Shown piece after piece: positions 1-43,631 of a DNA stretch of 43,631 nucleotides. The notes beneath the pieces are model-generated. The model saw nothing but the letters and a program-made list of their open reading frames with translations, was not told the DNA's origin and did not search any database. Source of the stretch: an uncultured Gammaproteobacteria bacterium (GTDB lineage: Bacteria; Patescibacteriota; Microgenomatia; UBA8517); NCBI GenBank assembly GCA_964502815.1, contig CAZCXV010000006.1, forward strand, positions 1 through 43,631, written 5' to 3'. Positions within the stretch are counted from its first letter, which is position 1; every line of letters begins with the position of its first letter. The translations under genes were made by a program, and so were the position numbers.

Positions 1-21
1 CGCGGTAAGTGCTTGGTTCAT
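1..21 (-). CDS. 5' end of a gene running off the window (MNQALTA...), possibly heat-inducible repressor HrcA or another CIRCE-regulated chaperone-operon gene
   Basis: ATG at 21 lies 6 nt below a -10 box, and a CIRCE-like element covers the promoter. 'LTA' fits the HrcA N-terminal 'LTxRQ' pattern, but only 7 codons are visible. Confidence 0.35.
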
Positions 22-27
22 TTAACA

Positions 28-63
28 TTTATATCATTGGCACTATGGAGTGTCAAGTGCTAA
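28..63 (-). promoter_or_regulatory. Sigma70 promoter overlapped by a CIRCE-like (HrcA) operator
   Basis: The minus strand reads TTAGCACTT-N9-TAGTGCCAA (63..37; consensus TTAGCACTC-N9-GAGTGCTAA). It contains TTGACA (56..51), then a 17-nt spacer and TATAAA (33..28). Confidence 0.75.
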
Positions 64-78
64 GAACTCATCTAGAAA

Positions 79-1788
79 TTACAGACTAGTGTCGTTTTGG
101 GGGGTAGAAATCATCTCCTGCTGAGGTTTAAGACTTACTGGGTGGAACTTTTTGATAAGCCTCACAAATACTTTCAATTCCTGAGACCCCAGGATCCAGG
201 AAACAAAAATATAAGTTAAAAAACCAATCACAGATACACCAATAACCAGAATTATTAAGTTAAAAGTATATCTGGTATCCAAAACAAATCTTTGGAAAGG
301 GATTTCCTTTTGACTATCAACACTATTTAAAAAAGATAGTCTTTTAATCCAAACTGATCTATCAAAAAACTTGACTAGGAAAAAGGTTAATGTTCCAGAG
401 ACAAAAGCTGCCGCCAAACTTTTTAAGATTGGTCCAATTGACCCCCAAAAAGTTAAGTTGGCAAGCTTTGTCTCAAGGACTAAAAACAGTAATATGCTTT
501 GGACAATTACACCCGTTGAAAAAGCTGCTGCCAAAGACCAGGCAGGAAGGTGCATACTATGAATAAATACGAAAGAAAGCGAGGTTGAAATAAGTACCCC
601 GACAATAGAAATGAAAACCGGAGTTTTGGTATCATGGAGGGCATAATAAGCTCTGCTCAAGATAGCAACCGCTGCCTGAAAAGGAATTCCCACTGCAAAG
701 GCCGAGAGGGCCAAACTGGTTTGGATAGTATCCTCCCATTCAAAAATATCAGTTCCAAAAGCCAATCTGACTATTGGAACCCTAAGAACTACAAAAAGAG
801 CCGCAACCGGAAAAATTAAAAACATTACCTGGTAAATAGTAGACAAAAGCGTATTTTTAAACTCTTCATGGTTGTCTTCCTGTTGCGAAAGAGTGGGCAG
901 TGCCGCTTTGGCAACAGTTGTTCCAAGAAGGCTAACGGGCAAAAGCTGCAGAGTGTTGGCCAAAGTTAGGTAGGTGTAGGAAGCCGAAGAAATAATCGAG
1001 GCCAAATTAAGTTCAACTATTTTTGCTCCCTGCTGAAAAAAAACATCTAAAAGCCGTGGCAATGCCAGTCTGCCTATTTTTCTCACCTCGGGAGAGGGTG
1101 CAATTTTGGCCGAAAATCTAAAGCCCATTTTAACGGCAAAGGGTAATTGAATAAGAAGGTGTAGCAAAGCTCCAATCACCGCCCCCACGGCTGGCGCCAA
1201 AATTCCCAACTGAGGCGACAAGAATATTGTCGAGAGGATAATTCCTAGATTGTAAAAGAGTGGAGCTAAGGCGGGAACTAAAAACCTGTGCAAAGATTCT
1301 AAAACGCCGGTTAAAACATAACTGACAATAAAAAATGCTTGGGCAAAAAATAAAATTCTTGAAACAACTGCAATAGTTTCTATTTGCGAATCTGCAAATC
1401 CAGGGGTAATTAAGTTATAGATAGGATGAGCAAAGAGACCCGCTAAAAAAGCAATTGGCAAATAGATAAGTAAACCCAGATTTACAACCCGACTTGCAGT
1501 ATCCCAAGCTTCGCCATTTCCCCTTTTAATCAATTTGGCGAAAACTGGAATAAAGGCTGAAGAAAAAGTTCCAAAGACTAAAATTTCAAAAATGGAATCT
1601 GGGAGCCTGAAGCCGGCAAAGAAAAGGGCTGACTCACCTGATGGAAAAAAGTGAGTGATAGTTCTGACTCTGACGTAACCCAACAGTCTGGAAACAAGCA
1701 TCATGACCATAATAATGGTGGCAGCGGATAAAATGGTCGTCTGGGGGCCAAAAAGAAACTTTTTTCCCTTGTTTAGAATTTCATTCAT
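79..1788 (-). CDS. murJ: Lipid II flippase MurJ/MviN
   Basis: 569 aa polytopic membrane protein with SRLLGYVR, FRLPD, SSAFIPVF, APLFYNLGII, QLLPVSLLG and RAYYALHDTKTP motifs. Confidence 0.93.
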   Translation of the reverse strand: MNEILNKGKKFLFGPQTTILSAATIIMVMMLVSRLLGYVRVRTITHFFPSGESALFFAGFRLPDSIFEILVFGTFSSAFIPVFAKLIKRGNGEAWDTASRVVNLGLLIYLPIAFLAGLFAHPIYNLITPGFADSQIETIAVVSRILFFAQAFFIVSYVLTGVLESLHRFLVPALAPLFYNLGIILSTIFLSPQLGILAPAVGAVIGALLHLLIQLPFAVKMGFRFSAKIAPSPEVRKIGRLALPRLLDVFFQQGAKIVELNLASIISSASYTYLTLANTLQLLPVSLLGTTVAKAALPTLSQQEDNHEEFKNTLLSTIYQVMFLIFPVAALFVVLRVPIVRLAFGTDIFEWEDTIQTSLALSAFAVGIPFQAAVAILSRAYYALHDTKTPVFISIVGVLISTSLSFVFIHSMHLPAWSLAAAFSTGVIVQSILLFLVLETKLANLTFWGSIGPILKSLAAAFVSGTLTFFLVKFFDRSVWIKRLSFLNSVDSQKEIPFQRFVLDTRYTFNLIILVIGVSVIGFLTYIFVSWILGSQELKVFVRLIKKFHPVSLKPQQEMISTPQNDTSL

Positions 1789-1816
1789 AGTTTATTTGAA
1801 TTTTGATTTGCTTTCA

Positions 1817-1824
1817 ATTATACT
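1817..1824. promoter_or_regulatory. Overlapping bidirectional -10 boxes for rpsT (+) and murJ (-)
   Basis: ATTATACT gives TATACT on + (1819-1824, 6 nt before the rpsT ATG) and TATAAT on - (1822-1817). Confidence 0.55.
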
Positions 1825-1830
1825 TCCCCT

Positions 1831-2088
1831 ATGCCTGTAACCAAAAGTGCCAAAAGAGCCTTGAGAGGATCCAAGAGAAAAGAGACAATGAATAAAGTCA
1901 TTTCCTCAAAACTTGAAATAGCAACTCGTTTGGCCAAAAAAAATAAAAGTAAGAAAGCTGTGGAAAATGCCATGTCTCTTGCCGACCGAGCTGCGAAAAA
2001 GAAACTAATTCACAAAAATAAAGCTTCTAGAATTAAAAGCGTCCTTTCTAAGCTTTTAAGTAAGACCGCCAAGGCAGTTAAAAAATAA
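1831..2088 (+). CDS. rpsT: 30S ribosomal protein S20
   Basis: MPVTKSAKRALR...DRAAKKKLIHKNKASRIKS signature; small basic protein. Confidence 0.95.
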   Translation: MPVTKSAKRALRGSKRKETMNKVISSKLEIATRLAKKNKSKKAVENAMSLADRAAKKKLIHKNKASRIKSVLSKLLSKTAKAVKK

Positions 2089-2092
2089 GTTT

Positions 2093-2935
2093 TTACACCT
2101 GTCCTCGTTCCAATCTTCTTGAAGCCTCAAATTGTTCAACAGTTCTCAAAAAACGTTTTGGGTTAACAGATACACCCTCCCAATAAGGATCCTCCAATAA
2201 GTGCCTATCGTGAGTTACAATAAGGTTTCCCTGGCAAGCGATTAAACACTGTGGATATTTGTTATCTGTAAAGTCTCCAATGACTGGTTCAACTTCACCA
2301 CAATTAGAAACATCACCAATATTTATTGCCATACTTATGATTTCTTCCAGAACCTCAAACTGAGGTTCTGACAAAAGTCTCCTACCTACAGTGTAATATT
2401 CCTCAAGGATTTCTCCACTTACATACCAAACTACTACCCTGTCTCTTAGTAAAGATATTATTTTTCTACAAGCGCTGTTGTATCCTTCGTGTCTAGGATC
2501 TATACCTGTATAAAGAATATTTGCATCGATTACCGCTCTAAATTTACCTTCAGTTTCTTCTCCAAATACACCTCTATCTGGATTTCGTAGCACAGGTTGA
2601 AGTATTGGTGACAACTGTTCAAGTCTTCTAATAACCTCCCCGGTAATCTGGATATTTTTACTACTAGTACGTTGTGAACGCGGTTTTCCTGAACGAATTT
2701 TTTGTTGGCCTTTTGGGGATACTAATTCACATCCTTCTGGCAAGAGTTCTCCTATACGTGCTGGAAAAATGCCAACTATTTCACCATATTCATCTCTTTG
2801 TAACCAAAGGCCTTGATTCCACCACCAACTTTGCCATTTTTTAAGCAACTTTTCGACATCTCCTTCTTTTTTCTGAGCTAAATCTGCTAAATTTCTTTGC
2901 AGTTCTTCTTCCTTGGGATTTAGCCTTTCTGTCAT
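2093..2935 (-). CDS. PIN-domain (putative TA toxin-type) nuclease with a long N-terminal extension
   Basis: The C-terminal half carries the PIN acidic residues: AVIDANIL, VSGEILEEY, DFTDNKY, IVTHDRHLL. ATG 2935 was chosen because the 3031 start overlaps the next gene. Confidence 0.75.
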   Translation of the reverse strand: MTERLNPKEEELQRNLADLAQKKEGDVEKLLKKWQSWWWNQGLWLQRDEYGEIVGIFPARIGELLPEGCELVSPKGQQKIRSGKPRSQRTSSKNIQITGEVIRRLEQLSPILQPVLRNPDRGVFGEETEGKFRAVIDANILYTGIDPRHEGYNSACRKIISLLRDRVVVWYVSGEILEEYYTVGRRLLSEPQFEVLEEIISMAINIGDVSNCGEVEPVIGDFTDNKYPQCLIACQGNLIVTHDRHLLEDPYWEGVSVNPKRFLRTVEQFEASRRLERGQV

Positions 2936-3015
2936 CTTTCTAAGAAAGGATAATACTACAAACCAATTTAGATTTCTCTCACCAATTTTCATATGATATA
3001 TTGAAGCAGTCGCCC

Positions 3016-3573
3016 ATGCCTGCCAAAACAAAAAAAAGCCAATTGATTAACCTTCTCCCCCAAGAGGAATTTGCAGCCTCAACCTGGGGAAGAGTTCTGG
3101 CTTGGCTTTTGTCCACTTTTAGAACCATCGTCATCATTTCGGAAATGATTGTCATGGGAGCCTTTCTTTCCAGATTTTGGCTGGACGCCAAAAATACTGA
3201 TTTAACAGATGCAATCATTCAAAGGACGGCAGTTGTCTCCTCATATGCAAATTTTGAAGCAGATTTCAGGTCAGTCCAAAAAAAACTGACTATTTTTGGA
3301 CTTTTGGCTGACCCCAAGCCAGATGCACAGAAAATAATCGAATCTACTGGCGCAATTCTTCCTTCGACTATGAGTTTAACCTCAATTGCCTTCACTCCCC
3401 AAAACACCACTTTTAAAGGCTTAAGCTCAACAGAAAAAGACCTTGCTACTTTTAATGCCAGTCTTAAAACCACAGAATTATTTACTGACGTTACCATCAG
3501 CCAAATATCTTTAGATGAAACTGGAACTTTAATCAATTTTGACGTCAAGGCACTAGTAAAGGAAGGGCTTTAA
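3016..3573 (+). CDS. Type IV pilus assembly PilN-like protein
   Basis: INLLP N-terminal motif (PilM-binding), single TM, coiled coil, and a ferredoxin-like C-terminus. Confidence 0.75.
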   Translation: MPAKTKKSQLINLLPQEEFAASTWGRVLAWLLSTFRTIVIISEMIVMGAFLSRFWLDAKNTDLTDAIIQRTAVVSSYANFEADFRSVQKKLTIFGLLADPKPDAQKIIESTGAILPSTMSLTSIAFTPQNTTFKGLSSTEKDLATFNASLKTTELFTDVTISQISLDETGTLINFDVKALVKEGL

Positions 3574-3574
3574 A

Positions 3575-4234
3575 ATGGCCATTAATATCACTACCAATAT
3601 TGGAAAATATAAAAATTACTTCCAGGATATTAGGATTTTCTATGAACAAAGGCAGGATGTTAAAATTTTTTTAGAGATCTTGCTGTCTTTGGCCACAATT
3701 ATCTTGTTTTCCATTTTTGCAATTAGACCAACACTTTTAACCATCGGTCAACTTTTGACAGAAATTCAAAACAAAGAGGTAACCGTCGCCAAGCTCAATG
3801 AAAAAATTGAAAACCTAAAAACTGCCCAGGTAGTCTACGAATCTTCAGGTGGGGTGCTCTCTCTCTTGGATACCGCGATTCCAAGTGAAACAGAAATAGA
3901 AAAAGAAGTCAGACAGATTGAGGGTCTAGCTCAAAAAAACACTGTGACTTTGAGTTCTGTGAGTATTTCTGAAACACCTTTAAAGGGAATCGTAAAAACC
4001 GGCACAGAAACAAAAGACCTAGCAGTTTTGCCAACCGGGTCAGACAGTTTTAATATTTCCCTTAACGCTTCGGGGGGCTATAAAAACCTGATCACTTTTT
4101 TAAGAGATCTCCAAAACCAAAGACGGCCAATGGTTGTTGATCAAGTTTTACTTAATAGCCAATTATCTGAAGATACACAGCAAATACTTATGACTATTAA
4201 AGGCAGAAGTGTTTTTGAAAAGAAAGACAGATGA
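3575..4234 (+). CDS. Type IV pilus assembly PilO-like protein
   Basis: TM followed by a coiled coil, AIP motif and GGYKNLITFLRDLQNQRRPMVV PilO-type motif. Directly follows the PilN-like gene. Confidence 0.75.
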   Translation: MAINITTNIGKYKNYFQDIRIFYEQRQDVKIFLEILLSLATIILFSIFAIRPTLLTIGQLLTEIQNKEVTVAKLNEKIENLKTAQVVYESSGGVLSLLDTAIPSETEIEKEVRQIEGLAQKNTVTLSSVSISETPLKGIVKTGTETKDLAVLPTGSDSFNISLNASGGYKNLITFLRDLQNQRRPMVVDQVLLNSQLSEDTQQILMTIKGRSVFEKKDR

Positions 4235-4575
4235 AAAAACAAATTAAAGCACCGGCAATTGTAACTATTGCAGTTTTGACTGTGATTACTGTTGTTTTCT
4301 GGATTGGCTTTGAAACTTTTAGATTAGTTACTAAAAAACCGGAAGCTCCAGTTCCACCAGAAATTATTGCCCCATTAAACCCAACACTTGATGCAAACGT
4401 TATTACTAAGCTGCAGCAAAGGGTCTATTTAAAGGAAGAAGAAATTGGTAATATTATTATAACTAAGGTTTCTGAAGAACCAGCAAGTAGTCCTGAACCT
4501 CAGGAGGGTGGTGTTTCAACATCCACTCCTGCTGCAACTGCCGCAGGACAAATAGACACAACCGGTACACAATGA
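4231..4575 (+). CDS. Small single-TM protein in the pilP position
   Basis: ATGA overlaps at both ends; N-terminal TM and a PLNPTLD motif. Confidence 0.65.
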   Translation: MKKQIKAPAIVTIAVLTVITVVFWIGFETFRLVTKKPEAPVPPEIIAPLNPTLDANVITKLQQRVYLKEEEIGNIIITKVSEEPASSPEPQEGGVSTSTPAATAAGQIDTTGTQ

Positions 4576-5879
4576 AGAAAAACTTAAAACTGCCAACAAT
4601 AATCGGAATAATTGTCTTGATTCTAGGACTGGGAGCGGGGCTTATCTTATTGCAATTTAGAAACAATATTCTTTTTAATTTGAAGGCCTCCCCGGATAGA
4701 GACCCCAAGGAAGTAAAAGTGACAAATATTTCGGATAAGTCGTTTACTATTTCCTGGATTACTGATAAAACTACCGTCGGCTATGTTGTTTTTGGTGAAA
4801 CTATAGGAAGCTTGAGCCAAAATGCGCCAGATACCGATGACAGCGCTAAAACAAGCCATTCTATAACCCTGGTTGGTTTGAAACCCACAACCGACTACTA
4901 CTTCAAGATAAACTCCGATGGCGCCTTAAAAGACAACAATGGCATTGCTTGGAAAACTAAAACTGGGACAACTATTTCAACCTCAACCAATACCCAAATT
5001 GTTTCAGGCAGCGTTGTCACCCAGACTGGTCAACCACTACCCGACGCTTTGGTCTATCTAAACACTGGAAGTTCAAGCATTATCTCAACCAAAACTTCCG
5101 CCAATGGTAATTTTGTCATTCCATTGTCAAAACTCAGGAATTCTGACCTTTCGGGTTACCCTGTTTTAACTGCCAAAAGTCTAATTGAAATCCTGGTGCA
5201 GTCAGGAACCGGGGCAATTGCCACAGCTCAAATATATCTTGAGGCGACAAATCCAGTGCCTGCGATGTCCATTGGCCAGAATTATGATTTTAGAGACGAG
5301 GCTCCAAACAACACTATCTCAGAAAATCCAGAGGCAAATGTAAATATTCCCCAGGCTACACCTGCAAACTCTGGTTTTAACTTAGGGAATACGGGAAGCC
5401 CGGCTCCAGCAGGGAGCGTAACTCTTGAGAGTATTGACCAGGGAGAAAAAGTTACCACTACCACTCCTGAGTTTTTTGGCGAAGGCTTGAAAGGAACTGA
5501 AATCACAATTGAAATTCATTCGACAGAAAACATTACAGGCAAAGTTGTCGTCGATTCTAAAGGAAATTGGACTTGGGAACCCCCGCAAGGCCTGTCTCCT
5601 GGAAGTCACACAATTACTCTTAAATGGAAGGATGCCCAGGGCATACTTCGAACTCTAACTAGATCCTTTGTAGTCGAAGCCTCGAGCGGTCCAGCATTTG
5701 TCGCCACTCCATCGGGGTCTCCAAAAGCAACGGCTTCGGCAACACCAAGGATCACTAGACCGGCAACAGATTCTGGAACACCAGTTGCAGGAATTGCCAC
5801 GCCTACCTTAGTTTCGTTTTCTATTGGATTTGCATTCTTAGCATGTGCTATATTTATTGGTAAGAAATCGTTTGATTAA
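4572..5879 (+). CDS. Surface protein: FN3 domain + carboxypeptidase-regulatory-like + Ig-like (Big) domain, C-terminal TM anchor
   Basis: N-terminal TM; VKVTNISDKSFTISWITD...GLKPTTDYYFKINS (FN3); PEFFGEG...VDSKGNWTW...GSHTITL (Ig-like); TPVAG followed by a hydrophobic tail. Confidence 0.8.
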   Translation: MKKNLKLPTIIGIIVLILGLGAGLILLQFRNNILFNLKASPDRDPKEVKVTNISDKSFTISWITDKTTVGYVVFGETIGSLSQNAPDTDDSAKTSHSITLVGLKPTTDYYFKINSDGALKDNNGIAWKTKTGTTISTSTNTQIVSGSVVTQTGQPLPDALVYLNTGSSSIISTKTSANGNFVIPLSKLRNSDLSGYPVLTAKSLIEILVQSGTGAIATAQIYLEATNPVPAMSIGQNYDFRDEAPNNTISENPEANVNIPQATPANSGFNLGNTGSPAPAGSVTLESIDQGEKVTTTTPEFFGEGLKGTEITIEIHSTENITGKVVVDSKGNWTWEPPQGLSPGSHTITLKWKDAQGILRTLTRSFVVEASSGPAFVATPSGSPKATASATPRITRPATDSGTPVAGIATPTLVSFSIGFAFLACAIFIGKKSFD

Positions 5880-5885
5880 ATAAAT

Positions 5886-7085
5886 ATGGATGACTCTGCC
5901 CAAAATCAAAATGCAAATTTAAATCCACAAACAAGTGTGGTGTCACCTCCTATTCCAGAAACGCCTCAAGTAGTTGCCGATGCTGCCAATACAGCGTTTC
6001 CAGCAGATGACCACACCACCATGAACAATACTTTTCCACCCACAGAAAGTGCAGAAAATTCACCTCCACCACCACCTCCGCCACCAGTAATTGATGGCAA
6101 TCTCAGTTCTTCTGGACCAAATCCAGATTCCATACCGCCATCAACAGTAGAACCTTCTTTTATTCCCACATATCCAAAATCAGGCAGTAACGCCAAAAGA
6201 TGGCTCGGGGCAGTTGCAGGATTGATGGTTTTAGTCTTAGTGATGGCTGTTGGCGTAGCAACTGTTTTAAAACCAAAACCAACGGAAAAGTCCAAAGCAG
6301 CCACAGCGGCTGAAATGTGCCCTCCAGCCGGTTGTGACACCAGTCAATCTTGTTGGGTTGCCAGTACCCAAAATGCCTGCTTTAAAAACGGCCAACCAGA
6401 AGGTTCTACCGAAACTTTTTGGGGAAATGATAATTGGGACGGAAATGTTTGTTACACCTGTGATGAAAATTCAGATGAGGAAGGAACTGAGAGGTGTTCT
6501 ACAGGAATTTATATCGGAGGTAATTCTGATAAATGTCCGGGTGGACCAAATCCAACTCAACCGCCTGGTGGAAGAACTTGCCAGGATCCCGATGTCTGCC
6601 CTGGAAACGGCAGTGACGGAAATCCTTTGACTTGCAAACCAACGCAAGACTGCGCATATGATAATGGCAGTGGCTACTGGTACTGTACAGGTAGAGCCGA
6701 ATGTAAAACCGATGGCACACCAAAACCAACTAATAGTCCTACGCCGACCCCTGGCCCAACTGACACTCCAACTCCTGGTCCTACTCTTCCTCCAGAAGTA
6801 GGAGCTTGTGAACAGGTAAAAATCTATGATACCAGCTGGAATCTATTAACTGCTGCCCAGCTTAAAAACCTAAAAACTGGGGATATTATTAGAGTAGCAG
6901 CCTCGGGAACACCGGCTGAGAAATTTGATAAAGCCAGGTTTATTATTAATGGAACGACCAGGGCAGAAGTCACTCAGAAAAAACCAAATACTAATGAATA
7001 TTATGATGAATACACAATTCTAGATGGCGTGACAACCTTTAGTATCAGTGCCCAGATTCACCACCTTGTGTTAGGATGGTTTTAA
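5886..7085 (+). CDS. Single-pass membrane protein with Pro-rich cytoplasmic N-terminus, Cys-rich ectodomain, PT linker and conserved-looking C-terminal domain
   Basis: Poly-Pro tract, TM near aa 107-128, many Cys, and a PTPTPGPT linker. Confidence 0.75.
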   Translation: MDDSAQNQNANLNPQTSVVSPPIPETPQVVADAANTAFPADDHTTMNNTFPPTESAENSPPPPPPPPVIDGNLSSSGPNPDSIPPSTVEPSFIPTYPKSGSNAKRWLGAVAGLMVLVLVMAVGVATVLKPKPTEKSKAATAAEMCPPAGCDTSQSCWVASTQNACFKNGQPEGSTETFWGNDNWDGNVCYTCDENSDEEGTERCSTGIYIGGNSDKCPGGPNPTQPPGGRTCQDPDVCPGNGSDGNPLTCKPTQDCAYDNGSGYWYCTGRAECKTDGTPKPTNSPTPTPGPTDTPTPGPTLPPEVGACEQVKIYDTSWNLLTAAQLKNLKTGDIIRVAASGTPAEKFDKARFIINGTTRAEVTQKKPNTNEYYDEYTILDGVTTFSISAQIHHLVLGWF

Positions 7086-7091
7086 AATAAA

Positions 7092-8399
7092 ATGAATTTA
7101 AACAAAAAAAACATACTATCAATTATAATTTTAATAGGTACGGTTCTCTTGGGAGGGTTTGCAATCTTTACTGCAATTAGGCTTTACCAATTAAGAAATC
7201 AATCTGTTGCCCCAAATGTTCCAAGTTCTAAGCCAGCTGCTCAAACAGTGGCAACTTACCCCAGAACTCAAACTGTGGTCTTACCAAAGTTTAACAAGGA
7301 TGAATGTCCTTGGAGGCAAGGAGACAATTTGGCCAAAAGGGATGGCTATTCCAGAGCCAGAATTTCCAAGACGGTTGATTTCTCATTAATGCCAAACTGT
7401 ACCTTAACAGGAGGTAATGTAAATACTTTAAATAGACCGGGCAACTACCTTTATGATGATACCTTGTTTATAACAATTGACAACAAAGTTCTGGCCGGAA
7501 CCAATACTGTTGTTACCCCTCTGGGTGGAATTGGCAGTGCCTTTGATTGGGAAAAAATAAAAGACACTAGGCAATATAGCCAAAGGCAAGAAACAAAAAT
7601 CATTTGTATTGGTTCAACTTGTGAAGCTCCTTATACTTTCAAACACACAAATGGAGACAAGCAGCCTTTAGTAAATATCAGTCTTTCTGAACAAAACTTG
7701 GCAACACTTTTAAATACTGCAAATTCCACTCACACCTTTGGGGCAACGGTAGTCGGAGATACCGATTCAGACACTGACTGCAAACTGCAGCAGGACTTAA
7801 TCTTAACCCTCAACTATTCCTGCCAGGCAGATGTTATCGCTTGTGAGGAAGTGGTCTTTACTATTAACACCCCAACCCCAACTGCCTCACCTACTGCTCC
7901 ACCTGTAGCTTGTAATTTAGCTTGTACTACTGGAAATGACAGCCAGTGTGCCGGTACTCTGGAATGCATCAACAATATTTGCCGAAACCCCAACTGCGAC
8001 ACTGAAACAGACTGCGTCTGTAATGAAAGTACACCAACGCCAACGGCTACACCAACAACTAGCCCAACGGCAAGCCCAACTTCTACTCCTACTGCTACTC
8101 CAACTATTACTCCTACGCCAACACCGGTTATTAGCTGCAATGATACTTGCTCACAACCTTCAGACTGTTCAAATGGAACAACCTGCACGGGAGGCAGATG
8201 TAGAAATGCAAGCTGCAGTTCGGAAACCGATTGTATTTGTCCAAGCAGCGCCACTGCAACACCTACACCAACGAGCGGAATAACAACGACTAGGACGTCT
8301 GCCCCCGAACTTCCAGAAGCTGGGATTTCTACACCAACCCTGATTGGAGGAATAGCTGGAATACTTCTTTTAATAGGAGCAGTACTTTTGGCTATCTAG
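7092..8399 (+). CDS. Surface protein with a globular domain, two 8-Cys repeats, PT-rich linkers and an LPEAG+TM C-terminus
   Basis: N-terminal TM, repeated Cys module, and an LPEAGISTPTL-hydrophobic tail. Confidence 0.8.
   Translation: MNLNKKNILSIIILIGTVLLGGFAIFTAIRLYQLRNQSVAPNVPSSKPAAQTVATYPRTQTVVLPKFNKDECPWRQGDNLAKRDGYSRARISKTVDFSLMPNCTLTGGNVNTLNRPGNYLYDDTLFITIDNKVLAGTNTVVTPLGGIGSAFDWEKIKDTRQYSQRQETKIICIGSTCEAPYTFKHTNGDKQPLVNISLSEQNLATLLNTANSTHTFGATVVGDTDSDTDCKLQQDLILTLNYSCQADVIACEEVVFTINTPTPTASPTAPPVACNLACTTGNDSQCAGTLECINNICRNPNCDTETDCVCNESTPTPTATPTTSPTASPTSTPTATPTITPTPTPVISCNDTCSQPSDCSNGTTCTGGRCRNASCSSETDCICPSSATATPTPTSGITTTRTSAPELPEAGISTPTLIGGIAGILLLIGAVLLAI
7911..8240 (+). repeat. Two copies of an 8-Cys protein module (7911-8021 and 8136-8240)
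   Basis: C-x3-C-x(5-7)-C-x5-C-x4-CRN-x2-C-x2-ETD-C-x-C occurs in both copies, separated by a Thr/Pro linker. Confidence 0.85.
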
Positions 8400-8409
8400 T
8401 TTTAAGTAA

Positions 8410-10866
8410 TTATCTCCAACTGTTAAACCAATAATAGGAGTTGTCTAACCAAACTGGTATTTTTATACCTGTCCAGTGGGGAAAAAAGTAGACAAAAAAG
8501 ATTAGTCCTAATGCGCCATAAACCACAATATACTTAGGATACTTTCTCAGAGAGAAACCTGTTGCAAGTGCCAAAAATGGAACTGCAGGCAAGTAGTGGT
8601 ACAAAAACATAATTCTCGGAGACAGAGCCCAAGGAAGAAAGAGGGTGAAGTAAGAAAAAACAACAAAACCAAGTCTTTTGTTTTTTGCAATTAAGGTTTC
8701 GTACAAAACAGTAAACACCGCCACTACTCCACTCCAAAAGATAAACGGATTTCCAAAGGCATAAATATTGGCTACCATATTATTTACTACTCCACCGGTA
8801 TACAGCCAAATTGGCCTAATTAGAAATGGCCAAGAAAGAGGATTGGAAGTGTATGGATGAGTTGCTTTCAAATTGGTGTGATACCACCACATTTGTTTTT
8901 GCACTTCAATGAATTGACCCCAAGTGTGCCCCATCAAAAAAAATGGCAGATAGCTTAATAAATACACCGCAATAGGAAGTACTAAAAACCAAGCATAACT
9001 TAGAACCGGCGACGGGAATATTTCTTTGCCCTTTCTTTTAAAAACGAAGTGAGAAACAGCCAAAACCGGCAGTACCCACATTGTTGTCCATTTGGAAGAA
9101 GCCGCCAGACCAAGAAAGAGAGCCGACAAAAAGGTGTTGTATCTGCCTTTCTTTTTAATGAAAAAATAAATAGCCCCCAAGGCAAATACTAAAAAGTAGC
9201 TGTCATTCATCCCAATTCTACTCATTACTAAAGCCAAACCATCCAGTGAAAAAACGCCAGCTGACAGCAAGGCTGCAGCTTCATCCTTAAAAATTTCTTT
9301 TGCCAAAAGATAGACCAATAGGACAATAATTGTTCCAGCAATTGCTTCCGGCAACCTCCAAGCAAAGGAGTTCTCCCCAAGTATTTTCATTGATGTCCAC
9401 ATAGCAAGTTTAGCTAGTGGTGGATGTGTCCATTCATACGCGAATCCCTCGGGAGGAGTATTCCACCACTCCCAAGCTTTGGGGTCGTTATGGAGTAAAG
9501 TCCTGGCCGTAAAAGCATGGTAAACCTCGTCAAAATATTCTTTGGGAGGACTTGAGAGAAAAGCAGTTCTAGAAACAAAAGCAAAAGTAAGAATTGCAAG
9601 TAAGATTAGTTTTGTCTTTTTGGCAGTCAGACTAAAGCCAACCTTAGGAAAGAAAAACTCTTTTTCTTCTCTGTTTTCTTTGTCTAAGATATTTTTCAAC
9701 TTGGCAAATATTTTTTTAGAAATTGGGAAAATAGTGAGAAATAAAAATACAACACTCAATAAAGAAATTGCCGACGCAATTTCGGTCGTAAAAATTGCTT
9801 TAAAATTTTGGGTTATCCAAACAAAAGCATATCTAAGATTTAAGACGTAAACTAAAGACAACCCTAAATAAGGAATTATTAATGTCGGCAAGTAGGCCAA
9901 AGATATCGCAATTGGAGCAAGAGCCGGTAACAGATGCCTTTCGTGCATTCTAGTTAAAAATACAAAACTAGATAGAAGAACTATTCCCAATAACCTATAG
10001 TCAAACAACTTCTCTTCCTTCTTTTTATTCAAAATTGTCACTATGGTTGTAGCCAGGAAAAGCAAAATTCCAACAATTTGCAAAGGCACTATTCCCAGAT
10101 TATCAGGCTTCCACATACCAACTACTCCCCATAAATTAAAGGCGTTGACACTTGTATATGGGTATTGGTTTGCAGTTTGAGACAGCCTAGCTAAAATGAA
10201 CACAGGCAAATTCTTACCGTCTGCAAAAGGAATAAAGCCAGCTATAAACAAACTTGCAGAGATGGCTATATAAGTAAATATCTTTTCTAGTCTCCATTTT
10301 CTTGAAATCATTAAAAAGAAAATTAAGACCGCAATAAACCCAGCTTGAGGTTTAATTAAGGCGCCAAAAGCCAAGAAAACTGCAGAAAAGCCAAAGTTAG
10401 TCTGCAAAAAATAAACTGCCAGAAGCGAAAAAAGAGCCGTCAGTGAATCAACTTGACCCCATAAAGAAGAATTGCCAAAGATGGCTGGGTTAAAAACATA
10501 TAGGCAAGAAGACACTAGTCCCCAATTCTCGCCTTTCTCTTTTTTAACAATTTTGTAAATAAAATAGCCTGTAAGAATATCGGCCAGTATTGCCGGCAAC
10601 TTATACAAAATTACACTATCAATCTGGACTACCTCCCTTATCTTTCCCAACAACCAAAGGATATATAAATAACCCGGAAGATAATCAGACCAAGAATCAT
10701 AGAATCTGGCAAAACCTATATTAACCAAGTTATTACTCCAAGCAATAAAAGTATTGTGATCCAAGTAAAGAGTGCCAAAGTTAGCCATTAGTAGTCTGGA
10801 TGCAAAACCAGTTAGTAGAATCAAGAAGATGTTAGTAGTTATTTTTGGAAATTTAAAAGATTTCAT
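8410..10866 (-). CDS. Fused double GT-C glycosyltransferase: N-terminal GT-C module + C-terminal protein O-mannosyltransferase (PMT/GT39-like)
   Basis: N-half has DYLPGYLY, KLPAILAD, WGQVDS and RMHERH. C-half has YFDEVYH, EWTHPPLAK, SRIGMND and HPYTSNPLSWP. Start placed at ATG 10866, which overlaps the upstream stop. Confidence 0.82.
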   Translation of the reverse strand: MKSFKFPKITTNIFLILLTGFASRLLMANFGTLYLDHNTFIAWSNNLVNIGFARFYDSWSDYLPGYLYILWLLGKIREVVQIDSVILYKLPAILADILTGYFIYKIVKKEKGENWGLVSSCLYVFNPAIFGNSSLWGQVDSLTALFSLLAVYFLQTNFGFSAVFLAFGALIKPQAGFIAVLIFFLMISRKWRLEKIFTYIAISASLFIAGFIPFADGKNLPVFILARLSQTANQYPYTSVNAFNLWGVVGMWKPDNLGIVPLQIVGILLFLATTIVTILNKKKEEKLFDYRLLGIVLLSSFVFLTRMHERHLLPALAPIAISLAYLPTLIIPYLGLSLVYVLNLRYAFVWITQNFKAIFTTEIASAISLLSVVFLFLTIFPISKKIFAKLKNILDKENREEKEFFFPKVGFSLTAKKTKLILLAILTFAFVSRTAFLSSPPKEYFDEVYHAFTARTLLHNDPKAWEWWNTPPEGFAYEWTHPPLAKLAMWTSMKILGENSFAWRLPEAIAGTIIVLLVYLLAKEIFKDEAAALLSAGVFSLDGLALVMSRIGMNDSYFLVFALGAIYFFIKKKGRYNTFLSALFLGLAASSKWTTMWVLPVLAVSHFVFKRKGKEIFPSPVLSYAWFLVLPIAVYLLSYLPFFLMGHTWGQFIEVQKQMWWYHTNLKATHPYTSNPLSWPFLIRPIWLYTGGVVNNMVANIYAFGNPFIFWSGVVAVFTVLYETLIAKNKRLGFVVFSYFTLFLPWALSPRIMFLYHYLPAVPFLALATGFSLRKYPKYIVVYGALGLIFFVYFFPHWTGIKIPVWLDNSYYWFNSWR

Positions 10867-12757
10867 ATATTGAGATTCCTTGCCAATTATATATTTTTTT
10901 AACTCCTGATATAGAATCCAGTTTAGACTCTGCCTCGGGGAAGTGTAACTTTTCCTCATGGCCGAGATAAACATATCGAGCACTATATTTTTTGCTTGTT
11001 TTAGCAACAGTTTCATTATCAGCTTGTTTATACAATCTCTCCATATCGTTTACCCTAGAAAATACATTATCAACCCCAATATTATAGCCGTGGGAATATG
11101 GCCAGGTAATATAAGAGATTACTCTTAGTCTTCCACCTATGTCTGCAACTGGACTGTGAATGGTTGGCATTTCTATAAATACAGATTTATTCTGGGTATT
11201 TTCTCTTATCCATAGACCAACACGATACTCACTTTCGGAGTAAGCAACATTTGTGTTTAGATACCCCCAAGCCAAATTAAGTATTGAGGTAAAAATGCTA
11301 GAAACAACGAAAATAAAAAAAAGGGGAACCGCTAACCATTTGGGAAGTCTAGAAATGAAAACCGTTGACAATATGGCCAAGAAAATCACCAAATAATAAA
11401 AAAACTTAAACATATCTCCATCGTAGATGGTAAATTTCATCAAAAACGGTAAACTAAATAAAACAGCCGTCAATAAAAAACAACAAACCAAAGCTATGTT
11501 CTTGTAAACTTTTTTTGTTGTAATTGAAAAAGTTGCAAACAACAAACCCAAACTGAAATTCAAGACAATAAACTTCAAGTACCAATTGAGAGAGTGCTCC
11601 TGCCAAGCTCCCCACTTAAAAGTCTGGCCGAAAACTTCCATAATATTTCTGGTTCCAATTTGTGGATTTGGAAAAATTAGATAAAGAGACAATAGAGGAG
11701 AAAAACACAGGAACAAAAAAACTGCTGATTCTTTTAAATTTATTTTCTTTGTTACAAGATGTAAGAATGTAGAAAATAAAATCACCAAAACTCCGACCAC
11801 TAGCCCAAAGAGTTGAAATTTGTAAAGTGAAGCTATGATTATCCCGACAATAAGTGCAAACTTGCGGTCTTTGCCCTCGAAGAATTTAAATACAAACAAT
11901 GAGATGCTGGCTACCGCCGGCAGGCCAAACATCATTGGTCTGTTTTGCATAAAATAGTTTGAGACAGGAACCATTTGCAAGATACCGTTGTATTCATAGC
12001 CATAACCGTCTCTGACCAAGAGTGTCAAAGCATCACCTTTTGTAAGTAAATCTTTGAAAAAGTCGACAAAACCCAAGTTGCCAAAAAACACCGCAATAAT
12101 ACCAGCTATCAATGACAACCAGCTATTTTTCGTTAGCTGGATTGATAAATTGTAAATAGACAAGAAAAAAAGAGCCGCAAAAAAGGAATTGGTAAATGCC
12201 AATACTTTCGGGAAAAAATTACCAAAAAATGTATTTAGTATTGCTGAATGAAAATCAGCAAAATAATAATAGGCCAGCGGCACACCACTAAAATACGGTG
12301 CTTGAGGAGGAAAGTTTCCCTGGCTTATAGATTCAATTATTGACATATGCATCGCAGTATCCTGCCAGTTAGGGCCACTCATAACAAAGTGTCCATTAAG
12401 AAATGTAAATATTGCGGGATAAAGAGAAATGAAAAACAGTAGATAAACAACCATCATGAAAACTAATGCAACCAAATGTCTCCTTAAATTACAAAGTTCA
12501 ATCTTTTTGGAAAAAATTACCAAGATTGAGCCAATAATAACAATCACCAACCCCACAACTAACGTTAAACGGTTAAAGCCAAATAACGATCCCAATAAAT
12601 ATGATAAGAAACAGGAAAATATTACACTAATAAGGAAGTAAAGCTGAATTTTGATGATTCCAGGCAGTTTTGGGCAAAAAACCTCAACAAACAAAAAACC
12701 GGGTAAAAGGAATGCGTATCCAAAACCAAGCATTAAAAATATATAATTAGCAAACAT
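10853..12757 (-). CDS. Polytopic membrane protein, probable GT-C-fold glycosyltransferase
   Basis: NWQDTAMHMSIIESISQGNFPPQAPYF..PLAYYYF loop, many TMs, and a soluble C-terminal domain (WIRENT...YVYLGHEE). Confidence 0.65.
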   Translation of the reverse strand: MFANYIFLMLGFGYAFLLPGFLFVEVFCPKLPGIIKIQLYFLISVIFSCFLSYLLGSLFGFNRLTLVVGLVIVIIGSILVIFSKKIELCNLRRHLVALVFMMVVYLLFFISLYPAIFTFLNGHFVMSGPNWQDTAMHMSIIESISQGNFPPQAPYFSGVPLAYYYFADFHSAILNTFFGNFFPKVLAFTNSFFAALFFLSIYNLSIQLTKNSWLSLIAGIIAVFFGNLGFVDFFKDLLTKGDALTLLVRDGYGYEYNGILQMVPVSNYFMQNRPMMFGLPAVASISLFVFKFFEGKDRKFALIVGIIIASLYKFQLFGLVVGVLVILFSTFLHLVTKKINLKESAVFLFLCFSPLLSLYLIFPNPQIGTRNIMEVFGQTFKWGAWQEHSLNWYLKFIVLNFSLGLLFATFSITTKKVYKNIALVCCFLLTAVLFSLPFLMKFTIYDGDMFKFFYYLVIFLAILSTVFISRLPKWLAVPLFFIFVVSSIFTSILNLAWGYLNTNVAYSESEYRVGLWIRENTQNKSVFIEMPTIHSPVADIGGRLRVISYITWPYSHGYNIGVDNVFSRVNDMERLYKQADNETVAKTSKKYSARYVYLGHEEKLHFPEAESKLDSISGVKKIYNWQGISIYEIF

Positions 12758-13921
12758 ATGTATAAGATTAAACTTTTGGCAGGACTGTTCGTTGGACTAG
12801 TCTTTGCCATCTACTTTCTGACATCGCCTGGAAACACTCCTTTTGACTATTTTACCCGACTTGCAGACTCCTTTCTGCAGGGAAAATATTATCTAACTCA
12901 AAATCCTCCTTGGCTTTCAGAATTAATACCGGCTGGGCTAAATAAATTCTACGTGGTCTACCCTCCAATGCCCGCAATTATAGCTATACCCTTCAGGCTT
13001 CTATTCAAAGAAAAATTTGAACAGCAATACTTAGCGCATCTCCTTGGAGCAGGAATTGCTGGTCTAACTATACTTATTTCTTGGAAAATCAAAAAAGATA
13101 TCAAGATTGCCATTTGGTCTTCAATATTAATAGGTCTTGGAAGTATTGTCTGGTTTTTATCTTCTGTTGGCTCTTCTTGGTATTTAGGACAAGTCTCTGC
13201 CGCATTTTTTTTAACAGCCGCCATTTATGAATCCTTAAATAGAAAAAGGGTTATGTTTATGGGTGTGCTTTTTGGATCTGCAATCTTATCTAGGATTCAT
13301 CTGATATTTGCTTTTCCTTTCTTTTTGTCTGTTTTGTCTGGAAAAAATTGGTTTAGAAATTTTCTCTTTTTCGGATTTGGAACTCTACCATTTTTACTTT
13401 TTAACTTTTTCTACAATTATATCCGCTTTGGAACAATTTTTGACCAAGCCTATTTTATACTTCCCAAGTTATTAAGTGAAGAAAACAGACCATGGTTCAT
13501 CCATGGTGTTGTTAATCCAGTGTACATTCCAAATAATATTAGGGTGCTGTTTTGGAGTTTTCCTAAAATATTAAAATACTTTCCCTACATTCAACCATCA
13601 TGGGCTGGTCTTGCCATTTGGATAACTACTCCGGCATTTGTCTATGCATTCTGGGCAAAAAGTAAGGAAAAAATGAACTTTTTCGCTTGGTTGTCAATTA
13701 TCACAATACTCTTCATAGTGTCTTCTCATGGAGGAACAGGATGGTCACAATTTGGGTACCGTTTTGCTGTAGATTTTTATCCTTTTTTGATATTTTTAAC
13801 TATCAAGGGAGTTTCTCAAACCGGGCTAAAGTGGCATCATTGGCTGCTTCTTTTTATTTCAGTAATAGTTAATCTTTGGGGGGTTTTGTGGATCAATAAA
13901 TTTGGCTGGGTGGAATTTTAA
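12758..13921 (+). CDS. Polytopic membrane protein, probable GT-C-fold glycosyltransferase
   Basis: LADSFLQGK, YVVYPPMPA, YNYIRFG and QFGYRFAVD motifs; about 10 TMs. Confidence 0.65.
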   Translation: MYKIKLLAGLFVGLVFAIYFLTSPGNTPFDYFTRLADSFLQGKYYLTQNPPWLSELIPAGLNKFYVVYPPMPAIIAIPFRLLFKEKFEQQYLAHLLGAGIAGLTILISWKIKKDIKIAIWSSILIGLGSIVWFLSSVGSSWYLGQVSAAFFLTAAIYESLNRKRVMFMGVLFGSAILSRIHLIFAFPFFLSVLSGKNWFRNFLFFGFGTLPFLLFNFFYNYIRFGTIFDQAYFILPKLLSEENRPWFIHGVVNPVYIPNNIRVLFWSFPKILKYFPYIQPSWAGLAIWITTPAFVYAFWAKSKEKMNFFAWLSIITILFIVSSHGGTGWSQFGYRFAVDFYPFLIFLTIKGVSQTGLKWHHWLLLFISVIVNLWGVLWINKFGWVEF

Positions 13922-13929
13922 AACCCCTG

Positions 13930-15024
13930 TCACTTTATTAAGCCCTTAATCCACTCTTGCACTTTCTGCCAGTTGCCGTCTTTAGGTAGGAAAACATATT
14001 GATAATCTTGTTTTGGTCCAGGTTGTGGATTAATCAACAAGTCCTCCGGAAGTCCTTGAAAAATAAGATTGTTTCTAGCTTCAAAAAAGATCCTAGCTAA
14101 AACCATTAACTTGCCGTCTGGAATATCTGTCTCGATTGAATTTCTAATTTCCTCTGCGACCGCAAGTGCTATTTTGGAGTTGAGGTAAATATCTTTGCTC
14201 AAAATCTTTTCTTTGATCGCAGAAATTACTTTTTGCTGTCTATTACTTCTGGCTATATCTGTTCCTTCATCTCCCTCGGCGTGCCTTGATCTGACAAACT
14301 TTAGAGCCCTAGCGCCATCCATTTTCTGCCAACCCGTCTGAAATTCAACTGTTTCATACCTACACCTGTAGTCCTCATCTCTTAGGCCTTGTACTTGTCC
14401 ACACAACTGGGCTTCTTGTCCTGCTATTGGATAGAGAGTATCTGTAAAAGCGTTATCTACATACACATCCACTCCTCCCAAGGTATCAATAATTTTTTCA
14501 AAACCTGAAAAATCAATTATCACAGCATATTGTACAGGCTGGCCAACTATTTGCTCGATTGTCGATTTTGCCAGTGGCAGTCCTCCACCTTCCTGTTTTT
14601 TGTCTAAAAGAGAGCTTCGCTCATTTCCCCAGTAGTAGGCACTATTTAATTTTGCCCGAAGTTCGGCAATCCAGATATCTCTAGGTAAAGAAACCAAAAC
14701 AACTTTGGGGTTTTGGACATCAACTGAGGCAAACATAATCGTATCTGTCAGGTCTGGTGCTTCATGACCAACTCCTCCTTTGCCAAGAATGGCAATATTT
14801 ACCTTGCCAGACACACTTGGTAAAGAAGAAGTTGGTGCAAAGACAAAATCATTGGCGTAAGAAAGATACTTCGCAATTGGCGTAGGTGCCAAAAGTTTAC
14901 CAAGACCAATCACCAATAGGCCAAGAATGGAAAGCGAGAAAACAAGAGTAACTATTCTGGCAAACCAAATGTTACTTAAGAATTTTCTTTTGATTCTTGA
15001 AAACCAAACCTTACTTTTGGGCAT
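13930..15024 (-). CDS. LytR-CpsA-Psr (LCP) family glycopolymer ligase
   Basis: TDTIM, SLPRDIW, KLNSAY, IDFSGF, ALKFVRSRH and DIARSNRQQKVI motifs. Start is 15024 or 15051. Confidence 0.92.
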   Translation of the reverse strand: MPKSKVWFSRIKRKFLSNIWFARIVTLVFSLSILGLLVIGLGKLLAPTPIAKYLSYANDFVFAPTSSLPSVSGKVNIAILGKGGVGHEAPDLTDTIMFASVDVQNPKVVLVSLPRDIWIAELRAKLNSAYYWGNERSSLLDKKQEGGGLPLAKSTIEQIVGQPVQYAVIIDFSGFEKIIDTLGGVDVYVDNAFTDTLYPIAGQEAQLCGQVQGLRDEDYRCRYETVEFQTGWQKMDGARALKFVRSRHAEGDEGTDIARSNRQQKVISAIKEKILSKDIYLNSKIALAVAEEIRNSIETDIPDGKLMVLARIFFEARNNLIFQGLPEDLLINPQPGPKQDYQYVFLPKDGNWQKVQEWIKGLIK

Positions 15025-15051
15025 TTTCTTGGTATCATGACTAGTATCCAT

Positions 15052-16893
15052 ATGACAGATTCCATTTTACAAGACAACTTAAACAAAGAACAGCTGGAGG
15101 CAGTCAGATATGAAGGTGGGCCTCTTTTAATACTGGCTGGAGCAGGCAGTGGCAAGACCAGAGTCTTAACTCATAGGGCAGCTTATTTAATACTTGAAAA
15201 AGCTATTAAGCCTGAAAACATTCTCCTTTCAACTTTTACCAATAAAGCAGCTAGAGAGATGAAAGAAAGAATTGATCACCTTCTAGCAAGTTCAGGCAAG
15301 AAGTTTGACGCCAGTCCTTTTGCTGGGACATTTCATTCTTTTTGCGTCAGACTCCTTCGAATCGATGGCTTAAAGATTGGTATTGACAAATCTTTTGTCA
15401 TTTACGATGAAAACGACAAGAAAGAATCAGTAAAAGAAATTCTGGAGAAGCACAACTATTCAACCGACTCTTACAATCCAGGCTCAATTGCCAACCTAAT
15501 CTCCCAAGCCAAAAACCAAATGCTTACCCCTTTGCAATACTCTGAGTTTGCCAAGTCAGAATTTGATGAAGTAGTTTTTAAGGTTTACTCAGAGTACGAA
15601 ACCTACTTAAAAGATGCCCAAGCTTTGGACTTTGATGATTTACTTACTAAAGCAGTCAAACTTTTAGTTGAATCAAAAGAAACACTTGCCAAGTGGCAAA
15701 ATAATTTCAGGCATATTTTTGTTGACGAATGGCAAGATACCAACAAAATTCAATATAAATTGACAAAACTTCTAGTTGGCAAAAGCGGCCACCTAACAGT
15801 CGTCGGGGATGCGGCACAGAGTATTTATTCATGGCGCGGAGCTGACTACCGAAACATCAATAACTTAATGAAGGATTATCCAGACATTAAGGTCGTTAAC
15901 CTTGAACAAAACTACCGTTCAACTCAAGTAATTCTTGATGCAGCCAATTCAATAATCAAGAAAAACACCAATCATCCAGTTTTGAACTTGTGGACCGAAA
16001 ACGGTAAAGGAGAAAGAATAAAAATGTATCGGGCGAGAAATGGCCTTGATGAGGCAAGCTATGTAATTGATGAAATTAAGTCACTAAAAAGGCAAGGTTT
16101 TAGCTTAAGCGATTTTGCAGTGCTTTATAGAACTAATGCTCAATCCCGCGTCCTTGAAGAAGCAATGCTTCACATAGGCATACCATATACGCTTGTTGGT
16201 GGAACCAGATTCTATGATCGAAAAGAAATAAAAGACATTATTTGCTACCTAAGACTAATTGCTAACCCTAAAGATAGAGTCAGTATAAAAAGGTCAGAAA
16301 AAATTGGCATCAAAAGACATCAGAAGTTTTTAGAATTCAGGGATATCCTTGGGAGTTTGGAAAAATACACCACTCTGGAACTTCTGGATGAAGTAGTTAA
16401 AAGAATTGATTTTTTGAAACTATTTGAAAAGGAAACAGAAGAAAACATCCAGCGCCTTGAAAACATAAAGGAACTAAGGTCGGTTGCAACCGAATTTCCA
16501 GTTCTCCAGGAGTTTTTAGAAAACGTTAGCTTGGTTGAGGCAGAATCAGTGTCAGATAAATACGCCAAAGATAAAGTCACCTTAATGACTCTACATGCAG
16601 CTAAGGGACTTGAGTTTCCAGTGGTTTTCATTGTCGGCATGGAAGAGGGCATTTTCCCTCACTCAAGAAGCCTTTTTGATTCAAGTCAGTTAGAGGAAGA
16701 AAGAAGACTGGCATACGTTGGCATTACCCGAGCCAAAGAAATTCTTTTTTTAACTTTTGCAGGTAATAGACTATTTTTTGGTCAAAAAACTTCAAACCCC
16801 CCTTCAAGATTTTTAATAGATATCCCTGCTGATTTGATACAATCAGAAGATGGGGCCTATAGGGATAGCTCCGCCTATGATTCATCATGGTAA
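15052..16893 (+). CDS. pcrA: ATP-dependent DNA helicase PcrA/UvrD family
   Basis: AGAGSGKT, TFTNKAA, VDEWQDTN, LEQNYRS, YRTNAQSR, TLHAAKGLEF and EEERRLAYVGITRA. Short 2B region and no C-terminal domain. Start is 15052 or 15037. Confidence 0.9.
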   Translation: MTDSILQDNLNKEQLEAVRYEGGPLLILAGAGSGKTRVLTHRAAYLILEKAIKPENILLSTFTNKAAREMKERIDHLLASSGKKFDASPFAGTFHSFCVRLLRIDGLKIGIDKSFVIYDENDKKESVKEILEKHNYSTDSYNPGSIANLISQAKNQMLTPLQYSEFAKSEFDEVVFKVYSEYETYLKDAQALDFDDLLTKAVKLLVESKETLAKWQNNFRHIFVDEWQDTNKIQYKLTKLLVGKSGHLTVVGDAAQSIYSWRGADYRNINNLMKDYPDIKVVNLEQNYRSTQVILDAANSIIKKNTNHPVLNLWTENGKGERIKMYRARNGLDEASYVIDEIKSLKRQGFSLSDFAVLYRTNAQSRVLEEAMLHIGIPYTLVGGTRFYDRKEIKDIICYLRLIANPKDRVSIKRSEKIGIKRHQKFLEFRDILGSLEKYTTLELLDEVVKRIDFLKLFEKETEENIQRLENIKELRSVATEFPVLQEFLENVSLVEAESVSDKYAKDKVTLMTLHAAKGLEFPVVFIVGMEEGIFPHSRSLFDSSQLEEERRLAYVGITRAKEILFLTFAGNRLFFGQKTSNPPSRFLIDIPADLIQSEDGAYRDSSAYDSSW

Positions 16894-17819
16894 GTTCAAA
16901 GACAAACACACATCCACTTCAATCCCCCCAATGGGCGCAATTTAGACAAAAGTGGGGCAATGAAGTTGTCAAGACTCCATATGGCTTTGTAAATCTACAC
17001 AAAGTCCCATATCTAAATCTAAAGATTGGAACCTTCATCAGGGGTCCAAAACCAACCAAAGAGATGATTTCTTGGTTAACTGACTTTGGCAAGAAAAACA
17101 AAGTTATTTTTATCAAACTCGAGCCTTTCATTAAACAAGAGGAAAAACTCACCAGCAATCTAAAAACATGGGGTCTAGTTTCTGGCAAAACTCTTTTTAC
17201 TCCCTCCACTTTTTGGATTGACTTAACAAAGTCAGAAGAAGAACTATTAAAATCCTTTTCTCAAAAAACCAGATATAACATTAGACTAGCCCAAAGAAAT
17301 GGAGTTGAAGTTGTTGAAAATTCAACTAATGAAGGTTTTGAAAAGTTTTTAGATCTTCATTTTGAAACTACTAAAAGGCAAGGCTTTTTCAGCCACAGCA
17401 AAAAATATCACCGCTTGCTTTGGGAAATACTTAGAAAAGCAAACATTGCTCATATTTTGCAAGCCAAATACAAAGGAGAAGTCTTGGTTTTTTGGATGCT
17501 TTTTAGCTATGATGGTTTTCTTTACTATCCATATGGGGCTTCCTCGGACAAATATAAAAATGTCATGGCAAATAACCTAATGATGTGGGAAGCAATTAGG
17601 TTTGGTAAAAAGCACAATTTGCAAACCTTTGATCTTTGGGGCAGGGAGGAAGGCAAGGGATTCACTAAATTTAAGGAAGGTTACAATCCCCAAGTAGTGT
17701 ACTTTTTAGGAACTTGGGATTTGGTGATAAATAAACCAATATATTATGTTTATCGAATTGCTGAGTTTTTGAGATGGAAAATATTAAGATTAAAAATCAA
17801 ATTAAAGCCTTCCACATAA
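16887..17819 (+). CDS. FemAB/FemX-family peptidoglycan aminoacyltransferase
   Basis: HPLQSPQWAQFR, IRGP, IDLTKSEEELL, KTRYNIRLA, YYPYGAS, LMMWEAI and FKEGY motifs. Confidence 0.88.
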   Translation: MVSSKTNTHPLQSPQWAQFRQKWGNEVVKTPYGFVNLHKVPYLNLKIGTFIRGPKPTKEMISWLTDFGKKNKVIFIKLEPFIKQEEKLTSNLKTWGLVSGKTLFTPSTFWIDLTKSEEELLKSFSQKTRYNIRLAQRNGVEVVENSTNEGFEKFLDLHFETTKRQGFFSHSKKYHRLLWEILRKANIAHILQAKYKGEVLVFWMLFSYDGFLYYPYGASSDKYKNVMANNLMMWEAIRFGKKHNLQTFDLWGREEGKGFTKFKEGYNPQVVYFLGTWDLVINKPIYYVYRIAEFLRWKILRLKIKLKPST

Positions 17820-17827
17820 AACAGAAA

Positions 17828-18487
17828 ATGAAGAACATTTTTGAATCTTTGGAAACCTTTGTTGTTGAAATATATTTTTCTTCAAGAAACATTATTTATA
17901 GAACTTTTTATAAAATGACTCCCGAAGAATGGTTCATAGGACACAGGGGAAACATACTTTTGATTCCAGGGTTTAGTGAATCATGGCAAGATTTACTAGA
18001 AATTGGTAATTATCTAAACAAACTTGGCTTTAGTATTATTACTATGAACAAATTCAACAGTACGTTCCTGGGAGTTAAAGCTTGCAGTAAAAAAATAAGA
18101 GACTATATATTAGAAAACAATCTTACCGATTTAGTATTAGTAGGCCATAGTAAGGGTGGTATTATAAGTACCTTTTTATTAACAGATAAAAGTGTGAATG
18201 GAAAAATTACTAAAGTCATAAGTTTGTCTTCACCATTTAAAGGAACTCTTTGGCAAAAGTTTAGAAAATTGCATATCTCAGATATTTCCAAACTTCATTT
18301 AGAAAAACTCCTTTCTGCTGATCAGAAAAAGAAAATAATAAACATCTATTCTAAAACTGATCAACAAGTAATTCCCCATACCAGTTTAGTTCTCGAGGGA
18401 GCAAAGAATTATGAAGTGGACAGTCTGGGACATACATCGGTCATATATTCTCCCAAAACCAAGCAAATAATTTCAAACTACATTTAA
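17828..18487 (+). CDS. Alpha/beta hydrolase (lipase/esterase-like)
   Basis: LLIPGF, GHSKGG nucleophile elbow, SPFKGT, D-QVIP and GHT triad positions. Confidence 0.8.
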   Translation: MKNIFESLETFVVEIYFSSRNIIYRTFYKMTPEEWFIGHRGNILLIPGFSESWQDLLEIGNYLNKLGFSIITMNKFNSTFLGVKACSKKIRDYILENNLTDLVLVGHSKGGIISTFLLTDKSVNGKITKVISLSSPFKGTLWQKFRKLHISDISKLHLEKLLSADQKKKIINIYSKTDQQVIPHTSLVLEGAKNYEVDSLGHTSVIYSPKTKQIISNYI

Positions 18488-18488
18488 C

Positions 18489-19313
18489 ATGAATACAGAC
18501 ATCAGACAGACTTCAGAATATGCCAAATATATGCAATCTCTTGGTTGGGCTGTAAAAAAAATAAACAATATTTACTGCTATATCAAAAAACTTCCCCTTT
18601 TAGGTAATTTTGTAAAGATTCAACGAACTGCAGGGTCTGACCCTGCAGAATTATGGGATATTCTCCAAAAACACAAACCATTTCAGATAGTTTTAGAACC
18701 AATGACAGAAATAGACATGACAGGTTTTGAGCTAGCCAAATCCCCTTACCTGCCTTCCAAAACCATTGAAATTGATTTAAGAAAGTCAGAACAAAAACTC
18801 CTTTTAGATATGCATTCCAAAACGAGATATAACATTAAAGTCGCCCAGAAAAATGATTTAACAATCGAAATTTCAAAAGATATTGTTTCTTTTGTCAACT
18901 TGTGGAGCAGACAAAGAGAGGGATTGTTGACTTTTTTGTACTCACAAAAAAATGATATTGGTAAGTTCTTCAAGGCATTTAACCAGAAGGCTGATTTACT
19001 AATTGCAAAAAAAGATGACAAATTACTGGCTGGCATACTGATGCCCAGAACTAACGACAAAGCCTATTACATGTATGCTGCATCAACTACTTTGGGCAAA
19101 AAACTTCATGCACCAACACTTCTAACTTGGGAGGCAATTAAACTTGCCAAAAAAAGAGGTTGCAAAGTGTTTGATTTTGAGGGCATATATGACCACAGAT
19201 TTCCAATAAAATCCTGGGAAGGCTTTTCAAAGTTTAAAAGAACTTTTGGTGGAAAAAAAGTTGAATATCCAGGTTGTTTTACTAAGACAAACTTTTTAAA
19301 CATATTTAAATGA
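18489..19313 (+). CDS. Second FemAB-family/GNAT-fold aminoacyltransferase
   Basis: DIRQTSEYA, IDLRKSEQKLL, KTRYNIKVA, YYMYAAS, LTWEAI, FDFEGI and GFSKFKRTFGG motifs. Confidence 0.85.
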   Translation: MNTDIRQTSEYAKYMQSLGWAVKKINNIYCYIKKLPLLGNFVKIQRTAGSDPAELWDILQKHKPFQIVLEPMTEIDMTGFELAKSPYLPSKTIEIDLRKSEQKLLLDMHSKTRYNIKVAQKNDLTIEISKDIVSFVNLWSRQREGLLTFLYSQKNDIGKFFKAFNQKADLLIAKKDDKLLAGILMPRTNDKAYYMYAASTTLGKKLHAPTLLTWEAIKLAKKRGCKVFDFEGIYDHRFPIKSWEGFSKFKRTFGGKKVEYPGCFTKTNFLNIFK

Positions 19314-19675
19314 AAATCCTAGCTAGAACTTGGAAAGCAATTTCTCTTAAACAGCCGTGGGCCAATTTGATTTGTGAAGGCAAGAAAACCATTGAAACCA
19401 GAAAGTGGGCGACCAAATACCGCGGTGACCTAGTTATCTGTTCTTCTAAAAATCCAGGGATTGAGCCGTTCGGAAAGGCACTCTGTATTGCAGAACTGTA
19501 TGATGTTAGGCCAATGCAAAAGCAAGACGAGCAAAAAGCGTGCATTAAAGTATATCCAAAAGCACAGAGTTGGTTTTTAAAGAATTTGAGAATAATTAAA
19601 AATCCAATTCCTATTAAAGGTCAATTAAATATCTTTGACTTGAAACTTCCAAACATTGAAGTTAAATCAGTTTGA
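19310..19675 (+). CDS. ASCH-domain protein
   Basis: AISLKQPWANLICEGKKTIETRKW..YRG signature and PIPIKGQL. Confidence 0.88.
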   Translation: MKILARTWKAISLKQPWANLICEGKKTIETRKWATKYRGDLVICSSKNPGIEPFGKALCIAELYDVRPMQKQDEQKACIKVYPKAQSWFLKNLRIIKNPIPIKGQLNIFDLKLPNIEVKSV

Positions 19676-22612
19676 CTTACAAAACATCTTAAACTCACAA
19701 TTTTGACAGAAAAAGTTGTTTTGGCATTCAAAGTTTGAGTTTTGAATTTCCTCTTTGGTTTCAAGTATCTCCTGCCTTGCTCTTTCTAATTCTGCTTTTG
19801 TTCTGATTGTAGTTATTTTTTCCTGAGTATCAAAATAGTAAAGCGACAACTTAATGTCTTCTGGGTTTTTCCCAAAAGGTTTAAAGGGAATAGTTGCGGA
19901 AGCCAAAGCATAGAAAGACAGTTGCAAGTTTTTGTCTACTTCCTTTTGAGTTGGAATAGTTGCTCCAGTTTTGTAATCAATTACTTCAATCGTGCCATCA
20001 GACAAAATATCAACTCTGTCTATTGTTCCTCCAATCTTCAAGGTTTCATCCAAAGGCAAGGTGAACTTTTCTTCCATTAAGGCAGGGGTGATGTTTTTGT
20101 CAAAACCGTGTTCCAAATATCCTGACAAATACATTTTTCCTTTGGCAAAAAACTCTGCCTCATGGATTTTATTTTCAAAGCCTTTATTAAGCCAATTTTC
20201 TTTTAAGCAGTTGTGAATTAATTTTTCGCCTGGTTTTTCTCCCAGCTTTACCGACTCGTAAGCAGAGCTTGCGACTACGTCGTAGAAGTGCTTCATGGCC
20301 GCATGTATGGAAGTTCCAAAACTTTGGGAAGCAGTTTGGGGTGTTGGAACTTTGACAATATACTTCAGCTTGTAATGCAAGGGGCAAGTTTTAAAGGTTT
20401 CAATCTGACTGTATGACAAATAGGTGATCTTTAGTTTTGTGGCTTCCTTTTTAATATCCGGTCTCACTTCTTGGAGTGGCGAGTAATTTGCAAACGAATC
20501 ACTATCTTGTTTTTTGTCTTTTGTTTTGCTTTCTTTTTTGGAAAGATCCATTTGTCTTTGGCCAATGGCTTCATAGACGAAAGGCGAAATCTTCTTGTCT
20601 CTTTTGCCCTCACCATAGTAATTTGCAGCAGTCAAAAATAATCTTTGTTTAGCTCTAGTCATACCAACATAGAAAAGCCTTCTTTCTTCTTGCAAGTGAT
20701 AGTCTCCTGTCGGCAGGGTTTCTTTTATTAGTTCTTCTGGAATGGGTATTTGCTCGCTTCGCTGCATCGAAGGAAATCTTTGACTAACAAGATTAACTAA
20801 AAAGACCACCGGAAACTCGAGGCCTTTGCTACCATGGACAGTCAAAATATTTACGGCATCATTGTCAAACCAATCGCTATCGCCAGACAAAGGCGACTCG
20901 CCCAAATCCATCAGTAAATCAATCCAATCAACAACTGCTTGGACTTTTGCGGCGTCGTGGTTTGCTTCATAGCCTTTCAATTTTTCAAAAAATACAGTTA
21001 TATTAATTGCTTTTCTTTCCTCCTCAATGTTTGTTGGCGTAATCAAGGTCGGCAAGAAGTTAAATTCCTCTAAAAAGTTAAAAATAATTTGGCCAGCATT
21101 TAGTTTTTTACTATCTTCAAAGTGCTTATTTATCAAAGAGACCAACTTGCTTATCTTTTCTTTTGTTTCATCACTCGCCACTAATCTATCTAGGTGTTCA
21201 CAGATCTCAAACAAAGATTTATTTTCTTTTTTGGCGGCTATGCCAAGCGTTGCCAGGTCTCTGCCATTAACATTAATAAAATCGCTAGCCAAAAGCCTGT
21301 AGAAGGAAACTGAGTCTTCATAGTTTGTCAAAACTTTTAAATAGGCAATTAGATCAAGTATTTCTTCCTGTCGAAAGAGTTTTGCCGGACCTAAAAATTG
21401 GTGCGGAATGCCATGAAAGCTTAAACTTCTAATAAATGGGTCTGCATGGTTATTTGCCCGGACTAGAATTGCAAATTCTTTGTAGGTATATACTTTAGAC
21501 AATTCAGCAATTTTTTTTGCCACTTCCTCGGCTTCTTGCTCAATTCTGGCAACATATATAAATTCGATCTTTTCTCCCAACTTGTTTATTTGACTAACCA
21601 AGCTTTTGTCAATCTTTAATTTTGACTCCAGAGTATCTGGATCATTGTTTTTAATCAATTTGTGGGCAGCATCAAGTATTTTCTGGCTTGATCTGTAGTT
21701 TTTATTTAAAATAACAACTTTTGTTTCTTGGTAATCATCTTTAAAGTGCAAAATGTTTGAAATGGCAGCGCCCCGAAACTTATAAATTGCTTGGAAATCA
21801 TCACAAACGGCAGTTAAGTTGGGGTAGGGCTTTGCAGGAGCCAATAGTTTAATTAAATCGTATTGTGCGACGTTAGTATCTTGGAATTCATCAACCAAGA
21901 TATATTTGAATTGGTCACGGTATTTTTTGAGAACATTTGATCTGTCTCGAAAAAGCTTTAAAGTTTTTATTATTAAGTCACCATAATCCATTACCGACTC
22001 TTTAGTTTTTAAGTCGTCGTATTTTTTAAATGCCTTTGCCAACTCTTGCCACTTTTTAGCCTCTAATACCTCCTCTTGGTTTTTTTCATCTATTTTTTTC
22101 TTTTCCTTTTCTACCCAAGCAAGATAATCACCTGGAGTTATGTCTTCATCTTGCAATCTAGAAAAGTGCTGGATAAGTCCAGTGATAAATTTATACGGGT
22201 TACCTAGTGGCTTAAAATAATCCAGATCTAAATCAAAAAAATGGCTTTTTAGAAATTGAATTGTCTCGGCTTGGGTCATCAAGGCAAATTTTGGATCAAG
22301 GCCAATTTGAAGCGCTTCAGCGCGAAGCACCCGGTCGCAAAAGCTATGGAAAGTGGAAATCCACATTTGGGTATAGCCGTAGGGCAAAGCCTGATCAATT
22401 CTTTCTTCCATTTCCCTGGAAGCTTTTTCAGTAAAAGTGAGTGCCAAAATCTCTGCTGGCAAAGCAAAACCTTGAGTTATTAAATACTTAACTCTTTCGG
22501 TTATAACAGTGGTTTTACCCGTTCCCGCACCAGCAACAATAAGAAGTGGGCCACTGGTGTAAGTAACTGCAGCAAGTTGTTCTTTGTTTAATTTTCTTTT
22601 CTCATTTAACAT
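19667..22612 (-). CDS. UvrD-family helicase fused to a C-terminal PD-(D/E)XK nuclease (AdnB/AddA-like)
   Basis: AGAGTGKT, DEFQDTN and EERRLFYVGMTRA; then LSYSQI..F..CP, GTIDRVD, IDYKTG, QLSFYA and three or more C-terminal Cys. Confidence 0.9.
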   Translation of the reverse strand: MLNEKRKLNKEQLAAVTYTSGPLLIVAGAGTGKTTVITERVKYLITQGFALPAEILALTFTEKASREMEERIDQALPYGYTQMWISTFHSFCDRVLRAEALQIGLDPKFALMTQAETIQFLKSHFFDLDLDYFKPLGNPYKFITGLIQHFSRLQDEDITPGDYLAWVEKEKKKIDEKNQEEVLEAKKWQELAKAFKKYDDLKTKESVMDYGDLIIKTLKLFRDRSNVLKKYRDQFKYILVDEFQDTNVAQYDLIKLLAPAKPYPNLTAVCDDFQAIYKFRGAAISNILHFKDDYQETKVVILNKNYRSSQKILDAAHKLIKNNDPDTLESKLKIDKSLVSQINKLGEKIEFIYVARIEQEAEEVAKKIAELSKVYTYKEFAILVRANNHADPFIRSLSFHGIPHQFLGPAKLFRQEEILDLIAYLKVLTNYEDSVSFYRLLASDFINVNGRDLATLGIAAKKENKSLFEICEHLDRLVASDETKEKISKLVSLINKHFEDSKKLNAGQIIFNFLEEFNFLPTLITPTNIEEERKAINITVFFEKLKGYEANHDAAKVQAVVDWIDLLMDLGESPLSGDSDWFDNDAVNILTVHGSKGLEFPVVFLVNLVSQRFPSMQRSEQIPIPEELIKETLPTGDYHLQEERRLFYVGMTRAKQRLFLTAANYYGEGKRDKKISPFVYEAIGQRQMDLSKKESKTKDKKQDSDSFANYSPLQEVRPDIKKEATKLKITYLSYSQIETFKTCPLHYKLKYIVKVPTPQTASQSFGTSIHAAMKHFYDVVASSAYESVKLGEKPGEKLIHNCLKENWLNKGFENKIHEAEFFAKGKMYLSGYLEHGFDKNITPALMEEKFTLPLDETLKIGGTIDRVDILSDGTIEVIDYKTGATIPTQKEVDKNLQLSFYALASATIPFKPFGKNPEDIKLSLYYFDTQEKITTIRTKAELERARQEILETKEEIQNSNFECQNNFFCQNCEFKMFCKSN

Positions 22613-22647
22613 TCAAAAGAATTATAGCAGTCATTTTAATAATAGAT

Positions 22648-23640
22648 TTAAAGTATTTCTTTGTCATCAGCTCTTTCAGAAGTCAACAAGTGTGTGGAGG
22701 TAAGCTTTTGCCCCAACTGGTTAAAAGAAGTAAAGACATTGCTCATCATATTGTAGGCATTGTTTAAATGCTTTTGCAGAGTTGACATATTTTCTTCCAC
22801 TTTTGAATAATCTTTTTGGATTGCCCGCAGTAGCTTAAACACCTCTCTTGATTTAGATTCCAAGTCTTTACCTTCAAAAGATAAAAGAAGAACTTGTAAG
22901 TGAGCATAGAGTGTGTTTGGTGAAACCGGATAGACTCGTTGATTCCTAGCGTACTTAGTAATCTCTGGAGTATTGGCAATTTCATAATATACAGATTCGG
23001 AAGGAATATACATTAGAGCAAAATCCATTGTCCCCTCTTCGGGCAAGATATATTTTTTGGCAATATCGCAGATATGTTTTTTAACATCCCCCGAAAAATC
23101 TCTTTTTGCCCTTATTCTTTCTATTTCTGTCTCTCCTCTTAGCATTAAGTTAAAATTTTCCATTGGAAACTTGGAATCAATACACAAAAGTCCGGCCTCA
23201 GTTTTTAAAACTGCGTCCACTTTTACGCCTGACTTGAAAGAATATTGCAGGTGAAAAGCATTTTTAGGAAAAGTCTGACCAATCATGTCTTTTAAGACTT
23301 CTTCTCCAAGTCCACCTCTGAGTTTTGGCGACTGCAAAAATTCCTGCAGAGTTCTTATACCCTTTCCAACTTCACTCATTTCTCCCAAATTCTTTTGCAC
23401 TTGAGAAATAATCCTTGAAGCATTATCAAGTCTGTTATTTAAATTTCTGGTATTTTCAGACAGTGAAGAAAGCAGTACTTTCCGGTCTTCAAGGCTGGTT
23501 CTTTGAAGTATTTTAATAATCTCCATTAGTTCAGGAGAGTTTTTTTGACTTAGTCCCAAGTCAGTCAGTTTTTTATTGAAAAACAAAGCCAAAACTAAAA
23601 GACTAATAATCACAACAGCCAGAATGATTACAACTTCCAT
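22648..23640 (-). CDS. rmuC: DNA recombination protein RmuC
   Basis: N-terminal TM and coiled coil; PKLRGGLGE, IDSKFP, IAKKYILP, TMDFALMYIPSE and VSPNTL. Confidence 0.92.
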   Translation of the reverse strand: MEVVIILAVVIISLLVLALFFNKKLTDLGLSQKNSPELMEIIKILQRTSLEDRKVLLSSLSENTRNLNNRLDNASRIISQVQKNLGEMSEVGKGIRTLQEFLQSPKLRGGLGEEVLKDMIGQTFPKNAFHLQYSFKSGVKVDAVLKTEAGLLCIDSKFPMENFNLMLRGETEIERIRAKRDFSGDVKKHICDIAKKYILPEEGTMDFALMYIPSESVYYEIANTPEITKYARNQRVYPVSPNTLYAHLQVLLLSFEGKDLESKSREVFKLLRAIQKDYSKVEENMSTLQKHLNNAYNMMSNVFTSFNQLGQKLTSTHLLTSERADDKEIL

Positions 23641-23684
23641 TTGCTATCATTGTATCAGACAGACAAAGCGCTAATTAAAGAAAA

Positions 23685-24029
23685 ATGAACTTTAGACAAA
23701 GAAGCAAAACTAGAAATACTAGCCAAAAAGACAAAAGTAAACTTCCGGGGATTATTATTTCAGTGTTTTGCTGGTTCTCTTTAATAGCAGTTATTTTCGT
23801 TTTGGATCCAGAAACCTTTGTGTCAGTTTGTATTTTCTTTGTTTTGCTATTTATTGCTCTTTTCTTCTCTCTGGCACTTGTATTCAAAAACAATTTGAGA
23901 GGTTTAATTTATAGCCTAGCTGCAAGCTTGTTTCTACTCCTTAGATATTTTGGTGTTGGCCACTTCCTAAACTTTATACTAATAGTAGGCATAGTCATTT
24001 CAATTGAAATTTTTCTGTCTTCAAGGTAA
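23685..24029 (+). CDS. Small 4-TM membrane protein of unknown function
   Basis: Basic N-terminus followed by four hydrophobic segments. Confidence 0.65.
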   Translation: MNFRQRSKTRNTSQKDKSKLPGIIISVFCWFSLIAVIFVLDPETFVSVCIFFVLLFIALFFSLALVFKNNLRGLIYSLAASLFLLLRYFGVGHFLNFILIVGIVISIEIFLSSR

Positions 24030-24043
24030 GATACCTCTTGCCA

Positions 24044-24397
24044 ATGAGAATTTCAGAAAGAAAACTAAACCCTTCCCTAAAAAAACAAATATTGACTGAA
24101 TTTGTCCAAACTATTCTGGACTTCAAAAAATTCAAAGACCTGGAAACTTTTGTAAAAGATTTCTTTAACGATAGTGAACTGGAAACATTTACCAAAAGAC
24201 TGGCAGTTGTCTACTGGCTAAAAAAGAAAAGAAGTTACAATAACATTAAAGACAACTTAAAAGTTTCCAGTGCCACTATTGCAACAGTTCAAAATTTGTT
24301 AGATACTTCAGGAATTAAATTAGCCATAAAAAAAATGGAAGCTGAAGAATGGGCCAACAAATGGAGTGAGAAGATTAAAGGAATAACCAAAAAATGA
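24044..24397 (+). CDS. TrpR-like (YerC/YecD) helix-turn-helix protein
   Basis: FVKDFFNDSELETFTKRLAVVYWL...SYNNIKDNLKVSSATIATV pattern. Confidence 0.8.
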   Translation: MRISERKLNPSLKKQILTEFVQTILDFKKFKDLETFVKDFFNDSELETFTKRLAVVYWLKKKRSYNNIKDNLKVSSATIATVQNLLDTSGIKLAIKKMEAEEWANKWSEKIKGITKK

Positions 24398-24855
24398 CAG
24401 TAGAAGCAAAAGAATTGACAACTGAGGAACTTAGAGAAATCAATAATCGAATTCTAGCGGGAGAGCTGGCTGTCGTAGCAAGGATAAATGCTGGACAGGA
24501 AGTAAAGCATCCTCATGTTCTTGTGGTAGCAAAAGATCAATATACAAACAAATATGCCGTGCTTTGTGTTGGAATTGCAAATGCAAAAGTTAATGAGCAA
24601 AAATGGGAACAAGGGGATATCGTAACCATCACTCCATCATCTCAAAAACAAGATTGTGAAGAGTTGCTAAATGCTTCGGGATTGGTTGGCACTGGAGCAT
24701 ATCTTGAATGCGATAAAATACGCGGGAGAGACGAAATATATAGATACAAAGAGTCATCTGAAGTTTTACAACAAGTTTTTGCAATACTTAGATTTGCAAT
24801 TTCCGACTCCAGACCAGATACTACAGATAGGCATGGCCCAACAATAGCTTTATAA
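24394..24855 (+). CDS. Hypothetical protein
   Basis: 153 aa ORF with an ATGA overlap to the upstream gene; no motif recognised. Confidence 0.6.
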   Translation: MTVEAKELTTEELREINNRILAGELAVVARINAGQEVKHPHVLVVAKDQYTNKYAVLCVGIANAKVNEQKWEQGDIVTITPSSQKQDCEELLNASGLVGTGAYLECDKIRGRDEIYRYKESSEVLQQVFAILRFAISDSRPDTTDRHGPTIAL

Positions 24856-24913
24856 CAACAATCAAGATTGAATTCGACAACTATTTTTAGTTTAGAGAGG
24901 CTATAATACAAGC

Positions 24914-26338
24914 ATGAACAAAAATATCTACATAGGTACGCCAATTTATTATGCAAACGGTGCTCCTCATTTAGGCCATTTTCTTACTACAACTGCAGCA
25001 GATGTTTTGGCAAGATACTACCGCCTCTTGTTGGGAAGTGACAATGTATTCTTTACGACGGGGCTAGACGAACATGGAACTACAGTAGAACAATCTGCAA
25101 TAAAGGCAGGCTATACGTCAGATAGTTTCCAAAAATACGTAGATAAAAGAGCAGAAGAGTGGAGAAAATCTTTTAAAGACACAAATATTAGTTTTGATTA
25201 TTTTGTGAGAACCACAGATCCAAGTCATGAAAAGTTTGCACAAGAATTCATAAGAAAAATGGTTAACAAAGGAGATGTATATCAAGGCAAATACAAAGGT
25301 AAATATTGTAACGGATGTGAGAAGTTCTTGACTCTATCTGACCAAAGTGAAGATGGTTACTGTCCACTTCACAGACCTGATCAAACAATAGAAATAGAAG
25401 AAGACAACTATTTCTTTAAACTATCTTCTTATGCGCCAAAAATTAAGCAATTAATTGAAGAAAACAAAATCAAAATAACTCCAACAAACAAAAGACAAGA
25501 TATACTATCAAGACTTGTAAATAAAATTGACGACATAAGCATTTCAAGACCAAAAGAAAAGGTTTCTTGGGGGGTGGGATTTCCAGATGATTCCAACCAA
25601 ACTGTATATGTCTGGGTTGAAGCCCTAATACATTATCGATCATCGTTAGCTATCAACAATAAAACTGACTTTCAAGAAAATACAGTTCACATGTTGGGCA
25701 AGGATATAAATTGGTTTCACAATGTTATTTGGCCATCTTTTCTATTATCTACCAACCTTCCGTTATACAAAAATTCTTTCGTTCATAGTTTTCTAATAGT
25801 TAACGGAGCAAAGATTAGTAAATCTCTTGGAAATGCAATTTCACCGACAGAGCTATCTTTACAGTTCGGAATAGATGGGGCACGGTTTTTAATGTTAAAA
25901 AATTTTCCGTTCGAAAATGATACAGATGTAAATTTAGAATTTCTAACTGAAAGATATAATGCAGATTTAGCAAATGGTCTAGGAAACACTGTCTCCAGGG
26001 TTGCCAAATTGGCAGAAAATAGTGGCCTTGAATTTTCTACTGAAGATCTGAGATGGTTTGATGAAGTTAAGAGCAGTCTTGAAGAATATAGGTTTGACAA
26101 AGCCATTGAGAAAATTTGGTCTGAATTAACTCAAGTCGACCAACGAATTAACCTGGAAAAACCTTGGGAGCTGCAGGGTGACACCTTGCAGGTAAAGTTA
26201 ATAAGTTACATTAAATCCATTAGACAAATTGCTTTTAATCTAAAACCTTTCTTGCCTCAAACCGCAGGTAAAATTGAGGCTCAGTTTAAGGGGTCTAAAA
26301 TTAAAGCTTCCTCTCCACTATTTCCAAGACTACAATAA
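24914..26338 (+). CDS. metG: Methionine--tRNA ligase (short form)
   Basis: PIYYANGAPHLGH, GLDEHG, CxxC...CPLH knuckle, GKDINWFH, KISKSLGN and LANGLGN. Confidence 0.93.
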   Translation: MNKNIYIGTPIYYANGAPHLGHFLTTTAADVLARYYRLLLGSDNVFFTTGLDEHGTTVEQSAIKAGYTSDSFQKYVDKRAEEWRKSFKDTNISFDYFVRTTDPSHEKFAQEFIRKMVNKGDVYQGKYKGKYCNGCEKFLTLSDQSEDGYCPLHRPDQTIEIEEDNYFFKLSSYAPKIKQLIEENKIKITPTNKRQDILSRLVNKIDDISISRPKEKVSWGVGFPDDSNQTVYVWVEALIHYRSSLAINNKTDFQENTVHMLGKDINWFHNVIWPSFLLSTNLPLYKNSFVHSFLIVNGAKISKSLGNAISPTELSLQFGIDGARFLMLKNFPFENDTDVNLEFLTERYNADLANGLGNTVSRVAKLAENSGLEFSTEDLRWFDEVKSSLEEYRFDKAIEKIWSELTQVDQRINLEKPWELQGDTLQVKLISYIKSIRQIAFNLKPFLPQTAGKIEAQFKGSKIKASSPLFPRLQ

Positions 26339-26396
26339 GCAAAGCTTGACACCAGCTAAGTACAACTGGAGTAAAATAGTAGTATAATTCCTCGCC

Positions 26397-27875
26397 ATGA
26401 CTAAAAAAGAAAAACTGATTCAAAGAACCCTAGAGATCCTGCCTGGCTTTGTCTCCTGGAACCTAATTTTATTTCCCTACTGGGGAATCCTGGTCATGCC
26501 AAATGTGGTTGCCTATACCATTCTCCTGTTTAATCTCTACTGGTTTTACCAATCCTTAAATGTCGCCATTTCAGCAACTGTCTCCCATTTTAGAGTCCAA
26601 GCTTCACAGAAGTTTGACTGGGCAGGAGAATTAAAAGCTTTTCCTGATTGCCAAAAAGTCCACCATTTTATTATTGTTCCTTTTGTAAATGAACCCTTAC
26701 ACATTCTGGAAAGGACTCTTGACTCACTTGCCGCTCAAACCTTAGACAAAAAGCAAATGACCGTTGTTTTAGCTACTGAAGCCAGAGTTCCAGACGAGCA
26801 AAGACTGCCAAAAATAAATGCCTTAAAGAGAAAATACAGCAAAAGTTTTGCTAATCTTTTTGTAACTGCCCACTGGCTAACTCCAGAGGAAGTTAGGGGC
26901 AAGGCTTCCAATGAAAGATATGCCGCCATTGAAACCAAAAAAGAGTTTATTGATAAAAACAAAGTTGATATAGACTATGCAGTTGTAACCAGCTGTGACT
27001 CTGACCACAAATTTCATCCAAACCATTTTGCCTGCCTGACATATAAATTTCTTGACAACCCCAATAGATACAAACACTTCTGGCAACCAATTGTGATGTT
27101 TTACAACAATATCTGGGAACTGCCTGCAATTACCCGCGTGCCAAACACTTTAATGTCCATTTGGAATCTTTCACTGGTTCCCAGAAAAGACAGGCTAATA
27201 AATGCTCAAAATTACTCCCTATCTTTTAAGCTTCTGCACCAGGCTGGCTATTGGGATGCAGACAAAATTCCAGAAGATTGGGGAATATTTTTTAAAGCCC
27301 TGTATGAAACAGGTGGAGGAATTGAAGTTGAGCCAATTTACCTGCCTCTTCTTGCTGATGCCGCAGAGTCAGATACGCTTTGGAAAACACTGACCAATCA
27401 ATACGAACAATTAAAAAGATGGGCTTATGGAGCTTCAGACATTCCCTGGATGATTAAGTTTTACTTTACCAAAAAGGGGGTAAATTTCTGGGATAAAACC
27501 ACTAGATTATGGTATGCCATGTGGTCTCATTTTATGTGGCCAGTTAATTGGTTTTTAGTGACTATAGGTTTGACACTTCCTTCCATCTTAAACCCAGCCT
27601 TTGGCAGAACAGCTCTTGGGTACATGGTACCAAAAATCTCGTCCTTGGTTCTTACTATCTCACTTCTTTTCTTGGTGATTACTTTATTTATTGACAATGT
27701 CTACAAGCCTCCAAAGCCAGAAAAGTTTTCCAGAATGAGAAAAATTCTCATTCCTCTTGAATTTATTTTAATGCCCATAGCAGGATTTTTCTTTTCAGCC
27801 CTTCCCGGTCTGGATGCCCATACCAGACTAATGCTTGGAAAATATATAGAGTACAGAGTTACTGAGAAAGTTTAA
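26397..27875 (+). CDS. GT2-family membrane glycosyltransferase
   Basis: GKASNE, DSD (DxD), IPEDW and QLKRWAYG (QxxRW) motifs, with flanking TMs. Confidence 0.85.
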   Translation: MTKKEKLIQRTLEILPGFVSWNLILFPYWGILVMPNVVAYTILLFNLYWFYQSLNVAISATVSHFRVQASQKFDWAGELKAFPDCQKVHHFIIVPFVNEPLHILERTLDSLAAQTLDKKQMTVVLATEARVPDEQRLPKINALKRKYSKSFANLFVTAHWLTPEEVRGKASNERYAAIETKKEFIDKNKVDIDYAVVTSCDSDHKFHPNHFACLTYKFLDNPNRYKHFWQPIVMFYNNIWELPAITRVPNTLMSIWNLSLVPRKDRLINAQNYSLSFKLLHQAGYWDADKIPEDWGIFFKALYETGGGIEVEPIYLPLLADAAESDTLWKTLTNQYEQLKRWAYGASDIPWMIKFYFTKKGVNFWDKTTRLWYAMWSHFMWPVNWFLVTIGLTLPSILNPAFGRTALGYMVPKISSLVLTISLLFLVITLFIDNVYKPPKPEKFSRMRKILIPLEFILMPIAGFFFSALPGLDAHTRLMLGKYIEYRVTEKV

Positions 27876-28039
27876 CTTTTTTATTCTCACTTATTTTAAT
27901 TAACACATCGTCAAATATTATCGCTTCAACATTGCAATAAAATTGATTTTTGTCTTGGCTTTAATATTTGCTGTGCTCCGCCTGATTGAACAAGATAGAA
28001 CCTATTTTACTTCATATACGTCGGTGTATAATTGCCAAA

Positions 28040-28876
28040 ATGGGTTTAATTGAAGCAAAAGTTAATAGTCTACATTTCTACCCAGTTAAATCCTGTGGGG
28101 AAACTGAACTCCAAACTGCACAAGTCACTGAAAAAGGAATTATATACGATAGACATTGGATGTTAGTTGATTCTAATGGTCAATTTTTAAGCCAAAGGGA
28201 TTTTCCAAGAATGTCTTTAATCAAACCGGCTTTATATGAAAACAGGATTGTTATAGCTGCACCAGATGAATCTGCAATTTTAGAATTACCATTAGATAAT
28301 GATGGAGCAAGAAAACGAGTACAGATCTGGAAGGATAACGTAGAAGCAGTTGATGATGGAGATATTGCGGCACAATGGTTCAGTGATGTCTTAAAAACAG
28401 ATTGTCGACTTGTACATTTGCCAGCTGATTCTGTTCGTGAGAAAAAACCTAATTATGGAAGGCTTGAGTTTGCAGATAGTTATTCCTTCTTAATTGCCTC
28501 AGAGGAGTCTTTATCAGATTTGAACCAAAGGATTCAAGCAAATGATGGCCAACCAATTCCAATGAATAGATTTCGTCCCAATATAGTTGTTGGTGGGTGC
28601 GAACCTTATGCAGAAGATGAATGGAAACAAATCGAAATTAATGGAGTGAAGTTTGATGTAGTCAAACCTTGTATTAGGTGTCCTATTCCTCAAATTGACC
28701 AAAGTAGTGCTGTTAAAGGCAAGGAGCCCACAAAAACACTCCTTAGTTACAGAAGAGTTTCGAGAACTGAAGTGATTTTTGCACAAAAAGCAGTTAATCT
28801 TAATCATGGTTCTGTCTCAGTTGGAGATGAGGTAGCAGTTTTAGAACGAAAGGATTCTCCAAAATTTATAAAATAA
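28040..28876 (+). CDS. MOSC-domain protein (MOSC_N + MOSC; mARC/YcbX-N-like), no ferredoxin domain
   Basis: FYPVKSCG, YDRHWMLVD, FLSQR, FADSYSFLIASEESL, MNRFRPNIVV, EDEW and PCIRC (Moco-ligating Cys position). ATG lies 7 nt below TATAAT. Confidence 0.92.
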   Translation: MGLIEAKVNSLHFYPVKSCGETELQTAQVTEKGIIYDRHWMLVDSNGQFLSQRDFPRMSLIKPALYENRIVIAAPDESAILELPLDNDGARKRVQIWKDNVEAVDDGDIAAQWFSDVLKTDCRLVHLPADSVREKKPNYGRLEFADSYSFLIASEESLSDLNQRIQANDGQPIPMNRFRPNIVVGGCEPYAEDEWKQIEINGVKFDVVKPCIRCPIPQIDQSSAVKGKEPTKTLLSYRRVSRTEVIFAQKAVNLNHGSVSVGDEVAVLERKDSPKFIK

Positions 28877-29506
28877 ATGTTAAAAGAAATACTTTACGCT
28901 ACAAATAACCCAGGAAAGATTGCTGAAATTTCAAAATTCTTGGAACACAATGGAATTAGAGTTGTTTCTCCAAAAGATTTAGGCATAGATTTAGATGTTC
29001 CTGAAACTGGATATAGTTTGGGAGAAAACGCTAGGTTAAAAGTAAAGGCATATCTAGAAGTTAGTGGAAGAAGAATCGTCCTAGCTGATGATACTGGATT
29101 GGAAATAGATTCTCTTGATGGAAAACCAGGAATTCATGTAAGAAGATGGAAAGATGGTCAAACTAGAATGGGAGATGAAGAAATAATTGAGTATTGTTTA
29201 GATCAAATGAAGAATGTGGCAAAAGATCAAAGGGGTGCTCAATTTAGAACAGTTGTAGCATTAGCACTTCCTGATGACAATGTCGAAACGTTTGATGGAA
29301 CTTTAAGAGGAGTTATTTTAGAAACACCTGCAGATATAAGAGTGGAGGGTTTTCCATTTGAATCACTATTCTTTGTTCCTGAATGGAATATGTTACTTGG
29401 AGAAATTCACAGTTTGAGCATGGAAGATAAGGGAGATAAGATTATTCACAGAGAAAAAGCACTCCAAAAAGCAATTCCTAGATTAAAACAGTTATTAGGA
29501 GAATAA
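28877..29506 (+). CDS. Ham1/RdgB-family non-canonical purine NTP pyrophosphatase (divergent motifs)
   Basis: ATNNPGK, ETG..ENARLK, LADDTGLEIDSLDGKPG and C-terminal HREKAL. Confidence 0.88.
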   Translation: MLKEILYATNNPGKIAEISKFLEHNGIRVVSPKDLGIDLDVPETGYSLGENARLKVKAYLEVSGRRIVLADDTGLEIDSLDGKPGIHVRRWKDGQTRMGDEEIIEYCLDQMKNVAKDQRGAQFRTVVALALPDDNVETFDGTLRGVILETPADIRVEGFPFESLFFVPEWNMLLGEIHSLSMEDKGDKIIHREKALQKAIPRLKQLLGE

Positions 29507-29643
29507 GGCTTTATATGAACTAAATCTTTCCTTACTCCATCTGGCGGATCATGTTGGAACCTACAACATAAATTAAAGTTCAGTAATAAAAAAAGGGCAC
29601 TGATTTGTTCTTCAAATTCAAACCCATTATACTTAAAGAGTAA

Positions 29644-31146
29644 ATGAACCTTTGGCAAAAAATAACCTCAAAAATCGATACTCCCTCTTGGCTTGAGTGG
29701 CTTTTAGGCACTGTCTTTTTATTTCGAATTCCCTCTTTTTTTGAGCCTTATTGGTATGGAGATGAGACCATTTATCTAACACTGGGTAATGGCATCCGCC
29801 AGGGGTTAACTTTGTACAAAGACCTGCATGACAACAAACCTCCCTTGCTATACTTACTGGCGGCACTTGCTGGCAATATCTTCTGGTTTAAGGTAATTTT
29901 GGCTTTTTGGTCTCTAGTTACTATTTACTTTTTCTGGAAGTTGGTCAATTTTCTTTTTGCAAAAAATATAAAACTACAAAAAATTGCTGTATGGAGCTTT
30001 GCCATTCTTACCACCATTCCACTTCTTGAGGGTAATATCGCCAATGCCGAACTATTTTTCATTGGCCCAACAATTGCCGCCTTTTGGATTCTTCTTGCTA
30101 AAAACACTGATCCCAATCTGACAAGTGGCAGAAAAAACTTATTTCTTTCTGGTCTACTATTTTCTCTGGCTGCGCTTTTCAAAATTCCAGCCGCTTTCGA
30201 TTTGCCGGCAATACTTATTTTTTGGCTAATTACCAAGCCTTTTAATTCAAAAAACTTGCTCGAAACAGCCAAGCAATTTTCAATCGTTATAATTGGTTTT
30301 TTATTGCCAATTGGCTTAACCTTTGTCTGGTACTTTTTTAGAGGCGCACTGCCGGAGTATTTTAGGGCAGTTTTCTTGCAAAACGTGGGTTATTTGTCTT
30401 CCTTTAGGCCAGGAGATATCCAAAAGCCGTTTTTGATAAAGAATTTGCCGCTTATAATAAGAGGTTTGATTGTCATTTTTGGTTTTGTAAGTTTACGTCT
30501 TGCCAGGCGCAAGCTCTCCAGACAATTTATCTTTACGGTCGCCTGGCTTCTAATGACCTTATTTGCTGTAACCCTTTCGGAACGTCCTTATCCTCACTAC
30601 CTTCTCCAATCGGTAGCAAGCATTTCACTTCTTATTGCCATGTTCGTTACCTCAAAAACTATGAATCAACTTTATACCATTATCCCCCTTACTCTAGTAG
30701 TCGCCATCCCAGTTATTTACCATTTCTACGTCTACGCCCCAGTTGGCTACTATACCAGGTTTATTAGTTTTGCCACCAAAACGACCAGCAAGCAAGACTA
30801 TTACAATAGTTTTAATAAAGATACAGCCAGAAACTATAAAATTGCAGAGTTTGTTATTACCTCCACTAAACCCACGGATAGGATTTTTGTTTGGGAAGAT
30901 TCTGCCAACATCTACGCCCTGACAAAAAGGCTCCCACCTATAAAATATGTTGCAGGTTATCACATTGTTGATTTTTCGACTCCCAGAGAAATTGTCGAAA
31001 AGATTAATAATACAAAACCAAAATTAGTTATAATACTACCTAGTTCTAAAAGGTTTCCCCAACTAGAAGGCTTTTTGTCTGGAAATTACTTTTTAGTCTC
31101 TACAATCGATGGAGCCAAAATTTGGCACGTCATTACTACAAAATGA
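29644..31146 (+). CDS. GT-C-fold glycosyltransferase (ArnT/PMT_2-like)
   Basis: WYGDETIY, LYKDLHDNKPP, NAELF and YPHYLLQ; multiple TMs. Confidence 0.8.
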   Translation: MNLWQKITSKIDTPSWLEWLLGTVFLFRIPSFFEPYWYGDETIYLTLGNGIRQGLTLYKDLHDNKPPLLYLLAALAGNIFWFKVILAFWSLVTIYFFWKLVNFLFAKNIKLQKIAVWSFAILTTIPLLEGNIANAELFFIGPTIAAFWILLAKNTDPNLTSGRKNLFLSGLLFSLAALFKIPAAFDLPAILIFWLITKPFNSKNLLETAKQFSIVIIGFLLPIGLTFVWYFFRGALPEYFRAVFLQNVGYLSSFRPGDIQKPFLIKNLPLIIRGLIVIFGFVSLRLARRKLSRQFIFTVAWLLMTLFAVTLSERPYPHYLLQSVASISLLIAMFVTSKTMNQLYTIIPLTLVVAIPVIYHFYVYAPVGYYTRFISFATKTTSKQDYYNSFNKDTARNYKIAEFVITSTKPTDRIFVWEDSANIYALTKRLPPIKYVAGYHIVDFSTPREIVEKINNTKPKLVIILPSSKRFPQLEGFLSGNYFLVSTIDGAKIWHVITTK

Positions 31147-31505
31147 AAACATCCATTTTTAAGCTTAACCATATCAAAATAGACTTGCCGTTTAAAAATA
31201 TTTTTTTAACTCTTCTTGCCATAAACATAATCAGTTTGCTGTCGGTTTTTTTAGTCCAGGGAGCTCTTCCTCCAGTAATTCCACTATTGTATGGCCTGCC
31301 TAAAGGCGAAAATCAACTAGTTCCAAAAATTCTTCTGGTAGTTCCACTTTGCGCTTCGGCTTTAATTACTTTGATAAATATTGTCCTTATAAAAATCAGT
31401 CAAGACAACTTTTCGCAAAAAGCACTCCTGTATTTGTCGGTCTCGGTAAACATCCTAGCTCTCTTTACTGTTTTTAAAATTGTGAATTTAGTAGGCAGCT
31501 TTTAG
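31143..31505 (+). CDS. Small membrane protein (LPxxIPL motif, DUF1648-like)
   Basis: TM-LPPVIPLLYGLPKGENQL-TM-TM; ATGA overlap with the upstream gene. Confidence 0.65.
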   Translation: MKTSIFKLNHIKIDLPFKNIFLTLLAINIISLLSVFLVQGALPPVIPLLYGLPKGENQLVPKILLVVPLCASALITLINIVLIKISQDNFSQKALLYLSVSVNILALFTVFKIVNLVGSF

Positions 31506-31514
31506 TAAAAAACT

Positions 31515-32609
31515 ATGACCATTTGGCTTACAGCTTTTTTAATCTCAACCACAGTTTCTTTTCTGGCCACACCATTAGTTATAAAATTTGCCTGGAAACT
31601 GGGCCTAATTGATGACCCTAAAAAGAACATCCACTCCAAAGTAATTCATACTAAGCCTACTCCAAGAGCGGGGGGGCTTGCCATCTTTCTTGGTTTTTTA
31701 GTAGCCTCTCTGGCAACACTTCCTTTAGATAAACATTTAATTGGCATTTTACTTGGGGCAACAGTTTTGGTTGGCGTGGGTGTTATTGACGACAAATATA
31801 ACTTAAACCCATACGCCAGATTGATTGTTCAATTTGTTGCCGCCAGTCTACCAATTATGGCGGGTATTGGCATTGCTTTCGTCACAAATCCATTAACTGG
31901 CCAAATTGTTGACCTTTCAAAACCACGCATTTATTTTGAATTTTTTGGATCCCATAGTGTTTGGGTTCTAGCCGACTTATTTGCTCTATTTTGGATTGTT
32001 ACTATTATGAATTTTGTCAACATGGGGGCTAAAGGGGTTGATGGTCAACTCACTGGAGTTGTGGCAATTGCCGCCGCAACTATTGGAGCCATATCTTTAA
32101 GTTTTAGTGCAGATATCACAGTTTGGCCTACAGTAATTCTTGCGGCAATTACTACTGGATCATTTCTAGGTTTCTTACCTTGGCATATTTTTCCACAAAA
32201 AATTATGCCGGCCTTTTCTGGATCTATGCTCGGGGGGTTTTTACTGGCAGTTCTATCTATTCTTTCAACTGCCAAAGTCGGTACCCTGGCCGTAGTATTG
32301 GCTGTCCCATTAATTGATACTGGCTATACAATAGTCAGACGGTTGATGGCAGGGAAATCGCCTGTCTGGGGTGACAATAAACACCTACACCACAGGCTCT
32401 TGGCTCTTGGCTGGACGAAAATGCAGGTCGCTTATTTCTACTGGGGAGTAACTCTCATCTTGGGAATTCTAGCTTTAAATTTGAATGCCAGAAGCAAACT
32501 GTATACAATCATAGGCGTTGGAGTTTTACTAGGAGGTTTTCTTCTCTGGATAACCAGTAAGGAATACTTAGATTTAATGTATATACATTTTAAAAAAGAA
32601 AATGAATAA
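31515..32609 (+). CDS. MraY-family undecaprenyl-phosphate GlcNAc-1-P transferase (WecA/TagO-like)
   Basis: PTPRAGG, GVIDDK, GVDG, VPLIDT and DNKHLHHRL. Confidence 0.9.
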   Translation: MTIWLTAFLISTTVSFLATPLVIKFAWKLGLIDDPKKNIHSKVIHTKPTPRAGGLAIFLGFLVASLATLPLDKHLIGILLGATVLVGVGVIDDKYNLNPYARLIVQFVAASLPIMAGIGIAFVTNPLTGQIVDLSKPRIYFEFFGSHSVWVLADLFALFWIVTIMNFVNMGAKGVDGQLTGVVAIAAATIGAISLSFSADITVWPTVILAAITTGSFLGFLPWHIFPQKIMPAFSGSMLGGFLLAVLSILSTAKVGTLAVVLAVPLIDTGYTIVRRLMAGKSPVWGDNKHLHHRLLALGWTKMQVAYFYWGVTLILGILALNLNARSKLYTIIGVGVLLGGFLLWITSKEYLDLMYIHFKKENE

Positions 32610-33537
32610 CTTATTTCCAATTATCCCAGCCATCAAGGCATTAAGGCCAACTCATTGGACTAAAAACCTATCTGTCTTTGCGGCTTTAGTTTTTTCTGGC
32701 CAACTAGATAACCCATTAGCGTTTACAACTGCCATTTGGGCATTTATTGCTTTTAATTTTGTAACCAGCGCTACCTATATTTTTAACGATTTATTAGATA
32801 TTAAAAGAGACAGGTTGCACCCAATCAAGAAAAATAGGCCAATAGCCAGCGGTAAACTACCTATCCAACTGGCAGTTATAGAATTGGCCGTTGTTTTGGT
32901 TTTGGGCTTAGTTTTATCTGAAGCAGTTTCACATCTTCTTTTTTTACTGGTTTTAGGTTACCTGGGATTACAACTAATTTATACCTTGTTTCTTAAACAT
33001 GTACCAATTATTGATATTCTCATTATTGCCACTGGTTTTATAATTAGAATCTACGCCGGAGCTTTCATAATTGACGCCCACCTTTCGGTGTGGTTTCTTC
33101 TTTGTGTAATTTCAGTTGCCCTTTTCCTGGCATCTGGAAAGCGAAGAGCCGAGCTTCAGGTAGTGGATTCACAAGTAAAAACCAGAGAAAGTCTGCAGAA
33201 ATATCCCAAGGAACTACTAAATTCATATGTAACCATGTTTGGCAATGCCGCCTGGATGAGTTGGGCTCTATTTACCTTTTTTGAAAGCCCCAAAGCTTCT
33301 CTTGATTTTTGGCTGCGGTTGGCAGAAGTGTCAAAAACTACAACCATTGACAAATTACTAATGGCAACTATTCCTGTGACTATCTTTGCCATTATGAGAT
33401 ATCAAAGTTTGATTTTTACAGGCAAGTCAGAGGCTCCGGAAAAAGTCCTACTAACAGATATTCCTCTAGTGACTTCAGTACTAACCTGGACCTTGATGGT
33501 TGTCTGGATTCTTTATAGTGGCGCTTCTACTGTTTGA
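32602..33537 (+). CDS. UbiA-family decaprenyl-phosphate phosphoribosyltransferase-like
   Basis: ALRPTHWTKN, YIFNDLLD.RDRLHP.KKNRPIASG, LKHVPIID and KRRAEL. Confidence 0.85.
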   Translation: MNNLFPIIPAIKALRPTHWTKNLSVFAALVFSGQLDNPLAFTTAIWAFIAFNFVTSATYIFNDLLDIKRDRLHPIKKNRPIASGKLPIQLAVIELAVVLVLGLVLSEAVSHLLFLLVLGYLGLQLIYTLFLKHVPIIDILIIATGFIIRIYAGAFIIDAHLSVWFLLCVISVALFLASGKRRAELQVVDSQVKTRESLQKYPKELLNSYVTMFGNAAWMSWALFTFFESPKASLDFWLRLAEVSKTTTIDKLLMATIPVTIFAIMRYQSLIFTGKSEAPEKVLLTDIPLVTSVLTWTLMVVWILYSGASTV

Positions 33538-33546
33538 AGTCTATAT

Positions 33547-34515
33547 TTATATCCTTATCAACTTCTCCAACCAAGGTATATTTTCTTTTTTTCTTTTCCA
33601 CCACAGATCTTCCCAAATATAGTGCACTGCTAAATGTTTATATTCTCCATATTTTTCGAAACGTTTTAATATTCGTTCGACTGGAACTAAATTCTCCGGG
33701 TTTTTATTGAAAAACACCCTTGTATAGATTTTTTGTTCCCAAGGAGAAATATGGTCAAATACACCCCAATGATGAAAAACATCAAAGAGTAGATACCAGA
33801 CAGTTGCAGGACCTACACCGTATAGCCTTAGCAATTTCTCTCTTTGTGTTTCACAATCTTTTTCCCTTAAATCTATTTCATTTATTTCTCTATTTGCGAA
33901 ATACTCATCGATTCGTTTTATTGACTTCGCTCTGTAACCAACTTTTAAAGCTCTCAGTTCTTCCTCCATAATATTTTGAAGTTTTCCAACGTTCCACAAA
34001 CACCAAAGTTTTTTGCCATCAAATTCAACTGGGGTGCCATAAGTTTCAAGGAGAGCTTTAAACATTTGGATCGATCTTCTGACTGTGGCGTTTTGTAGGA
34101 CAATTCCAATAATTAAGTATTCATATAGACTGCTTGGGTGTCCTGGCCTCATTCCTCTGAATTTTTGGGTGATTGGAGCAAGTATTTTGTCTTTCTCAAA
34201 CCTTTTGTAAAAAAAAGAAAGATTAAGATTTAAGTTGTATCTGTATTTTATTTCATCAACCAACTCATCCACAAATTTTTGAGGCTGCTGTTTGTCTGAG
34301 TAAATCTCAACCAGTAATGCTGGCTTCTCAACGACCCCTTTATTTGTAAACTTAAGTCCCAACTTTTTCCCATTCTGATTCCACGTCTGCCATTTGATAC
34401 CAATCTCCCACTCATTGTCTCCAGAGGTGAAATGATCAGGTTTATGAAAAGTTGGATCAAAAGCAAAGGGAGAAGTAGGTATTATTTCAATTTCATGAAA
34501 TTTAGTGAGTTGCAT
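33547..34515 (-). CDS. HhH-GPD-superfamily DNA glycosylase-like protein (AlkA/OGG1-like)
   Basis: YEYLIIGIVLQN, ELRALKVGYRAK, LLRLYGVGPAT HhH and LAVHYIW. Confidence 0.78.
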   Translation of the reverse strand: MQLTKFHEIEIIPTSPFAFDPTFHKPDHFTSGDNEWEIGIKWQTWNQNGKKLGLKFTNKGVVEKPALLVEIYSDKQQPQKFVDELVDEIKYRYNLNLNLSFFYKRFEKDKILAPITQKFRGMRPGHPSSLYEYLIIGIVLQNATVRRSIQMFKALLETYGTPVEFDGKKLWCLWNVGKLQNIMEEELRALKVGYRAKSIKRIDEYFANREINEIDLREKDCETQREKLLRLYGVGPATVWYLLFDVFHHWGVFDHISPWEQKIYTRVFFNKNPENLVPVERILKRFEKYGEYKHLAVHYIWEDLWWKRKKENIPWLEKLIRI

Positions 34516-34517
34516 AA

Positions 34518-34886
34518 CTATTTTTTAGAAATCTCCCAGATATTATCATCTGGATCTAAAAAGTAAGCAACAGTTTGTCCCCAAGAGGTTTCTTTTGGTC
34601 CGTCAATTATTTCAACACCTTTTGACTTAAGGTCATTACATGTTTTGGCAACATCGTCGACCTGAAAACAGATGCAAGTTCCACCACCTGCCTTCATATA
34701 CTTCATTGGAAACAAGGTAATAGCCTCATTTTTTTGAAAAATAGCCAGTTCTGTTTCTCCTAACTTAAAGTTTGCAAATTTGCTTTCATTGGAATTGATC
34801 TCCAATCCAAGAATGTTTTTGTAAAAATCTAAGGATTTTTCAAAGTCATCGACTAACAAGCAAACTGCAAACAATTTGTTAAACAT
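34518..34886 (-). CDS. VOC/glyoxalase/bleomycin-resistance family protein
   Basis: VDDFEKSLDFY..ILG, ICFQVDDV and SWGQTVAYFLDPDDNIWEI. Confidence 0.9.
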   Translation of the reverse strand: MFNKLFAVCLLVDDFEKSLDFYKNILGLEINSNESKFANFKLGETELAIFQKNEAITLFPMKYMKAGGGTCICFQVDDVAKTCNDLKSKGVEIIDGPKETSWGQTVAYFLDPDDNIWEISKK

Positions 34887-34963
34887 GGTTTAATTTACTC
34901 TCTTATTGTAAACCTTTCTAGTATAGTCAACTACACCAAAACAAAGTTATAATTAGCCATAAC

Positions 34964-35635
34964 ATGCATTCAATACAAAAGATTCTTCTGAAGAGGCTGT
35001 TCACTCAAAAGAACCAAAAATACTCGGGCTTAACCACCGGCTATAATTATGAAGACAATGTAGTTTTTCATCTGAAGAGATTAACTGGTACGGGACTCAT
35101 AGAAAAAAATGGAGACAGATATAAAATAACTTCCCAAGGTATCAAAGAAATCTCAAAGCTGGACTTGAATCTGCTTGAAGACATTGGAGTAAAAAGCTTC
35201 TTCATAGGTTTTTTCTGCGAATCTGAAGGCAAACATCTAATTAAAGAACACCCACAAGCAAAAGAAAAATTTTACAATCTGCCAAGTGGCAGACCAAGGT
35301 TTGGTGAAGATATAAATAAAGCTATAAAAAGAATTTTCTTGGAAAACACAGGTATTAGCCTCAAAACAAACAAATTTAGCTTTCTTAGCATCCATTTAAA
35401 GACAATTAAAACAAATAAAGGCGCGGTAATTTTTGATGATGCTTTTACAATTTACAAAGTAGAAATAGACAATAATGCAAAGGAAAAGATGAAACTTGCA
35501 AATCAAATAAAGTGGATGGATATTGAGAAGATTAGTAATCTTTCAAATAAATGGCCAGAACTTGATATCTTAATTCTAAACAAGAATACGTCTCCATATT
35601 TAGTCTATACTTTCACATCAGATTACATTTTGTAG
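34964..35635 (+). CDS. Winged-HTH + degenerate Nudix domain protein (putative regulator)
   Basis: N-terminal FHLKRL...GLIEK..RYKITSQG wHTH; LPSGRPRFGE-x7-RIFLENTGI altered Nudix box. Confidence 0.72.
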   Translation: MHSIQKILLKRLFTQKNQKYSGLTTGYNYEDNVVFHLKRLTGTGLIEKNGDRYKITSQGIKEISKLDLNLLEDIGVKSFFIGFFCESEGKHLIKEHPQAKEKFYNLPSGRPRFGEDINKAIKRIFLENTGISLKTNKFSFLSIHLKTIKTNKGAVIFDDAFTIYKVEIDNNAKEKMKLANQIKWMDIEKISNLSNKWPELDILILNKNTSPYLVYTFTSDYIL

Positions 35636-35638
35636 AGT

Positions 35639-36292
35639 TTACTCATTAATCTTTGCAAACTTGGAAGACACCCAGCCAAAAAGGTTTGGTTGATACTCAA
35701 TCTTGTACCACTCACTAGTTATGTCTTTCTCAACAAAATTAAACTTTTCTCCAGGACTAACTTGGGCTATTTCTTTGGAAGCTGCACTGGCATCTTCCCG
35801 CACTCTTAAAAAACCAGTTGAAGTTTGAAGTATTTCAACTTGAGGGACTATATTTTCTGGCGTAGGTATTGGTGTTGGAGACTCCAAAGGGTTGGGGATT
35901 GGCACAAAAGCTAAGTCTTTTTCAAGTTTAAGAGAAACAATTGTTCTAAATCCTTGTTGTGATTCAATTTCTAATTTTTCTTCCTTGTAAGAGGTGAATG
36001 CGACTAGGATTGAGTGTTTGCCAACTGTTACAGTATTTTTTACTGGACTAAATCCCCTAATCTGGCCGTCAATTTCCACCCTTGCCAAGGACGGAGTAGT
36101 CAAAACAGAAATTTCAGATACTGCCCGGTCTATTTTCTCAAAAGAAAGGGTAATGTTACCTTGAATAGCAGTTGGAGGAGGTGTTTTTGAAACGATGCTT
36201 TTCAGATTTGTGTATTTGAAAGCAAAAAAGATTAGTACACCAACCAAAACCAAAATCAAGACAATTAGAATCAAGTTTTGAATTTTCTCCAC
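35639..36292 (-). CDS. Membrane-anchored PEGA + bacterial SH3 domain protein
   Basis: TM; SVLTTPSLARVEIDGQIRGFSP (PEGA); FLRVRE...WYKI...GWVSSKF (SH3b). GTG start. Confidence 0.78.
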   Translation of the reverse strand: MEKIQNLILIVLILVLVGVLIFFAFKYTNLKSIVSKTPPPTAIQGNITLSFEKIDRAVSEISVLTTPSLARVEIDGQIRGFSPVKNTVTVGKHSILVAFTSYKEEKLEIESQQGFRTIVSLKLEKDLAFVPIPNPLESPTPIPTPENIVPQVEILQTSTGFLRVREDASAASKEIAQVSPGEKFNFVEKDITSEWYKIEYQPNLFGWVSSKFAKINE

Positions 36293-36382
36293 TTAGGCCA
36301 AAAGCTTAACAAATGACAAGCCCAATGACAACACGCCCTCAAGTTCGAAAACCAAGTTTGTGTGATAAAATAGGTTCAACAC

Positions 36383-36454
36383 GGCTGGATGGTGAAGAAG
36401 AAACACAGGGGTCTGCAAAACCTCTATGCGCGGATGCAATTTCCGCTCCAGCCT
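36383..36454 (+). tRNA. tRNA-Cys (GCA)
   Basis: Acceptor GGCTGGA/TCCAGCC, D-stem GTG/CAC, anticodon stem GGGGT/ACCTC with loop CTGCAAA, T-stem GCGGA/TCCGC and discriminator T. No encoded CCA. TGaTAAAAT extended -10 upstream. Confidence 0.88.
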
Positions 36455-36470
36455 CAAAACAAATACTTTC

Positions 36471-37361
36471 TTATATATTGCCGATTGTAAGTAGATTTTC
36501 CAAGTAATTTCTAAACCCTTCACCAACTTTTGGATGTTTTAAACCATAATCTACAACTGCCTGAAGGTAGCCAAGTTTGCTTCCAGTATCATAGTATTTG
36601 GCATCTTTTAGTTCCAAGGCGTACACTTTTCCAGCCTTTGCCCGCATCATTTCTGTTAGAGCATCAATATAGTGCGGTTCGCGGCCTGAAACTTCGTTTA
36701 CCACTTTTTCAAAAAAAGGAATTACTTCTGGAGTAAACAAGTAGCCTGAAACTATTGCCGTGCTGGAGGGTGCATTTCCAGGACCAGGCTTCTCAACAAC
36801 TTCTTCTACTTCCGTCAAGCCATCCTCAACCATTTTCCCTTTTGCAAAGCCATATTTTTTGGTGTCTTCCTCTTTATCTGTTTTTATAGCCCCTAAAATG
36901 CAGCTTTGGTATTTGTCGTAAGCAGCAATTAACTGTTTTGCCCGAGAAGGACTAGCTTCAACAAAATCATCTCCCCAGAAAACCAAAAAAGGTTCATTAC
37001 TAATAAGTCTGGCAGCGTTGGCTATAGGGGTAGCGTTTCCCGTGGGTCCTTTTTGCCTGACATAGGTAAAGTTTGCCAGGCTATTGATTTTTCTAACTTC
37101 AGCCAGCATCTCAAGCTTGCCTGATTTCTCAAGCAAAGCCTCGAGTTCCGGGTGAGAATCAAAATGATCCTCAATGGCTCTTTTGTGCCAACCAGTAACT
37201 AAAATGATGTCGGTAATGCCAGCCTCTACCAATTCCTCGACAACAATTTGGATAATCGGTTTGTCTACAATTGGAAGCATTTCTGTGGGCATCGCCTTAG
37301 TTTGGGGCAAAAATCTGGTTCCAAAACCGGCAACTGGGACGATAGCTTTTGTCACTTTCAT
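36471..37361 (-). CDS. galU: UTP--glucose-1-phosphate uridylyltransferase
   Basis: KAIVPVAGFGTRFLPQTKAMP.EMLPIVDKP, AIEDHFD, YVRQ, WGDD, VEKP and YDTGSKLGY. ATG 37361 lies 9 nt below TATAAT. Confidence 0.87.
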   Translation of the reverse strand: MKVTKAIVPVAGFGTRFLPQTKAMPTEMLPIVDKPIIQIVVEELVEAGITDIILVTGWHKRAIEDHFDSHPELEALLEKSGKLEMLAEVRKINSLANFTYVRQKGPTGNATPIANAARLISNEPFLVFWGDDFVEASPSRAKQLIAAYDKYQSCILGAIKTDKEEDTKKYGFAKGKMVEDGLTEVEEVVEKPGPGNAPSSTAIVSGYLFTPEVIPFFEKVVNEVSGREPHYIDALTEMMRAKAGKVYALELKDAKYYDTGSKLGYLQAVVDYGLKHPKVGEGFRNYLENLLTIGNI

Positions 37362-37453
37362 AGTAAAGTAATTATAGCAAAAAAACATCATTTAGGCTCA
37401 ATTTTACTTAAGCTTACATGCCTAGATTTTCCTAGTTATATATCCCATAATAC

Positions 37454-37482
37454 TTGACAAAAACAGCCTTTTGGGCTACACT
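37454..37482 (+). promoter_or_regulatory. Sigma70 promoter for the M23 peptidase
   Basis: TTGACA (37454-37459), 17-nt spacer, TACACT (37477-37482). Confidence 0.75.
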
Positions 37483-37488
37483 CCTCCT

Positions 37489-37519
37489 AACTCTTGGTTA
37501 ATTTAGCCGAGAGTTTTTT
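37489..37519 (+). terminator. Terminator-like hairpin + T tract at the start of the M23 leader
   Basis: AACTCTTGGTTA-att-TAGCCGAGAGTT (12 bp with two G.U pairs), followed by TTTT. Confidence 0.5.
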
Positions 37520-37614
37520 GATGGCTTTTTTAGGGTTATTTTTAGCCTTGAAACAGACATCCACTGTTCCAAGCCTAGCTTGGAAGGGTGCATGAGCCTT
37601 GGTAACAAGGCATT

Positions 37615-38292
37615 ATGACAAAACTTATATTACATCTGCCATTTAGTCGCAAGCTTGAGCTAAAACTCACCAAAAGCAGGCTAGATGGCTCGTTGGACAA
37701 ATCTTTGATTCCAAGTTTAAAAGAGCTTAAAAACGTACGTGCCGGAAATAGGTTGTCTAGGCTCTTTAGACATATATTTGAACACAAAAGTATCAAAAAG
37801 ATCCTTGGAGGCAATATTGCTTTCGCAATTGTCGCTGTATCCTCATTGCCAGGATCTGCCAGCGCTATAACTATTCCAGAACAAACAAGCGTTATTATTA
37901 GGGCCTCAGAAACCCCGCTAACTACAAACATAGAGGGCGGAAGAAGCCCTGTTAAAGGGCTCAAGGTTACTCAAGGCTTTAGGTTTTATCACCAAGGAGT
38001 AGATCTGGACGGCCAAACTGGAGATGAAGTTAGGACAATAAAAGCTGGTAGTGTTTTGACGGTTATTTCTTCCGGATTTTCATACGGAAATCATGTCATT
38101 GTTGACCATGGAAATGGGGTCACTTCCCTATATGCCCATTTGTCTAAAATCCTAGTAAGGCAAGGCGACCAAATGTCTGCCGATCAACTTGTAGGCCTTA
38201 TGGGTTCAACAGGACGCTCTACCGGTTCTCATTTGCATTTGGAGGTAAGAGTGAACGGAAAAGCCGTAGACCCTCTAAAAATTATTCAGTAA
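37615..38292 (+). CDS. M23-family peptidoglycan metallopeptidase
   Basis: HQGVD (HxxxD), YGNHVIVDH, YAHLS and GRSTGSHLHLEV (HxH). Confidence 0.92.
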   Translation: MTKLILHLPFSRKLELKLTKSRLDGSLDKSLIPSLKELKNVRAGNRLSRLFRHIFEHKSIKKILGGNIAFAIVAVSSLPGSASAITIPEQTSVIIRASETPLTTNIEGGRSPVKGLKVTQGFRFYHQGVDLDGQTGDEVRTIKAGSVLTVISSGFSYGNHVIVDHGNGVTSLYAHLSKILVRQGDQMSADQLVGLMGSTGRSTGSHLHLEVRVNGKAVDPLKIIQ

Positions 38293-38312
38293 CCTGGATA
38301 TTACTGTAGGTT

Positions 38313-38631
38313 TCAGGACTTCAAAAGATCAAAGCCTTCATTCCAGTTCTCATCCAGTACTTTCCAGATATACCAACTGGCAACTGTTCGATAAGGTTTC
38401 CAGTTTTTTGATATCTCAACCATTTGCTCATTTATCATCTCTGACTTGTTAAACAGTTTTTTCATCCCATTTCTAATTCCCAAATCTCCAATTGGAAAGA
38501 TATCTGGTCTGGCAAGTGTAAACATTACACTTATCTTTATGGCGAATGGCAATTCCACACGAACCATACTTTTTAATCAAAGGTCCAATGTATTTGTCCT
38601 GAGAAAGATATTTTTCCGCTTCTTGCCACAT
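38313..38631 (-). pseudogene. DNA-3-methyladenine glycosylase II (AlkA-type) pseudogene with internal deletion and frameshift
   Basis: ATG 38631 gives MWQEAEKYLSQDKYIGPLIKKYGSC (AlkA-type N-terminus). It joins, out of frame near 38525-38530, to MFTLARPDIFPIGDLGIR...WKPYRTVASWYIW. The central QQLS and GIG-W-T segments are missing. Confidence 0.78.
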
Positions 38632-38648
38632 GTAATAATATTACTTTA

Positions 38649-38676
38649 TTGACAAGTCAAAACACCAGAATAAAAT
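38649..38676 (+). promoter_or_regulatory. Sigma70-like promoter for the 38686 ORF
   Basis: TTGACA (38649-38654), 16 nt, TAAAAT (38671-38676), then ATG 9 nt later. Confidence 0.55.
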
Positions 38677-38685
38677 AGACTGTAA

Positions 38686-39201
38686 ATGTCAACAGAAAAC
38701 GATTTAGATAAATTAAGATACAATGCCGAAGTGTTTATCTCAGAATATTTATATCCGTTTATATATGAGCAATATCTAGAAGCAAATATAGGTAAAACAA
38801 TTGAAGATGAGGAAATTTTAGACCGAAACGATATCGACTTACTGGACAAACTTAGACACCTAAAAGGTGAATTTGACAAAAAAGGCAGTCCGGTCAGTTG
38901 GAGTTATATCTGGGTTAGAACTGCAATAAGGTTAAATGCTATTAGTTGTCTAGTCCAATCAGATGTAAATGACTTAAACGAGCTAGATCAGAAACAAACA
39001 CAGACCCGCTCCATATTTGATTTAGCGGGAAGAGTTTACAACCTCAAACAAAGATTTAATGCCAACCATTTTCAATTGCGTAATAATCCTAAATTCTGGC
39101 TAAATGGCGGGTTGGTTTTCCTAAACATAGAAGGTCTTACCTGGAAATTAGCATTGGAAGAACCAGATTTTAGAGAAAAACTGGGAATCAATTACAACTA
39201 A
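38686..39201 (+). CDS. Hypothetical protein
   Basis: 171 aa ORF with its own promoter; no motif recognised. Confidence 0.62.
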   Translation: MSTENDLDKLRYNAEVFISEYLYPFIYEQYLEANIGKTIEDEEILDRNDIDLLDKLRHLKGEFDKKGSPVSWSYIWVRTAIRLNAISCLVQSDVNDLNELDQKQTQTRSIFDLAGRVYNLKQRFNANHFQLRNNPKFWLNGGLVFLNIEGLTWKLALEEPDFREKLGINYN

Positions 39202-39203
39202 AT

Positions 39204-39974
39204 TCACTTTGAACCGACAGTAATGACAATATCAAAAGTATTGGTTGACTTAAGAGCTTCGCCAATTTTTACTTTGTAGCTTTCAGCCAAGGAGTCTTTT
39301 AATTTGTCTATTGTCGCTTGATCTACAGTCTCTTTAGCTTGAATAACTGTGTCTGTAAAGTCGAAAGTGGAGGCATTTCCTGTACTGGCTACTTTAAAAC
39401 CTTGTTTTTCAATCAAAGCTTTTACTTTTCCAGCCTCCCCAATTTTTCCGCTACCGTTTAAAATACTCAATTTTAACTTTATTAAATCTAAACTGGCAGA
39501 AGGGCTTGCAGACGCTACAGGTGTCTCTGTCGGTTCCTGAATGGATAGTGGGGTAGGGGTAGGTAGAGGAGTATTTTTTACTGTTCCATTTGTATAGACA
39601 TATATTCCTCCTGCCAAAAGTGCCACCACTAAAGCCACCAAAACAACAATTAAAAAGATTGTTAATTTGCTCCCCTTTTTCTCAATAGGTTCAGGTGGAG
39701 GCGAAACTATACGAACATCAGTATTGACTTGTTCTGATCCAAACATTTTCTCAACTGGCTCCATCCCTTCAATATTTGAGTCTTTTGTTTCTTCTGACAA
39801 GATGTTTGATTCTGGTTTTACCTCTTCAGTTTTCTCGATTTCTTGTGACATTTCTACAGCTTCATTAGGAATATCGCTTTTTACTTCCGTTAAAGAATCT
39901 GGAGAAGGAACCTGTTCCCCATCAACTTCTTCAATAACAGCTCTTATTCTTTTCTTCTCCTGCGTTTCATCCAT
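39204..39974 (-). CDS. Stand-alone LytR_C-domain membrane protein
   Basis: Acidic disordered N-terminus, TM, PT linker, then ILNGSGKIGEA...GF....GNA...DIVITVG. Confidence 0.82.
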   Translation of the reverse strand: MDETQEKKRIRAVIEEVDGEQVPSPDSLTEVKSDIPNEAVEMSQEIEKTEEVKPESNILSEETKDSNIEGMEPVEKMFGSEQVNTDVRIVSPPPEPIEKKGSKLTIFLIVVLVALVVALLAGGIYVYTNGTVKNTPLPTPTPLSIQEPTETPVASASPSASLDLIKLKLSILNGSGKIGEAGKVKALIEKQGFKVASTGNASTFDFTDTVIQAKETVDQATIDKLKDSLAESYKVKIGEALKSTNTFDIVITVGSK

Positions 39975-39998
39975 TAATTAATTTTAATAGTTTTGGAG

Positions 39999-41633
39999 TT
40001 AGAAGTCCATTCCACCCATACCACCTGCTGGCATTTGAGGCAGATCTTTTTTGTCTTCTTTAATGTCTGTCACTAAAGCCTCTGTAGTAAGTAACATTTG
40101 GGCTACTGAAGCCGCATTAGTTAAAGCTGACTTGGTTACTTTTAATGGATCTAATATACCAAACTTGATCATTGAGCCAAATTCAGAAGTCATTACATTG
40201 TAACCATAATCATCTGTTTTTGCTTCTTCAACCATTTTTACGATATAGCCATCATCTTCCCCAGCATTTTTGACTAGCCATCTTAATGGTTCTGAAAGAG
40301 CTTGATAGACAAGATCAATGCCGATTTGTTCATCTTTAATGGCGCTTGTAAGCTTTGTCAGTACCCTTCTGGACCGAAGTAAAGCCACTCCCCCTCCAGG
40401 AACGATTCCCTCTTCAACAGCAGCTTTAGTTGCCCCTACTGCATCCTTGACTCTCTCTTTCTTTTCATTTAGCTCTATTTCAGTTGCAGCCCCAACATTA
40501 ATTACTGCCACACCGCCTGCCATCTTGGCAAGTCTTTCCTCCAGTTTTTCTCTGTCGAAGTCAGACTTAGTGTCAGCAATTTGGTTTCTAATCATATTTA
40601 TCCTTGCAGTTATTTGCTTTTTGTCCCCTTTGCCGCCAATAATTCTGGCATTGTCTTTGTCTGCCCAGACTTTTTCAGCTCTACCCAAATCAGTTACTTC
40701 AACCGACTCAAAAGTCCTGCCGGTATCCTCACTAATTACTACTCCACCCGTTAGGGTTGCAATATCAGCCAAATATTCTTTTCTACGGTCTCCAAAGCCT
40801 GGAGCTTTAATTGCCAAGACATTGAAGGTTCCCCTTAATTTATTTACTACTAAAGTTGCCAAGGCTTCTCCTTCAATTTCATCAGCAATAATTACTAATG
40901 TTTTTGAAACTTTGACAAACTTTTCCAGGAAAGGCAACAAGTCTTGGATAGAAGAGATTTTTTTGTCAGTTAGAAGAATATATGGTTCCTCCATCTCGGC
41001 TTCCATACGGTCTGCATTGGTGACAAAGTAGGCAGAGGCATACCCTCTATCAAACTCCATACCTTCTTTGTATTCGATCTCAATTTCAAGTCCCTTACCT
41101 TCTTCAACTGTTACAACGCCATCTTTGCCAACTTTTTCCAAGGCTTCAGCAATTTTTGCGCCAATTTCCGAGCTCCCCGCGGAAACGGTTGCTACTTGAG
41201 TTATTTCTTCATTGCCTTTTATTGGCTTGGCTATTTTTTTGAGTTCTGCCAAAACTTCACTAACAGCCTTCTCCATGCCTTTTTTCATAATCATCGGGTT
41301 GGCTCCAGCGGTAACATTTTTAAGTCCACCTTTGCTCATAATGTAAGCTAGAAGAGTTGAAGTTGTGGTTCCATCTCCGGCATTATCATTAGTTTTTGAA
41401 GCAGCCTCTTTAACTATCTGAGCTCCCATATTTTCAAATGGATCAGTCAGTTCAATTTCCTTGGCAACAGAAACGCCGTCATGGACAATAGCAGGTGCCC
41501 CCCATTTTTTATCCAGAGCCACATTTCTGCCTTTTGGCCCAAGAGTAGTTACAACTGCCATAGCCACAGCTTCAACTCCTTTAAGAAGGGATTTTCTAGC
41601 TTCATCTGCAAATTTTAGTTGTTTTGCTGCCAT
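39999..41633 (-). CDS. groL: Chaperonin GroEL
   Basis: [34 protein letters not shown] and GGM tail. Confidence 0.98.
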
Positions 41634-41640
41634 TTTTTAT

Positions 41641-41925
41641 TTATTTAAGATAATGCACTATCGCTGCTAAATTCCTATTGGAATTGGGATATATCAATCC
41701 TTGCCTTCTTTGTATTTCTATTTTTAAGGTAGTGCCTTGATCCATAAAGGCATCCATATTAGTCGTTGCCAATTGGTACAATTCTTCCATCCTTTCTGCT
41801 TCAATTTTAGTCAAAACTCTCATTGCAACCTTTTTAACAGCCTTTGGACCTGAAATATCAGGATGCTCTTTAATATAATCATCTTTTTGTTTCTGCAATT
41901 CTTCTCTAAACCCTTCAATAATCAT
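41641..41925 (-). CDS. Small hypothetical protein, paralog A in the groES-groEL insert
   Basis: 94 aa, tightly spaced in the operon, and homologous to the neighbouring ORF. Confidence 0.78.
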   Translation of the reverse strand: MIIEGFREELQKQKDDYIKEHPDISGPKAVKKVAMRVLTKIEAERMEELYQLATTNMDAFMDQGTTLKIEIQRRQGLIYPNSNRNLAAIVHYLK

Positions 41926-41928
41926 AAA

Positions 41929-42234
41929 TTATTCCTCCGATTCTATACCCAATTTACCAGCTTTCATCTTGTCGACAACCTCCTGCCAGTATTCACCATA
42001 TTTCTCATAAGCAGGTGATTCATTTATTAGTTGAGATCTTCTTTGAACCTCGTCTACATATCGACCAGCTTCGCTAAATGGTATTTTACCTTTTCCGTAA
42101 AGCTCTGCCACAATTTTTCTTAAACTACCCTTAGCAACAGCTGCCGTTGCCTCGGGAGATGTATAATCGGGGTGCTGCAAAAGCCAAATATCTCTTTGCC
42201 TATGTAGATCATCTCTAAATCCTTTAAGTTCCAT
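41929..42234 (-). CDS. Small hypothetical protein, paralog B in the groES-groEL insert
   Basis: 101 aa from ATG 42234 (GGAGG 6 nt upstream; overlaps the groES stop). Its N-terminus aligns with paralog A. Confidence 0.78.
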   Translation of the reverse strand: MELKGFRDDLHRQRDIWLLQHPDYTSPEATAAVAKGSLRKIVAELYGKGKIPFSEAGRYVDEVQRRSQLINESPAYEKYGEYWQEVVDKMKAGKLGIESEE

Positions 42235-42562
42235 TTTTAACCTCCACTGCCAATATATCTTCAAATTTAACAAATAAATATTCACAGCCTGATATCTTTA
42301 CTTCAGTTCCACCCCATTTTTTATAAATTACCACTTCACCCTTTTTTGCCGGAGACGGTCTTGTTCCTTTGTCTGTTTGTTCATCAGCTCCTACTGAAAC
42401 TACTTTTCCTTTTTGAGGTTTTTCAGTTGAAGTGTCAGGTAAATAAATTCCAGAAGCGGTTTGAGTTTGAGCACCAACTGGTTCAATAAGCAAATAACCA
42501 GCAGTTGGTTTTAAATTTATTTTTGCAGAAACTGCAGATTCGTCAATATTTCCTTTTTTCAT
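42224..42562 (-). CDS. groS: Co-chaperonin GroES
   Basis: LKP...TASGIYLPD..EKPQKGKVVSVG...GGTEVK...EDILAV. Confidence 0.95.
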   Translation of the reverse strand: MKKGNIDESAVSAKINLKPTAGYLLIEPVGAQTQTASGIYLPDTSTEKPQKGKVVSVGADEQTDKGTRPSPAKKGEVVIYKKWGGTEVKISGCEYLFVKFEDILAVEVKNGT

Positions 42563-42574
42563 ATTCAGATTTGT

Positions 42575-42617
42575 AATTTAGCAAGAACAATTAGCATTGT
42601 CAATACCCGACTGCTAT
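42575..42617 (-). promoter_or_regulatory. groES promoter overlapped by a CIRCE-like operator
   Basis: Minus strand ATAGCAGTC-N9-CAATGCTAA (42617..42591) overlaps TTGACA (42603..42598). A 17-nt spacer leads to TGcTAAATT (-10 at 42580..42575). Confidence 0.75.
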
Positions 42618-42626
42618 TTATGTCTG

Positions 42627-43409
42627 CTATCCAATTTTTCTTGGGTGGAACTGGGCACGGGTCAAGCGAACGATCTCATTAGTAATTTTTCTTTTCATGT
42701 ACAAATACTGAAATTGAAACGCTAACTTCTCAACTGATCTTACAAAATTAAACTTTGAAGAGTCTGCAGAGTCTGACCCCGCAAATCTGGAAATAGTTAC
42801 TGCATTGGGCCAATAGTCTAAAATCCACTTGTTTTTGAAAAGAAATTTTTCAAAAGTGTTATTTTTATTTATTAATGGTTTTATTTGAACAATCTCATGG
42901 GCTGTAAACTCATTTCTATCTTTCCACTCCAAATCTCCTTCATCAAGCCAAAGGTTTAAACACAACTTGTCTTTTTCTTCCTTCTGGCCAGCCCGCCGTA
43001 ATTTAAAGCCAAATAGTTTTAGAAAAACCAGTACTATTCCCCTAGTTGTCCAAAGTGTCCTATTTTTAGTAATTAGCATTAAATCAATATCAGAAGCCTC
43101 CTCGGCATTATTCATCGCTAAGGATCCGGTTATGCCAACAAACTTAATGGTTGGAATATTTTCCAAAAAACTGGCCGCTTTACTAGCTAGAAGCAATTTG
43201 GTCCTGGAGATTTTTTCTCTTCTAATCCTATTTTTAAAATCAGGGATTTTAAAATTTGCCAACAGTTTATATCTTTGCTTTGGGAATTTCTTACCCACAG
43301 CCCATTTGTCCAAATCCTCCTTAGTTAATAGATAGTCAAATTTGGAGTGATAGACAAGAGAAGCAGTCTGATTACTGCTGAACTTGAGTTGTTGCTTGCA
43401 CCAGGCCAT
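42627..43409 (-). CDS. Pol-beta-superfamily nucleotidyltransferase-like protein
   Basis: VGITGSLA...SDIDLMLIT (GS..DxD) motif; also KLCLN and FTAHEI. Start uncertain. Confidence 0.7.
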   Translation of the reverse strand: MAWCKQQLKFSSNQTASLVYHSKFDYLLTKEDLDKWAVGKKFPKQRYKLLANFKIPDFKNRIRREKISRTKLLLASKAASFLENIPTIKFVGITGSLAMNNAEEASDIDLMLITKNRTLWTTRGIVLVFLKLFGFKLRRAGQKEEKDKLCLNLWLDEGDLEWKDRNEFTAHEIVQIKPLINKNNTFEKFLFKNKWILDYWPNAVTISRFAGSDSADSSKFNFVRSVEKLAFQFQYLYMKRKITNEIVRLTRAQFHPRKIG

Positions 43410-43631
43410 ATTTGGATAATACCTGATTTACGCCTTTAGAAACAGTTTCCAAAGTGTCGGCAACTTGCGCTCCAGCATTTACGGCATTTACTGCATCCTC
43501 AAAATATTTATTAATTTGGCTATTTATGCCAGTTGGCCCATCAAAAGTACGCGAGGCCAAATACCAGCTTTTTGCCGTCGGCGCTTGGTTTATAAAGGCC
43601 GAGGCAATCGGATCAGCCGAGACTAAGCTTG
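43372..43631 (-). CDS. 3' end of a gene entering from outside the window, likely an extracellular solute-binding protein
   Basis: Open to the window edge: ADPIASAFINQAPTAKSWY...INKYFEDAVNAV...VNQVLSKY, resembling sugar ABC SBP C-termini. Confidence 0.55.
   Translation of the reverse strand, partial: SLVSADPIASAFINQAPTAKSWYLASRTFDGPTGINSQINKYFEDAVNAVNAGAQVADTLETVSKGVNQVLSKYGLVQATTQVQQ

Follow-up and report, generated by a model that had tools for sequence, protein, structure and literature searches.

A MOSC gene abutting a Ham1 gene in a Patescibacteria genome without recognised Moco biosynthesis: a candidate nucleotide sanitation pair

In a Patescibacteria genome of 0.88 Mb (96.75% complete, estimated contamination 1%), a gene of the MOSC family ends exactly where a gene of the Ham1/RdgB family begins, and the same genome gave no match to five protein families of Moco biosynthesis. 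The pair was analysed within a window of 43,631 nt, by which we mean the whole stretch of DNA under study. Tentatively, we read the two genes as a pair that sanitises nucleotides or nucleosides and depends on Moco from outside, a reading that we hold to be possible but somewhat short of probable. Counted in its favour are the intact MOSC active site and the chemistry of the family, the coupled expression suggested by the gene layout and the low GC3 shared by both genes, together with the pairing of MOSC with NUDIX genes elsewhere, the recurrent orphan state of MOSC in these bacteria and its repeated gain.

Gene structure and genomic setting

The features of the locus are listed in Table 1. An alternative, longer MOSC reading frame would begin at a TTG at 27986, but the ATG is preferred because this is where the homologues start. 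The earlier note had described one -10 box and a MOSC stop codon touching the Ham1 ATG, and both are borne out by the coordinates, with TATAAT at 28027-28032. This hexamer is no more frequent in the window than expected (26 observed versus 32 expected). Its position is nevertheless informative because of a genome-wide peak of TATAAT-N6-8-ATG: when ATGs opening ORFs of at least 100 aa were counted over the whole genome, spacers of 6, 7 and 8 nt occurred in 18, 17 and 16 cases, and most other spacers in 0-4. The same layout precedes the genes for MetRS (24902-24907) and a GT2-like protein (26383-26388). No TATAAT box of such spacing stands in front of the Ham1 ATG, the full sigma-70 scan gave no site on the + strand 5' of the MOSC gene, and the terminator scan found no terminator. 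Given the TAAATG junction and the sole -10 box before the MOSC gene, the two genes are probably expressed together; they would form one transcription unit read from the leaderless-type -10 box, with Ham1 probably translated by reinitiation at TAAATG.

Table 1. Coordinates of the gene pair, its signals and its flanks in the window
Feature	Positions	Strand	Basis
Left flank: 492-aa membrane protein, weak GT2 match	26397..27875	+	Pfam; homologues flank the slot in G001, G748 and G008
164-nt spacer 5' of the pair, left edge of the variable slot	27876..28039	.	ORF coordinates; relatives' contigs
TATAAT -10 box of leaderless-type promoter, 7 nt 5' of the MOSC ATG	28027..28032	+	Genome-wide spacing peak
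MOSC_N+MOSC gene, 278 aa (ATG 28040, TAA 28874-28876)	28040..28876	+	Pfam, phmmer, AlphaFold, Foldseek
TAAATG junction, MOSC stop abutting Ham1 start	28874..28879	+	ORF coordinates; independent contig bridge
Ham1/RdgB-family gene, 209 aa, class-typical form (ATG 28877-28879)	28877..29506	+	Pfam, PDB matches, alignment, model
137-nt spacer 3' of the pair, without terminator-like site	29507..29643	.	ORF coordinates; terminator scan
Right flank: 500-aa membrane protein, no Pfam match	29644..31146	+	47-63% identity in 5/5 relatives, with a GT4 gene after it there

The pair occupies a variable slot of a conserved cell-envelope gene cluster. In relatives the slot holds a 424-aa PMT_2-type protein (same-genus genome G001) or an opposite-strand NAD-epimerase (G748), and contigs of abundant relatives lose their match to the window at 27855, where they have loose ends. 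The earlier placement of the pair between glycosyltransferase genes holds in part: GT4, UbiA and PMT-type genes are indeed found nearby, but the adjoining genes encode the 492-aa upstream protein, whose GT2 match is sub-threshold (E 0.0047), and a protein with no Pfam match. GC3 is 0.219 in MOSC and 0.186 in Ham1, as against 0.313 ± 0.044 in the genome (563 ORFs) and 0.381 and 0.379 in the flanking genes. Since this value is unusually low in both, the two genes look horizontally acquired, and they would have entered, as accessory genes, the variable slot of a small groundwater Patescibacteria (Microgenomates-type) genome.

The two proteins and their expected chemistry

The 278-aa protein matches Pfam MOSC_N (1.3e-30, residues 6-120) and MOSC (1.3e-22, residues 141-265), both above cut-off, and Pfam finds in it no further domain and no Fer2. 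A phmmer search of the PDB aligned it with human mARC1 (E 2.6e-31), and its AlphaFold model (pLDDT 90.8, pTM 0.89) was matched by Foldseek to 29aj, 7p41 and 6fw2 with E ~1e-22 and TMq 0.87, that is, to the mARC1 catalytic core. Several of the homologues are named 'uncharacterized protein YcbX' by their sources. In human mARC1 the Mo ligand is the universally conserved Cys273. The CIRC of the window protein aligns with the CSRC of mARC1 (the CxRC cysteines); R213 and C214 are invariant among 27 aligned MOSC homologues, and it is because of this invariance that C214, not C211, is taken as the equivalent of Cys273. These homologues come from Moco-proficient phyla as well as from the window's own clade, and all 30 columns that are invariant across them are kept here. 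The terminal branch of the protein in the tree is 0.30, below the median of 0.59, and therefore shows no acceleration. The mARC1 alignment, the invariant C214 and the Pfam result agree with the earlier claim that the Moco cysteine is kept and that no redox partner domain is attached. Judged from these comparisons, the gene encodes an mARC/YcbX-type catalytic core whose active site is intact.

The MOSC proteins studied to date are all Moco enzymes, N-reductive activity was seen in all MOSC proteins tested in vitro, and YcbX, YiiM and mARC reduce 6-HAP and N-hydroxylated nucleosides (PMC10637980). By family behaviour, the window protein is predicted to reduce N-hydroxylated compounds to the normal bases or nucleosides, its likely substrates being, for example, N6-hydroxy-adenine, N6-hydroxy-adenosine and N4-hydroxy-cytidine.

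The 209-aa partner matches Pfam Ham1p_like at 3.9e-40, its residues 5-200 corresponding to positions 1-184 of the 186-position profile. Its PDB matches to Ham1/RdgB have E about 1e-24, and its model (pLDDT 90.2) reaches a Foldseek TMq of 0.72-0.80 to the RdgB/S. aureus Ham1 set (1k7k, 2q16, 4bnq). The NCBIfam equivalog cut-offs (XTP/dITP diphosphatase; TIGR00042) are missed, with 146.9 versus 234 bits and 122.1 versus 145.35. Altered specificity motifs had been pointed out earlier, and the changes are real as described: compared with S. aureus Ham1 and E. coli RdgB, GFGYDP has become GFPFES, SHR has become IHR and PGIYSARY has become PGIHVRRW. They are, however, the norm of the class, the GFP[FY]xS type being present in 30/36 further Ham1 loci from the class and family. 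Experiments on ITPase name Phe-149 and Arg-178 as the determinants of specificity (PMC5075207). In the alignment, F159 of the window protein falls on the F of FGYDP, and H191 and R192 fall on the HR of SHR; none of the three varies among 18 subfamily members. By this alignment, the protein retains the Phe and Arg on which base specificity depends. It thus looks like a class-normal form of RdgB/ITPase, predicted to act on ITP, XTP and HAP-type triphosphates and to yield the monophosphates. A Kongming-type defence role for Ham1 was also considered and rejected, since KomB is distant (E 0.00066; TMq 0.60-0.67) and RdgB far closer, and since Pfam finds no SIR2-type gene anywhere in the window.

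MOSC and Ham1 had been presented earlier as known layers of defence against N-hydroxylated purines, in agreement with the literature (PMC1173102, PMC10637980). Acting together, they may clean a nucleotide pool filled by salvage. That the pool consists of imported bases, as was also proposed, is open to doubt, since the genome yielded no canonical purine phosphoribosyltransferase, the only Pribosyltran match being a sub-threshold one in a 443-aa protein.

Cofactor supply and competing explanations

MoCF_biosynth, MoaC, MoaE, Mob_synth_C and MoeA_N (PF00994, PF01967, PF02391, PF06463 and PF03453) each gave 0 matches in the genome, while the control genomes scored. In a genome that is nearly complete, this upholds the cofactor puzzle raised by the earlier note. 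Fer2 and Flavodoxin_1 likewise gave 0 matches, and a crude motif scan of the genome returned no CxxCxxCxxxCP (Fer4) and no rubredoxin motif, its yield being one WCGPC thioredoxin. The HPGG motif scan had one match, in a 591-aa ORF. Since both Moco synthesis and the usual small electron carriers are missing from the genome, the MOSC protein needs both Moco and electrons from elsewhere. We suggest that mature Moco and electrons would come from a source not recognisable in the genome, most plausibly a host or partner cell. The same lack of Moco synthesis, Fer2, flavodoxin, Fer4 and rubredoxin means that the enzyme may instead be inactive.

The ycbX and rdgB genes of E. coli are not linked to each other. 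The adjacency of MOSC and Ham1 was seen in no other locus surveyed, be it among 97 other MOSC loci or 29 other Ham1 loci, in counts that do not extend to the contigs encoding the 17 nearest MOSC proteins or the Ham1 proteins that are 81-85% identical (P0123-P0126). The uniqueness of the pair is weaker than these counts suggest, because the loci left out are the likeliest to hold a second pair. The adjacency was found in 0/4 loci from the phylum, 0/12 from the class and 0/2 close metagenome loci; survey locus L098 offers only 188 nt downstream. In the contig scan (+/-4 kb), which listed at least 600 stretches and among them may miss close Patescibacteria relatives, none of the 80 MOSC loci among the matches listed (79 from outside Patescibacteria and L075) adjoined Ham1. 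A clade-specific DNA pattern for KPCIRCPIPQ picked up no more than two metagenome contigs, one of them with 188 nt 3' of MOSC. The pair is accordingly seen in this genome only, an outcome that the earlier note had itself named as speaking against its proposal.

These results lend weight to the view that the two are chance neighbours, unrelated accessory genes in an insertion-prone slot, with Ham1 doing ITP/XTP house-cleaning and MOSC either acting on non-nucleotide substrates (amidoximes, hydroxylamines, N-oxides or nitrite) or being a decaying, inactive apo-protein. We consider this a serious, if rather doubtful, alternative. There is no co-occurrence signal, Ham1 being present in 4/10 MOSC-positive class genomes versus 173/400 overall, which is not above chance; no MOSC-Ham1 fusion occurs among the 4 longer Ham1 proteins found (weak evidence); and the closest homologues of Ham1 and MOSC are 85% and 68% identical, respectively, so that a shared history of the two genes is not required. 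The neighbours of MOSC in other phyla are lineage-specific and miscellaneous, the gene in the slot differs between relatives (G001, G748), and neither a cofactor pathway nor an electron carrier was found in the genome. On the other hand, the abutting stop and start codons and the single -10 box tie the expression of the pair together, the extreme GC3 is common to both genes and unlike that of the flanks, and MOSC has no signs of decay, its frame being intact, 30/30 family-invariant residues being present and its branch being short. Chance also leaves out of account that a nucleotide pyrophosphatase beside MOSC recurs in other Patescibacteria loci.

This recurrence concerns NUDIX genes. A small MutT/NudG-like NUDIX gene is the nearest same-strand neighbour in 4/16 other Patescibacteria-type MOSC loci, with gaps of 20, 35, 67 and 464 nt, and two of these four loci are adjoined by a deoxynucleoside kinase or dCMP/cytidine deaminase. 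In other phyla the rate is 1/77 MOSC loci (Fisher p 0.003), in a comparison that is post hoc and based on a small sample; the association was noticed after the neighbour scan and had not been predicted beforehand. The neighbours were called by Pfam scans, as a NUDIX-box regular expression recovered 3/5 of the Pfam-confirmed ones. The four partners share 22-34% mutual identity, are not orthologous, and all score below the NCBIfam cut-offs; NUDIX genes are also common in these genomes, which have 8-11 each. A MutT-like NUDIX protein would be a functional counterpart of Ham1. The MOSC-Ham1 operon is a single-genome event and by itself would be a minor curiosity.

The orphan state of MOSC is wider than this genome. 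Some 840 genomes were sampled (40 relatives, 400 of the phylum and 400 of the class). MOSC occurs in 0/40 close relatives and MoaC in 1/400 class genomes; MoaC is absent from 16/16 Patescibacteria genomes found with MOSC, and MoCF_biosynth from 6/6 of those examined. The Mo-ligand cysteine is kept in every Patescibacteria copy of MOSC found. MoaC is present in 4/4 of the non-Patescibacteria genomes examined that hold the nearest MOSC homologues, and in one Bacteroidota relative the MOSC gene lies between MoeB-like and MoaC-MoCF genes. MOSC was gained several times in Patescibacteria. A broader form of our preferred reading, namely that Patescibacteria without Moco synthesis use mature Moco or a loaded protein derived from bacterial hosts, and that MOSC and an NTP pyrophosphatase (NUDIX in several lineages, Ham1 here) rid scavenged nucleosides of N-hydroxylated nucleobase analogues, strikes us as unlikely on present evidence. 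If true, it would describe the first transfer of Moco from one bacterium to another, as well as a sanitation module that is lineage-wide and repeatedly assembled from non-homologous parts.

Less likely still is that the MOSC fold has become independent of Moco in Patescibacteria, its invariant Cys working with a persulfide or another metal. The absence of MoaC and MoCF_biosynth from the MOSC-bearing genomes would fit such a change, and repeated gain and retention argue for a function that works in Patescibacteria cells. As a class, orphan molybdoproteins are recognised but unexplained, and Mo-independent forms have been proposed for them (PMC6147048). Yet the window's clade retains every residue that does not vary among Moco-proficient relatives, so that nothing in the sequence points to a change of cofactor; the MOSC proteins studied so far are all Moco enzymes (PMC10637980); and the MOSC gene of the Bacteroidota relative sits among Moco genes.

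An artefact, whether through chimeric assembly of the contig or through binning of a contaminant contig with a Patescibacteria genome, might be suspected from the lack of MOSC in the 40 close relatives and from the atypical composition of the pair, but is rejected as highly improbable: the flanks are syntenic with 5/5 family relatives searched, the contig carries the core genes for MetRS, GroEL/ES, S20 and MurJ, the contamination estimate is low, and contigs from other studies bridge, with 0 differences, the MOSC/Ham1 junction (by X12 record 8, at 28815-29070) as well as the GT2/spacer/MOSC side. Stretches without contig cover in runs X3, X5, X7 and X12 carry no meaning.

Moco is a labile cofactor that bacteria are generally held to synthesise for themselves; it is therefore informative that genomes without the cofactor pathway have repeatedly gained and conserved a Moco enzyme. 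Either Moco passes from one bacterial cell to another or the MOSC fold can act without Moco, and each outcome would be of consequence for molybdoenzyme biology and for our picture of what ultra-small symbionts obtain from their hosts.

Comparison with known systems

The closest precedent for the genomic situation is that of organisms with orphan molybdoproteins (Peng et al. 2018, PMC6147048), in which a molybdoenzyme homologue is likewise encoded by a genome without the Moco pathway and no sequence feature marks a loss of Mo binding. The orphans described there belong mostly to the DMSOR and XO families, and the part of that paper devoted to them does not treat Patescibacteria MOSC. As for the supply of cofactor, no case of a bacterium acquiring Moco from another bacterium was found in the literature searched. 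The nematodes C. elegans and Haemonchus contortus do run Moco enzymes on the cofactor of another organism (PMC7849362, PMC9793310, PMC7619442), although this dietary route differs in that the animals eat bacteria.

The MOSC protein itself shares with human mARC1 and plant ARC (PDB 6fw2, 7p41) the two-domain core over its whole length, the Mo-ligand cysteine and the absence of a fused electron-transfer domain. It differs in having no N-terminal membrane anchor, and its genome in having no Moco pathway and no recognised partner of the cytochrome b5 or b5-reductase type. With E. coli YcbX it has in common the MOSC_N+MOSC core, and N-hydroxylated purines are the expected substrate class for both; but YcbX continues into a C-terminal [2Fe-2S] ferredoxin domain and relies on CysJ (PMC10637980), whereas the window protein ends after MOSC. 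Finally, the full-length Ham1 fold is shared with E. coli RdgB, S. aureus Ham1 and human ITPase, as are the N-terminal T-N-K, E, K and DD positions and the equivalents of Phe-149 and Arg-178. Unlike these proteins, the window Ham1 has FPFES, IHR and HVRRW and scores below the equivalog cut-offs, differences that it has in common with most Ham1 proteins of its class.

The gene pair and its expression

We tentatively read the MOSC and Ham1 genes as a co-transcribed sanitation pair. On this reading, the MOSC reductase would restore N-hydroxylated bases or nucleosides to their normal forms, the Ham1 pyrophosphatase would remove those ITP, XTP and 6-N-hydroxylaminopurine (HAP)-type triphosphates that escape, and the molybdenum cofactor (Moco) and electrons needed by the reductase would come from outside the recognisable gene set; all functional statements on the pair are inferences from family membership. 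Nucleosides are the more plausible substrates than free bases, since no canonical purine phosphoribosyltransferase was found in G000, the genome of origin, where the only phosphoribosyltransferase-like match is a sub-threshold domain in a 443-aa protein. The earlier note had described the MOSC stop as abutting the Ham1 ATG behind one -10 box, and this is borne out by the ORFs, by the position of the TATAAT and by record 8, a contig assembled from X12 (a sequencing run of another study), which bridges the junction. A longer MOSC ORF could open at a TTG; homologues, though, begin at the position of the ATG in the alignment.

Coordinates of the features discussed (window positions, or positions in L loci taken from other genomes or contigs)
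Feature	Position	Strand	Detail
MOSC ORF	28040 (ATG) to 28876; TAA at 28874-28876	+	278 aa
Ham1 ORF	28877-29506	+	209 aa; ATG directly after MOSC TAA
TATAAT	28027-28032	+	7 nt before MOSC ATG
TATAAT of the two genes preceding MOSC	24902-24907; 26383-26388		6 and 8 nt before their ATGs
Alternative MOSC start	27986		TTG
X12 record 8	28815-29070
Slot holding the pair	27876-29643
Same slot in G001 (same genus)	L142:90-1491		424-aa PMT_2-type protein
Same slot in G748 (relative)	L145:2980-3959	opposite	NAD-dependent epimerase/dehydratase
FemAB-family genes	16887-17816; 18489-19310
PMT-type glycosyltransferase	8413-11016		868 aa
PF04199 genes near MOSC	L103:1992-2606; L104:104-820; L105:2502-3026; L109:237-845
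MOSC among Moco genes, Saprospiraceae MAG	L094:2821-5802
Phosphoribosyltransferase-like match in G000	L148:1288-2616		443 aa
Closest Ham1 among 40 relatives (G017)	L012:1399-2129		56-61% identical

The window shows no excess of TATAAT (26 found, 32 expected). Before ATGs opening ORFs of at least 100 aa in G000, TATAAT-to-ATG spacers of 6, 7 and 8 nt occur in 18, 17 and 16 cases, while other spacers within 0-39 nt mostly have 0-4 cases; this genome-wide peak, together with the placement of the box before MOSC, points to a leaderless-type promoter of a kind common in G000. The Ham1 ATG is without a TATAAT box of its own, and no terminator-like site was found in 27700-29800. Leaderless-type gene starts seem common in G000, where three consecutive genes, MOSC the last of them, have a TATAAT 6-8 nt before the ATG. 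Both 'leaderless' passages of PMC12641178 concern YchF and not Patescibacteria promoters.

The MOSC and Ham1 proteins

The MOSC protein has Pfam matches to MOSC_N (1.3e-30) and MOSC (1.3e-22) and matches human mARC1 in sequence (E 2.6e-31), and its structural model (pLDDT 90.8) superposes on mARC1 over the full length (TMq 0.87). The CSRC of mARC1 is aligned with CIRC, in which R213 and C214 are invariant across 27 aligned homologues; the Arg-Cys pair is also kept in all 18 MOSC ORFs extracted from Patescibacteria loci and two metagenome contigs. According to PMC10637980, one cysteine (Cys273 of mARC1), a ligand of Mo, is conserved in all MOSC proteins, N-reductive activity was seen in every MOSC protein assayed in vitro, and 6-hydroxylaminopurine and N-hydroxylated nucleosides are reduced by YcbX, YiiM and mARC.

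The Ham1 protein matches Ham1p_like (Pfam, 3.9e-40), as well as S. aureus Ham1 and E. coli RdgB (E about 1e-24; fold TMq 0.72-0.80), and scores under all NCBIfam equivalog cut-offs. Its specificity motifs had been described as altered. The substitutions are real but not peculiar to it: they are common to a large subfamily, at most 85% identical to the window protein, whose members are labelled Microgenomates, Shapirobacteria and Collierbacteria by their sources. At 30 of 36 further Ham1 loci drawn from the family and class, GFP[FY]xS replaces GFGYDP, and canonical motifs occur in only one. Most class Ham1 genes (L112-L141, L005-L012; 30/36 loci) also have PG[VI]xSHRW or PGIHVRRW for PGxYSARY and xNHR for SHR, a set that makes up a variant ITPase signature shared across the lineage. 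Base selection is attributed in PMC5075207 mainly to Phe-149 and Arg-178 of ITPase; their equivalents here, F159 and R192, are invariant in the subfamily alignment, so ordinary non-canonical purine NTP specificity would be expected, a shifted specificity being possible. The closest Ham1 among 40 relatives (in G017) is split into two overlapping ORFs, through a frameshift or else an error of sequencing, and is preceded by a PNPOx-like gene, not a MOSC gene.

Neighbourhood and origin

Almost as likely as a sanitation pair is that the two genes adjoin by chance and have unrelated roles, or that the MOSC protein is an inactive apo-form. The survey of adjacency across genomes proposed earlier found no second case at other MOSC loci or at 29 other Ham1 loci, a result for loci of homologues other than the nearest ones of each gene. 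Ham1 was beside MOSC at 0/80 loci (79 from other phyla plus L075; within 4 kb on either side, among the matches listed in the genome-contig scan), 0/4 phylum loci, 0/12 class loci and 0/2 close metagenome loci. No MOSC-Ham1 fusion was found among the 4 longer Ham1 proteins, and Ham1 is no commoner in MOSC-positive class genomes than overall (4/10 versus 173/400).

Other neighbours of MOSC do recur. We scanned 52 ORFs at 16 other Patescibacteria-type MOSC loci (75 listed, less 16 MOSC and 7 distal ones), and at four of these loci, in four different MOSC lineages, the nearest same-strand neighbour is a small NUDIX gene, at gaps of 20, 35, 67 and 464 nt. Pairwise identity among these NUDIX proteins is only 22-34%, and their best, sub-threshold, NCBIfam matches are MutT, NudG and related NTP pyrophosphatases; a deoxynucleoside kinase or dCMP/cytidine deaminase gene adjoins two of the four NUDIX genes. 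The binomial chance of 4/16 is 2e-4 to 7e-3 at 8-11 NUDIX genes per genome (G000 has 10 matches). At 77 loci in other phyla, the 149 immediate neighbours include a single NUDIX protein, of NudE-like type (Fisher p = 0.003 for a difference noticed post hoc). As a lead and not proof, this suggests a tendency of MOSC in Patescibacteria to lie by genes of the nucleotide pool or of salvage, with Ham1 standing in for NUDIX in G000. No paper joining the MOSC domain and Nudix was found by title or abstract outside subscription journals. The second recurrent partner at Patescibacteria-type loci is a 'putative cyclase' (PF04199; kynurenine-formamidase/isatin-hydrolase type), beside or near MOSC in 4/16 and absent from the 149 neighbours in other phyla.

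The pair occupies a variable slot in a gene order (GT2-like gene, slot, 500-aa membrane protein, GT4 gene) conserved in 5/5 relatives searched; other genes fill it in G001 and G748, and contigs of abundant relatives cease matching the window right after 27855. GC3 (GC at third codon positions) is 0.219 for MOSC and 0.186 for Ham1, which ranks them at percentiles 2.5 and 0.5 among 563 G000 ORFs; the flanking genes have 0.381 and 0.379. Low GC3 and a variable slot suggest that both are acquired accessory genes; the closest database matches differ in identity (68% for MOSC, 85% for Ham1), so the two need not have been transferred together. The window is the entire contig C6 (43,631 bp), which is rich in cell-envelope functions, as judged from its FemAB-family, PMT-type, MurJ, LytR-CpsA-Psr and M23 peptidase genes.

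A tree was built from 81 MOSC proteins, covering all Patescibacteria rows and 46 of 79 loci from other phyla. In it, the window protein groups with 17 metagenome proteins (SH-aLRT 98), one of them named Patescibacteria group bacterium by its source, on a terminal branch shorter than the median (0.30 versus 0.59). Other Patescibacteria MOSC genes form one phylum-only clade of seven or stand singly beside Chloroflexota or Gammaproteobacteria sequences. No fewer than three changes of the Patescibacteria label are required by this tree, which indicates that MOSC was probably gained several times.

Cofactor supply and comparison with E. coli

The host lineage had not been expected to make Moco, and the whole-genome search called for earlier agrees: MoCF_biosynth, MoaC, MoaE, Mob_synth_C and MoeA_N had no match in G000 (877,699 bp, 25 contigs; estimated completeness 96.75%, contamination 1%), while control genomes scored. 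MOSC is rare in the lineage (0/40 close relatives, 4/400 phylum genomes and 10/400 class genomes, samples that together cover about 840 species out of the several thousand in Patescibacteria; the class tallies include G488, an unpublished genome, as one of the 400 only). MoaC is absent from all 16 MOSC-bearing Patescibacteria genomes (G000, the ten and the four just counted, and one titled Saccharibacteria), and MoCF_biosynth is missing from the six tested, G000 among them. The one class genome in 400 with MoaC, G641 (190 contigs, 3% contamination), is not MOSC-positive. The cofactor puzzle is thus real and general in MOSC-bearing Patescibacteria, not confined to G000. MoaC is present in 4/4 tested other-phylum genomes holding the nearest MOSC homologues. 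In a Saprospiraceae MAG, the genes on either side of MOSC are a ThiF+Rhodanese (MoeB-like) one and a fusion of MoaC with MoCF_biosynth, which ties this MOSC family directly, at the genomic level, to Moco synthesis in a phylum able to make the cofactor, the Bacteroidota.

As described in PMC6147048, molybdoproteins are known to occur as orphans in genomes that have no Moco pathway; this class is unexplained, and most of its members belong to the DMSOR and XO families. Nematodes are documented to take up Moco from another organism (PMC7849362, PMC9793310 and PMC7619442). No paper on MOSC or Moco in Patescibacteria or the Candidate Phyla Radiation was found in titles or abstracts beyond subscription journals. 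MOSC chemistry independent of Moco is possible, at low probability. That the pair is an artefact is very unlikely, contigs from other studies' runs, one of them bridging the junction, having 0 differences to the window.

Fer2 and Flavodoxin_1 had no match in G000, where a crude scan for motifs yielded one of thioredoxin and none of 4Fe-4S ferredoxin or rubredoxin. E. coli, according to PMC1173102, is protected from HAP by RdgB, endonuclease V and a Moco-dependent system. The claim that the MOSC protein keeps its Moco cysteine and has no redox partner domain stands, on C214 and on the Pfam architecture: YcbX, which uses CysJ, has a [2Fe-2S] ferredoxin domain fused to it (as reported in PMC10637980), whereas the window protein is a MOSC protein without such an extra domain.
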